The position numbers were made by a program, and so were the translations under genes. The notes beneath the pieces are model-generated. The model ran no database searches, was not told the origin of the DNA, and was given only the letters and a program-made list of their open reading frames with translations. A stretch of DNA of 64,000 bases from an uncultured Bacillales bacterium (GTDB lineage: Bacteria > Bacillota_I > Bacilli_A > RFN20 > CAG-826): NCBI GenBank assembly GCA_947302535.1, contig CAMYVX010000002.1:7341-71340 (forward strand). The letters run 5' to 3'. Below are positions 1 to 64,000 of the stretch, piece after piece; within the stretch, counting starts at the first letter, position 1; each line of letters begins with the position of its first letter.

Positions 1-1596
1 ACCAGTTGGTTTGAACAATGGGGACCAACTATCATTATGCTTCTTGGTAGTGGATTAATTGTTTTATTCTTATTCTCACGTCTTTCCGGATCCGTTGGCT
101 CTGCGAATAGACAAGCTTTAGATTTTAATAAATCTCGTGCACGTAGAGTTTCTAAGAGCAATACCCGTTTTGATGATGTTGCTGGTGCCGAAGAAGAAAA
201 GGCCGAAATGAAAGAACTTGTTGATTATCTAAAAGAGCCAAAGAAGTTCTCTCAATTTGGTGCGAAATTGCCTAAAGGTGTCCTTTTAGTGGGCCCTCCA
301 GGATGTGGTAAAACTTTATTAGCCAAAGCTGTTGCTGGTGAAGCTGGTGTTCCATTCTTCTCTATTTCTGGCTCCGACTTTGTCGAAATGTTTGTCGGTG
401 TTGGTGCTGGACGTGTGAGAGATATGTTTAAGACCGCGAAGGAAAACGCTCCATGTCTGCTCTTTATCGATGAAATCGATGCTGTTGGTAGACAAAGAGG
501 TGCTGGCTTAGGCGGTGGTAATGATGAAAGAGAACAAACATTGAACCAATTACTCGTGGAAATGGATGGCTTCTCTGATAATGCTGGTATTATTGTCATC
601 GCTGCAACAAACCGTGATGATGTTTTAGACCCTGCTTTATTAAGAGCGGGACGTTTCGATAGAAAGATTACTGTTTCTCTTCCTGATAGAGAAGGTCGTG
701 AAGCTATCTTTAAAGTCCATGCTCGTAATAAAGTTTTAGAAGATGATGTTGATTTTGCTGCTTTAGCCAAGAGAACCGTTGGTTTCTCTGGAGCAGATAT
801 TGAAAATATCATGAATGAAGCCGCGATTCTTTGTGTTAGAAGAAATAAACAAAAGATTGGCATCGATGAAATCGATGAGGCTATTGATAGAAGAATTGCT
901 GGACCTGCAAAGAGTTCACGTGCGTTAAACACTCACGAAAGAGAAATCGTCGCGTATCACGAAGCTGGTCACGCGATTATCGGTTTGAAATATCCTCATT
1001 CTGATAAAGTACAAAAGATTACTATCATTCCTCGTGGAAATACAGGCGGACATGTTCGTATGACTCCTGAAGAAGATCGCTTCTTGCTTACTAAGAAAGA
1101 ACTAGAAGCACGTATTGTTGGCTATCTTGGCGGACGTACTTCGGAAGAAATTTTCTTTGATGATGTTTCTAGCGGCGCTCAAAACGATATTGAAATGGCG
1201 ACACAAATTGCTCGTATTATGGTTACTGAACTTGGTATGAGCGAACTTGGCCCTATTCAATATGAAAGAAATACTGGTAGTGTCTTCTTAGGAAGAGACT
1301 ATACAAATTCACAAAAGAATTTCTCTATTGAAACAGCGACTAAGATTGACGCTGCTGTTAAAGAAATTATCGATAATTCTCATAAGATTGCTCATGACGT
1401 CATTAGTAAACACAAGAAAGAAGTTACTTTGATTGCTAAGACATTACTTGAACATGAACAAATCACAGCTGAAGAGATTGACTATTTATTAGAACACGGT
1501 CGCTTAAAGCGTGATGAAAAAGAGGAAGTTTCTGCTCCTGAAACTCCAAAGGAAGAAGTTACTTCTATAGATAAGAAAGTTGAAGGAGATAAATAA
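1..1596 (+). CDS. ftsH: ATP-dependent zinc metalloprotease FtsH (5' truncated; frame open from position 1)
   Basis: Walker A GPPGCGKT, Walker [20 protein letters not shown], zinc motif HEAGH; reading frame continues upstream of the ATG at 37 to the window edge. Confidence 0.97.
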
Positions 1597-1617
1597 GAGA
1601 GGCCACCCTCTCTTTTT
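1596..1617 (+). terminator. Intrinsic terminator-like hairpin after ftsH
   Basis: AGAGAGG-ccac-CCTCTCT followed by T run. Confidence 0.55.
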
Positions 1618-1620
1618 CCT

Positions 1621-2601
1621 ATGTGGAAAATTGGTAACATTGAAATAGAAGGAAGAGTTGTTCTTGCTCCAATGGCGGGAATAACTTCTAGTGGTTATCG
1701 TTTATTCAACAAACGTTTTGGTGTAGCTGTTTTTGTTAGTGAGATGGTCTCAGATATGGGGCTCATTTACGATAACAAACAAACTGAGACTTATGTTAAA
1801 TTTGATAAGCTCTTTCCTACTGGCTTACAGTTATTTGGTTCATCTCCGGAAACTATGAAAAAAGCGGCGATAATAGCGCAAAAAGCCAATAAAAACATAG
1901 ATTTCTTTGATGTTAATATGGGCTGTCCAGTTCCTAAGGTGACTAATTCGGGAGCGGGTTCTAGTCTTATGAAAAATCCTAAATTATGTGGTGATATTAT
2001 TCGTTCTATTAAGTCCGCCACTTCTTTACCAGTGACCGCGAAAATTAGATTAGGTTGGGATAATAGCTCTATCAATTATTTAGAAGTTATAAAGGAACTT
2101 GAAAAGGCAGGAGTGGATGCGATTGCTATTCATGCTCGAACTAGAAAAGAACTTTATTTAGGTGAGCCACATTTTGATTTATTAAAAGACTTAAGGAGCA
2201 AGATGAGTGTTCCTTTAATCGTCTCTGGGAATATTTTTACTCTTGATGACGCGATTAGAGCGATTAATATTACAGGAGCGGATGCGGTTATGGTGGCCCG
2301 TGGTGGAATGGGTAATCCAACACTTATTAAACAAATTGATTCGTATTATCGTCATGGAGAGAAAATTGAACCAGCTTCTCTTAAAGAACAAATTGATTAT
2401 TGTTTAGAACTTGCTGATTATCTAATTGAAGAAAAAGGTGAATCATTGGCGATGAGAGTTTATCGTAGCATCGCTCCTAAATTTTTTAATGGTTTTGCCA
2501 ACTGTAAAAAGTATAAAACACGCTTAGTAACTGAACTAGTGAGTAGAAAATCATTAGTGGGCATTCTTGAAGAAATTAAAAAAGAAAACAATATTAATTA
2601 A
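1621..2601 (+). CDS. dusB: tRNA-dihydrouridine synthase (DusB family)
   Basis: LAPMAG, DVNMGCP, GAGSSL, TAKIRLGW, IHART motifs. Confidence 0.93.
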   Translation: MWKIGNIEIEGRVVLAPMAGITSSGYRLFNKRFGVAVFVSEMVSDMGLIYDNKQTETYVKFDKLFPTGLQLFGSSPETMKKAAIIAQKANKNIDFFDVNMGCPVPKVTNSGAGSSLMKNPKLCGDIIRSIKSATSLPVTAKIRLGWDNSSINYLEVIKELEKAGVDAIAIHARTRKELYLGEPHFDLLKDLRSKMSVPLIVSGNIFTLDDAIRAINITGADAVMVARGGMGNPTLIKQIDSYYRHGEKIEPASLKEQIDYCLELADYLIEEKGESLAMRVYRSIAPKFFNGFANCKKYKTRLVTELVSRKSLVGILEEIKKENNIN

Positions 2602-2650
2602 TAAATTAAACAAATCGTGTAAAATAGATAGGAAAACGAGGATAGGTTTT

Positions 2651-4135
2651 ATGGAAGTTAAAGAATTAAATGACCAAGAACAAGCAAGACGAGATAAGCT
2701 TGCTAAATATGAAGAATTAGGCATTGATCCTTTTGGTCAAGCCTATAAAGTAAGTCATCATGTTAAAGACATTAGAGATTTATGTAACAAGAAATCTCCT
2801 AAGGCTATTGAAAGAATGAATTTAGTTGTTTCTGTTGCCGGAAGAATTAAAGCCATTCGTAGAATGGGCAAAGCCTCATTTATTAATATCCAAGATAAAA
2901 CAGGCAATATCCAATCCTATATTGGTATTGATGTCGTTGGTAAAAAAGCTTATGACGTTTTCCGCCTTGCTGATATTGGAGATATTGTTGGTGTTAAAGG
3001 TCGTGTTATGACGACAAGGACTGGCGAACTCACTATCCGCGCGGAGAAATATACCCACTTAACCAAATGTCTACATCCATTAGCGGAAAAATTCCATGGT
3101 TTAACTGATATTGAAGAAAGAAGCCGCCGTCGTTATTTAGACTTAATCATGAATGATGAATCAAGGAACACCGCTTTTATGCGTCCTCGTATCGTGAGAA
3201 GCATTCAACACTTCCTTGATGAACAAGGATTTGTGGAAGTGGAAACATCTATCTTAAATCCAATTTTAGGAGGCGCTGCGGCTCGTCCATTTGTTACTCA
3301 TCATAATACTTTAGACAAAGATTTCTATTTAAGAATTGCCACTGAACTTAATCTAAAGAGATTAATTGTCGGTGGTATGGAAAGAGTCTATGAAATTGGC
3401 CGTCTATTTAGAAACGAAGGTATGGATGCTAATCATAATCCAGAATTTACTTCAATTGAAATCTATCAAGCCTATACTGATTTAAAGGGCATCGGTGCGT
3501 TAACTGAAAAGATGATTCGTCACGCTGCTAAAGAAGTGACGGGTTCAGCCTTAGTTAATTATCAAGATAAGGTTATTGATTTTAAATCTCCATTTAGATG
3601 GATTTCCATGAATGATTTGATTAAAGAAAAAACCGGAATTGATTTTAAGAATATTACCAGCTTTGAAGAAGCTAAGGCTTTAGCGGACCAACATCATATT
3701 AAACTTGATAAATTCAAGAATAGTGTAGGTTATGTTATGAACGAATTCTTTGAGGAATTATGCCAAGATGACCTCATTCAACCAACATTCGTATATTCTT
3801 ATCCAATTGAAGTCTCTCCTCTAACAAAAAAGGAAAAAGACCCAAGATTTACGCAAAGATTTGAATTATTTGTCAATGGTAAAGAATTAGCTAATGCCTA
3901 TACTGAACTTAATGATCCACTTGATCAGAAAGAAAGATTCATATCACAATTGAAGGCTAAATCTTTAGGTGATGATGAAACCAGTGAAATGGATACTGAT
4001 TTCGTGGAAGCGCTTGAATACGGCATGCCTCCAACTGGTGGAGTTGGTATGGGTATTGATAGACTAGTAATGCTTTTAACTAACCAATCTCAGATTAGAG
4101 AAGTCATTCTCTTTCCGTTAATGAAAGATAAATAG
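2651..4135 (+). CDS. lysS: Lysine--tRNA ligase (class II)
   Basis: OB-fold anticodon domain, YLRIATEL, FRNEG, ALEYGMPPTGGVGMGIDRL; start moved to the ATG at 2651. Confidence 0.97.
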   Translation: MEVKELNDQEQARRDKLAKYEELGIDPFGQAYKVSHHVKDIRDLCNKKSPKAIERMNLVVSVAGRIKAIRRMGKASFINIQDKTGNIQSYIGIDVVGKKAYDVFRLADIGDIVGVKGRVMTTRTGELTIRAEKYTHLTKCLHPLAEKFHGLTDIEERSRRRYLDLIMNDESRNTAFMRPRIVRSIQHFLDEQGFVEVETSILNPILGGAAARPFVTHHNTLDKDFYLRIATELNLKRLIVGGMERVYEIGRLFRNEGMDANHNPEFTSIEIYQAYTDLKGIGALTEKMIRHAAKEVTGSALVNYQDKVIDFKSPFRWISMNDLIKEKTGIDFKNITSFEEAKALADQHHIKLDKFKNSVGYVMNEFFEELCQDDLIQPTFVYSYPIEVSPLTKKEKDPRFTQRFELFVNGKELANAYTELNDPLDQKERFISQLKAKSLGDDETSEMDTDFVEALEYGMPPTGGVGMGIDRLVMLLTNQSQIREVILFPLMKDK

Positions 4136-4142
4136 AAAATTT

Positions 4143-4163
4143 AAGGAGCTTTGCTCCTTTTTT
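4143..4163 (+). terminator. Intrinsic terminator after lysS
   Basis: AAGGAGC-ttt-GCTCCTT plus T run. Confidence 0.75.
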
Positions 4164-4248
4164 CTTTTTGCGAAAAATGTTTTAAAATTCGTCCCATTTT
4201 CTTTGTCTATTAATTATTAGAACAACTTTTTAAGAGCGAAGATTTTAT

Positions 4249-4277
4249 TTGACCGATTATAGGCATATATGTATAAT
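4249..4277 (+). promoter_or_regulatory. Sigma-A promoter of rpsF-ssb-rpsR
   Basis: TTGACC (4249-4254), 17-bp spacer, TATAAT (4272-4277). Confidence 0.75.
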
Positions 4278-4297
4278 ACATATGCTTATTAAAGCAA

Positions 4298-4344
4298 ACT
4301 CTCTGCTATTAAATTTGTTAATAGCCAGATGACCAAAGGGAGGT
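4298..4344 (+). promoter_or_regulatory. S6:S18-binding ribosomal protein leader (rpsF leader)
   Basis: Hairpin GCTATTAA/TTAATAGC, then a CCA triplet, then a lower stem CTCTCT/AGGGAG covering the rpsF Shine-Dalgarno; matches the known S6:S18 leader layout. Confidence 0.65.
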
Positions 4345-4352
4345 AGAACAAA

Positions 4353-4643
4353 ATGCGCAATTACGAAATTATGTACATTTTGAAGGCTGACTTAGATGAA
4401 GCCGCTCGTGATGCCGAGAAATCTGCTATCGCCAAACTTATCACTGATAATGGTGGCGAAGTGAAGAAAACTGATGAATCTCTTGGCTTACGCGACTTAG
4501 CTTATCCAATTAATGATGAAGTTAAGGGCTACTATGTCGTTATCAAAGTGTCTGCCGGTGAACCAGCTTTACGCGAATTCAACCGCCGTATTCGCCACAA
4601 CGCTAATGTGCTTCGCTATTTAGTTGTTGTCGATCACGAATAA
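4353..4643 (+). CDS. rpsF: 30S ribosomal protein S6
   Basis: MRNYEIMYIL, GLRDLAYPI, NVLRYLVV; rpsF-ssb-rpsR order. Confidence 0.97.
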   Translation: MRNYEIMYILKADLDEAARDAEKSAIAKLITDNGGEVKKTDESLGLRDLAYPINDEVKGYYVVIKVSAGEPALREFNRRIRHNANVLRYLVVVDHE

Positions 4644-4657
4644 GGAGGCAATTGAAA

Positions 4658-5086
4658 ATGATTAATCGTGTCGTTCTCGTGGGTCGCTTAGTGCGCGATC
4701 CAGAACTCAAAAAAACCACTTCTGGTAATCCTGTATGCACATTCACAGTCGCGGTTGATAACCGTATGAAGAATCCTGATGGATCAAAAGGAACTAGTTT
4801 CCTTCCATGTGTTGTCTTCTCTCAAGCTGCTGACAATGTGTCAAAGTTTACTAGAAAAGGTTCATTGGTAGGTATCGAAGGTCGTTTAAACCAAAGAAAT
4901 TTCACTCGCACCGATGGAACTAAAGGAACTACTATTGAAGTTTTATGTGATAGTGTTCAATTCTTAGAACCAAAAGGTAATCACTCTGATGCTGAAATCA
5001 TCTATGATGATGGACCAGCTCAAGATGATATTGAGGATAAGAATCTTGATGGTTTAGATTTACCTGATGATGATCTTCCATTCTAA
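4658..5086 (+). CDS. ssb: Single-stranded DNA-binding protein
   Basis: MINRVVLVGRLVRDPEL, acidic tail DDDLPF; RBS AGGAGG at 4643-4648. Confidence 0.97.
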   Translation: MINRVVLVGRLVRDPELKKTTSGNPVCTFTVAVDNRMKNPDGSKGTSFLPCVVFSQAADNVSKFTRKGSLVGIEGRLNQRNFTRTDGTKGTTIEVLCDSVQFLEPKGNHSDAEIIYDDGPAQDDIEDKNLDGLDLPDDDLPF

Positions 5087-5104
5087 ATTAGAAAGGAAAT
5101 TATT

Positions 5105-5332
5105 ATGGCATTTAAAAAAGTTAGACCACATAAGAAAGTATGTGTGTTCTGCAAGAACAAATCTAAATTCATTGATTATAAAGATGTTGAATTACTCAAG
5201 ACCATGATTACTCCAAATGGAAAAATTTCTCCACGTAGAGGTACAGGTACTTGCGCTAAACATCAAAGAGAATTAGCTGTAGCTATTAAGAACGCTAGAT
5301 TTATGGCGCTTCTTCCATACGTCCAAGACTAA
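5105..5332 (+). CDS. rpsR: 30S ribosomal protein S18
   Basis: [30 protein letters not shown] (Zn-binding Cys type). Confidence 0.97.
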
Positions 5333-5342
5333 TAATTGTTTG

Positions 5343-5484
5343 TGTAGCAGGATAGTCGCGATTTGCCTCAGTTGGCTAAAAATGACTTCCCTCGCAAGGC
5401 AGTTAGTCGAAGCATATGAAGAAGTCCTAAGTCTAGGGCTAAAATCAATGTAAATTAAGTCGTCTATAATGGGCGGCTTTTTTT
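5343..5484 (+). repeat. ~140-nt structured intergenic element, copy 1 (full length), ending in an intrinsic terminator
   Basis: TGTAGCAG...GTCGCGATTTGCCTCAGTTGGCTAAAAATG...TCGAAGCATATG...GGGCTAAA.TCAATGTAAATTAAGTCGTC...GGCGGCTTTTTTT; near-identical blocks at 7011 and 12548. Confidence 0.9.
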
Positions 5485-5542
5485 GTGTTATAATTAATTG
5501 AGATTTCTCTGTAAAATATTGCTAATATATTATCAATAATCA

Positions 5543-5576
5543 TTGAAAAATGATGAAAATATGCTAAAATATTAGC
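5543..5576 (+). promoter_or_regulatory. Putative promoter and operator of the hipB/hipA-like pair
   Basis: TTGAAA, 16 bp, TGc-TAAAAT (5565-5570); inverted repeat GCTAA-aata-TTAGC (5563-5576) overlaps the -10. Confidence 0.5.
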
Positions 5577-5578
5577 GT

Positions 5579-5869
5579 ATGGAAGAACAAGCATTACAAT
5601 TTATTACATATTATGAAAATCAGTTAGAAATAGCTAAACGGTTTGTTGCAATTAGAAAAAACAAAAAGGTGTCTCAAAAGAAGTTGTCTATTCTTTCTGG
5701 TGTTTCTTATGCCTCCATCAGAAGATTTGAAAAAACTGGAGATATATCTCTAGCTTCGTTGGTTAAAATGGCTTTAGCGTTACAGCTTTATGATGATTTG
5801 GACAATTTGTTCAAAAACCATCAAGAATACAAATCAATTGAGGAAATAATCAATGATCAGAAAGATTGA
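5579..5869 (+). CDS. XRE-family HTH protein, HipB-like antitoxin
   Basis: RKNKKVSQKKLSILSGVSYASIRRFEKTG HTH; overlaps the downstream HipA-like gene. Confidence 0.8.
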   Translation: MEEQALQFITYYENQLEIAKRFVAIRKNKKVSQKKLSILSGVSYASIRRFEKTGDISLASLVKMALALQLYDDLDNLFKNHQEYKSIEEIINDQKD

Positions 5870-6944
5870 TGTTATTGCCGATAAAATAAAAGTGGGAACG
5901 ATTGCTCTAACAAAAGACAATAGAGTGGCTTTTCAATATAGTGACGAATGGATAGAAAATGGCTTTTCCATTAATCCATTCAAGCTGCCTCTTTCAAGAC
6001 AGCTATTTTTTGCTACCTCACCCTACTTTAAAGGTTTATTTGGAGTTTTCGCGGATTCCTTGCCGGATAGTTATGGCGAACTGCTTCTAGAACGTTATTT
6101 AAAAAGCAAAAAAATAAAAATTGGTGAGATCACATGTCTTGACAGGCTTGCATATGTTGGCTCTTCTGGCATGGGTCTATTAGAATATGTTCCTGATTTG
6201 AGCGTTGATACCGATAGAAGTAATGTTGATTTTGATTTAATACAAAAAGAGTGCAACGATTTATTGGATTCTAAAGAAGTTGATAATATATATGAATTAT
6301 ATTCATTGGGCGGCTCTAGCGGAGGAGCTAGACCGAAATCACTAATTAAATATGATGGCGAAGATTATATTGTTAAATTTTCTTCTAGATTTGATCCAAA
6401 AAATATTGCTGAACTTGAATATAAATATATGTCCCTTGCTCGTAAAGCAGGAATAAATATACCAGATATTAAACTTGTGACATCAAAGAGCAGAAGTAAA
6501 TATTTTCTTATTAAAAGATTTGATAGAAATGGCGCAAAAAAGATTCATATGATAAGCGCAGCCGCTCTTTTAGAAGTCGATTTCAGAGCCCCTTCCCTTG
6601 ATTATAATGAATTGATCAAACTTACTAGAATATTAACAAAAAATGATGGTGATATTTTAGAAATATATAGAAGAATGGTTTTTAATGTTCTAATTGACAA
6701 TCAAGATGACCATGCGAAAAACTTCTCATTCATCTATGACAGCACGAACAAAACATATAGATTATCCCCTGCATACGACATAACTCCTGGTAAAACGTAT
6801 TATGGCGAGCACACAACTTCTATAAATGGAAAAGGGAAGAATATAACCGATGAGGATATGATAAAGGTTGCTATAAATAACAAAATAGATTCAAGTGTTG
6901 CTAAAAGCATTATTGAAAGATGCAAAAACGCTATAAAGAATTAG
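5853..6944 (+). CDS. HipA-family kinase toxin (type II TA)
   Basis: N-terminal couple domain (FQYSDEW, FADSLPD), GSSGGARPK loop, IKRFDR, FNVLIDNQDDHAKNFSF, LSPAYDI. Confidence 0.9.
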   Translation: MIRKIDVIADKIKVGTIALTKDNRVAFQYSDEWIENGFSINPFKLPLSRQLFFATSPYFKGLFGVFADSLPDSYGELLLERYLKSKKIKIGEITCLDRLAYVGSSGMGLLEYVPDLSVDTDRSNVDFDLIQKECNDLLDSKEVDNIYELYSLGGSSGGARPKSLIKYDGEDYIVKFSSRFDPKNIAELEYKYMSLARKAGINIPDIKLVTSKSRSKYFLIKRFDRNGAKKIHMISAAALLEVDFRAPSLDYNELIKLTRILTKNDGDILEIYRRMVFNVLIDNQDDHAKNFSFIYDSTNKTYRLSPAYDITPGKTYYGEHTTSINGKGKNITDEDMIKVAINNKIDSSVAKSIIERCKNAIKN

Positions 6945-7010
6945 CCGACGCAATTAAAAATGCAAGATTAATGGCACTTCTCCCATTCGTTGCAGACTAA
7001 TTAAACTCAT

Positions 7011-7154
7011 TGTAGCAGGGGAGGGCAGTCGCGATTTGCCTCAGTTGGCTAAAAATGGCTTTCCTCACAAAGCATTAATCGAAGCATATGAAGAAGTCCT
7101 AAGTCTAGGGCTAAATCAATGTAAATTAAGTCGTCCATAGTGGCGGCTTTTTTT
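7011..7154 (+). repeat. ~140-nt structured element, copy 2 (full length)
   Basis: Aligns with 5343-5484 along its whole length; same hairpins and terminator. Confidence 0.9.
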
Positions 7155-7474
7155 GTGCTGTCTGGGCGGTCTGTCGGGCGTCGTCAAGGCGTGCACGTTT
7201 CGTACGACTGCGTGTGAAGCAATTGGAGGCCTTCGTGTCGAAGCTTTGTCGGGCAGCTTGTCGTGCCGTCGTCGAAGTAGTCGTGGCAAAATTGGACAAC
7301 TGGCGGAGGGCAATTTTGGGGAAAGCGGATTTTAAACTAAACATGGAAAATGGGTTTGAACAATTACATAAGTATAATGAAACAATTGCTAACTCTAGAA
7401 AGTGATAGAAATGTATTTTCTATTTACTACTGACATGCTCTATAATAATTTCAATATTTGAGGCGATTGACTTT

Positions 7475-9643
7475 ATGAAACGGAAAAAACTAGCAACCTT
7501 ATTGGCATTATTCGCTACAACATTATGTGGTTTGGTGTCTGCTATTGCGTCTGGCAGCAACCACGACCCCATTATGAATAAAGCAGAAGAAATTCCTTAT
7601 CGAATTGATTTATCTTATGAAAATAAACAACTCACCAAAGAAATTGAATATAACTACGCCACATTTAAAGTAGTTAATGTCTATACATATCGAGGAAGTA
7701 AACTCAAATTTCTACAATATGATGTTTCTTACGATAACGAAAAAGTTGTACTTGGTAATGGCGCGTGGTTTGGCACGATTGGTGAAACCGATGTTTATCG
7801 AAGTTTAATTAAAGGCTTAACTTGTATTCACTTTGTGAACGGCTCCAATTTACTTGTTAAATACTCTTGGCATGAAAATTCAGGCAATGTTTATGAAGAA
7901 CAACCAGACTCCAACGGAGATGTTTATTTTAGTGGTTTAATGCCTTCATATTTTAGAGTTGAACCGTTAAATAGTAGTGGGGCCTCATTCTCTTCTTGTG
8001 AAATCTATTATGATTGTTTGGTTTCCCCAACTGATGAGCCTCAAGAACGCACTGCTTCTAATGTAGCCATGAAACAATCATTCTGTGGTGCTGACCCAGG
8101 AGATTTGTATCGCTATATTGACCCTGATCACTCCTTAGAGCGTACTCAAGTAGGCAATGACTATATCTTCGCAGAATACAATAAAACAATTGAGCAATCT
8201 TTAGACTTACATAACTTAGTTATGTCATTTAATTTTTCTTCCCCAATTGGTGGAAAAACCCACTACGAGGGAGTGAGATTAGATGATCCATTTGTGACTG
8301 ATTTAAATATTTGGCATGAAAATTCTGAACATACCAAAGTTGAATATGGCGAACAAACCTTGCATGTATCATTTACATTCAAAGGTTTTGGACATGTAAC
8401 CAATCATTCATTTACCGTGTTTGGTTATTATAGATCAACATCCCATTTTAGTGTTGTTTCTGCTGATAATGTTAGAAAACAAGCTAATGAAACTATCCCA
8501 GAAGAAAACGCTGTTCTTATTTGGTCATATATTTCTTTCATTGGATGGGGATCTATTGACGCTTTTGATCAAACAGCATGCCAAGAATATGTTGGATGCT
8601 CCATGTTCTATAGAACAATTAATTTCAAAGACTTACAACATTTACAATTAGATGAGCATCCATTTACCACTGTCGGAGAGCATGAATTATCTTTTAGATT
8701 AGAAGAATACTACACACTCCATGCGTCATACTATGTCTATGACGAAGATAATTATCTTAAAACAATTGTCTACAATGGTTTCAAAAAAGAAATTGAACCA
8801 GGTTTTGACTTTGAAGGATATTTTGAAAGTGGAGCGGCGTCTGTAGACCTTATGTACTATGATGGAACGTTTGAGAATATTGTCATCGATGAAAATCATG
8901 TTGATTTATCAAAAGTTAACACATACGTTGAAGGATTATATCCTTACTTTGTTACAATCAAGGGCAAAAAATATAAGCAATTCGTTTCTGTGGTCTTAAC
9001 TGATATCGGCGAAGATGAATATAACGTTACTTACACAACCAGTCCAGATAATTATGAGAATGTTTATGCGTGGGGATTTGATTATTATGCTGCTTTCAAT
9101 CAAGTGTATATCAAGTCTATTACTACAAGCTCTATGGGTTATCGTGCAGTTTGCTTTATGGATTTAGCTCATCCAGATAAGAATAACTTCACTCGTTGTG
9201 GTACCTATGCAGTTGATAGTGATCATCATCAATTAGTGTTGTTTGGACAACTATGGGCAAGTAGAGTTTCCTTCTATCACCAAGAAGGAGATGGAGAAAG
9301 AGAATTTAAACTCAGCGAACATTGTGAAGTTGAAACCAGTTATGCAGTCAACAAAACATTAATACCTACAGAAGATTCTTATATGTGGAATCATTATGGA
9401 GAAACAACCGATAGATTCTACATCTTTAAGACCGAAAATAACGAGATGAAAGTCACGCTTAACAGTTTGACTATCAGAACAACGTTATCTTATCTCAATG
9501 AAGAGAAGACACAGATTTCGTTTAATATCCCATTCATCAGCTTCGATGGGTCATTAGTTAGTATTATTTTACGTGCAACAATTAATTATTCAGACAACTC
9601 AATATTTATTGAAACACCAAGTGAACTTATCTATGACGACTAA
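7475..9643 (+). CDS. Large exported or surface protein with a probable Ig-like (Big_3-type) segment
   Basis: N-terminal signal MKRKKLATLLALFATTLCGLVSAIA; VDLSKVNTYVEGLYPYFVTIKG resembles bacterial Ig-like group 3 repeats; remainder unrecognised. Confidence 0.7.
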   Translation: MKRKKLATLLALFATTLCGLVSAIASGSNHDPIMNKAEEIPYRIDLSYENKQLTKEIEYNYATFKVVNVYTYRGSKLKFLQYDVSYDNEKVVLGNGAWFGTIGETDVYRSLIKGLTCIHFVNGSNLLVKYSWHENSGNVYEEQPDSNGDVYFSGLMPSYFRVEPLNSSGASFSSCEIYYDCLVSPTDEPQERTASNVAMKQSFCGADPGDLYRYIDPDHSLERTQVGNDYIFAEYNKTIEQSLDLHNLVMSFNFSSPIGGKTHYEGVRLDDPFVTDLNIWHENSEHTKVEYGEQTLHVSFTFKGFGHVTNHSFTVFGYYRSTSHFSVVSADNVRKQANETIPEENAVLIWSYISFIGWGSIDAFDQTACQEYVGCSMFYRTINFKDLQHLQLDEHPFTTVGEHELSFRLEEYYTLHASYYVYDEDNYLKTIVYNGFKKEIEPGFDFEGYFESGAASVDLMYYDGTFENIVIDENHVDLSKVNTYVEGLYPYFVTIKGKKYKQFVSVVLTDIGEDEYNVTYTTSPDNYENVYAWGFDYYAAFNQVYIKSITTSSMGYRAVCFMDLAHPDKNNFTRCGTYAVDSDHHQLVLFGQLWASRVSFYHQEGDGEREFKLSEHCEVETSYAVNKTLIPTEDSYMWNHYGETTDRFYIFKTENNEMKVTLNSLTIRTTLSYLNEEKTQISFNIPFISFDGSLVSIILRATINYSDNSIFIETPSELIYDD

Positions 9644-9652
9644 GGAGCCTTA

Positions 9653-9757
9653 GCTTCCTCAACAGGGCATTAATCGAAAGCGAACGGTAAGGGCTCATAG
9701 ATTGGGCTAAATCAATTATGTTTGATGAATTAAGTCGTCTATAATGTGCGGCTTTTT
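9653..9757 (+). repeat. Structured element, copy 3 (5'-truncated, diverged)
   Basis: GCTTCCTCAACAGGGCATTAATCGAAAGC...GGGCTAAATCAA...AATTAAGTCGTCTATAATGTGCGGCTTTTT aligns to the 3' two-thirds of copies 1 and 2. Confidence 0.8.
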
Positions 9758-9816
9758 GTGGCACTTTTGTGACAACTAGTGTGTTAGGATATGGTTAACA
9801 AAGGAGTACTTTGAAC

Positions 9817-10104
9817 ATGAAACAAGAATTATTAAAAGGTTTAACTGAAGAACAAATTGCTAGAGTTAAAGCTTGTAAAAACCAAGAAGAGCTTTTGGCT
9901 TTGGCCAAAGAAGAAGGCATTGAACTTACTGACGAGCAACTAAACGCGATTAGCGGTGGAGGAGCTTGTAGTGTTGCTTCAGATATTGGAGATTTTTTCA
10001 ATCCATTTGATTGCCCAGAATGTGGATGTAACGATATTAAGGCTGTGGAAGGCAAAGGCAATTTATTTGAATGCCAAGGTTGCGGCTTTAGATGGAGGGA
10101 GTAA
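9817..10104 (+). CDS. Nif11-type leader peptide precursor 1 with Cys-rich zinc-ribbon-like core
   Basis: Leader ...LLALAKEEGIELTDEQLNAISGG, core CPECG-x13-CQGCGFRW; RBS AGGAG at 9802. Confidence 0.8.
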   Translation: MKQELLKGLTEEQIARVKACKNQEELLALAKEEGIELTDEQLNAISGGGACSVASDIGDFFNPFDCPECGCNDIKAVEGKGNLFECQGCGFRWRE

Positions 10105-10112
10105 GAAAAAAT

Positions 10113-10400
10113 ATGAAAAAAGAATTATTAAAAGGTTTAAGCGAAGAACAAATCACTAAAGTAAGAGCGTGCAATAATAGTGATGAATTATTGGCGTTAG
10201 CAAAAGCAGAAGGTATCGAATTAACTGATGAGCAACTTTCTACCATTAGTGGTGGTGGTGCTTGTAGCGTTATTTCAGATATTGGAGACAAAATCAATCC
10301 ATTTGATTGTCCATTCTGTGGATATAACGGTAAATTTGATAAAGACGGTAATGAAATTACCTGTCCGAAATGTGGAAAAACTTGGAGAGATAATGGTTAA
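10113..10400 (+). CDS. Nif11-type leader peptide precursor 2 with Cys-rich zinc-ribbon-like core
   Basis: Paralog of 9817-10104: LLALAKAEGIELTDEQLSTISGG, core CPFCG...CPKCGKTW. Confidence 0.8.
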   Translation: MKKELLKGLSEEQITKVRACNNSDELLALAKAEGIELTDEQLSTISGGGACSVISDIGDKINPFDCPFCGYNGKFDKDGNEITCPKCGKTWRDNG

Positions 10401-10428
10401 TTTTAAATATTAGAATATAAGTTTTCCG

Positions 10429-10705
10429 TATAAAAAAGAATTATTAAAAGAATTAACCGAAGAAGAAACCGCAAAAGTAAAAGTGTGCAAATCACAAGAT
10501 AGTCTTTTAGCATCAGCTAAAGAAGAAGGAATTGAGCTTACAGAAGAACAATTAGAAGCGGTTTCTGGCGGTGGATGTTTCAGCAGTTCAGGTAAATGTG
10601 GAATGTGTGGAAACAAAGACATCTCATAATCGTGGCTATGCAGGAGATTACTGCACTTGCAAATGTAGAAAATGCGGCCATACTTGGAACATATATATCA
10701 ACTAA
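10429..10705 (+). pseudogene. Third Nif11-type precursor, disrupted (no ATG; frameshift near 10624)
   Basis: Frame 1 gives KKELLKELTEEETAKVKVCKSQDSLLASAKEEGIELTEEQLEAVSGGGCFSSSGKCGMCGNKDIS*; the +1 frame continues HNRGYAGDYCTCKCRKCGHTWNIYIN*. Confidence 0.8.
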
Positions 10706-10739
10706 TTATTAAATTAATCAGTTTGAATAACATCAAGAT

Positions 10740-10793
10740 AATTAAGTCGTCCTAAAGGCGGCTTTTTTGTGCTGTCTGGGCGGTCTGCCCGAC
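10740..10793 (+). repeat. Structured element, copy 4 (terminator end only) plus the 3' flank shared with copy 2
   Basis: AATTAAGTCGTCCTAAAGGCGGCTTTTTTGTGCTGTCTGGGCGGTCTG; the GTGCTGTCTGGGCGGTCTG flank is identical to that after copy 2. Confidence 0.8.
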
Positions 10794-10829
10794 TATGAAA
10801 AACCACCGGATTTGGATATCTATTACAAT

Positions 10830-10855
10830 AAAAAACGCACGGATGTCCGCGCGTT
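10830..10855 (-). terminator. Intrinsic terminator of the minus-strand surface protein gene
   Basis: Minus strand AACGCGCGGA-ca-TCCGTGCGTTTTTT. Confidence 0.65.
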
Positions 10856-10861
10856 CTATGT

Positions 10862-12151
10862 CTAATTTATACTATGTACTTTTTTCTTTTTGATAATAAG
10901 TAAAGTGGTTAGAGATAAAGTAGCAATAGCGGCAACAACAATTAATAATGGAGTGTTATCAGAACCGAAATCATAAAAGACGCTACTAGTGGATGTGCTC
11001 TTTACTGAGAAGGCTCTATTTGGAGAGCTAGCTCTATCAATATAATCATATAAGCCATAATCTTTATAGAAAACTACATAGTCATATCTATATAAGGCTA
11101 CTTCTCTAAGATAAGTAGAATTTTCTTTAGCCACTGAGGTTTTAAGTAAATCTCTAAATGAATAAGATTCATATTGTAAATCAAAGAAGAAATAAACCCA
11201 ATCTTCGTTAGAGAAGCTTCTAGTTTCTCCGGTACAAGTAAATTTATCTAACATCTTTTGTGCGTATATTTCAGTACGCTCAATATCATCTACTGAGGCA
11301 CAGTTATAATTATCTCCAAATTTGCCTTCTAACATTTTGAAGTTACATGAACTTTCTACATCATCTTGATTAGTGGTTTGATTCCATTTTGAATCCCAGC
11401 TATATTGAGGTCCATTTGGATCGTTTCTAGTAAAGATAATACCTGAACACCAAATATCTTGAGAGGTAGTTGCGACTAATTTATTTAATGTAGTGTCAAA
11501 TTCCATTTTCACAAAAATAGATGTATAGCTAAATAAGAAATCAAAATAACAATAGCTTACAAAATAATGTGTCGCGTCAGCATCTAACCAATTGATATCG
11601 CATTCAGTGAGATCTAAAGTAACAGTAGTGCCTGATGGCATAAATTTAAATTTTTCATCTCTCATGCCGAGGTTATAATCAGCATAATCCCAATCGTCTA
11701 CTCTAATAGTGTTTGGACTATCGGATAGATTTCTAACTATATCTTCTTTACACATATTATAAATGGTGACACCATCTAGAGATGTGATTCCTGCTGGAGT
11801 GGAAATAGGAGTTCTAAAGATTCTACTTTTTGGAAGATTAACTGGTAATTCAGTAATTCCAAGTCGAGGACCAATCACAGTGATATCAAACAATTCTCCG
11901 TTTGATTCGGTATAACTAAAATCTCCAGTAAAACACCAAACAACCGCCTTAACTCCTTCAGCATTTAAATATTGATCAGCATTTTCCATTGCTCCATATT
12001 GATCAACTCCGACATAGGTTCTTTTCATGGTCACTTCATCTTCTGCTTTAGCGATAACTGGTTTATTAGTCTTGTTGATACGTAAAGAAGATAATCCAGC
12101 AATAGATATGAGCCCTAATAACGAAGTAGCAATGATATTTCTAATTTTCAT
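10862..12151 (-). CDS. Exported protein with C-terminal membrane anchor; possible carbohydrate-binding module
   Basis: Signal peptide MKIRNIIATSLLGLISIAGL; IIFTRNDP...WDSKWNQT resembles starch-binding-type modules; C-terminal YRYDYVV..KDYG, hydrophobic helix, KKKK; RBS AGGAGAG supports the ATG at 12151. Confidence 0.7.
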   Translation of the reverse strand: MKIRNIIATSLLGLISIAGLSSLRINKTNKPVIAKAEDEVTMKRTYVGVDQYGAMENADQYLNAEGVKAVVWCFTGDFSYTESNGELFDITVIGPRLGITELPVNLPKSRIFRTPISTPAGITSLDGVTIYNMCKEDIVRNLSDSPNTIRVDDWDYADYNLGMRDEKFKFMPSGTTVTLDLTECDINWLDADATHYFVSYCYFDFLFSYTSIFVKMEFDTTLNKLVATTSQDIWCSGIIFTRNDPNGPQYSWDSKWNQTTNQDDVESSCNFKMLEGKFGDNYNCASVDDIERTEIYAQKMLDKFTCTGETRSFSNEDWVYFFFDLQYESYSFRDLLKTSVAKENSTYLREVALYRYDYVVFYKDYGLYDYIDRASSPNRAFSVKSTSTSSVFYDFGSDNTPLLIVVAAIATLSLTTLLIIKKKKVHSIN

Positions 12152-12547
12152 AATATTCACTCTCCTAAACAAATAAACAAAGTATCTAAAGTTATATAAC
12201 TTTTAACTTCGTAATTCAAGAAATTATTGATTTAATACGATTCATTCTAAAAAACATGAGAAAATAAAAAAACGCATTTTTCTAGCGCTAACAATCTCTA
12301 TTCAATAATTAACACAGATAACTTACTCACAAACATTAATCTTAAGCACACAAACTTAATATGTTTGACACTAAAGAAGATCTACTAACACTAGATTATT
12401 TCTTACTCTCTCTACTCCCCACGCACTCCGCCTTCAACAGCAAAAGGAAAGCTGAAATGCCCGCTCGCAAACTCAACACTTCACGATATGATTTAGATAG
12501 GCGGCTTTAGACAAAATTGAATGGATCGTCTTAGACAACGACACTTT

Positions 12548-12686
12548 TGTAGCAGGGCAGTCGCGATTTGCCTCGTTTGGCTAAAAATGACTTTCCTCGC
12601 AAGGCAGTTAGTCGAAGCATATGGTTAGGCCTTGAATTTGGGCTAAATCAATGTAAATTAAGTCGCCCATAACGGACGGCTTTTTT
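12548..12686 (+). repeat. ~140-nt structured element, copy 5 (full length)
   Basis: Aligns with copies 1 and 2; substitutions keep the hairpins pairable. Confidence 0.9.
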
Positions 12687-12743
12687 CTATTGCGATAGGT
12701 TGCTGTTATTTTATTCATTAAGACAAAAAAGTATAATGAATAC

Positions 12744-14597
12744 ATGAGAATAAAAAGTGTATTTTTAGCAACATCAGTATTGATTTCACTATGTTCATGT
12801 AAATCTAAACAGAACTATTTTACCATTTCATGGCTAAATTATGATCGTAGTGTGCTTGAAATAGATAGAGTTGAAGAAGGTTTGTTACCTTCTTATGATG
12901 GAGATGAGCCAACAAAACTTAGTGATGACTCTTTTGACTATGATTTTATTGGTTGGGATAAAGAAATTGAAGTAGCGTCAAAAGATACTGAGTATATTGC
13001 TATCTATCAAGAAATAAAAAGAAAAGGGAATATCGTTGCTAGTCAAGAAAGTGGTTTTTATAATGAACCATTTTATTTGGAATTAAATGCCCCTAGGGGA
13101 TTTGACATTTATTACTCCTTAGATAACACAATTCCTGATGAAAACTCTTTGTTATATAATGAACCAATTTATATTGAGGATGTATCCTATAAAGAAAACT
13201 ATTATTCTATGAAGCAAGGTATTTCATCATTAGATGTTTATTATCCTCAAGAGCTAATAGATAAGTGCCAAATTGTCAAAGCTATAGCGATAAACAAAAC
13301 TAGTCAAGAAAGAACAAAAGTATATGAATACAATTACTTTGTTGGTTATCAAAACAAATTAGGTTATTCAAGTATTCCTATCATCACAATGAACGTCAGC
13401 GAAGAGGACTTGTACGACTACGAAAAAGGAATATATGTTACCGGGAAAATTTATGATGAATCTCCTCATGAAGGATACCCAGAAACATATCCGGCAAATT
13501 ACAATCAAAAAGGAAAAGAGTGGGAAAGAGCCGCAAATTTCAAGTATTTTAATGAATTTGGAGATCTAGAACTAGAACAAAATATCGGTATTCGTATCCA
13601 TGGAGGCTGGTCTAGAGCGTTCAATCAAAAGTCATTTAATTTATATGCAAGAAAAGAATATGATGGGAATTCCACTTTTCAAAAAACCTTCTTTTCAAAT
13701 ATAAATGCCCATTCGTTGATGTTAAGAAGTGGCGGATATCGCGATACCACATTAACCAAATTAAGAGACTCATTAAACCAAACCCTTTCTTCTAATGAAG
13801 GTTTTGCGGTTCAACAAAGTCACCCGGTTATCTTATTTTTAAATGGAGAGTACTGGGGAAGCTATAACCTTCAAGAAAGATATTCTGATAATTATGTTCA
13901 AGAACATTATCCTGACATTAATAAGAAAGACGTTTTAATTATCAAAAACGATGAAATAGACGAAGGCGAAGAAAGCAAATTCTATCTTTATGAAGAACTA
14001 GTAGATTTTTTTAAAGATCGCACTTTTGAAAGTGAAACAAATTATGAATTAGCAAAGAGTTATATTGATGTTGATGAATTTGCTTCGTATATGTCCACAC
14101 AACTATATGTTGGTAATATTGATTGGCCAGGGAACAATGTCCGTGTATTTAAAGATACTTCTAAAGATGATTCTAAGTGGCATTTTATGATGTTTGATAC
14201 AGATGATTCTTCAAATATATTACCCGCTAAATGTAGTGCGATTGTTGATCCATTTTTAAGAAGCTCACACTGGAAAAGTGGTCCTTTAGAAGAAGATTGC
14301 TTATTAGGTTTGATTTTATCAAAATTAATTGCTAATCAAGAATTCAAAATGTTATTTAGAGATACGTTTATCAGAATAGGCGAGCAAGTGTTTTCTCTTG
14401 AACATGTTGATGATTATTTAAAAGAAATGAAGACTAGATTAGCAACGCCAATGGTTAACAATTATAAAAGATTTGTTAGTAACAATTATAGTGAACAGTA
14501 CTTTCTTGATAAGGTAAATGTTATCGAGACATTTTTTGAAGAAAGACACGATTATGCGATAAGCTTCTTAAATCAACACATTCCAATCGCTAACTAG
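12744..14597 (+). CDS. CotH kinase-family lipoprotein with chitobiase/Fn3-associated domain
   Basis: Lipobox LCSC; SGFYNEPF...IYYSLDNTIP domain; GIRIHGGWSR, KSFNLYARKEY, NGEYWGSYNLQER, DWPGNN, FDTD CotH motifs. Confidence 0.85.
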   Translation: MRIKSVFLATSVLISLCSCKSKQNYFTISWLNYDRSVLEIDRVEEGLLPSYDGDEPTKLSDDSFDYDFIGWDKEIEVASKDTEYIAIYQEIKRKGNIVASQESGFYNEPFYLELNAPRGFDIYYSLDNTIPDENSLLYNEPIYIEDVSYKENYYSMKQGISSLDVYYPQELIDKCQIVKAIAINKTSQERTKVYEYNYFVGYQNKLGYSSIPIITMNVSEEDLYDYEKGIYVTGKIYDESPHEGYPETYPANYNQKGKEWERAANFKYFNEFGDLELEQNIGIRIHGGWSRAFNQKSFNLYARKEYDGNSTFQKTFFSNINAHSLMLRSGGYRDTTLTKLRDSLNQTLSSNEGFAVQQSHPVILFLNGEYWGSYNLQERYSDNYVQEHYPDINKKDVLIIKNDEIDEGEESKFYLYEELVDFFKDRTFESETNYELAKSYIDVDEFASYMSTQLYVGNIDWPGNNVRVFKDTSKDDSKWHFMMFDTDDSSNILPAKCSAIVDPFLRSSHWKSGPLEEDCLLGLILSKLIANQEFKMLFRDTFIRIGEQVFSLEHVDDYLKEMKTRLATPMVNNYKRFVSNNYSEQYFLDKVNVIETFFEERHDYAISFLNQHIPIAN

Positions 14598-14670
14598 CTT
14601 TAATTCGATATAAGTTTTTATTAGCGAGATAAGAAAAATAAAGTAGAATAGTTCTTAGGAGATTGAATTT

Positions 14671-14952
14671 ATGTTTCAAATTAAAAAGAAAGAACAAAAC
14701 GGAAGACAAAATATTGATTTTATCGCGTATGTTAGAAGCGAGATTAAATTAGATTTACCCGGTGAGGTTATTAACTATATCTATTCTTTGTTAGAGAATA
14801 AAACTATTGGTGATTTTCTTGATAACTTATTTCCTATTATGGAGAAAGTTTCAAAGACATTCCCAGAAATTACTGATGACTATTTAAGAGAGCATGGCTT
14901 TGGTATGTTTTTCCTTGAAGCCACGGATGATATAACAAAGAAACTTCATTAA
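14671..14952 (+). CDS. Hypothetical protein
   Basis: 93-aa ORF with RBS AGGAG; no recognised motif. Confidence 0.55.
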   Translation: MFQIKKKEQNGRQNIDFIAYVRSEIKLDLPGEVINYIYSLLENKTIGDFLDNLFPIMEKVSKTFPEITDDYLREHGFGMFFLEATDDITKKLH

Positions 14953-14965
14953 GTTTGACTTTTAT

Positions 14966-15250
14966 ATGGCTAGCTCTAAAGACTACCTTATCTTTGTTTT
15001 AGATTTATTAAGAAACCTATCAAGTATTACCTATAAAAAAATGATGGGTGAGTATCTTCTTTATAAGGACTCTATTTTATTTGGTGGAATTTACGATAAT
15101 CGTTTTCTTATAAAGAAAAGTGAGACACTCATTAAATATCGTTTAACAGAGGCTATTCCCTATCCAACATCTAAAGGGATGTACGTTATTGATAGCGAGG
15201 ATCCTGATGAAGTTGAGGAAATCGTTAGAGCCTATCTTTCTTCAATTTAA
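14966..15250 (+). CDS. TfoX/Sxy N-terminal domain protein
   Basis: MASSKDYL..VLDLL...ITYKKMMGEYLLY....FGGIYDNRFLIK. Confidence 0.85.
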   Translation: MASSKDYLIFVLDLLRNLSSITYKKMMGEYLLYKDSILFGGIYDNRFLIKKSETLIKYRLTEAIPYPTSKGMYVIDSEDPDEVEEIVRAYLSSI

Positions 15251-15256
15251 CCATTA

Positions 15257-15276
15257 ACCGCTTCGGCGGTTTTTTT
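15257..15276 (+). terminator. Intrinsic terminator
   Basis: AACCGC-ttcg-GCGGTT plus T run. Confidence 0.8.
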
Positions 15277-15325
15277 AATTATTATTTATTCCCTTTGTTA
15301 TTGTTTTGTTATAATAAGCAAACAT

Positions 15326-15847
15326 ATGATTATTAGCGAGAAGAAAAAACAAGAATTAGAAAATATCTATCAATCATTCCTTCATGACGAAAGAATCTTA
15401 AGGATGAAGGATATTTCTATGCACCGTGGATCTAATTGTTATGTCCATTCTTTTAAGGTAGCAAAACTTGCAATTAAAAGGGCACTTAGACATAAGAAAG
15501 GAAATCTTGTTACTATTCTTCTAGCGGCGATCCTTCATGATTATTATTTATATGATTGGCGGATTGATAAATCAAAAAGAAGACATCATATGGGTTCTCA
15601 TCCTTATGTTGCGGCGAGAAATGCAGAAAGAGATTTTGGCATTTATGATTCTGTTAAAAAGGCCATCCAATCTCATATGTGGCCAGTGAATTTTACTGAT
15701 TTTCCTAAATCTAAAGAAGCTCGCATTATCTCTAATGCGGATAAGACAATATATTTAAAAGAAATTGTTTGCTCAAAAAGATATAAGAAAAAAAGAGAAG
15801 AAAAGTATCTTAAACGAATTGAATTTTTATTTGATAAAGAGAAATAA
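15326..15847 (+). CDS. HD-domain phosphohydrolase
   Basis: HRGSNCYVHS...AAILHDY...H...HP..A...IQSHMWP...ADK. Confidence 0.85.
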   Translation: MIISEKKKQELENIYQSFLHDERILRMKDISMHRGSNCYVHSFKVAKLAIKRALRHKKGNLVTILLAAILHDYYLYDWRIDKSKRRHHMGSHPYVAARNAERDFGIYDSVKKAIQSHMWPVNFTDFPKSKEARIISNADKTIYLKEIVCSKRYKKKREEKYLKRIEFLFDKEK

Positions 15848-15849
15848 TT

Positions 15850-16773
15850 ATGGGGTTAATTTCATATTTATATAAGAAAAAATTTGTTCATCGTTACGAT
15901 AAGGAAGTTGGTATTCCTTATTATTCATATTTAGATTTTGTTTCACTGAAACAAGATAAATCTACTTTTATTAATTCTCGTGGAGTTTCTATCCATTATT
16001 TCTTTTATTATTATGAGGGTTATAAAAAGAAGACCACTATCCTTTTTTGCCCTGGTATTGGCCCTGGACATACTGCTTATATGAAAGAGATTATGCTTCT
16101 TGCTAAAGAAGGATATAGAGTTTTAACTTTAGACTATACAGGATGTGGAGAATCTAAAGGCAAGTATCTTGGTTCTCTATCTTATCCGACTTATGATGCG
16201 ATTGAATTATTGAAACATTTAAATATCAATGAAGATGTTGTTTTAGTGGGTCATTCTTTAGGGGGATTTACCGCTTTAAATGTTATTCATAAATTAGATT
16301 TTATTCATAAAGCTATTATTATCTCTGGTTTCTTAGATATTCCTTCTTTAAACAAAGTTTTTATTAAGTCAAATTATGTTTTAACTCGAACTTTAAAATA
16401 TGAAAAGAAAGTGGCTAGAGATATTTTTACTCTAAATAACATTGATTACTTAAATAAGACGAACGATGATCTTCTATTCATCCATTCTATTGATGATAAC
16501 GTTGTTCCTTATGATATTTCTTTAAAGGTTGTTGAAGGAATTAGTAATCCCCATATTAAGACTTTGAAGGTTGATAAGAAAAGACATAATCCAAATTATA
16601 AAGTGCAAGCGATTGATTATATGAGTGAAGTCTTTTCAAAATATAATTCATTAATAAAAGACAAGAAGATTAAAAGTGATGAAGATAAAATCGCTTATTT
16701 TAAGAATGTATCTTTAGATAAATTGACCGAACAAGACGAAAAGGTTATTTCTATTATTTGTAATTTTATTTAA
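15850..16773 (+). CDS. Alpha/beta hydrolase
   Basis: DYTGCGES, nucleophile GHSLGG, HSIDDNVV, late His. Confidence 0.85.
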   Translation: MGLISYLYKKKFVHRYDKEVGIPYYSYLDFVSLKQDKSTFINSRGVSIHYFFYYYEGYKKKTTILFCPGIGPGHTAYMKEIMLLAKEGYRVLTLDYTGCGESKGKYLGSLSYPTYDAIELLKHLNINEDVVLVGHSLGGFTALNVIHKLDFIHKAIIISGFLDIPSLNKVFIKSNYVLTRTLKYEKKVARDIFTLNNIDYLNKTNDDLLFIHSIDDNVVPYDISLKVVEGISNPHIKTLKVDKKRHNPNYKVQAIDYMSEVFSKYNSLIKDKKIKSDEDKIAYFKNVSLDKLTEQDEKVISIICNFI

Positions 16774-16783
16774 AATATTTGTT

Positions 16784-17650
16784 ATGAGTGGAGAAGTAGT
16801 TAGAGACATTATATTGGATGCTTTAAAAGATAGTGCGATTGTCTTTGCTTTCGTCTTTATATTTCATTTAGTCCTATCTTTCATCGATTATAAGTTTGCT
16901 AACTTCTTAGTTAAAAGAAAAAAGAGCGGTCCTATTTTTGGAGCGATGTTTGGTCTTATTCCACAGTGCGGAACTAGTGTGCTCGGTGCCGACTTATATT
17001 TAAAGAAATATATTTCCATCGGTACAATCACCGCGATATTCCTTTCTTGTAGTGATGAAGCAGTTTTGGCTTTGCTCGCTAGTGGAAATGGAAAAAAAGT
17101 TTTGATGGTCTTGCCGCTTCTTGCAAGTAAGTTTATTATAGGCTTTGTTGTTGGTATTTTATTTGACATCATTTATCAAAAACAAATAGTGGATGATGTT
17201 AATGAAGTTAAAGAGGATGAAGAGTGCCACACTCATCATCATGAAAATACTGCTTTTCATAAACACTTTATCCATCCTTTAATTCATTCTCTTGAGATTT
17301 TTATATATGTTTTATTAATTAACCTCATAATTGGTTTCATTATTGAAGGTGTTGGACCAGATAATTTCTCAGCATTTATGAAGAGTAATCGCTATTTATC
17401 GCCTTTATTTGCCTCTATTATTGGTTTAATTCCTAATTGCGCTTCATCTTTATTGATTAGTGAACTCTTTATTCAAAATAACCTATCTTTTGGTGCTTTA
17501 TTAGCAGGGCTTCTTGTTAATTCTGGACTTGGCATGATGGTGCTTATTAAGAATTTTAAGCAAAGTAAGAACACCTTACTTATCATTCTTGTTTGTTTCT
17601 TAACCGCAATCGCTGTTGGATATATTACTTGTTTAATATTTGGTTTCTAA
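16784..17650 (+). CDS. Putative metal permease (putative manganese transporter / ArsP-like)
   Basis: Two GLIPQCG/GLIPNC repeats, His-rich central loop, multiple TM helices. Confidence 0.75.
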   Translation: MSGEVVRDIILDALKDSAIVFAFVFIFHLVLSFIDYKFANFLVKRKKSGPIFGAMFGLIPQCGTSVLGADLYLKKYISIGTITAIFLSCSDEAVLALLASGNGKKVLMVLPLLASKFIIGFVVGILFDIIYQKQIVDDVNEVKEDEECHTHHHENTAFHKHFIHPLIHSLEIFIYVLLINLIIGFIIEGVGPDNFSAFMKSNRYLSPLFASIIGLIPNCASSLLISELFIQNNLSFGALLAGLLVNSGLGMMVLIKNFKQSKNTLLIILVCFLTAIAVGYITCLIFGF

Positions 17651-17737
17651 CTAAATAGATTTTTTATGCGTTTCTTGTTTATTTATAAACAGGTTTTGCC
17701 ATATAATGAATATTGATAGAATTCGTAGGTATTTGTT

Positions 17738-19780
17738 ATGGGAAAACTTATTAAACGTATTAAATTAACATCTTTCATCATTATTATGATTCAACTTGTA
17801 GCCGTTATTGTGCTTACAATTTTGTATTATGCAAATTTATTTAATCTTGATTTAGCAAACAACGAAGATTTTAAGAAAATTTTAGTTCCTACAACTTTTA
17901 GTTTGGTCTTTGTTGATTGTTTATTCCTTTGGATTGTCATTATGATCATCTCTTCTTTAAGAAAAAAGACTGATTTAAGAGCTGCTGAAGTTATTGGTAG
18001 TGACGTTCAAGAAGCTTATAACTTTGCGATGATTGGTTTAGCGGTTACTGATGATAAGGATGTTGTTATTTGGACTAATGATTTGTTCAAGGATAGACAT
18101 ATTGATATCATCGATAGAAACATTCTTGAATGGAAAGAAGAATTGAAGAGCATTAGAAACGCCACAAGCCCAGATACCACAACTAAAATTGTTTATAATT
18201 CTCATAACTATGAAGTGAAATACTTAGCGGAAGCTTGTTTATATATCTTTAAAGATATCACTGAATATGAATCCATCTATGCTTATAGCAAAAAACAAGC
18301 CCCTGTTATTGGAACTTTAGCCATTGATAACTACGATGAAGTTGTTCGTGGTGAAGATGATTTCAACGATACTGTTAGTAGAGTGAAGAATGAGATTTTT
18401 AGCTATGCTAAAGAATATGGCGTATTATTAAGAAGAATTAAAGACGATAACTATTCAATGCTTTGTACTTATGAATCATTCTTAAACATGAAAGCAGATC
18501 GTTTTTCTGTTATTGATAAAGTGAGAAACGTCTCTTCTGGACAAGACATTCCTTTAACTATCTCTATTGGTATTGCTCATGATTTCCCCGATGTTATTAA
18601 GTTAAACGAATTAGCTAATGAAGCCTTAGATATCGCTATGTCCCGTGGTGGTGACCAAGTGGTTGTTTCTGTTTATGGACAGGATAAAGAATATTTTGGT
18701 GGTAAGACCGAAGCTCAAGAAAAACGTAACCGCGTTAAGATTCGTGTTTATGCTGATTCGTTAATTAGTTCAATCAAAGCCTCATCTTCAGTTTTAATCA
18801 TGGGGCATGCGGATATGGATATGGATGCTTTGGGCGCCTGTTTAGGTGTTAAGGCTATCTGTGAAAGATTAGAAAAACCCGCTCGTATTATTGTTGACCT
18901 AAAGAATACAGAAGCAAAGACTCGTAGCGCGATGATTTCTTCTATTCCAAAGGAAGAATTAGATAAGATTACTATAACTAGTAAAGACGCGGAAGATATG
19001 ATTACAGCTAATACGTTATTAGTGGTGGTCGATGTCTCCGTTCCAAAACGCACAATGGCGCCTCGTGTTTTAGAGAAGGTAAGTAAGACAGTGGTTATTG
19101 ACCATCATAGACGTGGCGAGGACTACATTGAAAATACATTTAACGTTATTGACCCAGCAGCTTCTTCAACCTGTGAATTAATCGCGGAATTTATTAGATT
19201 TGCATCTATTGACCCACGTATTAATCTTTCTCCAATATACGCTACAATTATGCTTTCCGGTATCTTCCTTGATTCCTCTTACTATAAGAGCAGAAACACC
19301 GGAATGAGAACATTTGAAGCTTCAACAATTCTAAAAGAATTCGGTGCCGATAATGCTTTGGCGGATGATTTCTTAAAAGATGATTTTGAAGAGCATCGTA
19401 TTGTTGAGGATATTATTGTGAATAAAGAACACCCACAATATGGTATTGTGGTGGCAACCGCAAGTAATGATGAAATTTATGATACAGCGACAATCTCTAA
19501 AGCAGCGAATACATGTTTAACATTTAAAGGTGTTCATGCCGCTTTCGTTATTGGTCGAGTTTCTAATAAAGAAGTTAAGATTTCAGCTCGTAGTGATGGC
19601 TCTATTAATGTGCAATTATTAACTGAAAAATTAGGTGGTGGTGGTCACTTCTCAATGGCCGCTGTAACTTTTGAAAAAGCTGAACCACAAGAAGCCAAGA
19701 AAGCTTTACTTAAGGTTTTAGCAACATCACTTAAGGAAGCTTCTATGAGCAGTGAAGATATGGATTCGGAGAGAATGTAA
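17738..19780 (+). CDS. gdpP: Cyclic-di-AMP phosphodiesterase GdpP (TM-PAS-degenerate GGDEF-DHH/DHHA1)
   Basis: SRGGDQVV, MGHADMDMDALG, IDHHR, GGGGH; conserved position before rplI-dnaB. Confidence 0.92.
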   Translation: MGKLIKRIKLTSFIIIMIQLVAVIVLTILYYANLFNLDLANNEDFKKILVPTTFSLVFVDCLFLWIVIMIISSLRKKTDLRAAEVIGSDVQEAYNFAMIGLAVTDDKDVVIWTNDLFKDRHIDIIDRNILEWKEELKSIRNATSPDTTTKIVYNSHNYEVKYLAEACLYIFKDITEYESIYAYSKKQAPVIGTLAIDNYDEVVRGEDDFNDTVSRVKNEIFSYAKEYGVLLRRIKDDNYSMLCTYESFLNMKADRFSVIDKVRNVSSGQDIPLTISIGIAHDFPDVIKLNELANEALDIAMSRGGDQVVVSVYGQDKEYFGGKTEAQEKRNRVKIRVYADSLISSIKASSSVLIMGHADMDMDALGACLGVKAICERLEKPARIIVDLKNTEAKTRSAMISSIPKEELDKITITSKDAEDMITANTLLVVVDVSVPKRTMAPRVLEKVSKTVVIDHHRRGEDYIENTFNVIDPAASSTCELIAEFIRFASIDPRINLSPIYATIMLSGIFLDSSYYKSRNTGMRTFEASTILKEFGADNALADDFLKDDFEEHRIVEDIIVNKEHPQYGIVVATASNDEIYDTATISKAANTCLTFKGVHAAFVIGRVSNKEVKISARSDGSINVQLLTEKLGGGGHFSMAAVTFEKAEPQEAKKALLKVLATSLKEASMSSEDMDSERM

Positions 19781-19781
19781 T

Positions 19782-20231
19782 ATGAAAGTAATTTTATTAA
19801 AAGATGTTAAAAACGTTGGTAAGAAAGACCAAACGGTTGAAGTAAGCGATGGGTACGCGACGAACTTTTTATTCCCTCGTAAGCTTGCCGTTGCGGTTAG
19901 CAAAAAAAGTGTTGAAGTTTTAGAAAATCAACAAGAAAATGCGCGAATTGCTGAGGAAAACGCTAAAAAAGAAGCGCAGGAATTAGCTAAAAGACTTGAA
20001 AATATGAACCTTGTTTTCCCTGTTAAAGCTGGTAAAGAAGGAAAGCTTTTCGGTAACGTTTCATTAAAGCAAATTGAAGAAGAAATGTTGAAACAATATT
20101 CCGTAAGCATTGATAAAAGAAAATTTGTTGATAAAGGACCACTTGATCATATTGGTTTCTATTCTTTAAAGATTGAACTTCATAAAGGTGTTATAGGCAT
20201 TATCAAAGTTCAGATTGTGGAGGGCAAATAA
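19782..20231 (+). CDS. rplI: 50S ribosomal protein L9
   Basis: MKVILLKDVKNVGKK, VSDGYATNFLFP, GKLFG. Confidence 0.96.
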   Translation: MKVILLKDVKNVGKKDQTVEVSDGYATNFLFPRKLAVAVSKKSVEVLENQQENARIAEENAKKEAQELAKRLENMNLVFPVKAGKEGKLFGNVSLKQIEEEMLKQYSVSIDKRKFVDKGPLDHIGFYSLKIELHKGVIGIIKVQIVEGK

Positions 20232-20232
20232 T

Positions 20233-21729
20233 ATGGCAAAAAAACCAGCATTAGATTTACCACATAACTCTAAAGCAGAGATGGCATGTATTGGCTCTGC
20301 TTTACTCTCTAAAGATTGCTTATATAGCGTTATCTCTGAACTTGAAGAAGGTGACTTCTATGAAGGAAGGCACCAAATCCTATTCCGTTGTTTAAAGACT
20401 TTAGCGGAAAAGAAAATAGCGGTTGATGTTTTAACTGTGACAGAAGAATTAATGAATATTAAAGAATTAGAAAATGTTGGTGGAGTGAAATATTTGCAAG
20501 ATTGTTCTGATTCAATGGTGGCCATTTCTTCTTTAGAGTTCTATATCCGTATTGTTAAAGACCAATCTGTCTTAAGATCAATGCTTATTACAATTAGAGA
20601 TATAGATGATAATTATCGTAATCATGAGATTGAAGATGTTAATGACTTTGTTCAACAAAGTGAAATTGCATTTAAGAACTCTACTGAAAAAAGAAGAGTC
20701 TCCACTTTTAAAACCACCAAAGAAATCGCTAAGGCTGTGGAATTATCTTGGGATAATGTCGTGGCAAGTGATAGCGAAGATAATTTAATTGGTTTATCAA
20801 GCGGTTTTACTCCTATTGATAAATTTACTCAAGGTTTCCAAAAAGGTGAAATCACCATTGTGGCCGCCCGTCCTTCTGTTGGTAAAACTGCTTTAGCACT
20901 TAACTTTGCTTTTAAGGTTGCCACTAGAAAAGGTATTCCTGTTGCTATTTTCTCTTTAGAAATGGCATCTGAATTATTAGTAAAACGTTTAATTGCAGCG
21001 GAATCCCATGTTTCTTTAAAGAAGATTAATTCTGGTAATTTATTAGGCCAAGAAAGAGCGAAAGTCGCTCAAGCGATTAAAGTTTTAAGTAACGCTCCTA
21101 TATTTATTGATGATTCCGCTAATATCCGCTTAATGGATATTATTGCTAAATCTCGTCAGTTACAAGCCAAGTATCCTGACCTTGGTTTAATTATTGTTGA
21201 CTATCTTGGTTTAGTGACAACTGGTAGTTCATCTCGTGGAGCGGATTCTCGCCAAGAAGAAGTTCGTAAGATTTCTTTAGCTCTTAAAGGCTTAGCTAAA
21301 GACTTAAGAGTCCCTATTGTCGTTGTTTCTCAATTATCTCGTGATGTTGAAAAAAGAGATAGTAAAAAGCCAATGTTATCTGACTTACGTGATTCAGGTA
21401 GTATTGAGCAGGACGCTGACGTTGTGATGCTTTTGTACCGCGATGATTATTACAATAAACGCCATGGAGACGAAGCTGGAAATAAGAAAATGAAGAATTT
21501 ATCTGATGCCGAGAAGTTTAGACTTGTCAAAGAGCAAAAAGAAAAAGAACTTGGTGATCAAATGCCTGGAGATGCCTCTTACGTTGAAGTCAATATCGCG
21601 AAAAACCGTAACGGACAAACAGGTATTGCTGGTTTATTCTTCTATAAGGCTTTTGGTTTATTTGATACGCCAAACGATGAATGGCAAGAGCAAATGCGTA
21701 ATATCGCTGAAGAAAATAATATCGACTAA
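20233..21729 (+). CDS. dnaB: Replicative DNA helicase (DnaB/DnaC family)
   Basis: AARPSVGKT, FSLEM, VDYLGL, SQLSR, LRDSGSIEQDAD, AKNRNG. Confidence 0.96.
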   Translation: MAKKPALDLPHNSKAEMACIGSALLSKDCLYSVISELEEGDFYEGRHQILFRCLKTLAEKKIAVDVLTVTEELMNIKELENVGGVKYLQDCSDSMVAISSLEFYIRIVKDQSVLRSMLITIRDIDDNYRNHEIEDVNDFVQQSEIAFKNSTEKRRVSTFKTTKEIAKAVELSWDNVVASDSEDNLIGLSSGFTPIDKFTQGFQKGEITIVAARPSVGKTALALNFAFKVATRKGIPVAIFSLEMASELLVKRLIAAESHVSLKKINSGNLLGQERAKVAQAIKVLSNAPIFIDDSANIRLMDIIAKSRQLQAKYPDLGLIIVDYLGLVTTGSSSRGADSRQEEVRKISLALKGLAKDLRVPIVVVSQLSRDVEKRDSKKPMLSDLRDSGSIEQDADVVMLLYRDDYYNKRHGDEAGNKKMKNLSDAEKFRLVKEQKEKELGDQMPGDASYVEVNIAKNRNGQTGIAGLFFYKAFGLFDTPNDEWQEQMRNIAEENNID

Positions 21730-22478
21730 TGTATTTTAATAATATCGCTAGTGGCTCTAAAGGAAATGCCACTTTAGTTGTTTCGAATAACACTGTGATT
21801 CTCATTGATATGGGAATCACTTTAACAAGGCTTACTGAAGGGCTAAACGAAATTGGTTTGACTCTAGAAGATATTGACGCCGCATTCTTTACTCATGATC
21901 ATGCTGACCATATTTCTGGATTAAGATTCCTTTCTCCTAAGATTTGTTATGCCTTAGAAGGAACGCTTCCTTCTTTAGCAAATGTTCTTGAAGTTAATAA
22001 ACCAATAAGAATTAAAGGCTTTATGATCACCCCTATAAGAACTAGTCATGACGCCACAAATCCTTGTGGATATGTTTTAGAAGATGAAAATGAAAAGCTT
22101 GTCTATATGACTGATACTGGTGTTTTTGTTGATGGATGTTTATCTTTAGCTAAGAACCCAGATTATTTGATTTTAGAATCAAATCATGATATCAAAATGC
22201 TATTAAAGACTAACCGTACTTATGAATTGAAACAAAGAATTATGTCTGATGTTGGCCATTTATGTAACGAAGATTCTGCCCTTGCTTCTTTGCAAATTAT
22301 TGGTGATAAAACTAAAGAGATTTATTTAGCTCATTTATCTGAAGAAGCAAATACTCCTGAAGTTGCTTTAAAAGCCTATCGAAGAATCTATAATCATTTC
22401 CATGTTGATATTGACAAATATAAAGTAGTGCCTTTAAAACAATGGGAATCAACTTTAGGAGGCCATCATGAAGATTAG
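21729..22478 (+). CDS. MBL-fold metallo-hydrolase (YycJ/WalJ-like)
   Basis: ASGSKGN, THDHADH, SHDA, TDTG, ESNHD, HLSEEAN. Confidence 0.9.
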   Translation: MYFNNIASGSKGNATLVVSNNTVILIDMGITLTRLTEGLNEIGLTLEDIDAAFFTHDHADHISGLRFLSPKICYALEGTLPSLANVLEVNKPIRIKGFMITPIRTSHDATNPCGYVLEDENEKLVYMTDTGVFVDGCLSLAKNPDYLILESNHDIKMLLKTNRTYELKQRIMSDVGHLCNEDSALASLQIIGDKTKEIYLAHLSEEANTPEVALKAYRRIYNHFHVDIDKYKVVPLKQWESTLGGHHED

Positions 22479-22947
22479 AATAATAGCTGTTGGTCATATT
22501 AAAGAAACATATTTAAAAGATGGCATTGCTTTATATCTTACAAGAATTAAGCCATACTCAGACATTGAAATTATCGAAGTAGATGATGAACCCGCAAAAG
22601 ACAATATGAGCCTTAAAGAGATAGAATTAATCAAATTTAAAGAAGGAGAAAAGGTATTGAAGTTATTGAAAAATAACGACTATTTAATTAGCCTTGATTT
22701 AGATAAAAAACAATATAAAAGTCCTGAATTTGCGACTTTTTTGAGTAAAAAACTTGATTTAGGTGGCTCTAAAGTTACTTTCGTCATTGGGGGTTCTTAT
22801 GGACTTAGTGATGAACTTAAAAAGAGGGCCAATGACTCTTTGTCTTTATCCGAGATGACTTTCCTTCATCAAATGACACGCTTGATATTATTAGAACAGA
22901 TTTATCGAGCTTTTAAGATTAATAGAAATGAGGTTTACCATAAATGA
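22468..22947 (+). CDS. rlmH: 23S rRNA pseudouridine1915 methyltransferase RlmH
   Basis: FVIGGSYGL, SLSEMTFLHQMTRLILLEQIYRAFKI...YHK. Confidence 0.95.
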   Translation: MKIRIIAVGHIKETYLKDGIALYLTRIKPYSDIEIIEVDDEPAKDNMSLKEIELIKFKEGEKVLKLLKNNDYLISLDLDKKQYKSPEFATFLSKKLDLGGSKVTFVIGGSYGLSDELKKRANDSLSLSEMTFLHQMTRLILLEQIYRAFKINRNEVYHK

Positions 22948-23285
22948 AATACGAAGAATTCGCTCATCTAAAAATGGAAGTAGATGAAAAGAATCCATTT
23001 TGTCCTATGTTCGTTTTACCTAGTGGAGAGTGCTTTTATTTAGAGCCTGTTTTTTATACCCAACTACAAGGATTTAAGGATTTACATAAAGAGCAATATC
23101 ATAGGATTATCGACGAGATGATACGTTTAACAAAGAAGAACAAAAGAATCGTCTTTGTGGGAACATTTGAATATCCACAAACAGAAGTTGATGATTCATA
23201 TATATTCTTAGAAATAACTGATGTGACTGACCCACTTCATATCTTCGTAGAAGATAAATCACGTGGTTCGGATTATGGTGATTAA
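22944..23285 (+). CDS. Hypothetical protein
   Basis: 113-aa ORF translationally coupled to rlmH (TAAATG overlap). Confidence 0.65.
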   Translation: MKYEEFAHLKMEVDEKNPFCPMFVLPSGECFYLEPVFYTQLQGFKDLHKEQYHRIIDEMIRLTKKNKRIVFVGTFEYPQTEVDDSYIFLEITDVTDPLHIFVEDKSRGSDYGD

Positions 23286-23319
23286 AAAACGAATTCCAGC
23301 GAATTCGTTTTTTTCTTTC

Positions 23320-24420
23320 TTAATAAGGTCTTAATTGCTTCATAGAGAGCCACATCATTCTTAAGCCAAGTAAGATGATGAAGAACATGACAGCATAACT
23401 TGCAAGTAAGAAGCCTAAGATCATCGCTAAGATAGCGGGGCATAAGCTTGCCCATGCGGTAATCTTTAAGCAATCCCAGAACTTGAGATAGTTGAAGATA
23501 TTCTTCTTTCCCCTTGTTAATAAGAAGATCATTAAGCCCATAAATAAGACTAAGGCTAAATAGATACCTAAATAGATGAATGTTGATCTTAAGACATTTT
23601 CACCCTTAGAAGTTTCATAAGATTTATCTACGATAACAGACCAATTATCAAAGACGGCTTCATAATATTTTGTGCTTCCTTTAACTAATTTTGAATCAAC
23701 ATCTAAAGTAAAGTCGATAATGCTTGTTCCTTTTTTCACATTCTTCCAATCAGAAGTAAAGTTGGTATAAGCACTTAATGTTAATGAATCATTTTGATAA
23801 ATATAGATGTATAAACCATGCTTAGCAAGAATCATAAAGGAAGGATGATATGTATCATGAGCAGGGACATCAGAATCTTTGCCTTTGATTTCGGTAGAAT
23901 GCTTAACCATGATATAGCTATCACTAGTTAAATAATTAACTAAGTGTTTAACTTCTTCTCTAGTGTCGGAAGTATAAAATACTTCTAATTCGATTTGACC
24001 AGAGACGTGGCCAATGTTTCTATAAATAGAATAATCAGCATACTCTTCTTGATCTTTAAATGAAGCGGAAACATCTTCTCCTTCATCTAAGTAGTGGAGT
24101 TCTTGATCTTCACCAATAACAAAGTCTTGTTTATTCTCTTGGAAATATTCGCTCGCTAATGTTAATTGAGTGTCCATTCCTTGAAGATTAGTTCCTAAAT
24201 AGTTTGAACCATCAACCTTTGCTGCAGAAACAGTTAAAGGAATAACTGGTAACATGGCCGCGATTAATATAAAGATAACAATCGTCCACCATTTACTAGT
24301 TTTACTTGCTTCAATTGCGGCTTGGTTAGAGAACAAACTCTTGAAGAATTTAGCTATACCAATCATCATGGTTGAAGGTTTTTTATTAGCTTTTGATATT
24401 TTTACATTTTGTTTTGCCAT
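23320..24420 (-). CDS. Membrane protein with a large extracellular loop
   Basis: One N-terminal TM helix, soluble domain, three C-terminal TM helices. Confidence 0.7.
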   Translation of the reverse strand: MAKQNVKISKANKKPSTMMIGIAKFFKSLFSNQAAIEASKTSKWWTIVIFILIAAMLPVIPLTVSAAKVDGSNYLGTNLQGMDTQLTLASEYFQENKQDFVIGEDQELHYLDEGEDVSASFKDQEEYADYSIYRNIGHVSGQIELEVFYTSDTREEVKHLVNYLTSDSYIMVKHSTEIKGKDSDVPAHDTYHPSFMILAKHGLYIYIYQNDSLTLSAYTNFTSDWKNVKKGTSIIDFTLDVDSKLVKGSTKYYEAVFDNWSVIVDKSYETSKGENVLRSTFIYLGIYLALVLFMGLMIFLLTRGKKNIFNYLKFWDCLKITAWASLCPAILAMILGFLLASYAVMFFIILLGLRMMWLSMKQLRPY

Positions 24421-24566
24421 AATACTCACTTACCTTTTTGCTTGTATATTTTAAGTGAAGAATAATCTTTTTACAAATAAAATTGCGTGTGCGCTCGTAC
24501 ATTCGTACAAATAAAGGTTGTAGAGAAGTGAAAAATAGATATAAAATAATCCCGCCTATTATTTAT

Positions 24567-24959
24567 GGGGTCGTATTGGATTCGACGGGGATCGGCTAGG
24601 CTTTAGTTGCAGTGCGCTGATAACGCTAACTATCAAACAAAAATAACTGACAACAGTTATATGAGAGCACCTCGTGCTCAAGCATTCTGCGCTGCTTAAT
24701 CAGCACTCGACGTTAGAGTCCAACCACTAGGCTGGGCAGAACATCTACCAAGGTTTTAGCCTTTCACGCTTGGAATAGGTGTCATAACAAAAGGATAGTG
24801 AATGGGAGTGGATTTGTTACTCATTCATGAAATGAAGTTAATCTAGTATGCTGGAGTGAGTCGATAAGCGAAAGCATATGAAGCTCAATTATCGTCTAAA
24901 CTGTAGACATTATTGAAGAGTCATCCTCGGACACGGTTTCGATACCGTCGGCTCCACCA
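24567..24959 (+). ncRNA. ssrA: tmRNA (transfer-messenger RNA); tag (A)DNSYMRAPRAQAFCAA* at 24649-24699
   Basis: 5' GGGGTCGTATTGGATTCGAC, 3' T-arm and CGGCTCCACCA with G3:U; AATAACT upstream of the resume codon; short tag ORF ending AA. Confidence 0.95.
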
Positions 24960-24970
24960 ATCGAGTGTTT

Positions 24971-24994
24971 CCCGTTCGTTAAGGACGGGTTTTT
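24971..24994 (+). terminator. Terminator after tmRNA
   Basis: CCCGT...ACGGG plus T run. Confidence 0.7.
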
Positions 24995-25091
24995 GTTTTC
25001 TCTTTTCCCATTTGGGATTATGATATGAATGAACTTATAATATGTTTAGCAAACAAGATATTATAAGGTATAATGTATAAGAGATTTGTTT

Positions 25092-25943
25092 ATGAAAAAA
25101 ATTGCTATTTCTGCCGAAACCACAATCGATGTTCCAAAGAAGATCCTCGATGAATATGACATTCATGTCATCCCATTTCACGTTTTATTAGGTGAAAGAG
25201 ATGCACCTGATGGAGAAATTACTCCTCAAGATATCTTTGATTATGTTGATAAAACTGGACTTCTTCCTAAGACAAGTGCGGTTAATGAATTCCAATATGA
25301 GGAATATTTTAAAGAATTAAGAAAAGAATACGATGCTGTTATTCATGTTTGCTTATCTTCTGGCATTTCTTCTTCTTGCGAAAATGCGATTGAAGCATCA
25401 AAGAGATTAGATGATGTTTATGTTGTTGATTCTCACTCTTTATCTACTGGAATTGCCCTTCTTTGTATTTATGCTCGTCAGTTAGCAAAAGAAGGTAAAG
25501 AACCTGAAGAAATCGTAAAATTAATGGAGAAACGCAGGGAATTTCTTCAAGTTAGTTTCGTTGTTAACACGATGAAATATCTTTATAAAGGCGGACGTTG
25601 CACTGGCTTACAAAAATTTGCCGGAGCCTTATTTAGAATCAAACCACAAATCGTTTTACGTGATGGTAAGATGATCCCTGGAAAGAGATACCATGGGCGT
25701 AATACTCCTGTTGTTAGAGATTATTGTTTGGATACTTTAGAAGAATTTGATAATCCAGATCTTTCTATAGTCTTCGTTACCCATAGCCACGCTAGTGAAG
25801 ATATGGTTATTGAAGCCAAAAAGATATTAAGAGAAAGAGGATTTAAAAACATCATTGAAACAACCGCTGCTGCGACAATTACTAGCCACTGTGGACCTAA
25901 GACACTTGGTATCTTATATATCAATGATGGCGGAGTGAAATAA
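25092..25943 (+). CDS. DegV-family fatty acid-binding protein
   Basis: PKTSAVN, LSSGISSS, VDSHSLSTG, ITSHCGP. Confidence 0.92.
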   Translation: MKKIAISAETTIDVPKKILDEYDIHVIPFHVLLGERDAPDGEITPQDIFDYVDKTGLLPKTSAVNEFQYEEYFKELRKEYDAVIHVCLSSGISSSCENAIEASKRLDDVYVVDSHSLSTGIALLCIYARQLAKEGKEPEEIVKLMEKRREFLQVSFVVNTMKYLYKGGRCTGLQKFAGALFRIKPQIVLRDGKMIPGKRYHGRNTPVVRDYCLDTLEEFDNPDLSIVFVTHSHASEDMVIEAKKILRERGFKNIIETTAAATITSHCGPKTLGILYINDGGVK

Positions 25944-25974
25944 AAATGATTGGGAAAAGAGCCCAATCATTTTT
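25942..25974. terminator. Bidirectional terminator between convergent degV and XRE genes
   Basis: AAAAATGATTGGG-aaaagag-CCCAATCATTTTT. Confidence 0.75.
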
Positions 25975-26575
25975 TATCTTTAAGATAAATTAAATATAAA
26001 TACCAAACTACAGCGCTTATCTGACAGGCTATGCCTATAAAGTAGATGAAGACGACATCTTTTAATGATGTTAATAATAATAAGGATAAATGTAATGAGA
26101 GAACTGTTGACCAAACTAAACAGGAAACTGTGATTAAAAACCAAATACGACTCCAAAAAATACAAGCGAATGTGACAGAGACGATACATGTAGCCATAAT
26201 TCCATAAATAAAGATGAGCCAAGAATAATCCCAACTAGTAAATGTTTGAATTAAAAAGAAAACTAAAGTAGTGACAATCCAAGTTACTCCAATGGAAAGT
26301 AGACCAATGAAAATATGATCTCTTCTTTTGGTATATGGAGAAACAATTTTCTTTTTTTCTTCCTTAAAGAAATCATCAACCTCAATACCATAGAAAGTTG
26401 CAAGCTGTTTTAAAACAAGAACATCAGGTAAACCCTCTCCTCTTTCCCATTTGGAAATAGATTTATCTGAATAATTCAACTCTTCGGCAAGCTGGATTTG
26501 TGTTAATCCTTTTTCCTTCCGATAGTGGATGAGGTTATCTGTTAATATGTCATTTAAATCACGGTTTGTCTTCAT
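25967..26575 (-). CDS. XRE-family HTH regulator with C-terminal membrane domain
   Basis: LTQIQLAEELNYSDKSISKWERGEGLPD followed by four TM helices. Confidence 0.88.
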   Translation of the reverse strand: MKTNRDLNDILTDNLIHYRKEKGLTQIQLAEELNYSDKSISKWERGEGLPDVLVLKQLATFYGIEVDDFFKEEKKKIVSPYTKRRDHIFIGLLSIGVTWIVTTLVFFLIQTFTSWDYSWLIFIYGIMATCIVSVTFACIFWSRIWFLITVSCLVWSTVLSLHLSLLLLTSLKDVVFIYFIGIACQISAVVWYLYLIYLKDKK

Positions 26576-26847
26576 CGTTTAACTATCATACTACAAATAG
26601 TCAAAAATATGAAAAAAATGTTGAAAAATAATATTTGCTGAAAAATATAAAAATAGTGACTATCACTACTTTGTAGTGAAATATGTTTTCTTAACCTTCA
26701 AAAAAGAAGTAAAAAAGATAAAACTATACACTGTCTAAAAAATAGAAAAAAGTGCTTGTGAGTAAAAGATTAATTGTGGTAGATTATTGGCAATGATTTA
26801 GGGGATTGAAACTAAGTCATATATTAAATTTACGGAGAGATACCAAT

Positions 26848-26991
26848 ATGTTGATTAATGGACCAAAAGATCGTAACCAAGAATTAGAAAACGAAGAAAT
26901 TCAAATTTTAGAAGCTTATCAAGAAGCCGAACAATATTTAGAAACTGGCTTTGATGACTTTGATCTCTCCATCTTTGATATCGACGAATAA
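26848..26991 (+). CDS. Small acidic hypothetical protein (47 aa)
   Basis: RBS GGAG about 9 nt upstream of the ATG at 26848; followed by a terminator at 27013-27037. Confidence 0.5.
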   Translation: MLINGPKDRNQELENEEIQILEAYQEAEQYLETGFDDFDLSIFDIDE

Positions 26992-27012
26992 ACATTAGAA
27001 TATTTATAGGAT

Positions 27013-27037
27013 ACCGGTTAGAAAATAACCGGTTTTT
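27013..27037 (+). terminator. Intrinsic terminator
   Basis: ACCGGTTA-gaaaa-TAACCGGT plus T run. Confidence 0.75.
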
Positions 27038-27073
27038 CTTTATAAAAACTTCTATCTAGTAGATAATAGTGAT

Positions 27074-28561
27074 ATGGAAAATAATGAACAAATAGAAAAG
27101 AAATCAAAACTTGATTTCTCTAAGTATGGTAAGGTTATCTCTTTCTTAGCTTTAGAAATAATCGCAATTATTTCTTTTTCTTTAGGGAATTCCTTTATCT
27201 TGTATACCTCGATTAGTGCGGTACTTTTCGTTCTTTTACTTTTAGTAACTTGGGTCGAAATTAAAAAAGAAGGCTATCCAACATTTGCATTCTTCTTAAT
27301 ACCAATATTAGCCTTCGGGCTATTTTGCGTTATCTCTAACTTTAATAAGGATGTGAATTATTCTCTTTCTGGTGGATTATCCGCTTTTGTTCCGATAGGA
27401 TTAGCGGTATTCCCTTGTTGTGGATATTTATTAGCCCATGAAAAGAACTTTAAGATTTCCCAAGCTTTATTAGTTATCTTTGTGGCGATTGGAGTTTATA
27501 CATTTATCAATTTCATCGGGACGATGATTCAATTCTCCCCTTTCCATACACTTAGATATGCGGATAAATATTTATTCTATAATGGTGAGATTGTTGAAAT
27601 CTCAGTAGGTAATATGGCTTATGCTTTAATTGGCTTTAGATTCCAAGAAGTGAGTATAGAGTATTATTTGATGTATCCTATTATTCTTTTAGTGTCTGGC
27701 ATTTTCCTTTTCTTTATTAAATATAAAGATAATAAGAAATTATTTATCACTTACGCTTGTTTAACTGGTTTAGCCTTTATTAGTATTCTTTTTTCCATTA
27801 CTAAATTTATGGCTATTATTTTAGCCTTACTTATTTATATCTATGTTCTGATTTTATTAACAGCGAAGAAGGTTCTTGACCTTAAATATACAAGAATCAT
27901 TTTCATTATTATGGGCGCTATTACGGGATTAGTCGTATTGGTCTTCTTATTGAACGCTCAAGCGATTGCTGGCTCTCCTATTAAATTTATTCAAGATCTT
28001 ATTAGCGGTAACGGCTTTTTAAATCGTGTCTTTAATGGTAATAGACTGGCTCTAAATTACAATATAGCCGCTGATGGACTTTTCTCAAAATTTAAATTAA
28101 ATGGTATTATGACAGGCCCGATTGAAGGTTATACCAATACCTATGATTTTTATGAATATTACCATGTGGAAGCAATCTCAAATACTAATTCATTCTTCTT
28201 TGATACTATTTTGACTTCTGGTACAATTGGACTTTTATTCCTGATTATTGTTGTTGGATTTATTATTTATTCAATTTATAAATATTGCAAAAATAGCCGC
28301 GATTTAATTGAAAATAAGGCTGTAATTACTGCTTTTATTAGCGGATTCTTCATCTACTCATTCGTTGCCTATGATATGTCATTGATGATTTTCAAGAGTG
28401 ATTTGTTCCCATTCTACACAAATAACTTATTTATTATTTCATTGATTCTAGTTGGTTATATGAATGTTCTTCCTTTAACTAGTGAAGTGGTTAAAAACGA
28501 AGCGCCAATTGAATCTACAATAATGAGCAAAGGAGGAGACAATGATGAAATCAGTTTCTAA
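27074..28561 (+). CDS. Polytopic membrane protein, possibly O-antigen ligase/polymerase-like
   Basis: About 12 TM helices, large loop, then NSFFFDTILTSGTIG (Wzy-like); lies next to a glycosyltransferase cluster. Confidence 0.6.
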   Translation: MENNEQIEKKSKLDFSKYGKVISFLALEIIAIISFSLGNSFILYTSISAVLFVLLLLVTWVEIKKEGYPTFAFFLIPILAFGLFCVISNFNKDVNYSLSGGLSAFVPIGLAVFPCCGYLLAHEKNFKISQALLVIFVAIGVYTFINFIGTMIQFSPFHTLRYADKYLFYNGEIVEISVGNMAYALIGFRFQEVSIEYYLMYPIILLVSGIFLFFIKYKDNKKLFITYACLTGLAFISILFSITKFMAIILALLIYIYVLILLTAKKVLDLKYTRIIFIIMGAITGLVVLVFLLNAQAIAGSPIKFIQDLISGNGFLNRVFNGNRLALNYNIAADGLFSKFKLNGIMTGPIEGYTNTYDFYEYYHVEAISNTNSFFFDTILTSGTIGLLFLIIVVGFIIYSIYKYCKNSRDLIENKAVITAFISGFFIYSFVAYDMSLMIFKSDLFPFYTNNLFIISLILVGYMNVLPLTSEVVKNEAPIESTIMSKGGDNDEISF

Positions 28562-29423
28562 GTGTTTATTAGTTCTTTCTAGCTTGCTTGTTACTTCTTG
28601 TGGATATCGTTTAAAGGAACTCTATAATTCGAACGATTACAATTCGATTTATTATTCTGAAAACTATGTCCGCACTAAAGTTGATGATTTTAAAGGGGCA
28701 AGTAGGAAAGAGATTAAGTTAGACCAAGAAGATAATTATGTCTTCACCTCTTTAAGCAATCCTCATTACACTCGTTATTTGTCTGATCCTGACCAAAGTG
28801 TTTATAAGCATTTGTTTGATAAAACTATTTCCATGATTCAAATCGATGATTCTTTTGAATATGGGATGAATTCCAAACTTTTTGATGGCTGGTGGGAATG
28901 TGGAAGTCATAATGAAAAAGCTCGTATACAAATTGATGAAGATGGCTTTGATATGAAATTTGAAAAGCAATGTCGTCAAAGACCCGATTATTTGATTCTT
29001 TCATTCCAAAGTGCGATTGGTGACATTCGTGATAAGTCTTTTAAGCAATATAACGCTAATGAACGTTATCCTAAAGAAAATCTATCATGTGAAGTCACTT
29101 TGAATATTGATTTTTATCTTCTTGAGAACAATAAGTATAGTTGTATCTCTTGTTCTTATGATATTGAAGAAAGAAAGTGCAACCAACTTGACTTTGTTTT
29201 CTTTGGCTTTGAATTAGGAGATAAGATTAACTTATCTTTATGCAAAGGCGTTTCTATTTCCTATAAGATTAAATCAATTAAAAATGGCGAAGAAGACGTC
29301 ACCGAAAAATATAATCACAAAATGGAAGACCTCGAAGGTCTAGATAAAAATACTTCTGAAAAAGTTTATGGCCATGCCTTATGGCTATATGAATTTTATT
29401 TAGCGAATTCTACTTGGCATTAG
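28542..29423 (+). CDS. Lipoprotein of unknown function
   Basis: Lipobox LVTSC after a short signal peptide. Confidence 0.7.
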   Translation: MMKSVSKCLLVLSSLLVTSCGYRLKELYNSNDYNSIYYSENYVRTKVDDFKGASRKEIKLDQEDNYVFTSLSNPHYTRYLSDPDQSVYKHLFDKTISMIQIDDSFEYGMNSKLFDGWWECGSHNEKARIQIDEDGFDMKFEKQCRQRPDYLILSFQSAIGDIRDKSFKQYNANERYPKENLSCEVTLNIDFYLLENNKYSCISCSYDIEERKCNQLDFVFFGFELGDKINLSLCKGVSISYKIKSIKNGEEDVTEKYNHKMEDLEGLDKNTSEKVYGHALWLYEFYLANSTWH

Positions 29424-30327
29424 TATTTTTACTAATATCAAGCCATTCACCCATTTCAAAGTCACATTTATCATCATCTAAAATAAGTGTTCCTTTTGCC
29501 GGAGTGAATGTCATCTCCGAAAGATAGATCTTTCCTTTGATGTTATATAAATCAACACGCACAAAAGGAAAAGGCTTAGCTAGTATTTCCGCCATCTCTA
29601 CCATATCGTTATAGTGAGGTGGCTTTTCTAATGGATAATCAGTTTTCTTCCAGCCATTAAATTGAGAGCCATCAAATGGAGTCCAATCAATATAATAATT
29701 GTTATAACGAATATCGACTCCACGGGAAGTAACAACATATAAAGAACGAGCTTTACCGTTAAATACGTGAATCTTATATTCAACTGGAAGCGGCTGACCT
29801 TCCTCTACTAGATATTTTTCAATAATTATTTGTGGTTTGATTTTGGCGTAGTGAAGCTCCACAGTCTTCTTTCCGTAATTAGTTTTAAGCCATTTATCAA
29901 ATTTCTTTTTTAATGCTTTTTTATCGATTTTGCTTTTATCTTTGCAAATATAATTGAAAGCGCATGCATGGGAACATTTCATGACAAATTGATCTGGAAG
30001 TTTATCAAAATCAATTTCATCAAAACTATCAAAAACACCGTAAATTGGGATTAATTTATCACAAAATCCCTTTTTTTTCGCATATTCTCTTAGACCTACT
30101 CTTCCTGCACATTGGCTTACTAAGTCATCATGAGGATAGACAAATAAACGAAGATATTGAAGCTTCTCTGTGTAGCGGGTTGGATTAGTCAAATCTAATT
30201 TATGATGGGTGATATATTTGTATTGATATTTAACGTATGCAGTTTTAGATATACCTTTTACGATATTACGGAAAGGGGCTACTAAGGCACGTTTAAATTT
30301 ATTCTCTTTCAGGTTCGGATTGCTCAT
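29410..30327 (-). CDS. ATP-grasp fold amidoligase, TupA-like (polysaccharide modification)
   Basis: YTEKLQ, LPDQFVMKCSHA, PQIIIEKYL, EYKIHVFNGK, FVRVDLY, EMTFTP. Confidence 0.88.
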   Translation of the reverse strand: MSNPNLKENKFKRALVAPFRNIVKGISKTAYVKYQYKYITHHKLDLTNPTRYTEKLQYLRLFVYPHDDLVSQCAGRVGLREYAKKKGFCDKLIPIYGVFDSFDEIDFDKLPDQFVMKCSHACAFNYICKDKSKIDKKALKKKFDKWLKTNYGKKTVELHYAKIKPQIIIEKYLVEEGQPLPVEYKIHVFNGKARSLYVVTSRGVDIRYNNYYIDWTPFDGSQFNGWKKTDYPLEKPPHYNDMVEMAEILAKPFPFVRVDLYNIKGKIYLSEMTFTPAKGTLILDDDKCDFEMGEWLDISKNTNAK

Positions 30328-31846
30328 TGTTGTTTCCCTTCTTCTTTCTAATAAATGAATAGACTAAGTCCTCTTTTAATAAAGCACATGTGATGATGTA
30401 GATAATAGCATCGATAATGACAATAATGCTCATTTGCAAGATATAAGATAAACCTGTTTCTAGATTCATCGTCTTCCATAATGCTTGTAGTGGGAAATAT
30501 AAAGCAAAAGATGTTCCCACTAGAACTAGATTAGCAATGATTAGCTTTAATGTATTTTTGTTAAAAATAGCGCGGCCACTGTATTTCCATGTAATGCTAA
30601 CTAAGAAGATAAAAATGGTGATATCGGTAACAACAGTCCCAATAGCCACACCGATAGCGGGCATATGAACACCGTTATAAACAAAGTTTCTTCCAAGAAT
30701 AATTGATAAGGCAATATTTAAAACTGTCCCTAGACCAATGGCAATGAGATAATATTTCTCTTTTTTGGTTGGAAGCAAAATATCACCATAAATGATGTCC
30801 GCTAAAGAGTATGTAATCATCATTGGAGAAAGAATCATTAAAATATATGGAGCGGAAAAATATTCAGCACTAGTTTGACTGAAGTCGTAACTACCAGAGA
30901 TTAATCCGCAAATTTCCTTTGCTAATATTGTCATCGTAACAATAGCAGGGAGAATAATGAATAGTGCGATGTTGATCGCATATTTATTGTTGTTATGGAA
31001 AAAGCGTTTATCTTCTTTGCTATAGTAATAAGCGCTTCGAGGGATAAATACAGTAGATAAGGCTGTGATAATACCAATAATGATATCAATACCTTTAATA
31101 CCAACAGAGTAGCTAGCTACTTGTATTTTTTCTTCATCAATAAAACCGAGAATAAAGGTGTCTGTTTGATTATAAAACGACACTAGTAAAGATAATGTAC
31201 AAAGTATGGATAATGGTTTTATGAATTCCTTAAAAGAGTATGGAAGTGTTTTCTTAAAAGAAACATAACGATGTATATAAAACACATTACAAACAGTGGT
31301 AATGACGGTTGTAAGAATAGCAATAAAAGCATAGATATAAATATCTTCTGGAGTATTTACGAAAGCGATAATAAGGATGGCGGTTATTGTTAATGTAGCG
31401 ATGCTACGAACAGACATGTAGAATTGCTTTTCTAAAGCAATATATACCCATTCAAAAGAGAAAACTCCAGCCAAGAAGTTAATAGAAAGAATAAATATCA
31501 AAGATGATTCTTGTCTTAACTGTGGAACGGAAAAAACAACCGTACACATTAAAGCGAAAGAAATTAAAGTAGTGATTAATTGAATTAAAAAGAAGAGTTG
31601 AACCTTGTTTGATAATTTTTCTTTGTCATCACGTACTTTGACGCATTCTCTAACAGCTAGATTGGGTAAACCAACTTTAGCCAAAATTAAAAAATAAGCA
31701 ACAAAAGTATTAGCCCATGTGTAAGTACCGACAGCCCCTTCGGACAAATAACGACAAACCCATGGGAAAGTAATGAATGATAAGAATGTCAGAACCACAG
31801 TTCTAACGATATTAACAATAACGTTAGTGCGAATATTATCGTTCAT
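30299..31846 (-). CDS. Oligosaccharide flippase (Wzx)
   Basis: FITFPWVCRYL, multi-TM MOP-type pattern; located in the polysaccharide locus. Confidence 0.88.
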   Translation of the reverse strand: MNDNIRTNVIVNIVRTVVLTFLSFITFPWVCRYLSEGAVGTYTWANTFVAYFLILAKVGLPNLAVRECVKVRDDKEKLSNKVQLFFLIQLITTLISFALMCTVVFSVPQLRQESSLIFILSINFLAGVFSFEWVYIALEKQFYMSVRSIATLTITAILIIAFVNTPEDIYIYAFIAILTTVITTVCNVFYIHRYVSFKKTLPYSFKEFIKPLSILCTLSLLVSFYNQTDTFILGFIDEEKIQVASYSVGIKGIDIIIGIITALSTVFIPRSAYYYSKEDKRFFHNNNKYAINIALFIILPAIVTMTILAKEICGLISGSYDFSQTSAEYFSAPYILMILSPMMITYSLADIIYGDILLPTKKEKYYLIAIGLGTVLNIALSIILGRNFVYNGVHMPAIGVAIGTVVTDITIFIFLVSITWKYSGRAIFNKNTLKLIIANLVLVGTSFALYFPLQALWKTMNLETGLSYILQMSIIVIIDAIIYIITCALLKEDLVYSFIRKKKGNNNEQSEPERE

Positions 31847-31923
31847 GTGTATCATTATATTTTTTTTGCACGTAAAACAAAAGTTTTATTATTTATTAAT
31901 CGCATTACTATATAATGATTGCT

Positions 31924-33117
31924 ATGAAGATTTTAATTGTCTGTCAATTCTATTATCCAGAAAACTTCGTGATTTATAAAATCGCCGAGGAATTAGTTAA
32001 ACGTGGACATGAAGTGGACGTTTTAACTGGTAAACCAAATTATGGGTATGGCTTTATTATTCCTGAATATAAAAAAGTTAAAGAAGAAAAAATTAATGGT
32101 GTCAATGTTCACCGTGTCAAATTAAAAGCTAGAAAACATTCACGTTTATCTATCATTTCCAACTACTTATCATTTTGGAAAAATTCTAAAAAATGGGTAA
32201 AAAAGTGCCGAATTAAGTATGATATTGTGTATTCTATGTCTCTTTCTCCTGTGACTATCTTGTCCGCTGGAGACTTATACAAAAAGAAATATAATGTCCC
32301 TCACGTTGTCCATTGTGTTGATCTTTGGCCTGAATCCGCAACCATTACTGGAGCAGTTAAAAGAAAATCCATTTTCTATAAAATTTTATATAAGTGGAGC
32401 CATGACTTATATGAACCCGTAGATGAAGTTTTATTAGGTTCTCCTTCTTACGAAGATTATTTCAAGAATGTTTTAAAGTTTCCTGACAAAAAATATTGTT
32501 ATATTCCTCAACCTTCATTAGTGGAAAAAAGCGATATTGCTTCTTTTGAATTTGATAAAGATTACTGCAATATTTTGTATTGCGGTAATTTAGGAACAAT
32601 ACAGCTCATTCCTTTGATTCCTAAAGCTATGAATCTTTTGAGGGATGAAAAAATTAAATTCCATATAATCGGTATGGGACCAATGGAAAATAAACTTAAA
32701 GATTTAATTGATGAGTATCATCTTGAAGATACAGTCATTTATCATGGGCCAATGATTGCTAGTGAAGCCAGCGCCTATTTTAAAGGAGCCGATGCTTTAT
32801 ATGTCTCTTTAAAAGGAGAAGGCGCGATTGGAAAGACCATTCCTAATAAATTAGTGATGTCTATGTCTTTTGCTAAACCAATAATTGCGGTATTAGAAGG
32901 AGATGGAGAAATGATTCTTAGAGAATCTCAAGGTGGTTTGTTCTCTAGTGATAATCCGTTAGATTTAGCGAGAACAATTAAAGAATTTACTCATTTAAAT
33001 AAGTCACAAAAAGAAAAAATGGGTCAGAATAATCTAACCTATTTTGAAGATAATTTAACTTGTAAAAAAGTTGTTGATAAGATTGAAAGAGAATTACTTA
33101 ATAATATTAGAAGCTAG
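31924..33117 (+). CDS. Glycosyltransferase family 4
   Basis: CQFYYPE, VLTGKPNY, DLWPES, YCGNLG, PNKL. Confidence 0.9.
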   Translation: MKILIVCQFYYPENFVIYKIAEELVKRGHEVDVLTGKPNYGYGFIIPEYKKVKEEKINGVNVHRVKLKARKHSRLSIISNYLSFWKNSKKWVKKCRIKYDIVYSMSLSPVTILSAGDLYKKKYNVPHVVHCVDLWPESATITGAVKRKSIFYKILYKWSHDLYEPVDEVLLGSPSYEDYFKNVLKFPDKKYCYIPQPSLVEKSDIASFEFDKDYCNILYCGNLGTIQLIPLIPKAMNLLRDEKIKFHIIGMGPMENKLKDLIDEYHLEDTVIYHGPMIASEASAYFKGADALYVSLKGEGAIGKTIPNKLVMSMSFAKPIIAVLEGDGEMILRESQGGLFSSDNPLDLARTIKEFTHLNKSQKEKMGQNNLTYFEDNLTCKKVVDKIERELLNNIRS

Positions 33118-34251
33118 GAATTCACTAATTTGTTTCCCAACGGTGCTTAACGAATATAGTTTAAGCACTTTTTCTTTACCTTTTTCACCTAAGGCTTTTC
33201 TTTCTTCTTGAGTGAGCTCTAAACAGTGATTTAAAGCAAAATAAAGATCTTCCACTTGGCTAGATTTAGCCCAAATGATTTCTTCAGGGAATTTCTTCAT
33301 GAGTTTACTATTCTTAACAGAAATGACTGGCTGCCCACTTCTTAGATATTCCAAGGTTTTGCTAGGTATAGAAAAGCGATCTAAATCTTCAGAATAAGGG
33401 CGAGGATTAATATTGGCTAAAGCATTCATTTCTAACTTCAGCACTTCTTTGTTGATAAGACATTTCAAGAAGTGGATGCGTTTATCTCCCCCAATAGTTT
33501 TCTTTAATGTTTCTTCGTCATAATGATGACCACAAATGAGTAAATTTATGTCCTTTTGCGGGAGTTTTTTGAAAGAATTGATTAAATCGTAAACACCATA
33601 ACGTTTCATCAATGCTCCACCAAGGAAGAAATATTTCCCATACTTGTTGTCTATTCTTTCTGGCAATTTTTCTTCAACAATACCCTCCACAATTAAAGAA
33701 GGTTTTTGGCTAGCATTAAATAAATCATTGAGTTCTTTTGTTAGAGAAATATATCCATCTAAGTTCTTGCTTTGATTAAACAAATAGAGCGTATAATTTC
33801 TTGAAGTACCCGAAATATTACTTGGAGAATCTGTACATAAACCGACTACTGGAAGATGGTATTTCTTTTTGATTTTATTAGCCAAAGCAATAGTCTTTGG
33901 ATTTATTGTATCTGTTAATATTATTGTATCTTCCAAGGATAGGCTCTTGATTAGTTTAGAGGCTTGTCTTTTAAATGAAACATTCCTAAATAAACGATAA
34001 GGAGTAACTTTTAAATAGTGATATGTAACATTATCTTTTATTGTTTTTGCCCTATATAATCTAGTTAACCCACACTTAGTAATAGAAAAAGGACGTAATG
34101 ATAGAACATCAACATGATGATATTTTCCTAAAGCCCTTATAACTTTGTTATGGAAATTTTGATTAGATGAATTTAAAGGAATTTTCCAAAGCTTTTGAAA
34201 GTCTGGATAATCGTCTTCACATAAAGATGTCGTAATATAAATTATCTTCAT
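33094..34251 (-). CDS. Glycosyltransferase (GT-B, family 4-like)
   Basis: INPRP....FSIPSKTLEYLRSGQPVIS. Confidence 0.85.
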   Translation of the reverse strand: MKIIYITTSLCEDDYPDFQKLWKIPLNSSNQNFHNKVIRALGKYHHVDVLSLRPFSITKCGLTRLYRAKTIKDNVTYHYLKVTPYRLFRNVSFKRQASKLIKSLSLEDTIILTDTINPKTIALANKIKKKYHLPVVGLCTDSPSNISGTSRNYTLYLFNQSKNLDGYISLTKELNDLFNASQKPSLIVEGIVEEKLPERIDNKYGKYFFLGGALMKRYGVYDLINSFKKLPQKDINLLICGHHYDEETLKKTIGGDKRIHFLKCLINKEVLKLEMNALANINPRPYSEDLDRFSIPSKTLEYLRSGQPVISVKNSKLMKKFPEEIIWAKSSQVEDLYFALNHCLELTQEERKALGEKGKEKVLKLYSLSTVGKQISEFLASNIIK

Positions 34252-35339
34252 TTTATTATTTCCTTAAATATATTTAAGTGGACTTCGATTGATTTTTCAA
34301 TAGTGTTTTCTTTTGCGGTTTTAATAGCCGCTTCAGCCATATTTACGTCAATCTTACTTATAGCGGTTTTAATTTGTTCCTCATCATCTAAAAAAACAAG
34401 ATAGCCATTTTCATTTTCTTTAATAAGATGTTTGGCTCCAATTATTTTATTGCTCGCTATTACTGGTAGACCATTAGCAAAAGCTTCGTTAATTGTATGA
34501 CCATAGATATCCTCTTTACTTAATGTAATATGGAAATCACAGCCTCTTAAAATTTTAAACAGTTCATCTTTTGCCTTAAACGGCATTAGTGTGACATTCT
34601 TGAAGTTATTATCCTGAATATATCTTTTATATTCGTTTTCTAACTCTCCTGAACCAATTAATAAAAGATGAGCGTCAACATCTTTAAATATATTCATTAA
34701 TTGAATGTTGTTTTTTCTTTCAATGAATTGTGAGTAGTTAACAAATATTCTCTTATCTAAAGGAAGATTATATTCTTCTCTAATTAGTCTTTTTTCATTA
34801 CTATCCACAGGATAAGGAATTACTTCTTTATCTAGGATAGTGCTATATGGGTAATGATAAATATGACAGTCATCAGAGAGATATTGTTTAAGATAACTAT
34901 CAGCCTCTATCGCAGGAGAAAAAGCATATTGAACATTCTTCAATAGTTTTCTTTTAAACCTTCTTTTAAAGCCGCTCTCTTTATGAGTGATACCGCCATT
35001 GATATAAAAAGCAAAACCTATATGCTTTTTGTTCATATAACGAATAGCTTTTATTTCGCTGATCTTCGAGAAGCCATTCATGATAATCAAATCATATGTT
35101 TTATAATTGTTTGCAATATACTTTTTTAATTCGCTAGAACAGCAATTTTCATTACCAAAATAACCTTTCTTACCAAAGTGTACTGAGAAGTTATATTCGT
35201 TTAGATAATAAAAATCATCTGGACGATCTTTAGCTTTTGTCCTTTCAAAGAAAACATCAAGGTCCAAATATTTAGCTAGTTCATTGAAGACTCTTACTTT
35301 GTAAGGGGCCGGATGATTAAATACCCATAAGATTTTCAT
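34248..35339 (-). CDS. Glycosyltransferase family 4
   Basis: PAPYKV, FIERKN, EDIYGHTINEAFANGLPVIAS. Confidence 0.88.
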   Translation of the reverse strand: MKILWVFNHPAPYKVRVFNELAKYLDLDVFFERTKAKDRPDDFYYLNEYNFSVHFGKKGYFGNENCCSSELKKYIANNYKTYDLIIMNGFSKISEIKAIRYMNKKHIGFAFYINGGITHKESGFKRRFKRKLLKNVQYAFSPAIEADSYLKQYLSDDCHIYHYPYSTILDKEVIPYPVDSNEKRLIREEYNLPLDKRIFVNYSQFIERKNNIQLMNIFKDVDAHLLLIGSGELENEYKRYIQDNNFKNVTLMPFKAKDELFKILRGCDFHITLSKEDIYGHTINEAFANGLPVIASNKIIGAKHLIKENENGYLVFLDDEEQIKTAISKIDVNMAEAAIKTAKENTIEKSIEVHLNIFKEIIK

Positions 35340-35401
35340 ATAACAATCTTATCGTAGTCTAGTTTTATAAAGAAGAAAAAAATGATATCATTTTTATACT
35401 T

Positions 35402-36064
35402 ATGGAAACCTGGACAGAGTTTTTTGAAAGCATTAAGAACAAAGATTATTGTATTATACTTCACAGATTTCTTGATGAAGAATACAAGAATCACCGCATT
35501 TTTCCACCTCGTTTAGAAATGTTCACTGCTTTTAAACTAACACCACTAAAAGAGGTTAAAGTTGTTATTATTGGTCAAGACCCTTATCACGAGGTTAATC
35601 AGGCTATGGGATTATCTTTTTCAGTGAAAAAAGGAATTAAAGTCCCACCCTCTTTAATTAATATATATAAGGAAATAGAAGATGAATATCATATCACCCT
35701 TAATAAAAACGAAGGTGATTTATCTTTATGGGCTAAACAAGGTGTCTTGTTATTGAACTCCATTTTAAGTGTAAGAGAAGCTCAACCAATGAGTCACGAT
35801 ATTATTGAATATCGTTTATTCTTTGAAGATGTTTTAAATGAACTCGATAAACATAATCAGCCGATGGTATTTATGCTCTGGGGAAGTTCTTCTAGGAAAC
35901 TTAAAAAGTTTATCAATAATCCTCATCATTTGGTCTTAGAATCTGTTCACCCTTCTCCTTTATCCGCGAATAGAGGAGGATGGTTTGGTAATAACCATTT
36001 TAAAAAGTGTAACGATTTTCTCATTGCTAATAATGTTTCGCCTATAGATTGGAGTAAGAAATAA
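35402..36064 (+). CDS. ung: Uracil-DNA glycosylase
   Basis: GQDPYH, GLSFS, PPSLINI, QGVLLLN, HPSPLS. Confidence 0.96.
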   Translation: METWTEFFESIKNKDYCIILHRFLDEEYKNHRIFPPRLEMFTAFKLTPLKEVKVVIIGQDPYHEVNQAMGLSFSVKKGIKVPPSLINIYKEIEDEYHITLNKNEGDLSLWAKQGVLLLNSILSVREAQPMSHDIIEYRLFFEDVLNELDKHNQPMVFMLWGSSSRKLKKFINNPHHLVLESVHPSPLSANRGGWFGNNHFKKCNDFLIANNVSPIDWSKK

Positions 36065-36094
36065 GATAGTAAAAATTTAAGAATTGTAATATAG

Positions 36095-36210
36095 TATTTA
36101 TCGGGAGCTAAGCGAACTTGGCTGAGAGGATTCTTCTTCGAATCGACCGTACCTGATCCAGATAATGCTGGCGTAGGAAAATTTGTTTTGTCCTCCGCCA
36201 CAGGAGGTTT
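36095..36210 (+). promoter_or_regulatory. TPP riboswitch with SD-sequestering hairpin
   Basis: GGGAGC...GCTGAGAGG...GACCGTACCTGATCCAGATAATGCTGGCGTAGGAA core; CCTCC/GGAGG hairpin covers the RBS of thiT. Confidence 0.92.
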
Positions 36211-36216
36211 TATTTT

Positions 36217-37224
36217 ATGAAAGAAAAAAAACAAAAAAAGTGGGTTTTTAACTTATTTTTTGAGCAAAATGCCCATATTTTGATTCCTATGATGGGAACA
36301 CTTGCCTTACTTTGTTTCTTTAATCCATTCCTTTCTTTTAAGTTAAAGATCGATGGGGTGAAGAGCGAATATTTTATTAGTATCGTTGAATTGATAGAGT
36401 CATATTCAAGAGAACTTTGGGTCGTTTATCTAGTTCTTTCTTTAACCTTTGTCGGAATTGTTTTTGCTTCTTTATCGAAAAAGATGAAAGACGCAGATGT
36501 CATAGCGGGATTCTCTTTCTTTATGGCATTTATATTAATGTTCTTTGTGCGTGAGATTTTTTCTAATGCTGGGCTTGAAAACTTCTATTCTGCATCTTTT
36601 GAAATAGCTACTGGTTGGATTGTATTTCTCTTAGCTTTATGCGTCGGAGGATGTTTGGTTATATCTTCTTTGAAGAATACTTATACTGTCCGTATGATGA
36701 GCGAAGATGGAGTTTTAATTGCAACAGCATTCGTTCTTAATTTTATTAAGATTGATTTAATTCCAGGAGCTGGTTCTTTTAATTTGCAGTTCCTTCCCTT
36801 ATTTCTTATTGCCTTAAGAAGAAATGCTTTTTATAGCTTTATTGCTGGCGGTATTATATATGGCCTTCTTACATGTTTCACAGATGGATATGGCTTTATG
36901 TTTTATCCATTAGATTATTTAGTTGGATTTGGTTCTATTATTTTCTTGTCAATCTTTAGAAAATTCATTTTAACAAAAGAAGAGAAGGTTAATATTAGAA
37001 TCAGTATTTTCCTTTTTGTTGGCTGCTTTTTGGCGACGTTCGTTAGATTTGCTGGTTCCACATTATCTTCAATTATCAATTACAATTACACCTTCCAAAG
37101 TGCTCTTTTATACAATTTAACTTATATCCCTCTTTCTGGTTTGGTGCCTTTCTTAATCATTCTTATTCTTTTTAAATATGTGGTTCGCTACAACAATAAG
37201 ATGAATAAACTACAAGGTGTCTAA
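36217..37224 (+). CDS. thiT: ECF thiamine S-component ThiT with an extra N-terminal membrane domain
   Basis: C-terminal half: GSFNLQFLPL, YPLDYLVGF, RFAGSTLS, YNLTY; TPP riboswitch upstream. Confidence 0.8.
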   Translation: MKEKKQKKWVFNLFFEQNAHILIPMMGTLALLCFFNPFLSFKLKIDGVKSEYFISIVELIESYSRELWVVYLVLSLTFVGIVFASLSKKMKDADVIAGFSFFMAFILMFFVREIFSNAGLENFYSASFEIATGWIVFLLALCVGGCLVISSLKNTYTVRMMSEDGVLIATAFVLNFIKIDLIPGAGSFNLQFLPLFLIALRRNAFYSFIAGGIIYGLLTCFTDGYGFMFYPLDYLVGFGSIIFLSIFRKFILTKEEKVNIRISIFLFVGCFLATFVRFAGSTLSSIINYNYTFQSALLYNLTYIPLSGLVPFLIILILFKYVVRYNNKMNKLQGV

Positions 37225-37282
37225 TTGTTTGCTATCCGTTTCTAATAAAATATGCTATATTTATTAGCAACGAGGAATATTT

Positions 37283-38311
37283 ATGTATTTAGAAGAAGAA
37301 CAAAAAGAACAAATTATTAACGAAAACGAAACCAAGGAAGAAGAGAGTCTTCCCCAAGATAACGAAGAAAAGAAAAATAAACTCATCGACTTAAAACAAC
37401 CAAATGAAAAACCATATGTAGAAATGGTTGAAGAGATGCGTTTAACTATTTTCAATGATGTAAAAAAAGCCCAAAAAAGAAGCCGTATATCTAGCGCGAT
37501 TATGATGCTATGCTTATTTGCCGCGGTAATTTTCTTATTTGCTAGAAATGAGAGCAATAGCACAGTGTTTCTCGCTATTGGTATTTCATTGCTTGTTCTA
37601 GCTATCTTAGTTTTGATTGTTACCGCAGTTATCAACAAAAGAACTAAACGAATCGATACAAAAGGTGATTATATCACCCCTGCATGCGCGGCGATTAATC
37701 GTCATGTTTTTGATGATGGTAGATTTAAAGAGATGACTTTTGATCCAGATGAAAAAGTTGATTTAGGTGATATTTATGGTGACGCAGTTTATTCTGGCGT
37801 AACTGATTCTGTTTCACGCAGTGTTGTCCATGGAAAGTATAATGGTCGAGATTTCATGGTTGGTGATCTTGGATTATATGTTGGACCTAAAGGTCGTGGA
37901 AGAAGAACAACATTTATTGGTAAATATATTAGAACCACTAATAGTCTTCATTTTTCTGGACAATATATCATTATTTCTAAAGCTGAAAATGAAATGGATA
38001 TTCCTACTCTTCCCGAAGGAATGGAACTTTTGTCGGAAGATAATAGATTCTTAATTTATGGTAATGCTGGAGCGCCATATCAAAAAGATATTAATAGCGA
38101 ATTCATTTCCAAGATTAAAAAGATCGATGTTAGCGGAGTTCTTTTGAATATTTGTATTGGACTTAAAGCACAAGAAACTTGTGTTTATTTAAGTTTTGAT
38201 GATCCTGTTACTACTTTACCATTCTATGAATCTTTACAAGATTCTGCGATCGATGAATATAAGAGAATTCTCATGGAAGTCATGGAGGCCTTAGATATCA
38301 TATCTAAGTAA
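37283..38311 (+). CDS. Membrane-anchored hypothetical protein (two TM helices plus a soluble domain)
   Basis: Long ORF with RBS GAGG; acidic N-terminus and two hydrophobic helices. Confidence 0.65.
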   Translation: MYLEEEQKEQIINENETKEEESLPQDNEEKKNKLIDLKQPNEKPYVEMVEEMRLTIFNDVKKAQKRSRISSAIMMLCLFAAVIFLFARNESNSTVFLAIGISLLVLAILVLIVTAVINKRTKRIDTKGDYITPACAAINRHVFDDGRFKEMTFDPDEKVDLGDIYGDAVYSGVTDSVSRSVVHGKYNGRDFMVGDLGLYVGPKGRGRRTTFIGKYIRTTNSLHFSGQYIIISKAENEMDIPTLPEGMELLSEDNRFLIYGNAGAPYQKDINSEFISKIKKIDVSGVLLNICIGLKAQETCVYLSFDDPVTTLPFYESLQDSAIDEYKRILMEVMEALDIISK

Positions 38312-38314
38312 TAT

Positions 38315-38857
38315 ATGGGCGTTGTTGGTCGTTGGCTTGGTATAGAATGTTTTAAACACGATGGCAATTTGCACCGCATTTGGGATCGTGGTTTTGTTGT
38401 GGAAAACAATCACGACTATGTCGTTGTCGCTACGAAAAGAGCCAAAGTGACAGAATCTAATGGACGTAAATGGTTTACTAAAGAACCCGCAATTACCATT
38501 TTCTCGAAGCAGGAGTGGTGGAATGTTATTTGTATGATTAAAGAAAATGGCATCTGCTATTACTGCAATATTGCTTCGCCTTCTGTTTTAGACCGCGATT
38601 GTGTGAAATATATCGACTACGATTTAGATGCTAAATTATTCCCTAATGGAGTAGTGAAAGTATTAGATGAAAAAGAATATCAACATCACCGCGATACTTA
38701 TAAGTATGGTGATGATTTGGATATGATTCTAAGATACACGACTAGAAATATCGTCAAGAGAATGAACAAAAAGGAGTTTCCTTTTGACGATGAAATGGTT
38801 CGTGACTACTATCAAGATTTTCTTGATATCACTAATAAAGATAAAAATGAAGATTAA
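38315..38857 (+). CDS. DUF402 family protein (nucleoside tri/diphosphate phosphatase-like)
   Basis: FKHDGNLHRIW, YYCNIASP, YIDYDLD, LDEKEY. Confidence 0.88.
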   Translation: MGVVGRWLGIECFKHDGNLHRIWDRGFVVENNHDYVVVATKRAKVTESNGRKWFTKEPAITIFSKQEWWNVICMIKENGICYYCNIASPSVLDRDCVKYIDYDLDAKLFPNGVVKVLDEKEYQHHRDTYKYGDDLDMILRYTTRNIVKRMNKKEFPFDDEMVRDYYQDFLDITNKDKNED

Positions 38858-39296
38858 AATAACTACCCATTCATATGAGGAAACAATGGGCCTCGGCATG
38901 TCTTTAGCACGCTTACTTCCAAATGGAAGTACAGTTTTACTTACCGGAGATTTAGGCGCTGGAAAAACAACTTTAGTAAGAGGAGTGGCGCGTGGATTAC
39001 ACATCAATGAGCTTGTGCAATCGCCAACCTTTAATATCATGAAACTTTATCTAAAAGGAGATAGAGCTTTAATTCATATTGATGCCTATCGCTTAAAAGA
39101 TATCGAACAAGATATTGGTTTAGATGAATATATTGGTTATGAACAAGGTTTAACTTTTATTGAATGGCCAGAATATATTGAAAACCTTCTTCCTAAAGAA
39201 GTTATGAATATAGAAATTCATCATGTAGATGATGATGTTCGTGATATCGAGATTACTTATCACGACGAGAAAGTGTTGGAGGAATTAAGAAAATGA
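38847..39296 (+). CDS. tsaE: t6A biosynthesis ATPase TsaE
   Basis: LTGDLGAGKTT, QSPTF, HIDAYR, IEWP. Confidence 0.95.
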   Translation: MKIKITTHSYEETMGLGMSLARLLPNGSTVLLTGDLGAGKTTLVRGVARGLHINELVQSPTFNIMKLYLKGDRALIHIDAYRLKDIEQDIGLDEYIGYEQGLTFIEWPEYIENLLPKEVMNIEIHHVDDDVRDIEITYHDEKVLEELRK

Positions 39297-39880
39297 AGTG
39301 TACGATTTTATTAGATTCTTCTAATACTTCTTTAACTGTTGCTTTAGCATACAAAGAAACTTTATTAGAAAGCATTTCTTATGAAGCTTGGCAATGTCAA
39401 AGCGAGCATATGATTCCAGAAGTTAACAAATTGATGGTTAAATATGGTGTTACTTATAAAGATGTTGATAAAGTCATGGTTGCTATTGGGCCTGGCTCAT
39501 ACACGGGTGTAAGAATTGCCTTAACAATCGCTAAAACAATTTATGTTGCTTGTAAATGTAAAATCTATCCAGTTAGTTCGTTAAGAATACTAAAATGCGG
39601 CCAAAAACCGTCTATTTGTTTAATTAATGCGAGAAGTGAGAGATCATATTTTGGTGTCTATGAAGATGATAAAGTCATCGTCGAAGATAGAGTTGCTTCT
39701 AATGATGAAGTAATGAAATATATTAACGAACATCCTCATTATGTTGTCTGCGGTAATACATCATACTTAGGAATTGAAGGTTATCAATCTGATTACGCTT
39801 TAGAAATGTTTTCTCTACTTAAATTTTTAAAGCCATGCGAAGAAGCTTATTCGCTTAAACCAAAATATTTAAAGGATTAG
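39293..39880 (+). CDS. tsaB: t6A biosynthesis protein TsaB
   Basis: LDSS, GPGSYTGVRI, INAR. Confidence 0.93.
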   Translation: MKCTILLDSSNTSLTVALAYKETLLESISYEAWQCQSEHMIPEVNKLMVKYGVTYKDVDKVMVAIGPGSYTGVRIALTIAKTIYVACKCKIYPVSSLRILKCGQKPSICLINARSERSYFGVYEDDKVIVEDRVASNDEVMKYINEHPHYVVCGNTSYLGIEGYQSDYALEMFSLLKFLKPCEEAYSLKPKYLKD

Positions 39881-39882
39881 TT

Positions 39883-40314
39883 ATGGTTAGAGACGCTTGT
39901 AAAGATGACTTTAAAATATTATGTGATATTGAGAATAAGTGTTTTATTCATCCTTTTAATGAAGAACAAATGCGCTATGAAATGTTCTCTAATCCTGTTT
40001 CTCAATATTTAGTTTTTGAACTTAATGGAGTGGTTATTGGTTTTATTGACTATTGGGTGACTTTTGATTCTAGTACAATTACTCAAATTGCTGTCCTTCC
40101 TTTATACCGTAGACATGGTTTTGCTCAAGAACTGTTGAGTGAAGCTATGAAAGATTGTAAAGCAAAGAAAGCAATGACGATGACTTTAGAAGTCCGAAAA
40201 TCGAATGTCGCAGCAATATCTTTATACCATAAAAATGGTTTTAAATTAATTACTACTAAGCCTCATTATTACACTGATGGGGAAGATGCACTTTATATGG
40301 TTAAGGAGTTATAA
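39883..40314 (+). CDS. rimI: Ribosomal protein N-acetyltransferase RimI
   Basis: IAVLPLYRRHG, LEVRKSN..AI.LY, YYTDGEDA. Confidence 0.9.
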   Translation: MVRDACKDDFKILCDIENKCFIHPFNEEQMRYEMFSNPVSQYLVFELNGVVIGFIDYWVTFDSSTITQIAVLPLYRRHGFAQELLSEAMKDCKAKKAMTMTLEVRKSNVAAISLYHKNGFKLITTKPHYYTDGEDALYMVKEL

Positions 40315-40315
40315 G

Positions 40316-41335
40316 ATGGCTTTAATATTAGCAATTGAATCAAGTTGTGATGAAACAGCGGTCGCGATTAGTAAAGATGGCACTCTTTTAGCTAATATTG
40401 TTTCCACGCAAATTGATGTTCATCGTCAATATGGTGGAGTGATGCCAGAAATTGCTTCTCGTTTACATGCTGAGAACATTGGTTTTGTTTTACAAGAAGC
40501 TTTGGATACTGCGAAAATATCTTTAAAAGATGTTGATGCTTTTGCAGTGACTCGTGGGCCCGGCTTAATCGGAGCGCTTCATGTGGGTTTACAATGCGCA
40601 AAAACTCTTTCAATGCTATATAACAAACCTTTAATTCCTGTTCACCATTTAGCGGGTCATATTTACGCGAATGAATATATTGAAAAACTTGAATTTCCTC
40701 TACTCGCTATTGTTGTTTCTGGAGGAAATACTGAATTAGTCTATATGAAAGAAGATATGGATTTTGAAGTTATTGGAGAAACTAGGGATGATGCGATTGG
40801 AGAATGTTACGATAAGGTGGCACGTGTTCTTGGCTTACCTTATCCAGGAGGCATCCCTATTGATAAGCTAGCTAAAGAAGGGAAACACACTTACCAATTA
40901 ACAGTCCCTCTTAGAGGAGAAGATACTTTAGATTTTTCTTATTCTGGATTAAAAACTAATGTCATTAATTTAGTTCATACTTTAGAGCAAAAGAATATCG
41001 AAGTGAACGTTAACGATATGTGTAAGTCATTCCAGGATGTGGCAGTTGGTTTAATCTTAGAAAGAGCTAAAAAAGCAGTTTCTATATATCCGGTAAAAGA
41101 AGTTGTTTTAGCGGGTGGGGTATCAGCAAATTCATATCTTAGAAGCGAGATTGTAAAAGTGCTTGAACCATATAATGTTAAAGTGCAAATACCTCCAATG
41201 TGGTGTTGCACGGATAATGCAGCGATGATTGCGAAAGTTGCGGAAAAACTATACGAAAAGAAAGTCTTTGCCCCATTATCTTTAGGAGTTGATCCTAACT
41301 GGAGAATAGAAGATTACAAAAATTTTGAAAATTAA
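40316..41335 (+). CDS. tsaD: t6A transferase TsaD
   Basis: IESSCDETA, GPGLIGAL, HHLAGH, VSGGNT, DDAIGE, GGVSAN, CTDNAAMI. Confidence 0.96.
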   Translation: MALILAIESSCDETAVAISKDGTLLANIVSTQIDVHRQYGGVMPEIASRLHAENIGFVLQEALDTAKISLKDVDAFAVTRGPGLIGALHVGLQCAKTLSMLYNKPLIPVHHLAGHIYANEYIEKLEFPLLAIVVSGGNTELVYMKEDMDFEVIGETRDDAIGECYDKVARVLGLPYPGGIPIDKLAKEGKHTYQLTVPLRGEDTLDFSYSGLKTNVINLVHTLEQKNIEVNVNDMCKSFQDVAVGLILERAKKAVSIYPVKEVVLAGGVSANSYLRSEIVKVLEPYNVKVQIPPMWCCTDNAAMIAKVAEKLYEKKVFAPLSLGVDPNWRIEDYKNFEN

Positions 41336-41387
41336 ATGATTTTATCATTTTAATACATATATAATTATTTTGATTGAGGTAAGGGAA

Positions 41388-42767
41388 ATGGATTATTTAT
41401 CAACTACATGCGCCGAATTATATAAAGCGTTAGAAAAGAAAGAAGAACTTCCAAAAAAAGTATTTTTACAAGGATGGGTCAAAACAAATAGAGACTCTGG
41501 CTCTATAGGCTTTGTCGAATTTAATGATGGAAGTCACTTTAAAAATGTTCAACTTGTTTACAACAAGGAATGCGTTAATTATGATTTACTTTCTTCTTTA
41601 AGAACTGGCGCGGCTATTTCTATTAAAGGTGATTTAAAACTCACACCTGAAAATCGTCAACCTTTTGAAATTGATGTTAAGGAATGTGTTTTAGATGGTG
41701 ATGTTGATGACGATTACCCCTTACAAAAGAAAAGACATAGTTTTGAATTCCTTAGAGAAATTGCTCATATTAGACCGAGGGCAAATACTTTCCAAGCGGT
41801 CTTTAGAGTTAGAAACGTCTTAACAATGGCGGTTCATAATTTCTTTCAAGAACATGGCTTCATCTATGTTCATACCCCTCTTATTACCACGAATGATGGC
41901 GAAGGCGCTGGTAACGTTTTTGACGTTGTCACTCATGATACTAAAGATCCAAATTCTTTCTATGGAAGAAAAGTTAACTTAACAGTGACTGGTCAACTTC
42001 ATGTTGAGCCTTTCGCCTTATCTTTTAGAAATGTTTATACCTTTGGTCCAGCTTTCCGCGCTGAACATAGCAACACTGTTAGACACGCAAGTGAGTTCTG
42101 GATGATCGAACCAGAAATGGCATTTACTGATTTAAACGGGAACATGGACATTATTGAAGAATGTGTGAAATATTGTATCAAGGAAGTTATAGCAAAATGC
42201 CCTTGTGAAATGGAATTCTTCAACTCCATGATTGATAAGACTTTACTTGAAAGATTAAACCATGTTGTTAATAGCAAGTTTGAAAGAATGAAATATGAAA
42301 AAGGCATCGAAATTCTTCAAAAAGCTGTGCAAAATGGCCATGTTTTTGAAAATAATAACATCGAATTCGGCATGGACTTACAATCTGAACATGAACGTTA
42401 TTTAACAGAAGAAGTTGTTAAAGGACCTCTATTCTTAACTGATTATCCAAAGGAAATTAAAGCTTTCTATATGCGCTTAAATGATGATGGCAAAACTGTT
42501 GCGGCTTGTGATTTACTTGTTCCCGCTGTTGGTGAGCTTGTCGGTGGTAGCCAAAGAGAAGAACGCTATGATTTATTAAAAGCCAAGATGGAAGAATTAG
42601 GAAATGCTAAAGAACTTGATTGGTATTTAGACACTCGCCGTTTTGGCGGTTGCAAACACTCTGGTTTCGGTATTGGTTTTGACCGTTTATTAATGTATGT
42701 GACAGGAATGAATAACATTCGTGATGTTCAACCTTACCCTCGCACATCAAATAGTATAAAATATTAA
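41388..42767 (+). CDS. asnS: Asparagine--tRNA ligase
   Basis: HIRPRAN, LTVTGQL, FRAE...RHASEFWMIEPE, GFGIGFDR, PYPR. Confidence 0.96.
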   Translation: MDYLSTTCAELYKALEKKEELPKKVFLQGWVKTNRDSGSIGFVEFNDGSHFKNVQLVYNKECVNYDLLSSLRTGAAISIKGDLKLTPENRQPFEIDVKECVLDGDVDDDYPLQKKRHSFEFLREIAHIRPRANTFQAVFRVRNVLTMAVHNFFQEHGFIYVHTPLITTNDGEGAGNVFDVVTHDTKDPNSFYGRKVNLTVTGQLHVEPFALSFRNVYTFGPAFRAEHSNTVRHASEFWMIEPEMAFTDLNGNMDIIEECVKYCIKEVIAKCPCEMEFFNSMIDKTLLERLNHVVNSKFERMKYEKGIEILQKAVQNGHVFENNNIEFGMDLQSEHERYLTEEVVKGPLFLTDYPKEIKAFYMRLNDDGKTVAACDLLVPAVGELVGGSQREERYDLLKAKMEELGNAKELDWYLDTRRFGGCKHSGFGIGFDRLLMYVTGMNNIRDVQPYPRTSNSIKY

Positions 42768-42773
42768 TTAGAT

Positions 42774-42917
42774 ATGAAGAAAAATGATTTATTGACTGAA
42801 GAAGAAATTGAAAGAAAAAACACACTGAGGTTCCGTTTGTTTTATATCCTCGTTGTTTTTGACATTATTCTTGTGGTCTATGTCATCTATCAATTGTTTA
42901 CGATATTTGTTCACTAA
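42774..42917 (+). CDS. Small single-TM hypothetical protein (47 aa)
   Basis: MKKNDLLTEEEIERKNTLRFRLFYILVVFDIILVVYVIYQLFTIFVH*, directly after asnS. Confidence 0.5.
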   Translation: MKKNDLLTEEEIERKNTLRFRLFYILVVFDIILVVYVIYQLFTIFVH

Positions 42918-42945
42918 TAAAAATGCAGTTCATAAGAACTGCTTT

Positions 42946-43617
42946 TTAATTGCTCTTTTGATTTTGATTGACGTTTTGATTTTGTCCTATTACGTTTAAT
43001 TGAGTGAAGCCATCTAAGTCCTTAGAGAAGACAGTCTCTTTTAATTTATTGATTCTTATCTTTCTTGCCATAAATGCGATAACTTGATGGAGATAGAATA
43101 ATCCACTAAAGAAGATACCAATAACAAAGGTATAGACACCAAAACTTGACCAATGGAAAACTGGAGTATGAATCAATGGTGGCCACTTCGTAAATAGATA
43201 TAGTGGAGTTTCAAAGAACTGTGTCCAACAAGATGGATGTTGGAAATCCCATAAGAATAGTATTGAAGCAAATCCTTTTTCTGTATCGGCGAATGGATTA
43301 TAGTTCCAGCCGATAAAGATGTTGTTAATAACTAAGCATAAAAATGAAGCTAGCATAACAATAAAAGAGATACGTGCTTTCTTAAAGAATATGAAACGGT
43401 TTTTCTTTTTTGCATATCTCACAAAGTGTTTTGGATTAGTGATAACCTTGGTGGTGACTGGGTCAGCAATATAATAATCGAGTTTCTTTCCTTGATGTTT
43501 CATCACGCGGCGCATAACAAAACCTAAATAGCCAATTAAAACAAAGACCAAAAAGATTGTTAATAAAAGAGCAAGAAGGACTCGTTTGTCGTTTTCTGAT
43601 AAGGCTAATAAGAACAT
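42946..43617 (-). CDS. Membrane hypothetical protein
   Basis: Three TM helices; last gene of a minus-strand operon. Confidence 0.65.
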   Translation of the reverse strand: MFLLALSENDKRVLLALLLTIFLVFVLIGYLGFVMRRVMKHQGKKLDYYIADPVTTKVITNPKHFVRYAKKKNRFIFFKKARISFIVMLASFLCLVINNIFIGWNYNPFADTEKGFASILFLWDFQHPSCWTQFFETPLYLFTKWPPLIHTPVFHWSSFGVYTFVIGIFFSGLFYLHQVIAFMARKIRINKLKETVFSKDLDGFTQLNVIGQNQNVNQNQKSN

Positions 43618-43623
43618 ATATTT

Positions 43624-44244
43624 TTATTCAAAACTAACTCCACTAGTGGAATCGTTTTCTTCCTCCTCTTCCTCATCATCTTCAATTATTATCTCTTCAT
43701 CGTTACCACGCGGCTTATACATTATTATTTCTTCCTCGATGGTATTGACTTCTTCTTTCTTTTCTTCGATTGGCTCTTTTTCTTCCTCTTTTAAGAAGCT
43801 ATCAAAGATAGAAATTTCTTCAACCTCTTCACTCTTATTTTTTTCATCAATAAATGCAATAGAAGATAAATCTTCTAGTGGCTCTTCTTTAATGGCCTTT
43901 TCTTCAACAACAGGCGGCAATTCGTGCTCCACAATTTCTTCTGGTTCTTCAATGACACGGAATTGTTCTAAAGGTGTGGGCTCATCTTCTTTTATTTCTG
44001 GCTCTTTTTCTTCCTCTTGAACTTTATTAGGGTTATTAGCTTCGATTATCTTTCTAGCGGCAACATCTTCTTCAAGTTCTCCGTGGATATTTCTTCCAGT
44101 GAAGAAATTATAGATAAATCTAATGCCCTCAATGAACATGATTAATAAACCATAAATGGCAAAAATGGCAAGTAAAACTAGGAAGACAGGGAAGGTCAAC
44201 ACATAGAGGATACCTTGAGCAAATTTTTTAATAAGATTTAGCAT
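43624..44244 (-). CDS. Membrane-anchored protein with Glu-rich tail
   Basis: N-terminal TM region and highly acidic C-terminus. Confidence 0.65.
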   Translation of the reverse strand: MLNLIKKFAQGILYVLTFPVFLVLLAIFAIYGLLIMFIEGIRFIYNFFTGRNIHGELEEDVAARKIIEANNPNKVQEEEKEPEIKEDEPTPLEQFRVIEEPEEIVEHELPPVVEEKAIKEEPLEDLSSIAFIDEKNKSEEVEEISIFDSFLKEEEKEPIEEKKEEVNTIEEEIIMYKPRGNDEEIIIEDDEEEEEENDSTSGVSFE

Positions 44245-44246
44245 AA

Positions 44247-45170
44247 TTATTTACCGTTATTAATTCTAACTTTGTTTCTTTTGTTTAACAAACAATTATT
44301 CATGATTGTTATAAGGGAAATAAAGAAAGGAAAGATGCTTAAACTGACTAACCCTAATGGTTTATTTTTATTCAATGATGAATATAGACCCACGAGTAAT
44401 AAAAATGAAGCCACTAATGTTATTAATAACATGATGTTAATAGCTAATGATTTTCTTTTGATTAATTCAATGAATGGATAGACCGATAAGAAAAGCATGT
44501 AGATGACAAATATGTAAACTATCTCGCTATAAATAAAAGAGAAAAGAATAACTAATAAGGATAATATAAAGATGTCAATAGATACAAAAGTGGTCTCGTC
44601 CTGATCGTTTGGGAAAATATCAAACTTTTTAATCTCATCAATAATAACAATGATAGTCAAAGTCATTTGCGTTAATGACATAAATGTAATGAACATATGT
44701 TTTACATATTCAAGATACTTATAGTCCTTTAAAGAAAAGACAGTAGCAAGATCATAAACAATATCTCTTTCATAGATAAGCTTAACAATAGGAATAGACA
44801 AATAAGTGAAACATTGTTGCACAATCGCGGAGACGATAATGGTAATTAATATCGGATATTTTTTCTCAAGGAATAATCCAAAAATTAATCCAGAAAATAT
44901 AGATGGCACCACATAAAAAATTGTGTCTGCAAAATTCCAAATTGTTGAAACAATACATAATAAAATAGTGGTGACTGCATAGATTGGAAAATATATTTTT
45001 TTGCAGTAATAAGTAACGATGAGGCTTGTTAAAGGTAAAACTAAAACAAGGATAAAAAATAGAAAAGGAATCCATGCTGAAAGCAAGACAATGATGACAT
45101 TAATCGCACTCATCAAAGCCATATAAGCAATGTTTTGGGTTAATGTTTCTCTTTTCTTAAAGACGCTCAT
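44247..45170 (-). CDS. Polytopic membrane protein (DUF2232-like)
   Basis: About 9 TM helices; similarity impression only. Confidence 0.6.
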   Translation of the reverse strand: MSVFKKRETLTQNIAYMALMSAINVIIVLLSAWIPFLFFILVLVLPLTSLIVTYYCKKIYFPIYAVTTILLCIVSTIWNFADTIFYVVPSIFSGLIFGLFLEKKYPILITIIVSAIVQQCFTYLSIPIVKLIYERDIVYDLATVFSLKDYKYLEYVKHMFITFMSLTQMTLTIIVIIDEIKKFDIFPNDQDETTFVSIDIFILSLLVILFSFIYSEIVYIFVIYMLFLSVYPFIELIKRKSLAINIMLLITLVASFLLLVGLYSSLNKNKPLGLVSLSIFPFFISLITIMNNCLLNKRNKVRINNGK

Positions 45171-45239
45171 AACAATATATTAAAAGAAATTTAAAAAATT
45201 TTTACAAAAATATGAAAAAATCCCGTCTTTATATATAGT

Positions 45240-45674
45240 ATGAAGCATTTTTTCCTAACTGTACTTTTTTCTTCATTGTTGTTAGCTTGTCAAAGTGAAA
45301 GAAATGAACCAATCTACGAACTCTCATATGATGATTATTTGGACTCTTCAATTGTCTATGAGGATATGTTTTCTCAAAAGGAGGATGAGTATTTTGTGTA
45401 TATATATTCAAAGAGTTGTTCCCACTGCGAAGCGATTAAAAATGATGTGCTTTCTTTTTTAAAAGAAGACATCGTTCCCGTTTATCTATTAAGGTACACG
45501 AAAGACATAAGAGTTAATCAAGATATTGAACTAACAATTGGTGTTAGTGATATTAATGATTTTTATATCGCGGGCACCCCAACTTTAGTTCATATTTACG
45601 AGCATTGTGTCTTAAATAATGTTGTCGGAGAAGTTGATGTGATAAATTACATCAACCTTTATAATAAGAATTAA
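45240..45674 (+). CDS. Thioredoxin-fold lipoprotein
   Basis: Lipobox LLAC, CSHC motif, cis-Pro GTPT. Confidence 0.75.
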   Translation: MKHFFLTVLFSSLLLACQSERNEPIYELSYDDYLDSSIVYEDMFSQKEDEYFVYIYSKSCSHCEAIKNDVLSFLKEDIVPVYLLRYTKDIRVNQDIELTIGVSDINDFYIAGTPTLVHIYEHCVLNNVVGEVDVINYINLYNKN

Positions 45675-45718
45675 TTGCAAGACGAAGATAAATCTTGTAG
45701 TATATTGCTAAGCAATAT

Positions 45719-49898
<4,180 letters not shown>

Positions 49899-49948
49899 TT
49901 TAAAAACCATTTAATAATCATTATCATAAATAAGAAAGAAGAATTGAT

Positions 49949-50245
49949 ATGAAAGAAGTTAATAAAGAAGTATTAAAAGAATCCGCTCATAAACTCCTTT
50001 TCGATATGAAAGAGGAAGAATATGATACCCTTCTTCATGAATTTGATATTGTTTTAAAACAAATGAAAGCCATTTCTGAAATCGCTGGTGTAGATGAAGC
50101 TACTCCAATGACTTTTCCTTTTGATGTATCAACATCGTATTTAAGAGAAGATGTTCCAGTAGAACCTTTAAGTGTAGATGAGGCATTAAAAAACGCTCAT
50201 GATGTTATTGATGGACAAATCCGTCTTCCAAAGGTGGTGGGATAA
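49949..50245 (+). CDS. gatC: Asp/Glu-tRNA amidotransferase subunit C
   Basis: YLREDVP...ALKNA...PKVV; precedes gatA. Confidence 0.85.
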   Translation: MKEVNKEVLKESAHKLLFDMKEEEYDTLLHEFDIVLKQMKAISEIAGVDEATPMTFPFDVSTSYLREDVPVEPLSVDEALKNAHDVIDGQIRLPKVVG

Positions 50246-51702
50246 TGAATTATTTAGATTTAAGTATTAAAGAGATTCACGAAGCCATCGTTAATCATAA
50301 AGTTACTCCTCTCGAACTCGTTCAAGAAGCTATTAAAAGAGCCAAGAATGACAAGAATAATGCTTTTGAATATATTTGTGAAAAAGAAGCATTGGAAGAA
50401 GTTAAGAATCTTGATGAAAAGAAAATAGATAATTTACTTTACGGCATCCCTTATGTTTTAAAGGATAATTTTTCTACAAAAGGTATTCCAACATCTGCTT
50501 CAAGCAATATCCTTAATGACTATGTACCCATTTATTCTAGCGAAGTCTTTCTTCGCTTAAAGAATGAGGGGGCAATTATGATTGGTAAATCCACTCTTGA
50601 TGAATTAGCTATGGGTGGAACCGGAACAACCGGAAGAAAAGGAAGAACATTTAATCCTTGGGATGAAAGTCATCTTCATATGATTGGTGGCTCATCTTGT
50701 GGTTCAGCTGCTGCTGTTGCTAGTGGTATTGTTCCATTTTCAATTGGTTCAGACACAGGCGATAGTGTGCGTAAACCAGCCTCGTATGCTGGGCTAGTTG
50801 GTTTTAAGCCAACATGGGGAAGAATTTCTCGTTTTGGTTTATTCCCATTCGCTCCCTCTTTAGATCATGTTGCTTTCTTTAGTAGAAATGTTTTTGATTC
50901 TGCAATTATTCTAAAAGCGCTTTCTGGAAGAGATGAAAAAGACGCTACTTCTTCTATCGTCAAGGTTGATGAGTACGTTAACGATTTAAGAAAAGAACTT
51001 AAGGGAAAACGTATCGCTGTTATTAAAGAGATTTATGATTCTTTTAAAAACCCTGTTGTGAAAGAGGCTTTTGATAAAGCTTTAACGAAGATGAAAGAAG
51101 GAGGGGCAATTGTTGAATATCCTTCTTTAGACATCAATCTCTGCAAAGCTATTTATCCAACTTATATGGTTATCTCTTGTGCGGAGGCCACTAGTAATAA
51201 TGCGAATTTGGATGGCATTAAATTTGGTCCTCGATTTGAGGGTGATAATTACGAAGATGTCATGAAAGAAGCGAGAACTAGAGGTTTTTCTGAATTAATT
51301 AAACGTAGATTTGTTATTGGTTCTTATTCTTTGTTAAGAGAAAATCAATATGATACATTCTTAAGAGCGCAGAAATGCCGCCACATGATCGTGGATGCAG
51401 TAAACGCTATTTTAGATAAATATGATGCTATCTTTTTACCAGCCTCTACAGGTGTAGCACCTTTATTTGAACAATCTAGTGATAAACTATCAGCGGAATA
51501 TTTATTAGGTGATAATTATTTAGCAATTGGTAATTTTGCTGGACTCCCTTCATTAACACTACCGCTTGGTTTTGAAAATAATCTTCCTTTTGGTGCGAAC
51601 CTCACCTGCAAAAAATGGAAAGAACAAGAAACCCTTAATCTCGCTTTAGCTATTGAAGATATAACTGGGTATAAAAACTTAATCAAGAAAGGAGCGAACT
51701 AA
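50245..51702 (+). CDS. gatA: Asp/Glu-tRNA amidotransferase subunit A
   Basis: KDN, GGSSCGSAAAV, GSDTGDSVRKP amidase signature. Confidence 0.95.
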   Translation: MNYLDLSIKEIHEAIVNHKVTPLELVQEAIKRAKNDKNNAFEYICEKEALEEVKNLDEKKIDNLLYGIPYVLKDNFSTKGIPTSASSNILNDYVPIYSSEVFLRLKNEGAIMIGKSTLDELAMGGTGTTGRKGRTFNPWDESHLHMIGGSSCGSAAAVASGIVPFSIGSDTGDSVRKPASYAGLVGFKPTWGRISRFGLFPFAPSLDHVAFFSRNVFDSAIILKALSGRDEKDATSSIVKVDEYVNDLRKELKGKRIAVIKEIYDSFKNPVVKEAFDKALTKMKEGGAIVEYPSLDINLCKAIYPTYMVISCAEATSNNANLDGIKFGPRFEGDNYEDVMKEARTRGFSELIKRRFVIGSYSLLRENQYDTFLRAQKCRHMIVDAVNAILDKYDAIFLPASTGVAPLFEQSSDKLSAEYLLGDNYLAIGNFAGLPSLTLPLGFENNLPFGANLTCKKWKEQETLNLALAIEDITGYKNLIKKGAN

Positions 51703-51704
51703 AT

Positions 51705-53129
51705 ATGAATTTTGAAGCTGTCATCGGACTTGAAATCCATGTGGAGATGAAGACCAAGAGCAAGATGTTTTCTAACGCTCCTGTTAGTTTTGGTGATGAT
51801 CCAAACACCAATGTTGTTCCTTTAGACATGGCTTATCCTGGAACCATGCCAGTAGTTAATAAACAAGCTGTTATAAACGCTATTAGAGTGTGCCACGCCT
51901 TAAATATGGAAATTGATCACGAGTTATGGTTTGATCGTAAAAACTATTTCTATAGTGATTTACCAAAAGGATTCCAGATTACCCAACAATTCCGTCCTAT
52001 TGGTAAAGAAGGATTTTTAACCATTCAAACCTCTCAAGGAGAAAAAAGAATAAATATAGAAAGACTTCATATGGAAGAAGACACTTGTAAGCAACTTCAC
52101 TCTTGGGACTGTACATTGCTCGATTATAATCGTGCTGGTATTCCGCTTGTGGAAATTGTTTCTAAACCAGATTTAAGAAGTGGTGAAGAAGCAATGAAAT
52201 ATGCAGAAAAGATTCGTTCAATTGTTTATTTCTTAGATGTCAGTGATGGCAAGATGGAAGAAGGGTCTTTAAGATGTGACGTTAATATTTCGCTAAGACC
52301 AATTGGCAGCGAGAAATATGGCACTAAAGTTGAGATTAAAAATCTCAATAGTTTTGTGAATATTCAAAAAGCTGTCGATTTTGAAATTAAACGTCAAAGC
52401 CAAATCTTATTAGCCGGCAAAGAAGTCAGACAAGAAACAAGAAGATTTGATGAAGCCACTAAACAAACAGTATTGATGCGTGTTAAGACTGATGCGGTTG
52501 ATTATAAATATTTCGTTGAACCTAACATTACTCCAATTAAACTAAGTGATGAATTTGTTGAAGCGGCAATTAAGAGTTCTCCGGAATTAGCAGGAGTAAA
52601 ATTAGCTCGCTATTTAGCGATGGGATTAAATGACTATGATTCAAATACTCTCATTAGTAATAAAGAGATTTGTGATTACTATGATAAAGCTTGCGAGAGC
52701 GGAGCTAATCCAAAACTCGTCGCTAACTGGGTCATAGTGGATGTCCAAGCTATTTTAAATAAAGATGGCATTTCTATTAAAGATTTCAAAGTCTCGCCTT
52801 CACATTTAGGCAAACTTATTCAATTAATTGAACAAGGTAAAGTTTCTAATAAACAAGGAAGGGAAATTTTTGTTAAGATGCTTGAAAATGATGAAGACCC
52901 AGAAGCCCTTATGAAAAAGATGGGAACTACTTTAATTAGTGATGAAAAAGAATTAATGAATGTCATTAATGAAGTTTTAGAAAATAACCCACAAGCAATA
53001 GTGGATTATAAAGAAGGCAAAGATAGAGCGGTTGGTTTCCTTGTGGGCCAAATTATGAAGAAAACACAAGGAAAAGCCAATCCTGCTTTAACAAATAAAT
53101 TAATTGTAGAAGAACTAAAAAGGAGATAA
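51705..53129 (+). CDS. gatB: Asp/Glu-tRNA amidotransferase subunit B
   Basis: VIGLEIHVE, RKNYFYSDLPKGFQITQ, DYNRAGIPLVEIVSKPD. Confidence 0.97.
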   Translation: MNFEAVIGLEIHVEMKTKSKMFSNAPVSFGDDPNTNVVPLDMAYPGTMPVVNKQAVINAIRVCHALNMEIDHELWFDRKNYFYSDLPKGFQITQQFRPIGKEGFLTIQTSQGEKRINIERLHMEEDTCKQLHSWDCTLLDYNRAGIPLVEIVSKPDLRSGEEAMKYAEKIRSIVYFLDVSDGKMEEGSLRCDVNISLRPIGSEKYGTKVEIKNLNSFVNIQKAVDFEIKRQSQILLAGKEVRQETRRFDEATKQTVLMRVKTDAVDYKYFVEPNITPIKLSDEFVEAAIKSSPELAGVKLARYLAMGLNDYDSNTLISNKEICDYYDKACESGANPKLVANWVIVDVQAILNKDGISIKDFKVSPSHLGKLIQLIEQGKVSNKQGREIFVKMLENDEDPEALMKKMGTTLISDEKELMNVINEVLENNPQAIVDYKEGKDRAVGFLVGQIMKKTQGKANPALTNKLIVEELKRR

Positions 53130-53132
53130 GTT

Positions 53133-54149
53133 ATGGCAATTTTAGTTACTGGTGGAACTGGGTATATTGGTTCCCATACTGTTGTTGATTTATTAGACCA
53201 TAGTTATGATGTTGTGATTGTGGATAATTATGTCAATTCCAAACCAGAAGTTTTGAATAGGATTTTTAAAATTACTGGTAAAAAACCAAGATTTTACAAG
53301 GTTTCTGTTCAAGATGAAGCAAATTTAAGAGAAGTGTTTAAAAAAGAACATATTACTGATGTCATTCATTTTGCGGGATTAAAAAGCGTTGCTGAATCAG
53401 TTGCCAAGCCTCAATTATATTTTGATAACAATGTTGGTAGCAGCAAAGTTCTTTTAAAACTTATGAGAGAGTTCAATGTTCATAATATTGTCTTCTCTTC
53501 TAGCGCAACAGTGTATGGTGTCCCTGATCATGTACCTTTAAAAGAAGATGATAAAGTCGGTGGCTGTACCAACCCATACGGACAAACAAAATTGGACATT
53601 GAATTTATCCTCAAAGATTACGCCAAGGAGAACAAAGATGCGAATATTGCCATTTTAAGATATTTCAATCCTATTGGTGCTCATCCATCAGGCTTAATTG
53701 GAGAAGATCCTCAAGGCATTCCAAATAACTTGATGCCTTACATTACTCAAGTTGCGGTTGGCAAAAGAGAAAAACTTAATGTCTATGGTAGCGACTATAA
53801 AACCATTGACGGTACTGGTGTGAGAGATTATATCCATGTTGTCGATTTGGCTAGAGGCCATTTATGCGCTCTTCGTAAATTAGAAGAAAAACCAGGACTT
53901 GTTATTTATAACCTTGGTACTGGAAGAGGCACCTCTGTTTTAGAATTAGTTCATGCTTTTGAAAAGGCAAACAACATTAAGATTCCTTATGTCATCTGTG
54001 ATAGAAGACCTGGCGATGTTGATGAGAATTATGCTGAATGTTCTAAAGCCGAAAGAGAGATGGGCTTTAAAACTAAACTTGATATCGTTGATGCTTGCCG
54101 CGATTCTTGGAATTGGCAAAAGAATAATCCTAATGGATACGATAAATAA
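53133..54149 (+). CDS. galE: UDP-glucose 4-epimerase
   Basis: TGGTGYIGSH, FSSSATVYG, YGQTK, LRYFNP, RDYIHVVDLA. Confidence 0.96.
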   Translation: MAILVTGGTGYIGSHTVVDLLDHSYDVVIVDNYVNSKPEVLNRIFKITGKKPRFYKVSVQDEANLREVFKKEHITDVIHFAGLKSVAESVAKPQLYFDNNVGSSKVLLKLMREFNVHNIVFSSSATVYGVPDHVPLKEDDKVGGCTNPYGQTKLDIEFILKDYAKENKDANIAILRYFNPIGAHPSGLIGEDPQGIPNNLMPYITQVAVGKREKLNVYGSDYKTIDGTGVRDYIHVVDLARGHLCALRKLEEKPGLVIYNLGTGRGTSVLELVHAFEKANNIKIPYVICDRRPGDVDENYAECSKAEREMGFKTKLDIVDACRDSWNWQKNNPNGYDK

Positions 54150-54151
54150 TT

Positions 54152-55054
54152 ATGGAATCAATTAAATTAACTTTAAAAAATGGGCTTGTTTTAAAAGGAC
54201 TCAAATGGGTTGTTGATACTCCTTCCTTTAATGTTGTTATCGTGGAGGGTATGGAAGAACATACTAGTCGATATGATGATTTTGCTCATTATTTAAATGA
54301 CAATCACATTAATGTCTACGCGCTGGATGCTTTTGGACAAGGCGAGAACGTTAAAGATGATTTAAGTAACCGTGGAGTGTGGCCCAAGGATGGCTTTGCT
54401 TTGCAAGTTGAAGGCGTTCACGATTTAGTAGAAAAACTTAAGAATGAAACCAAGCTACCTACATACATCTTTTCTCATAGCATGGGCTCGTTTATGGGGC
54501 AAGAATACATTCAAAGATACCCAGGCCATGTCGAAAAGATTGTTTTATGTGGCTCTGGATGTAAAAATCCAGCGATAGGACCAGGCTATCTCATTGCTAA
54601 AATGTGTAACACAAAAAAGAAAACACATAAACCCGCTAAGTTGCTTGCTAAATTGATGTTCGGCTCTTTTAATAAAAAGATTAAAAAACCGAGAACACCA
54701 TTTGATTGGCTTTCATACAACGAAGAAAATGTTGATAGGTATATAGCGGATCCACTTTGTGGATATGGACCTAATAACGGCTTTTGCTTTGAGTTCATTA
54801 AAGGCATGAAGAATCTTCATCATAAGAAAAGGCTAAAAGGAATTGATAAGAAACAAAAAATCTTCCTTATTTCTGGAGATGGAGATCCTGTCACTAATTA
54901 TGGTAAAGCCGTTAAGAAAAATATGAAGATGTATGAATCATTAGGAATCAAGACTATTAAAGAAAAAATCTACAGGCATATGAGACATGAAATTCTTAAT
55001 GAGAAAGATAGAATTAAAGTTTATAAAGACATTCTTGATTTCTTCGTTTATTAA
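54152..55054 (+). CDS. Alpha/beta hydrolase (lysophospholipase-like)
   Basis: GMEEH..RY, SHSMGS, GDGDPV, RHEILNE. Confidence 0.88.
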   Translation: MESIKLTLKNGLVLKGLKWVVDTPSFNVVIVEGMEEHTSRYDDFAHYLNDNHINVYALDAFGQGENVKDDLSNRGVWPKDGFALQVEGVHDLVEKLKNETKLPTYIFSHSMGSFMGQEYIQRYPGHVEKIVLCGSGCKNPAIGPGYLIAKMCNTKKKTHKPAKLLAKLMFGSFNKKIKKPRTPFDWLSYNEENVDRYIADPLCGYGPNNGFCFEFIKGMKNLHHKKRLKGIDKKQKIFLISGDGDPVTNYGKAVKKNMKMYESLGIKTIKEKIYRHMRHEILNEKDRIKVYKDILDFFVY

Positions 55055-55075
55055 TTAAGGATGTTTTATAGAGGT

Positions 55076-55152
55076 GCGCCTGTAACTCAGCTGGATAGAG
55101 TACCATCCTCCTAAGATGGGAGTCGGACGTTCGAATCGTCTCAGGCGCGCCA
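55076..55152 (+). tRNA. tRNA-Arg(CCT)
   Basis: GCGCCTG acceptor, anticodon arm CCATC-ctCCTaa-GATGG, TTCGAAT T-loop, encoded CCA. Confidence 0.95.
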
Positions 55153-55223
55153 AAATAGGTAAAAACAATTAGCAAGAAAAACTATTGTTTTATTAAAGTG
55201 TTTGTCTTAAAATACTTCTTGCT

Positions 55224-55299
55224 GGGTCTGTAGCTCACCTGGGAGAGCGCCTCCATGGCATGGAGGAGGTAGCCGGTTCGATCCCGGTCAGATCCACCA
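55224..55299 (+). tRNA. tRNA-Ala(GGC)
   Basis: G3:U70 in the acceptor stem, anticodon arm CCTCC-atGGCat-GGAGG, TTCGATC T-loop, encoded CCA. Confidence 0.95.
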
Positions 55300-55612
55300 G
55301 AAATATGAATTTTCCCCGGTTTTTATACCAGTGAAGTATAATGAATCGGGGATTTTTATATGGTACGTAATGCTCAATTTTGGTTAATGATTATCCATGA
55401 ATTCCTGATTCATTTTAAAAAGGAAGAATTAATGAGGAATAGGAATAACCACAGTACTACCATTAAAAAGAAGCCCGATTGGTATTGCTTTGTTCCGACA
55501 AAGGCTGGACAACTCTTGATATGCAATATTACTACAACGATGTTGAATTATATACTTTCACCCATAACATTTAACTTATTCCTAAAACGGAATTAAAAAA
55601 CAAATATACATA

Positions 55613-55641
55613 TTTACAATATACCGAAAACGGAATAAAAT
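55613..55641 (+). promoter_or_regulatory. Putative promoter of HTH-trpB
   Basis: TTTACA (55613-55618), 17 bp, TAAAAT (55636-55641); RBS GAGG before the ATG at 55661. Confidence 0.6.
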
Positions 55642-55660
55642 AATTCTGAGGTTTTTGTTT

Positions 55661-57076
55661 ATGAAATTTATGAGTGTGAGCGAAGCAAGTAAGAAATGGA
55701 ATATTACCGATAGAAGGATTCGCTCTTATTTAATGGATGGAAGAATAGAGGGTGCTTATAAAGCTGGTAAGTCTTGGCTTATTCCATCTGATGCGAAGAA
55801 GCCATCTGACTTAAGAAACACATATCAATTTGATGAAGTGAATATTAAAAATAATAAGGAAATGGATTTCACTACATATTTAAAAAGATATCCAGACGAA
55901 AAAGGATATTTTGGAAAATACGGTGGAGCCTATTTACCTAGCGAATTAGAAAAAGCCTTTCAAGAAATATACGATGCCTATTTAACTATTTGTAAATCTT
56001 CTGATTTTATTTCGGATTTAAGAAAGATTAGAAGAGATTATCAAGGTCGACCAACACCGATTTATTATTGCCGTCGATTATCTGAATCTTTAGGCAAAGT
56101 TCAAATATATTTGAAAAGAGAAGATTTGAATTATACAGGTTCCCATAAGCCAAATCACACAATGGGTGAAGGATTATTAGCTAAATACCTTGGTAAAAAG
56201 AAACTTATCGCGGAAACAGGAGCGGGATCTCATGGGACCGCGGTTGCCACAGCTGCTGCTTATTATGGACTTAAATGTGATATTTACATGGGTATTACTG
56301 ATATTAAAAAGCAAGCTGCTAATGTTTCAAGGATGAAGATACTAGGGGCTAGAGTAATTCCTGTTAAACATGGCGCTGGAACATTAAAAGAAGCAGTTGA
56401 TGCTGCCTTTGAAGCTTATCTTAAGGAATATAAAACAGCCTTGTACTGTATAGGTAGCGCTGTTGGTCCACATCCATTCCCATTAATGATTAGAGATTTC
56501 CAATCAGTTATTGGAATTGAAGCCAAGGAACAATTTAAAGAAATGACTGGCGGCCTTCCCGATGTTATTTGTGCCTGTGTCGGTGGTGGCTCGAACTCAA
56601 TTGGTATGTTTGCTCCGTTTTTAAATGAGCCAGTAAGAATCGTTGGAGTTGAACCTATGGGAAGAGGAAAGAACCCAGGAGATAATGCCGCCTCTATTAC
56701 CTATGGCTCAGAAGGAGTTATGCACGGATTTAATTCTTTGATGCTTAAAGATAAAGATGGTAACCCAGGCGCTGTTTATTCTGTTGCTAGTGGGCTTGAT
56801 TATCCGGCGGTTGGACCAGAACATGCTTTTCTTCACGACTTAGGAAGAGTGGAATATGATTCTGTTAGCGATGAAGAAGCCATTGATGCTTTCTTTAAAC
56901 TTTGTCGATTAGAGGGCATCATAACTGCTTTAGAAAGCGCTCATGCCGTAGCTTACGCCATTAGGCTTGCCAAAAAAATGCATCACGGATCAATTCTTGT
57001 TAATCTTTCTGGACGCGGTGATAAAGACTTAGATTATATTATTGAACATTACGGAAAACAATATGGAATAGAATAA
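55661..57076 (+). CDS. trpB: Tryptophan synthase beta subunit fused to an N-terminal excisionase-type HTH domain
   Basis: Residues ~1-55 [17 protein letters not shown]...[16 protein letters not shown]...KP.D.R; then [44 protein letters not shown]. Confidence 0.9.
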
Positions 57077-57234
57077 AATTCATTAACCTCCTAATAAAGC
57101 TAATCGCCATTATCTAATTTCCTTTATTATGATAGTGGTGATTTTCTTTTTTGCAAAAATAACTGTAATTTTGGCCCATTAAAATAAAAAAGCGAATTAA
57201 TCGCCTTTCATATTAATTAATGCAGATGATGCAA

Positions 57235-57942
57235 TTACTTAACCTTAATATTGCATTTATCAACAAGGAGTTTCAGGAGGTCTATGTCCTCATCTGTTGT
57301 CACTTTAAAGTTATTATAATTCCCTTCAACTAGATAAATTTTTATGCCTTCGTTAAAGACCAAACGACTATCATCAGTGACATTGGTATCGTCTTTATTA
57401 TTTTTGTGAGCTTTATAGATATCTTTGAATAAAAATGTTTGAGGAGTTTGGATTTCATAATAGTCTTCTCTATTTGTGACTTCTTCAATTTCCTGGTGAT
57501 TTTTACTAACTACAATTGTGCTTTTTAATGGTACTGCAGTAACTGCACTCCCTTTACTTTTAGTCGCTTCTATGTTCCTTGTAATGATGTCTTCATCGAC
57601 TAGACCACGCGCCATGTCGTGTATAAGAATAATCTCATTTTCTTTAATGTTGTGTTGCTTTAAATAATCAAGAGCGTTAGTGGCAGATTGCTTCCTTGTT
57701 ATTCCTCCTGCTATGATTGTGGCGACCTTTTGAAAATGATATCTCTCTACTATTTCTTTCATCTTGGAAATATCATCAAGAGCACTCACGATAAAGATGC
57801 GCTCAATAAGTGGATGTTTATTAAACGTAGAAATTGTATAGGCCGCGATTGGAGTTTTATTAACTTCAATAAATTGTTTTGGCATAGGAGAGGATTTAAT
57901 TCTATTTCCTTTCCCTCCGGCAAGAAGGATTGCAATAGCCAT
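57235..57942 (-). CDS. IspD/TarI-family cytidylyltransferase
   Basis: LLAGGKGNR, PKQF, IHDMAR, QTPQTF, TDD, NFKVTT. Confidence 0.9.
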   Translation of the reverse strand: MAIAILLAGGKGNRIKSSPMPKQFIEVNKTPIAAYTISTFNKHPLIERIFIVSALDDISKMKEIVERYHFQKVATIIAGGITRKQSATNALDYLKQHNIKENEIILIHDMARGLVDEDIITRNIEATKSKGSAVTAVPLKSTIVVSKNHQEIEEVTNREDYYEIQTPQTFLFKDIYKAHKNNKDDTNVTDDSRLVFNEGIKIYLVEGNYNNFKVTTDEDIDLLKLLVDKCNIKVK

Positions 57943-57943
57943 A

Positions 57944-58792
57944 TTAAATTCTATGCTCCTTCATATATTCCTCATAACCTTGTGTTAATGAGACGCCTTT
58001 ATGATTATGATGGCCAACGCGTTGTTTAACTTCTGGTGGATTCATATAATCTCCATAACAACGAGTTAAATACAAATCATATTCTTTGATTATCGATACT
58101 TCGATATCTTCAAAAGGGACTTTGATATATTCATTGAATATATGTGATGGCATTATTTGATTTGCTAAAGGAAATGCAGACATATTTCCAGAAAGAGCGG
58201 CATTATCAATTGTTAGTTTTCTCATTATCTTATCGGCGTGACGATTTTGATAGTGGGCGATATTAAAAACATAGAACAAAGCGCCAACGATATTTAAGGC
58301 GATATCTTTAAAGAATGTTCTTTTATGAACTTTGCGTAAAAGAGCAGGGAAGAAACTCATAAAAAAACATGCCCAAACTCTTTTTGGTCTTCTAGTAGCC
58401 TTCTTTACTGGCTTATCCTTTTTGCTGATGCCATCAATGGGAAAAATATCAATCCACACTCCGTGATTGATTCTATGATTAACAAAAAAGTTTTCTATGT
58501 AAGTGGTAGAACTATCTCTTAACTTTGCGAAATTATAGCAGTAGTGAGGATCGCTTTGCCAAGTTTGAATAAAATAAGGGGTACCTTCATATTCATATTG
58601 GAGCTTGATATATTCATCATAATCCTTTCTTGGCATCATGATGTCGACATCGTCATCCCAGGGGATAAAACCTTTATGTCGGATAGCTCCAATTGCAGTA
58701 CCGCCTTCTAAGGAATATCTAAGATGATGCTTATCGCACACTCTAATGAATTGTTTTAAAATTTCCAATTGTTTCTTCTGCAACTCATTCAT
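57944..58792 (-). CDS. LicD-family phosphotransferase
   Basis: GGTAIGAIRHKGFIPWDDDVD, WIDIFP, YLTRCYGDYM. Confidence 0.92.
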   Translation of the reverse strand: MNELQKKQLEILKQFIRVCDKHHLRYSLEGGTAIGAIRHKGFIPWDDDVDIMMPRKDYDEYIKLQYEYEGTPYFIQTWQSDPHYCYNFAKLRDSSTTYIENFFVNHRINHGVWIDIFPIDGISKKDKPVKKATRRPKRVWACFFMSFFPALLRKVHKRTFFKDIALNIVGALFYVFNIAHYQNRHADKIMRKLTIDNAALSGNMSAFPLANQIMPSHIFNEYIKVPFEDIEVSIIKEYDLYLTRCYGDYMNPPEVKQRVGHHNHKGVSLTQGYEEYMKEHRI

Positions 58793-58972
58793 ACATATAT
58801 CTTAACAAAAACATTTATGTTTTGGTATATTTTTGATAAAAATGTGAAAAACCAGGCAAAAATAGTCATTTATCTAAAAATAACGGGTTTTTGCAAGCAT
58901 TTTTGTATTTAACTATTGTTTTTTCGTTCGTGTGCGCTAAAATTAATATCAGTATAGAAGGAGTTTACCTAT

Positions 58973-60532
58973 ATGAAAAAGAAATTTAGAACACCGTTTA
59001 TTGTTCTGACAATTATCTCTTTTGTCTTACTCGTTGCCTTCATTGGATTGTATTTGGGTTCCTTCTTTGCATTGTTCTCCGGAGCTGATGGCAAAGATAT
59101 TTTCGAATTCATTTTCAAGATTCCATCTGATGGTTTTGTTAAGGCAATCACATTCCAAGATTTTCTTAGTGAAAAATTCACTATCATCAACTCTGTTTCG
59201 TTGATCGTTTTCTTGGTCTTAATTGTTTTAGGAATTATTTTAAGCATTGTCTTAAATAGAAAGAAAGCCAGCGCGATTGTTTGGACTTTAATCTCTTCTA
59301 TTTTAATTGCTGTTCCTGCTTTATTCTTATGTCCAATTTTCTTAGACACATTAACTGTCTTTGAAGGTGAACCAGACGCTATCGTGAGAGTCTTATTCAT
59401 CTGTGTCTTTGTGTTTGGTATTCTTTATCCAATCATTGTCTTTGTTAATTTATTCATCGCACATGCGTACGTTAAAGAATGCTTAAAACCAGTTGAAGAT
59501 GCGCCTCTTGCTTTAGGCGATTCTGATTTCGCCGAACCAGAACCAGTGGAATATGAACAACTTGATGTTGAACCAGTTCCTACTTTCTTACCTGAACCAG
59601 AACCAGAACCAGAACCAGCTAAGGCTCCAGAAGTCTTAGATGCTAATTCTCTTGCTTCTGTTTTAAAAGATGTTGTTCGTGAAATCGTTCGTGATGAAAT
59701 TGCACGCAATAACGCTAATAATCAACGCGAAGAAAAAGCTACAACTGATAATCACAGTATCGTTGGTGCGACCTTCGGTGGACCATTAGTCGTTCAATAC
59801 TTTGGCAGCTACAATCCTGTTGCTACTCCAGCACCTGCTCCAGCTCCAGCACCTGCACCAGAGCCAGCACCAGAGCCAGCACCAGAACCAAAACCTGAGC
59901 CAAAGCCAGAACCAGCTCCAGCACCTGCACCAGAACCAGAACCAGCTCCAGCACCTGCACCAGAACCAGCTCCAGCACCAGAGCCAGCACCTGCACCAGA
60001 GCCAGTGGTCGTAGTTGTTGAACCAACTCCTGCTCCAGCACCAGTTGAACCAGCACCTGCACCAGAGCCAGCTCCAAAGGCCCCAATTGTTCGTATTTCT
60101 TTCCAAGAAAGAATTGTTGATGCTGATAAAGATATTCAAGATGCATATAACGAAATTAAAAATGAAATCTTATCCTATGGTGTAAAATCCCGTGTTTCCT
60201 CTAGTGGAGATACCTTCAGATTACACCGCAAGACATACGTCAAAGTTACTGTCGCAGGTAAGAGTTTGAAATTATACTTCGCTTTGAATCCTGATAACTA
60301 TCGTGATTCAACTATTCCAGTTCAAGATGCCGGAAATAAGGACACATATGCCGAAATTCCTCTCGTCTTTAAGGTCAGAAGTGGTTTATCCTTAAGAAGA
60401 TGTAAACAACTTATCCAAGATGTCATGGAAGTCGATCACTTAGAACAAAAAGAAGTCGAAACCGTGAACTGGGTTAAAGAAATTAAAGCCGAGTTAAAAG
60501 AAAAAGCCAAAGCCGAAAAAGCCGCTAAATAG
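58973..60532 (+). CDS. Membrane protein with Pro/Ala/Glu-rich linker and C-terminal globular domain
   Basis: Four N-terminal TM helices, (PA/PE)n region, C-terminal SFQERI...IKNEILSYG...GKSLKLYFAL domain. Confidence 0.85.
   Translation: MKKKFRTPFIVLTIISFVLLVAFIGLYLGSFFALFSGADGKDIFEFIFKIPSDGFVKAITFQDFLSEKFTIINSVSLIVFLVLIVLGIILSIVLNRKKASAIVWTLISSILIAVPALFLCPIFLDTLTVFEGEPDAIVRVLFICVFVFGILYPIIVFVNLFIAHAYVKECLKPVEDAPLALGDSDFAEPEPVEYEQLDVEPVPTFLPEPEPEPEPAKAPEVLDANSLASVLKDVVREIVRDEIARNNANNQREEKATTDNHSIVGATFGGPLVVQYFGSYNPVATPAPAPAPAPAPEPAPEPAPEPKPEPKPEPAPAPAPEPEPAPAPAPEPAPAPEPAPAPEPVVVVVEPTPAPAPVEPAPAPEPAPKAPIVRISFQERIVDADKDIQDAYNEIKNEILSYGVKSRVSSSGDTFRLHRKTYVKVTVAGKSLKLYFALNPDNYRDSTIPVQDAGNKDTYAEIPLVFKVRSGLSLRRCKQLIQDVMEVDHLEQKEVETVNWVKEIKAELKEKAKAEKAAK
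59820..60078 (+). repeat. Low-complexity coding repeat (CCAGCA/CCAGAG/CCTGCA units encoding PAPAPE)
   Basis: Tandem hexamer codon pairs; they explain the spurious minus-strand ORFs here. Confidence 0.9.
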
Positions 60533-60674
60533 GTTTAATCGGATAACTTAATTCTCTATACTGGTGAATTAAAATAAAAATAAGGTATATCATTGATATA
60601 CCTTTTTTATTACCTCTTCTTTTGGAAGGTTCTTTATGATAATATCTTTGTTGATTTAAGGAATAAAACAAGAA

Positions 60675-61691
60675 ATGGACCCTCTATCGTTAACTTGGTT
60701 AATAATCATTGTTCTCGTTTCTTTTGTCTTATTTTATTTAGCTTTATTAGAAAAGTCCTTATTACTTACTAATCCTTATAAATTACAAATCAAAGCCGAC
60801 GAAGGCCATAAGAAGAGTAAGAGAATTTTAATATTACTTAATAAAATAGAACGCTCCTACGCGACTATTCTTTTACTTAATGTCATTGGTTATGTTTGTT
60901 TAACAATTCTCCTATTCCTATTGTGCGAGAAAGCATGGCCATATTTAAATCCAATCACTATTGGTTTTATTGTGTTCGGCTTCGTCTTTTTAATCGGTGG
61001 ATTAGTTTTAAAATTTGCGCCCCACGCAATAGCAAACAATATTCCTGATACTATTACTAATATTTTTTACTTTCCTTTATTTATTTTGACTTATGTCTTT
61101 ATCCCTTTATCTAGCATTTATGAATGGCTATCTTATTTGTTTATTAAAAAGAAGAAGCAGATTCCTGAAGAAGAACTCAGTGAAGATGAATTACAAGACG
61201 CTGTTGAACAGATTTCTGATGATGGCTTAATTGAAGAAGAACAAGGTGAAATCATTCAATCTGTTTTAGATTTTGATGACACTAATGTTAAAGAGATTTT
61301 AACCCCTAAAGAAAAGATATATTGCCTTGATATAAAAGAACTTGAAGAAGGGAATGCGCAAGATATTCTTTTGAAGTGTCCTTATTCCCGTATCCCTGTT
61401 TATGAAGATGAAAAAGATAATTTCATTGGCATTTTGCTGATAAAAACGTACTTTAAAGAGATTTGTCTTCATAATAAGGTGAAAATCCGTGGCATCTTAC
61501 AAAAGCCATATTTTGTCTATTCTCGTATTATGATTGATGAGCTTTTTGATGGATTTAAAAAACACCATACACATATTGCTCTAGTTAGAGATAATAAGAA
61601 GCAAGTTATTGGCATGGTGACTATGGAAGATGTTCTTGAGGAAATAGTCAGCGGTATTGCAGAACCAAATAAACAAGGAGGAAAAAGATAA
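60675..61691 (+). CDS. CNNM/hemolysin-family CBS-domain membrane protein
   Basis: DUF21-like TM region, YSRIPVYE, HTHIALV, VTMEDVLEEIV; lacks a CorC tail. Confidence 0.85.
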   Translation: MDPLSLTWLIIIVLVSFVLFYLALLEKSLLLTNPYKLQIKADEGHKKSKRILILLNKIERSYATILLLNVIGYVCLTILLFLLCEKAWPYLNPITIGFIVFGFVFLIGGLVLKFAPHAIANNIPDTITNIFYFPLFILTYVFIPLSSIYEWLSYLFIKKKKQIPEEELSEDELQDAVEQISDDGLIEEEQGEIIQSVLDFDDTNVKEILTPKEKIYCLDIKELEEGNAQDILLKCPYSRIPVYEDEKDNFIGILLIKTYFKEICLHNKVKIRGILQKPYFVYSRIMIDELFDGFKKHHTHIALVRDNKKQVIGMVTMEDVLEEIVSGIAEPNKQGGKR

Positions 61692-62926
61692 TGACTATTG
61701 TCTATGGTCTTCTTTGTTTTATTTGCTTAATCATCATTTCTTTTACTACATATGATATTAAGTATTTATCTTTAGTTGATGAAGATTTTATCAACAACCT
61801 TCCTAAAGCTAAGAATTGTAAACTTGATAATAAGACACTTTATGAGAACAAAATTCTTTTCTTAGAATTGATCAATTTATTTGGTCTCTCTTTAGGCCTT
61901 ATGATGGCGTTTGTTTTAGGTAGAGAAATAGAATTAGCCCATAATATTGATTTAGCTTTTTCTCTTGAATACATTCTTGTTATTGTTTATGGAATTTTAG
62001 TTATATTCTTTGCTTATTTCTTACCCCGTGCTTTGGCAAGACGTCATGATAAATATGAGGACATTAGTTTAAAGGGAAAGATTTATCTTTCGGTTTACCC
62101 TTTATATTTGGTTAGTCGTGGCGTGAAAAGGTCGCTTAAAAAACAAAGTGAGGAAGAAGAAAAGATTGACGAAGATGTTCTTCATGAGATGGTTGATTCT
62201 TTCGAAGAAGAAGGTGTTATCGAAGAAGATGAAGCCGAAATGGTGAGGGGAGCGATTGATCTTCATAATATCGAAGCTCACGAAGTGATGACTCCTCGTG
62301 TTGATGTTTTTGCTATCGATGTTGAAGAAGATATTATTGCCTTATTCAAAAATGAAGATTTATTTATACACTCGCGTATTCCTGTTTATGAAGAAACTAT
62401 TGACCATATTATTGGGGTTGTTTCTTTAAAAGATTTATGCCGTGCTTATCTTAGTAAAGAAAAGATTGATTTACATTCTCTTTGTTATCAACCTTTATTC
62501 ATTCCTAGCAACATAATCATCACTGACTTATTAGATGAATTCAGAAACAGTAAAACTCATATCGCTGTTGTTTTAGATGAATTCGGTGGAACAAAAGGTA
62601 TTGTCACCATGGAAGACATATTAGAAGAAATAGTGGGCGATATTTATGATGAGATGGATGAAGTTGAAGAAGAAGTAATTGAAAAGAGTAATGGCAATAT
62701 GGTCGTTGATGGATCTATGAATGTCGATGACTTCTTCCAAGAAATTGGTTTTGAAGAAGAATATCAAACTGATTTCTTAACTGTCTCAGGTTTTATCCAA
62801 GAAATATTAGGTCGTTTCCCGAAAAAAGGAGACATTATCAATTTCCATAATTATCAATTCAAAGTCTTATCTCTTGATGGATTCGTTATTGATAAATTAG
62901 AGGTTAAAACAATTATTGAAGAATAA
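61691..62926 (+). CDS. CNNM/hemolysin-family CBS-CorC protein
   Basis: VMTPRVD, HSRIPVYE, DEFGGTKGIVTMEDILEEIVGDIYDEMD, CorC domain. Confidence 0.88.
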   Translation: MTIVYGLLCFICLIIISFTTYDIKYLSLVDEDFINNLPKAKNCKLDNKTLYENKILFLELINLFGLSLGLMMAFVLGREIELAHNIDLAFSLEYILVIVYGILVIFFAYFLPRALARRHDKYEDISLKGKIYLSVYPLYLVSRGVKRSLKKQSEEEEKIDEDVLHEMVDSFEEEGVIEEDEAEMVRGAIDLHNIEAHEVMTPRVDVFAIDVEEDIIALFKNEDLFIHSRIPVYEETIDHIIGVVSLKDLCRAYLSKEKIDLHSLCYQPLFIPSNIIITDLLDEFRNSKTHIAVVLDEFGGTKGIVTMEDILEEIVGDIYDEMDEVEEEVIEKSNGNMVVDGSMNVDDFFQEIGFEEEYQTDFLTVSGFIQEILGRFPKKGDIINFHNYQFKVLSLDGFVIDKLEVKTIIEE

Positions 62927-62929
62927 TTT

Positions 62930-64000
62930 ATGGAAAATCCTCTTAAACCCGTATTTATATTAATCGATAAAAATAAAACTGATCTTGATAAATCATTTGA
63001 ATTTCTTTTTCTTTTACGAACCGCTGGTTTATTTGCGAGGACCGACTTTTTTCAAGCAGTAGATTCTATTAATCCTTCTTATTATGTTGGTAAAGGAAAG
63101 CTATTTGAAATCAAAGCAGCAAAAGAAAAGTCCGATACTTTTCCTAATGTTTTTTTCCCTGGAAAAATTGAGCATTTGGTTCTTAATTTCGATGTAAATC
63201 CTCTACAAAAAAAGAATATTGAACAAATTACAGGCTTAAAAGTCATTGACTATACGTCGCTTATCCTCCTTATCTTTGAGATGAACGCTCATAGTAAGGA
63301 AGCTATCCTGCAAGTTGAGATTGCTAAGTATCAATATTTAAAGAATCAATTAATGGATGGGCATGCTTCTTATGCTCAAACTCGTGGTGGTTCTGTACGT
63401 AGTAAAGGGGTAGGAGAAAAACAAATTGAACTAGACCGTAGAACACTATCTTTACTTATTAAAGCCAAAGAAAAAGAACTAGAAGAAATCAAACAAGAAA
63501 GAAGGACTATGAGGGTTAAAAGAATCAAGTCTGGAATTCCTAATATTGTTGTCATTGGATATACCAACGCTGGTAAATCAACTTTGATGAATCTTCTTTT
63601 GGACTATTCAAAGAGCAAAGATAATAAACAGGTTTATGTTCAAGATGAATTATTCGCGACTTTAGAAACTTCCACTCGTTTAATTTCTTCTTATCGCTAC
63701 CCTCGATTTCTTTTAACGGACACAGTTGGTTTTATTGATGGACTTCCTTCCACTTTAGTAAAAGCTTTCCGCTCGACATTAGAAGAAATTAATGAGGCTG
63801 ATTTATTAATTCATGTTGTCGATATTTCTCAGCCATATTATGAAGAACATATTGAAGTGACTAATGATATTCTTAAACGTTTAAAAGTAAAAGATATTCC
63901 TATGATTTATTTATATAACAAAGTAGATAAATTAAGGGATGGTATCCCTTTCTTACCGAGTGATAATGAACTATATACTTCTTTAATTGATGAAGAAGAT
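62930..64000 (+). CDS. hflX: Ribosome rescue GTPase HflX (3' truncated)
   Basis: ATG at 62930; read directly from sequence: YVGKGK, RSKGVGEKQIELDRR, GYTNAGKST, LFATL, DTVGFI, AFRSTLEE, NKVD; no stop before the window end. Confidence 0.93.
   Translation, partial: MENPLKPVFILIDKNKTDLDKSFEFLFLLRTAGLFARTDFFQAVDSINPSYYVGKGKLFEIKAAKEKSDTFPNVFFPGKIEHLVLNFDVNPLQKKNIEQITGLKVIDYTSLILLIFEMNAHSKEAILQVEIAKYQYLKNQLMDGHASYAQTRGGSVRSKGVGEKQIELDRRTLSLLIKAKEKELEEIKQERRTMRVKRIKSGIPNIVVIGYTNAGKSTLMNLLLDYSKSKDNKQVYVQDELFATLETSTRLISSYRYPRFLLTDTVGFIDGLPSTLVKAFRSTLEEINEADLLIHVVDISQPYYEEHIEVTNDILKRLKVKDIPMIYLYNKVDKLRDGIPFLPSDNELYTSLIDEED

Follow-up and report, generated by a model that had tools for sequence, protein, structure and literature searches.

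A repeated element behind rpsR very probably forms the left end of cargo-carrying, non-autonomous mini-transposons in uncultured gut and rumen Bacilli

The gene array downstream of rpsR

The window analysed here is a 64-kb stretch of DNA from an uncultured Bacillales bacterium, in which the genes following rpsR are separated by copies of an element of about 140 nt. The features of this array are listed below, with the copies numbered c1 to c5; the terms left end (LE), right end (RE) and mini-transposon anticipate the interpretation preferred further on.

5105–5332, + strand: rpsR (ribosomal protein S18; Pfam Ribosomal_S18, E = 2.6e-25), whose 3' end is the attachment landmark
5333–5342, + strand: spacer of 10 nt from the rpsR stop to the transposon tip
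5343–5484, + strand: copy c1, full LE, type A (covariance model, 158.9 bits)
5579–5869, + strand: hipB-like HTH gene (Pfam HTH_3)
5853–6944, + strand: hipA (Pfam HipA_C, Couple_hipA)
6938–7000, + strand: rpsR', a 63-nt diverged copy of the rpsR 3' end, stop included, directly 5' of c2
7011–7368, + strand: copy c2, complete "empty" mini-transposon (LE, GC-rich middle and right end RE1)
7475–9643, + strand: 722-aa ORF, no Pfam family, between the complete unit c2 and c3
9653–9757, + strand: copy c3, subtype B LE that lacks its 5' part and runs from LE position ~45 to its terminator (74.6 bits)
9811–10705, + strand: three tandem Nif11-like peptide genes, the third without an intact ORF in the window
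10740–10790, + strand: copy c4, LE remnant: terminator (10744–10764) followed by ~25 nt from the start of the GC-rich module
10862–12172, − strand: 436-aa ORF, no Pfam family, between the c4 remnant and RE2
12487–12543, + strand: RE2, right end of a sister subtype (type D), ending ...TAGACAACGACA, delimited by alignment with other RE2 copies
12548–12686, + strand: copy c5, full LE, type A variant, with terminator (160.6 bits)

The original prediction placed five copies of the element, starting at these positions, all on the + strand, and none in the rest of the window. Both statements are borne out by a repeat search and by a covariance model derived from these copies, which gave the spans 5340–5486, 7013–7156, 9634–9761 (5'-truncated), 10740–10771 (terminator only, weak) and 12545–12689, and none outside these five in the 64 kb. 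The genes on the two sides of each copy are, as had been described, unrelated (rpsR, hipBA, the 722-aa ORF, the Nif11-like peptides, the 436-aa ORF on the − strand and cotH, according to Pfam), and none of the copies has a match in Rfam 15 at gathering thresholds or at E ≤ 5, in agreement with the element having gone unrecognised. Four features were not part of that description, namely rpsR' at 6938–7000, the GC-rich module at 7155–7368, the right end at about 12487–12543 and the assignment of c3 to type B.

The copies differ in how much of a unit they retain. A terminator scan detected the terminators of c1 (5457–5479), c2 (7128–7149) and c4, and neither the GC-rich module nor a right end is found downstream of c1. 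In c2, the LE (7011–7154) is followed by the GC-rich module of 214 nt (7155–7368), which terminates as RE1 in ...TTGAACAATTACA at 7368; the tip has a 5-nt duplication (TGTAGCAGGGGAGGGCAG). The first ~25 nt of this module also stand 3' of c4, which matches unit positions 114–163 with 92% identity. Copy c3 is 90% identical to the full type-B LEs of L003 and L004, type B being a diverged subtype which is full-length in other strains. A 4-nt spacer (CTTT) separates RE2 from c5, which has no right end downstream (cotH begins at 12744). RE2 aligns with the copies of this end in L102, L100, L101, L089 and L015, the similarity continuing upstream to ~12440, and RE2 and the type D LE pair as an inverted repeat (z = 6.1).

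The fragment rpsR' is ~75% identical to the final ~60 nt of rpsR, contains the hipA stop codon and is similar to rpsR from other species (L014, L015). Its junction with hipA also occurs in strain L003, where the hipBA block (5579–6944) is 96% identical. Modules are gained and lost at the element boundaries, as in the strains of runs X1 and X3, in which the block 7013–9667 (c2 and the 722-aa ORF) is missing and 53 nt of a type-B LE are found instead, and in L002 and L003, which carry different cargo at the locus.

Complete units, target duplications and insertion sites

The complete "empty" unit of ~355 nt (a block of ~350 nt comprising the LE and the GC-rich segment, with sharp ends) is present in six loci: the window (7011–7368), L015, L088, the nearly identical L091 and L095, and L104. 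The flanks of complete units are unrelated outside TGT and ACA, and all five complete units, as well as the cargo unit of L010, begin with TGT(A/G) and finish with (T/C)ACA. The ~57 nt at either end of the unit form imperfect terminal inverted repeats in register: comparison of the initial 70 nt with the final 70 nt in reverse complement gives z = 4.5–8.8 in all five units, LE nt 17–56 are 72% complementary to the unit tail over 39 nt, and the match is equidistant from both tips in the alignments of L088 and L104. The LE also has a hairpin and an intrinsic terminator oriented like rpsR, and cargo, where present, is located between the LE and the right end. Three TTGGAC(A/G)A motifs are found in the right end, and three AGTCG motifs and one inverted TTGGCTAA in the left end, from which no consistent binding-site model emerged. 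No frame is open across all copies of the ~355-nt unit, which is, in the manner of MITEs, short, non-coding, bounded by terminal inverted repeats and present in several copies, with target duplications in the cargo-bearing members only.

A filled and an empty version of the same site are available from two related genomes, L010 and L009, respectively. The empty site reads ...GACTAATTACGGTCTTCAAAAAAGTAAG... up to the native terminator, while in L010 an insert of 2.59 kb with one gene (a 677-aa ORF) lies 12 nt past the rpsR stop and before the native terminator. Its left junction is ...TTACGGT[CTTCA]|TGTGTTAGG... and its right junction ...GATCACA|[CTTCA]AAAAAGTAAG, that is, a perfect 5-bp duplication of CTTCA, and the flanks, once joined, equal the L009 site. 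The cargo unit of L089 has GTTGT on both sides, and the unit of L002 is flanked by TCTTG and TCTTT. Matching duplications are absent at the four testable empty units (c2 of the window, with CTCAT/TAAGT, L015, L088 and L091), for which later rearrangement or recombination between copies must be invoked.

The LE begins 7–12 nt past the stop of rpsR or rpsR' in 17 cases at 16 loci, all co-oriented. All matches above 27 bits are co-oriented with the array, and the few matches on the opposite strand score 18–25 bits. In L101, a sister subtype is located 12 nt past tRNA-Ala(CGC), and two end subtypes are each present at both types of site. The close relatives L007, L008, L009, L013 and L028 have the native terminator alone 3' of rpsR. 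Junctions of a right end with a left end, with spacers of 4–8 nt, are found in the window and in L002, L089, L091, L098, L100, L101 and L102, and stacks of two to four units or remnants exist at a single site in the window, in L089 and in L098, so that target immunity (one element per site) is not observed. The cargo comprises HipBA, nucleotidyltransferase/HEPN pairs, GNAT proteins, lipoproteins and, as read by eye, an HTH-NUDIX-like ORF. No transposase or integrase was found among the cargo ORFs scanned or read in ~25 arrays or among the scanned ORFs of the window; the same holds for tnsA, tnsB, tnsC and tniQ in the arrays and for TnsB/TniA, TnsC and TniQ/TnsD among the window ORFs scanned. 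The LEs are 92–95% identical across loci whose rpsR genes are 68–83% identical at the nucleotide level; for two strains whose rpsR genes agree to 99.6%, LE identity is only 76%.

Origin of the array

The array behind rpsR is transposon-built, and is neither a new RNA nor an integron site. The ~140-nt element itself is very probably the rpsR-proximal LE of a family of non-autonomous, cargo-carrying mini-transposons in uncultured gut and rumen Bacilli, as indicated by the repeats, the unit boundaries, the inverted repeats, the target duplications with their empty site, the specificity of site and orientation, the horizontal spread and the lack of a transposase in cis. Since no transposase was found in ~25 arrays, the enzyme must act in trans. 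This enzyme would insert units in a single orientation 7–12 nt past the rpsR stop and ahead of the native rpsR terminator, with a 5-bp target duplication at every event. By analogy, the behaviour appears Tn7-like, and we infer a DDE enzyme of the Tn7/Tn5053/Mu kind, guided by a selector which would read the rpsR 3' end. Since insertion separates the rpsF-ssb-rpsR operon from its own terminator, the one within the LE probably assumes this function. Repeated insertion would give head-to-tail units 4–8 nt apart, and deletions and recombination between the repeated ends or terminators could leave LEs without a right end and 5'-truncated LEs, so that stacking followed by decay would account for the cassette-like array of the window. 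Against this scheme, simple transposition would yield neither 5'-truncated copies nor the hipA|rpsR' junction, and the spacers between stacked units vary from 4 to 8 nt rather than being strictly 5.

Alternatively, the element could be portable homology, and the array could have arisen and been rearranged, without dedicated transposition, chiefly through general or homology-facilitated illegitimate recombination of foreign segments from downstream of rpsR. The left boundaries of partial copies vary (−60 inside rpsR', ~+45 in c3, terminator only in c4), a fragment of an rpsR 3' end from another species lies within the array, and strains differ by block replacement, as at 7013–9667. Such a process leaves unexplained the sharp TGT...ACA ends, the in-register inverted repeats and the perfect 5-bp duplications at an otherwise identical empty site, as well as the near-identical LEs at equal distance from rpsR in hosts whose rpsR is 68% identical. 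We therefore consider it very unlikely as the main origin of the array, on which such recombination probably acts as a secondary process. The original prediction had offered a recombination or attachment site driving tandem accretion at the rpsR 3' end, with the enzyme encoded elsewhere. Accretion at this position and an enzyme outside the arrays both stand, but it is the 3' end of rpsR that serves as attachment site, and the element has TGT...ACA tips, inverted repeats and 5-bp duplications in place of an attC-like nature. It is highly improbable that the element is an att site for a tyrosine or serine recombinase in an integron-like or CIME-like cassette array: a same-strand repeat at every cassette junction, small cargo including a toxin-antitoxin pair and an array free of mobility genes would suit it, while no integrase is found in or beside the ~25 arrays inspected, the junctions share no crossover core, the copies have boundaries at no constant position, and the hairpins with G-U pairs and a T-run form a terminator rather than a folded recombination site.

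At the RNA level, metatranscriptome contigs span rpsR and the LE, and their summed depth is zero by 5524, just beyond the T-run at ~5487; the element is thus transcribed as the rpsR 3' UTR, with coverage ending at its terminator. This co-transcription would suit the other reading offered originally, a structured ncRNA or cis-regulator, which could be a 3'-UTR sRNA, a riboswitch-like element or an antitermination leader governing read-through into the cargo and repeated since each cassette needs one. The + strand of c1 and c2 folds better than shuffled sequences (z = −2.4 and −2.1), which the − strand does not, and the LE 5' segment can pair with the 5' arm of the terminator (94% of cells paired). 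That copies differ while their pairing is kept is true of the terminator helix and one hairpin (G-C/G-U/A-U exchanges, with few double changes); the other helices have one or no compensatory pair in a mostly invariant sequence. Folding of c3 and c5 is no better than that of shuffles, compensatory changes are absent from the antiterminator pairing, which does not differ from shuffled sequences, no Rfam family matches, the downstream genes are unrelated in function, and conservation is largely one of primary sequence and, across hosts, stems from transfer and not from structural selection. The first ~57 nt of the LE are the inverted-repeat partner of the right end. An RNA function is not supported as the main explanation, and we consider it very unlikely in that role; a secondary RNA role of the terminator is part of the transposon explanation. 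Finally, RNA-guided movement (CAST-like or similar to the IS110 bridge RNA), with the LE encoding a guide to the target, is suggested by 36 nt of the rpsR 3' end lying inverted directly 3' of the LE in L098 (6387–6418) and by an inverted pseudo-tRNA-Ala at the same place in L101. The common type-A unit has no rpsR-matching segment on either strand, and neither a CRISPR repeat nor a tracrRNA-like Rfam match was found, which makes a guide of this kind most improbable. The 5-bp duplication and the TGT/ACA tips fit protein-guided and RNA-guided Tn7 relatives alike.

A broader extension of the transposon reading, which we put forward tentatively and regard as rather unlikely, is that these transposase-less, mostly single-gene mini-transposons alone constitute an integron-like platform for gene capture in a clade of uncultured gut and rumen Bacilli, where one trans-acting machinery would serve two or more homing sites, the rpsR 3' flank and the position 12 nt beyond tRNA-Ala(CGC) among them. 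Within it, the mobilising enzyme or the target selector may be of an undescribed kind, and the inverted target copy 3' of the LE terminator may be the homing determinant in some members.

Comparison with known mobile elements

Tn7-like transposons combine TnsB/TniA and TnsC with a TnsD/TniQ selector, form islands at glmS, tRNA genes and comM, and carry at each end several unevenly spaced transposase-binding repeats of ~20 bp. They are characterised by TGT/ACA tips and att-site behaviour (PMC11014353, PMC8649781), strong target immunity in classical members (PMC11014353) and insertion 30–33 nt from the gene end at known sites (PMC10293859). The family described here shares the tips and the 5-bp target duplication, the single orientation at a fixed short distance past the 3' end of a conserved gene which stays intact, and the growth of islands at the site, with cargo rich in toxin-antitoxin, defence and surface genes. 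It differs in using rpsR as landmark, which the literature search did not find paired with Tn7-like elements or an attachment site ("ribosomal protein" being absent from the two surveys checked), in inserting 7–12 nt from the stop instead of ~23–33 nt as at glmS and tRNA sites, and in doing so between stop codon and terminator with a terminator of its own in the proximal end. Its long inverted repeats (~57 nt) are in register, its arrays lack tnsA/B/C/tniQ, and its units stack despite the immunity expected of Tn7 relatives.

Miniature Tn7-type elements and MITEs are non-autonomous and moved in trans, mini-Tn7 elements being laboratory donors. The ~355-nt gene-less unit (7011–7368), with both ends and copies in several genomes, resembles them, while the majority of the members described here have cargo of one gene or a few and, instead of being dispersed, are restricted to one or two homing sites. 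Integron cassette arrays are likewise one-directional, with small, mostly single-gene cassettes, a repeat per junction, the enzyme outside the cassettes and new units apparently joining beside a fixed landmark, but here there is neither an integron integrase nor attC architecture, and the junctions are transposon tips with target duplications. In Firmicutes, ribosomal-protein or tRNA genes are followed at their 3' ends by tandem accretions of CIMEs and elements of the ICESt1/ICESt3 type, which use tyrosine integrases and identical att cores. Both kinds of array grow where a conserved gene ends and include decayed members without mobility genes of their own, and the rpsR' fragment of the window resembles a displaced gene end; in contrast to the integrases and att cores of those elements, the evidence here points to transposition.

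Repeat copies and genes in the array behind rpsR

The 64-kb window was searched for repeats and also scanned with a covariance model derived from seven copies of the element. Both searches recovered the five same-strand copies of the original prediction, and no further copy was found within the 64 kb, in agreement with the claim that the other ~50 kb holds none. The copies, each found by both searches, are as follows.

5340-5486, + strand: c1, full copy
7013-7156, + strand: c2, full copy
9634-9761, + strand: c3, 5'-truncated copy
10740-10771, + strand: c4, terminator only
12545-12689, + strand: c5, full copy

They separate rpsR, hipBA, a 722-aa ORF, Nif11-like peptide genes, a 436-aa ORF on the - strand and cotH, and the native neighbours GdpP and DnaB start only at 17.7 kb of the window, as they do in L087. 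An exact look-up of the 722-aa protein in other contexts returned the present locus only. Immediately upstream of c2, the 3' end of rpsR recurs in diverged form over 63 nt (rpsR', 6938-7000, encoding ...ELADAIKNARLMALLPFVAD*); this copy abuts hipA and contains the hipA stop codon, and strain L003 has the same hipA|rpsR' junction. The fragment is nearer to rpsR as found in other species (L014 and L015, 85-88% identical). Downstream of c2 is a GC-rich module of 214 nt (7155-7368), whose initial ~25 nt also follow c4, while the ~57-nt conserved sequence immediately upstream of c5 is the right-end type RE2. None of these three features is named in the original prediction.

Several other features of the window were recorded. 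The third Nif11-like paralog (10410-10705) has no intact ORF there, its start region reading ATA AAA AAG with an in-frame stop, and 11 nt are inserted near 10618-10623 in the strains of sequencing runs X1 and X3. ARAGORN returned only a distant tmRNA and two tRNAs for the window; the tmRNA gene is at 24567-24959, and tRNA-Arg(CCT) and tRNA-Ala(GGC) are at 55076-55299. A TPP riboswitch is found at 36091-36196, long Pro-Ala/Pro-Glu-type tandem repeats of 6 to 18 nt occur in a coding region at 59571-60088, and the ORFs at 23320-24429 (- strand, 369 aa) and 27074-28561 (+ strand, 495 aa) match no Pfam family at E<=1e-5.

Unit boundaries and insertion site

The element and the GC-rich module form one recurring block of ~350 nt, present at window 7011-7368 and in L015, L088, L091/L095 and L104. 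Its conservation starts abruptly at TGT(A/G) and ends abruptly at (T/C)ACA, with unrelated flanks. The tail of the module is 72% complementary to element nt 17-56 across 39 nt, and in all five units the first 70 nt match the reverse complement of the last 70 nt (z=4.5-8.8 against shuffles), the match being equidistant from both tips in the two alignments printed (L088 and L104). The matching ends are terminal inverted repeats, the element being the left end of the unit and the module tail its right end (RE1). RE2, a second type of right end, pairs likewise with a diverged left end of subtype D (z=6.1). Other origins were considered for the right part of the block: the module has no significant similarity to an inverted or direct rpsR copy and no frame open across all copies, and the resemblance of the right-end tail to a degenerate rpsR 3' end is not significant. 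The c2 tip (7011-7027) carries a 5-nt duplication, reading TGTAGCAGGGGAGGGCAG where TGTAGCAGGGCAG is usual.

The insertion site is best seen by comparing L009 and L010, which come from different species and have identical rpsR 3' ends. The empty site of L009 reads ...GACTAA TTACGGTCTTCA AAAAAGTAAGAAAAC AAGTCGTCC...GGGCGAC TTTTTT, which is the native terminator. The filled site of L010 reads ...TTACGGT[CTTCA] | TGTGTTAGGACAG ... GGACGATCACA | [CTTCA]AAAAAGTAAGAAAAT AAGTCGTCC..., with an insert of 2.59 kb that includes a 677-aa lipoprotein-like ORF. Since the L010 flanks, when joined, equal the L009 site, a unit with TGT and ACA as its tips has inserted 12 nt past the rpsR stop, upstream of the native terminator, with duplication of 5 bp. 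Another cargo unit, that of L089, has GTTGT at both flanks, and the flanks of the L002 unit are TCTTG and TCTTT. The left end starts 7-12 nt past the stop of rpsR or rpsR' in 17 cases at 16 loci. Covariance-model matches above 27 bits are all co-oriented with the array (a few opposite-strand hits score 18-25 bits), and stacked units are spaced by 4-8 nt.

We consider it highly probable that the repeats are the left ends of stacked, non-autonomous mini-transposons with Tn7-like behaviour. The c2 copy is a complete empty unit whose tip lies 10 nt past the stop of the rpsR' fragment, and c3 is a left end of subtype B without its first ~45 nt. Only the left-end terminator and the start of the GC-rich module are left of c4, followed by the 436-aa gene and then RE2, and this stretch is read as a cargo unit decayed at its 5' side. 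Both c1 and c5 are full left ends without a right end, and we infer that the remainder of each has gone, perhaps through recombination of the left-end terminator with one of the native type; the flank past c1 (TTTTTTTGTGTTATAAT) resembles the native flank of L007 and L008, two element-less relatives. Simple transposition does not account for the hipA|rpsR' junction, which L003 also has, nor for the 722-aa gene lying outside c2; the array has been shaped by illegitimate or homologous recombination as well.

The original prediction offered two readings, either accretion of cargo at a recombination or attachment site, with the enzyme encoded elsewhere, or a repeated structured RNA. Accretion at rpsR with the enzyme encoded elsewhere stands. 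Among the cargo ORFs scanned or read by eye, transposase or integrase genes were seen in none of about 25 arrays, nor was a transposase found among the window ORFs scanned. An attC-like site does not stand, the junctions being TGT/ACA tips with a 5-bp duplication. The reading as a new RNA is rejected. Rfam 15 gave no match on any copy at gathering score or at E<=5. On the + strand c1 and c2 fold somewhat better than shuffles, and c3, c5 and the - strand fold no better. Across 32 copies, in an alignment that was fitted to the covariance model and is thereby biased toward structure, the terminator helix and one hairpin stay paired through one-sided and a few two-sided changes, so that the claim of differing copies with retained pairing applies to these two, but not to the remaining helices, which are mostly invariant with one or zero compensatory pair. 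A riboswitch-like switch fold was rejected, as complementarity is present but covariation is absent: in the proposed antiterminator, GCGATTTG and TAAGTCGT can pair in 94% of cells, with zero compensatory change and a result equal to that of shuffles. By reasoning, the varying loop lengths, the TGT/ACA tips and the target duplications also speak against an IS200/IS605 end, a dif/Xer-like site, a retron and the 5' end of a group II intron, the last of which also lacks an Rfam intron match. An IS200/IS605-type element does lie directly past the left-end terminator at three loci (L096, oriented, 1297-2851; L103; L004, from about 2806), with the junction TTTTTTTGT|CTGAGCCATCGTGCGA... and a Y1 TnpA recognised by eye. 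It has hairpin-rich ends of its own and is a separate insertion rather than the driver of the mini-transposons.

Variation between strains and hosts

Other strains of the locus were found by exact look-up of the RpsR protein, and the comparison of the region downstream of rpsR that had been proposed does reveal differences in make-up. In L002, rpsR is followed by a c5-like copy, ABC-transporter genes, the tail of a GC-rich module and a second copy, while in L003 a nucleotidyltransferase gene, hipBA and rpsR' lie, in that order, between two full copies of the c3 subtype, the first of which follows rpsR. The X1 and X3 contigs lack block 7013-9667 and have 53 nt of a type-B left end in its place. 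An RpsR scan of species-representative genomes and one metagenome pattern scan yielded 21 further element loci. Cargo in the arrays, for the most part identified visually or through precomputed Pfam marks, comprises HipBA, MNT/HEPN-like pairs, GNAT, lipoproteins and surface proteins, as well as an HTH-NUDIX-like ORF read by eye. In the closest element-less relatives (L007, L008, L009, L013 and L028), rpsR is followed by a terminator only.

The element is 92-95% identical across hosts whose rpsR genes share just 68-83% nucleotide identity (RpsR protein down to 61%), and just 76% between a pair of strains whose rpsR genes are 99.6% identical. Since the two identities disagree in both directions, the history of the element is uncoupled from that of its host. 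No match to plasmids or phages was obtained by blastn with rpsR', c2 and the GC-rich module, and neither the left end nor the head of the module turned up in pattern scans of viral contigs.

A second kind of site is seen in L101, where a type-D left end starts 12 nt past tRNA-Ala(CGC) and is followed by cargo, RE2 and a type-A left end. In L088, a type-D left end lies downstream of a type-A unit behind rpsR, so both subtypes are present at both kinds of site. The L101 units and their small cargo genes make up a low-GC island (9304-14450) adjoining the tRNA gene, and its neighbours secA, prfB, uvrB and folD are visibly higher in G+C (by eye) and encode Ala/Pro-rich proteins; this setting would place the elements in another host lineage. 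At two loci the target of the left end reappears as an inverted copy just past the left-end terminator, namely 36 nt from the 3' end of rpsR in L098 (6387-6418) and a pseudo-tRNA-Ala in L101 (about 9510-9560), by the real tRNA-Ala(CGC). Such a copy is absent from the common type-A unit.

The built-in terminator and comparison with Tn7

Metatranscriptome contigs span rpsR and the left end, one of them ending at 5487, and this coverage indicates that the left end forms the 3' UTR of the rpsR transcript and finishes with a terminator that looks functional. Summed contig depth is zero by 5524 in all four runs, a drop that is weak evidence because mixed-community contigs may hide rare molecules. 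The native terminator stem of L007 and L028 (AAGTCGTCC...GGGCGGCTTTTT) nearly matches the one within the element, and the left-end terminator probably replaces the displaced native one. A built-in terminator would be a sensible adaptation, since insertion parts rpsR from the native one. It is worth noting that the units thus insert between the stop codon and the terminator of an essential operon and bring a terminator along.

What appeared to be a new RNA or attC-like element is explained by a recognisable mechanism, and the locus shows how uncultured ruminant-gut Bacilli collect accessory genes, here toxin-antitoxin pairs, peptide precursors and surface proteins, and exchange them between species. 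The combination of rpsR with "Tn7-like" or "attachment site" was not found in a limited literature search, which is no proof of novelty, and widening the search brought up no relevant paper; rpsR as an attachment landmark was likewise not met in the Tn7 literature searched, and the phrase "ribosomal protein" is absent from the Tn7 surveys checked. The signature of Tn7-like elements combines TGT/ACA tips with a 5-bp duplication and with insertion in one orientation, a fixed distance past a conserved gene (PMC11014353, PMC8649781, PMC10293859). The units described here share the tips, the duplication and the oriented site, a likeness of DNA ends and insertion behaviour. Were the trans-acting enzyme found, it could provide a compact, naturally modular tool for site-specific insertion in low-GC Gram-positive bacteria. 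The stacking of units, in contrast, runs counter to the target immunity described for the Tn7-like family, and with that enzyme the arrays would offer a way to test how stacked transposons evade it.

Follow-up and report, generated by a model that had tools for sequence, protein, structure and literature searches.

What two tandem genes are for, when each joins a leader resembling Nif11 to a small cysteine-rich core, is the question raised by this locus, which we analysed within a 64,000-nucleotide stretch of DNA (the window). The preliminary description offered two answers: a diversifying RiPP library serviced from another locus, or a system in which the leader exports small metal-binding mini-proteins. 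The second fits best, combined with service from elsewhere: P1 and P2 are probably precursors of exported zinc-ribbon mini-proteins that are handled by machinery encoded at another site in the genome.

Gene structure, promoter and regulon

Both P1 and P2 are intact (Table 1). Their proteins are 68% identical, with 74–77% DNA identity over 144–223 nt, and have the N-terminal core block GACSVxSDIGDxxNPFDCPxCG in common; P1 orthologues are 80–87% identical. The earlier observation that the ribosome-binding site of P2 overlaps the end of P1 is confirmed, as the Shine–Dalgarno sequence lies within the last P1 codons before the TAA stop, and comparison with relatives places it equally in the end of the preceding gene. 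The third copy, P3, had been counted among three paralogs, but it is a decayed gene. It has lost the ATG (the window has CCGTAT-AAAAAAG where relatives have CCGTATGAAAAAAG), its frame is closed early by a TAA at 10627–10629, and its second knuckle, CRKCGHTW, is out of frame (+1 frame, 10628–10705). A functional P3 read from an alternative start is ruled out by the premature stop and the frameshift, which are present in related strains too; broken versions in related strains of three metagenomes carry ATA for ATG and an 11-nt insertion. The statement that all cores follow CxxCG...CxxCGxxW hence holds for P1 and P2, whereas P3 has the pattern only when read across the stop and the frameshift. 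P1 and P2 most likely make up an operon of two genes, to which P3 adds a decayed third, and the window's ORF list contains no additional ORF from the promoter box to the terminator. The annotation of the window is thereby corrected to two intact precursors, one pseudogene, a promoter and a terminator.

Table 1. Coordinates of the peptide cassette and its flanking elements in the window.
Feature	Position	Strand	Remarks
Repeat element copy	9653–9757	+	~140-nt element, 5'-truncated; repeat families D5–D7
Promoter box	9757–9774	+	TGTGGCA-CTTT-TGTGACA; two 7-bp direct repeats, 11-bp periodicity, −35 replaced
Extended −10	9782–9790	+	TGtTAGGAT; begins 10 nt past the box
P1	9817–10104	+	Intact 95-aa precursor; leader MKQELLKGLTEEQIARVKACKNQEELLALAKEEGIELTDEQLNAISGG, core GACSVASDIGDFFNPFDCPECGCNDIKAVEGKGNLFECQGCGFRWRE
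P1 leader	9817–9960	+	Residues 1–48; predicted cleavage after G48
P1 core	9961–10101	+	Residues 49–95; Cys51 and putative zinc ribbon C66/C69/C86/C89
P2 Shine–Dalgarno	10094–10101	+	GGAGGGAG; inside the final P1 codons (W-R-E), just 5' of TAA
P2	10113–10400	+	Intact 95-aa precursor; leader as P1, then core GACSVISDIGDKINPFDCPFCGYNGKFDKDGNEITCPKCGKTWRDNG
P2 leader	10113–10256	+	
P2 core	10257–10397	+	
P3	10430–10705	+	Pseudogene, GGGCFSSxKCPxCGSKD subtype
Intrinsic terminator	10744–10772	+	AAGTCGTC-CTAAA-GGCGGCTT and T run; closes the peptide cassette

A canonical sigma-70 promoter was not found at the box region upstream of P1. The −10 element lies at a distance from the box at which relatives conserve TGnTAAnAT, and across 1.15 Mb of related loci the consensus box, TGTGRCA-N4-TGTGRCA, has 188 exact copies, of which 163 immediately precede family genes. 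Further copies lie in front of the gene that heads the machinery cluster described below (L019, 4948) and of genes for secreted lipase or Ig-like proteins. The window holds one match, against 0.64 expected at up to two mismatches, which alone is not significant; its weight comes from the fixed position of the box in relatives. RNA contigs specific for the P2 core are present in three rumen metatranscriptomes; the earliest RNA contig starts at 9802, and none lies upstream of it.

On the 5' side, the end of the repeat element copy (~9728–9757, AATTAAGTCGTC...GCGGCTTTTT) forms a terminator-like hairpin at the close of an upstream 722-aa gene cassette, and the terminator behind P3 is a terminator-only copy of this same 3' end. 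An Rfam scan of 5000–13000 (E ≤ 1) returned only a chance snoRNA match and assigned the 140-nt element to no known RNA family.

Leader, core and selection within the family

The 48-residue leader carries an L(X)4L motif (L37-x4-L42) followed by I-x-G-G, and ends in ELTDEQLNAISGG directly before a Gly, with I at −4, L at −7 and L at −12. By profile search, P1, P2 and P3 score 20.8, 20.1 and 19.9 bits with TIGR03798 (cut-off 32.3; E 3.5e-4) and 20.9, 15.6 and 13.3 bits with PF07862 (Nif11; cut-off 23.8; E 4e-4), so that the leaders look homologous to Nif11 while remaining sub-threshold. With the bacteriocin signal model TIGR01847 (cut-off 15.7), P1 (16.0) and P3 (18.4) lie above and P2 (14.7) below. 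Of the earlier assignment to Nif11-type leaders with a double-Gly site, the GG site and the Nif11 likeness stand, but the PF07862 and TIGR03798 scores fall under the curated cut-offs. Across the family, 74 of 87 members match PF07862 at E ≤ 0.01 (best 1.1e-5), and 239 of 287 family matches fit the cleavage-motif pattern, all but two of these leaders (237/239) ending in GG. Cys20 is invariant in the leader.

Behind the cut site, the cores are laid out as x(0–4)-Cys and then a CPxCG...CxxCG zinc-ribbon pattern. The knuckles read C66-P-E-C69-G...C86-Q-G-C89-G in P1 and C-P-F-C-G...C-P-K-C-G in P2, and both are kept in 204 of 217 unique cores; Zn_Ribbon_TF (PF08271) is matched by 68 of 87 family members. 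In a profile search of the PDB the best matches were zinc ribbons, namely TFS4/RpoM-2 (E 2.7e-5), followed by Rpb12 and L37ae. AlphaFold2 predicts for P1 three leader helices, a disordered but conserved segment at 46–62 and a three-stranded C-terminal sheet (strands 74–76, 83–86 and 92–94) with a pLDDT of about 75, although the overall confidence is low (mean pLDDT 60.5, pTM 0.29). With this model, Foldseek found nothing significant in the PDB (best E 0.25), its highest-ranking entries being generic zinc-ribbon ribosomal or transcription proteins. Motif, predicted strands and profile matches together place P1 and P2 within the two-knuckle Cys4 zinc-ribbon pattern. Alternatively, the four core Cys might act as donors for cross-links or pair as disulfides. 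A further Cys lies no more than five residues past the cut in 216 of 217 unique cores, including short single-Cys peptides that adjoin a radical-SAM gene.

In public data the family counts over 1,100 proteins when clustered at 90%, with 66–87% identity over the full length, and 1,697 clusters at 50% identity; it is abundant in ruminant gut metagenomes. Its hosts are uncultured rumen Erysipelotrichaceae/Bacilli, and paralogous expansion is evident from the three copies in the window and from relatives with as many as 13 in 20 kb. The same leader is joined to very different cores, among them short hydrophilic single-Cys peptides. Within a core type, purifying selection on the core is comparable to or stronger than that on the leader: pN/pS for core versus leader is 0.18 versus 0.16 in the P1 type and 0.07 versus 0.24 in the P2 type, whose core hardly varies among 7 genomes. 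Because purifying selection acts on each core type, the cassette is not part of a hypervariable library; the core pN/pS values rule out that reading for the orthologous types, and the diversifying RiPP library of the preliminary description is not supported for P1 and P2. A full-text literature search for zinc-ribbon cargo with Nif11 or GG leaders returned nothing, and the family is apparently undescribed so far.

Two translationally coupled GG-leader genes whose cores begin with a common block might also encode an unmodified two-peptide bacteriocin similar to class IIb, with P1 and P2 acting jointly against competitors after export, and another family gene, usually tightly coupled, does lie 3' of the P1-type gene in 20 of 21 P1-type loci. 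The partner type, however, is not conserved: only the window and one related locus (L001) have a P2 type behind a P1 type. Class IIb systems are defined by a fixed co-transcribed pair and an immunity gene, whereas here the partner of P1 differs between genomes and the cassette has no further ORF that could confer immunity. Moreover, the cores are predicted hydrophilic zinc ribbons and not amphipathic helices with GxxxG, and their types are conserved across species under purifying selection, without strain-to-strain variation. We consider the two-peptide explanation very improbable and reject it on account of the changing partner.

Putative processing machinery in related genomes

No PCAT, radical-SAM, LanM or YcaO gene was found among the scanned window ORFs of at least 100 aa, a scan that covered all but an open-ended 357-aa frame (62930–64000), the frames at 38784–39296 and 45240–45674, and those overlapping larger ORFs. 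Within this scope, the earlier remark that no maturation enzyme lies nearby is correct. A LanM-like domain was likewise absent from the scanned ORFs and from three related loci with precomputed Pfam annotation. In three related MAGs (loci L019, L045 and L050), a family peptide is clustered with a radical-SAM/SPASM enzyme, a small membrane protein and two ABC transporters. The transporters score 828.5 bits with TIGR03796 (cut-off 853.3) and 652 bits with TIGR03797 (cut-off 709.4), both slightly below threshold. The enzyme (PF04055 and PF13186) is the only maturase of the clusters and has no equivalog match, its best score being 100 bits against cut-offs of 340–850; its best NCBIfam matches include the peptide maturases DynA, WgkB, PapB, StsB and AlbA. 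It adjoins short single-Cys family peptides and, in L050, also a zinc-ribbon member. Genes for response regulators lie next to the cluster. For the ~397-aa protein that heads the cluster in relatives, no Pfam or NCBIfam match was found. The HipA protein of the window (5853–6944) was considered as its counterpart and rejected, the BLASTP E value of 0.022 not being significant.

In L019 a P1-type gene lies on the same contig as the cluster, 6 kb upstream, and in the MAG RGIG9687 the P1 orthologue (L009) and the cluster (L050) are on separate contigs. The latter arrangement, together with the cluster of the relatives, makes service from another locus the best reading for the window as well. Contigs that match the L050 cluster at about 84% identity have depths of 32.5/31.8 in run X1 and 13.1/12.3 in X2, and contigs about 99% identical to housekeeping regions of the window have depths of 29–33 and 10–11, a match that comprises two samples of one study and in which the cluster of a second organism has the same X1/X2 ratio. 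Metagenome depth and the relatives suggest that the population of this strain carries the cluster too.

The association with a SPASM enzyme as sole maturase, with peptide maturases among its best profile matches, would also suit a classical radical-SAM RiPP library of the sactipeptide or ranthipeptide kind, in which the knuckle Cys are thioether donors cross-linked before leader removal and export; the Cys-rich, tandem paralogous precursors and the conservation of the disordered segment 46–62 point the same way. Yet CPxCG...CxxCG with a spacer of 10–19 residues, strand-forming flanks and many zinc-ribbon matches is the signature of zinc knuckles rather than of sactipeptide Cys and acceptor residues, the peptides directly adjoining the enzyme have a single Cys, and it is the N-terminal Cys that is universally conserved. 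Cross-linking of the knuckles is thus unlikely in our estimate.

Zinc ribbons are typically cytoplasmic modules that bind nucleic acids or proteins. P1 and P2 might accordingly be intracellular two-domain mini-proteins, with a Nif11-like helical domain, a flexible GGG linker and a zinc ribbon, neither cleaved nor exported. The lack of an exporter among the scanned window ORFs and the invariance of Cys20 in the leader are consistent with this, as is the JGI annotation of some members as "predicted RNA-binding Zn-ribbon protein". Against it stand the constant spacing of the GG and the hydrophobic residues at −4, −7 and −12, the scores of P1 and P3 above the double-glycine threshold, and the embedding of family genes in NHLM exporter operons in relatives. 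The promoter box common to the family, secreted proteins and the exporter cluster, the use of one leader on very different cores, and a structural model without packing of leader against core (as the low pTM indicates) argue in the same direction. We therefore find an intracellular role quite unlikely and favour export of the cores.

Proposed pathway and known systems

Based on these data, we propose the following hypothetical sequence of events for the exported zinc-ribbon mini-proteins, in which (i) transcription would start from an activator-dependent promoter, the direct-repeat geometry of its box being that of boxes bound by PhoB/OmpR-type response regulators, and the box would mark a regulon to which, in relatives, dozens of family genes, secreted lipase and surface-protein genes and the processing cluster belong; (ii) the Nif11-like leader, with its three predicted helices, L(X)4L and I-x-G-G, would be recognised by an NHLM-type C39-peptidase ABC exporter pair (similar to TIGR03796 and TIGR03797) encoded elsewhere; (iii) this pair would cut after G48 and export the 47-residue core; (iv) the core would fold as a three-stranded zinc ribbon on the four Cys of CPxCG...CxxCG, while the fifth, nearly universal Cys, 0–4 residues past the cut, is the probable target of the radical-SAM/SPASM enzyme for one thioether-type modification.

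More tentatively, and with considerable doubt, this scheme may be extended to rumen Erysipelotrichaceae-like bacteria and some Lachnospiraceae, which would practise a signal-controlled secretion of zinc-ribbon mini-proteins in folded form: each genome would combine dozens of conserved core types with one Nif11-like GG leader, one promoter box and one NHLM-type PCAT pair, a Cys beside the cut site would be marked in each core by a new radical-SAM/SPASM clade, and the short single-Cys peptides would serve as pheromone of the regulon. To our knowledge, exported Cys4 zinc ribbons are unusual; if true, no extracellular family of zinc-ribbon proteins would precede this one, and its members would make up a new class of RiPP-like products. 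If the cores are indeed exported as zinc-ribbon mini-proteins, PCAT/Nif11 systems would deliver large repertoires of small folded metal-binding domains, beyond short modified peptides, in a strictly anaerobic habitat where thiolate–zinc sites can survive outside the cell. The system also offers a tractable set of domains of about 47 residues, a radical-SAM/SPASM enzyme of apparently single-site specificity and a compact promoter box by which a regulon of secreted factors can be recognised in uncultured rumen bacteria.

The promoter resembles the pho box of PhoB/OmpR systems in its two 7-bp direct repeats, 4 bp apart and 10 bp upstream of the −10 element, which replace the −35 element; it differs in the TGTGRCA repeats and in a regulon of exported peptides and surface proteins. 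Radical-SAM/SPASM enzymes form the thioethers of sactipeptides and ranthipeptides (SkfB, AlbA, CteB/SCIFF, PapB/freyrasin), and Ruminococcus gnavus carries the tandem precursors rumC1–5. Those systems likewise place a SPASM maturase next to Cys-containing precursors encoded by tandem paralogous genes in anaerobic Firmicutes. In contrast, the enzyme of the relatives is without equivalog match, and the sole universal Cys of the family adjoins the cut site, the others being spaced as zinc knuckles.

Closer in overall organisation are the N11P precursors (TIGR03798/PF07862) with the NHLM export trio TIGR03794/03796/03797, such as the prochlorosins (Haft, Basu & Mitchell 2010, PMC2887384), with which the family has in common a long helical GG leader, large paralogous families scattered in the genome, and probably service in trans by one exporter that pairs a C39-ABC protein with a peptidase-less ABC protein. 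The L(X)4L motif of P1 also precedes the cut site in a Nif11 leader structure (preprint 10.64898/2026.10.04.756588). With 48 aa, however, the leader here is shorter, and its scores do not reach the curated cut-offs; the hosts are rumen Firmicutes instead of cyanobacteria, neither LanM nor a cyclodehydratase was seen, and the HlyD partner of the trio is reduced to a protein of ~130 aa in relatives. Moreover, the predicted folded zinc-ribbon cores are under purifying selection, in contrast to the hypervariable Ser/Thr/Cys peptides of N11P, and the genes have a dedicated direct-repeat promoter box in common. Export of a small protein, rather than a short peptide, by a C39-peptidase ABC transporter that cuts a GG leader is known from PCAT1 of Clostridium (Hungateiclostridium) thermocellum with its ~90-aa cargo CtA (PMC6959990, PMC8794836) and from Faecalibacterium MAM (PMC12184118). 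Whereas those transporters each have one cargo encoded beside them, the family described here has dozens per genome, mostly encoded at a distance, and differs further in its Nif11-like leader, predicted zinc-ribbon fold and associated radical-SAM enzyme.

Two intact genes and a decayed third copy

Positions 9817-10705 read as one gene type in three tandem copies; the three paralogues of the preliminary description therefore stand as copies, but the third, P3, is broken. The intact P1 and P2 (68% identical in protein, 74-77% in DNA over 144-223 nt) share the leader MK(Q/K)ELLKGL(T/S)EEQI..V.AC.N..ELLALAK.EGIELTDEQL..ISGG, followed by GACSV.SDIGD..NPFDCP.CG and a second CxxCG knuckle. As had been noted, the ribosome-binding site of P2 overlaps the 3' end of P1: its Shine-Dalgarno sequence, GGAGGGAG, is made by the final P1 codons, so that the two genes are translationally coupled. 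In P1-type genes, the codons for the C-terminal W-R-E (TGG AGG GAG or TGG AGA GAG) double as the next gene's Shine-Dalgarno sequence at window 10090-10104 and at matching positions in five loci from related genomes (L001, L005, L006, L008, L009), and this double duty may explain the invariance of the P1-type tail.

Alignment with L001 and L008, where the third gene is intact, showed that P3 has lost its start codon (CCGTAT-AAAAAAG versus CCGTATGAAAAAAG in the relatives). Its frame stops at a TAA behind ...GGGCFSSSGKCGMCGNKDIS, and the second knuckle, CRKCGHTW, lies beyond this stop in the +1 frame, so that the pattern CxxCG...CxxCGxxW, previously ascribed to all cores, applies to P3 only if read across a stop and a frameshift. 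Its core subtype, GGGCFSSxKCPxCGSKD(Y/F)RK...CxxCGHEWSL, also differs from that of P1 and P2. Because close-strain contigs from three gut metagenomes also carry broken copies (ATA for ATG, an 11-nt insertion at 10618-10623, the stop kept), the decay is real and common to related strains, and not an assembly error of the window.

Coordinates of the features discussed (window positions, or locus-internal positions where a related locus, L, is named)
Feature	Position	Remark
P1	ATG 9817, stop 10102-10104	+; intact, 95 aa
P2	ATG 10113, stop 10398-10400	+; intact, 95 aa
P2 Shine-Dalgarno	10094-10101	in last P1 codons
P3 stop (TAA)	10627-10629	
Box TGTGGCA-CTTT-TGTGACA	9757-9774	upstream of P1
Extended -10 TGtTAGGAT	9782-9790	ten nt behind box
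Intrinsic terminator	10744-10764 + T run	closes peptide cassette; terminator part of repeat element, 10740-10768
P2-core RNA contigs	10156-10384, 10269-10457, 10279-10387	
~140-nt repeat, full copies	5343-5484, 7011-7154, 12548-12686	
~140-nt repeat, 5'-truncated copy	9653-9757	
HipA	5853-6944	
Exported protein, 722 aa	7475-9643	no family match
Anchored protein, 436 aa	10862-12172	minus strand; no family match
CotH kinase-family protein	12744-14597	
ORF, 519 aa	58973-60532	no Pfam match; 12/18-nt repeats at 59571-60088
Short single-Cys members	L019 6533-6718, L045 9664-9900, L050 2059-2259, L011 7813-8013, L063 4573-4761, L068 6456-6647	
~397-aa cluster-head protein	L050 787-1977, L019 4988-6175, L045 8440-9639, L063 3317-4522	
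STAS + PP2C/GHKL genes	L050 8739-10902, L045 16204-17301	

Leader, core and family

The Nif11 character of the leaders holds as a likeness: P1, P2 and P3 score 20.9, 15.6 and 13.3 bits with PF07862 (cut-off 23.8) and 20.8, 20.1 and 19.9 bits with TIGR03798 (leader_Nif11; cut-off 32.3), which places them outside formal N11P membership, but the likeness is consistent family-wide, with PF07862 matching at E<=0.01 in 74 of 87 aligned members. The double-glycine model TIGR01847 (cut-off 15.7) is reached by P1 and P3 only (16.0, 14.7 and 18.4 bits for P1, P2 and P3). The predicted cut after G48 is canonical, with hydrophobic residues at -4 (I), -7 (L) and -12 (L), and the invariant L37-x4-L42 matches the L(X)4L motif reported for a Nif11 leader (preprint 10.64898/2026.10.04.756588). 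That the products remain uncleaved inside the cell we regard as improbable.

Behind the leader, Zn_Ribbon_TF is matched by 68/87 family members (best E 7e-8), and a PDB profile search returned zinc ribbons only (TFS4/RpoM-2 at E 2.7e-5, then Rpb12 and L37ae); judged by its sequence, the core looks like a zinc ribbon. An AlphaFold2 model built on 87 sequences, of modest confidence (mean pLDDT 60.5, pTM 0.29), places leader helices at 11-19, 23-33 and 39-45, disorder at 46-62 and a three-stranded sheet at 74-94 (pLDDT about 75), with no leader-core packing; a Foldseek search with the P1 model gave no significant match. A thioether RiPP built on the four cysteines is an unlikely alternative to the zinc ribbon, if the least improbable of those considered.

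The preliminary description had also raised a diversifying library, a picture derived from the prochlorosins. In contrast, the family cores are diverse across paralogue types but not hypervariable inside a type: leader and core pN/pS are 0.16 and 0.18 among 19 unique P1-type orthologues, and 0.24 and 0.07 among seven P2-type genes. These low core values argue against such a library and suggest that each core type acts as a conserved functional unit. Conservation of each core across species, together with variable pairing of types and the absence of immunity genes, weakens a classical bacteriocin role, and a two-peptide bacteriocin is the least probable reading of the P1-P2 pair.

Searching a 90%-clustered database with P1 gave 1,168 proteins, almost all without a name, the best matching over full length at 66-87% identity; a profile search of a 50%-clustered library gave 1,697 clusters at E<=0.001 (223 at E<=1e-10). 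The species-representative genomes that carry the family are MAGs of uncultured rumen Erysipelotrichaceae, Bacilli and 'Bacillales', besides a few Lachnospiraceae and one Pseudobutyrivibrio. Members ~48-52% identical to P1 in Lachnospiraceae and Pseudobutyrivibrio MAGs (L056, L062, L065, L071, L078) extend the family across the Bacilli/Clostridia class boundary; one match lies on a contig of a 'Saccharibacteria' MAG (L070) that may have been misbinned. In 78 related loci, 287 ORFs of the family were counted, with as many as 13 in 20 kb. A simple cleavage-motif pattern placed the leader/core boundary in 239 of these, yielding 217 unique cores, most with five or six cysteines; 204 contain CxxC...CxxC and 216 a cysteine within the first five residues behind GG. 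A smaller part of the family consists of short, hydrophilic peptides with a single cysteine, for example GG|ACSDSTEDSKKDHKRYDK, in which the family leader precedes a 13-18-residue core frequently ending ...HRKIE(S/N), ...RKIDS or ...P(I/V)xNPF. Three loci have one immediately upstream of a radical-SAM/SPASM gene, and that of L063 also follows a protein of ~400 aa; these short products resemble a modified signal peptide more than a mini-protein.

Promoter box, transcription and cassettes

No canonical -35/-10 promoter was found upstream of P1, where a direct-repeat box precedes an extended -10. Scanning for TGTG[AG]C[AG]-N4-TGTG[AG]C[AG] (final base G also allowed) gave 188 boxes in 1.15 Mb of related loci, against a rough chance expectation well below one; 163 lie upstream of family genes at equal distance. 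The remainder stand ahead of the first gene of the machinery cluster (L019 4948), of one for a hybrid kinase/receiver protein (L002 17604), and of genes for ~665-aa class-3 lipases and Ig-like or InlB-repeat surface proteins. In PhoB/OmpR boxes, too, a pair of 7-bp direct repeats spaced by 4 bp lies 10 bp ahead of the -10 and takes the place of the -35; from this shared geometry we infer that the activator is a response regulator.

Rumen metatranscriptomes from two studies contain contigs >=95% identical to the P2-specific core region, one spanning P2 into P3, and none upstream of 9802 or past 10481. These limits fit a transcript start just behind the -10, with DNA carry-over possible.

The terminator belongs to a ~140-nt repeat, without an Rfam match, that separates unrelated cassettes behind rpsR: hipBA, the 722-aa exported protein, the peptide genes, the anchored surface protein and cotH, whose product carries Fn3-associated and chitobiase C-terminal-like domains. 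A close strain in two metagenome runs of one study (X1, X2) keeps hipA and has no sequence matching 7200-9000; the cassettes thus vary among strains exactly at repeat boundaries. Elsewhere in the window, repeats in a 519-aa ORF encode Pro-Ala-Pro-Glu-type segments, probably a cell-surface linker.

Export machinery and proposed mechanism

As described before, maturation genes are lacking nearby: no peptidase-ABC transporter, radical-SAM, LanM or YcaO gene occurs among the scanned ORFs of the window, which lies on the chromosome near ftsH-dus-lysS-ssb ... gdpP-rplI-dnaB. Loci L019, L045 and L050, from three related MAGs, carry a conserved cluster with the following gene order: (1) a ~397-aa protein without family match; (2) a short single-Cys family peptide; (3) a 464-aa radical-SAM/SPASM enzyme (PF04055 and PF13186, no equivalog); (4) a ~130-aa membrane protein weakly resembling the NHLM HlyD N-terminus; (5) a 722-aa transporter (TIGR03796, 828.5 bits, cut-off 853.3); (6) a 727-aa transporter (TIGR03797, 652 bits, cut-off 709.4); (7) a STAS protein; and (8) a membrane PP2C/GHKL protein. 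Haft et al. 2010 (PMC2887384) connected this pair of exporters with NHLP and N11P precursors. The box-preceded ~397-aa protein lacks Pfam and NCBIfam matches. It contains a D-x-H-x-x-N...YD-like motif resembling that of HipA-type kinases; BLASTP against the true HipA of the window gave no significant similarity. Directly behind the exporters, the anti-sigma-antagonist-like STAS protein and a membrane protein that joins a PP2C phosphatase of SpoIIE type to a GHKL kinase domain make up a partner-switching module with no evident sigma factor.

The L050 operon contains a 95-aa zinc-ribbon family member, and L019 has a P1-type gene 6 kb upstream on the cluster contig. MAG RGIG9687 carries the cluster (L050) on one contig and its P1 orthologue, with 85% identity (L009), on another, so that the suspected service from another locus is seen directly in a relative. 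Contigs ~99% identical to the window's housekeeping genes have depths of 29-33 (X1) and 10-11 (X2), and those ~84% identical to the L050 radical-SAM/PCAT/ABC2 cluster 32.5 and 31.8 (X1) and 13.1 and 12.3 (X2); a second, different cluster-like set has 17.1 (X1) and 6.4 (X2). Across these two samples of one study the X1/X2 ratio is about equal in all three sets, and the absolute depth match hints that the L050-like cluster and the housekeeping contigs are one genome.

We propose, with reasonable though limited confidence in the scheme as a whole, that P1 and P2 are precursors of exported zinc-ribbon mini-proteins, in which (i) an activator-dependent promoter would drive P1-P2 transcription; (ii) each product would be directed by its Nif11-like GG leader to a C39-ABC pair of NHLM type whose genes lie elsewhere; (iii) this pair would cut behind G48 and export the 47-residue core; (iv) the exported core would fold as a zinc ribbon on four cysteines; and (v) the fifth cysteine, adjoining the cut site, would be the target of a single radical-SAM modification. 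This cysteine, nearly universal and the sole one in the short peptides encoded next to the radical-SAM gene, is the best candidate for such a modification. The strictly anaerobic, reducing rumen would presumably let thiolate-zinc sites last outside the cell.

Full-text searching found no description of such a system in the literature. It would work like the N11P/NHLM systems (Haft et al. 2010, PMC2887384) and PCAT export of small proteins (PCAT1/CtA, MAM). In contrast to these, the cargo is a predicted folded zinc ribbon, each type conserved; the sole associated maturase, a SPASM enzyme, is uncharacterised; the cluster's HlyD partner is reduced; and the scattered cargo genes share a dedicated promoter box with the machinery.
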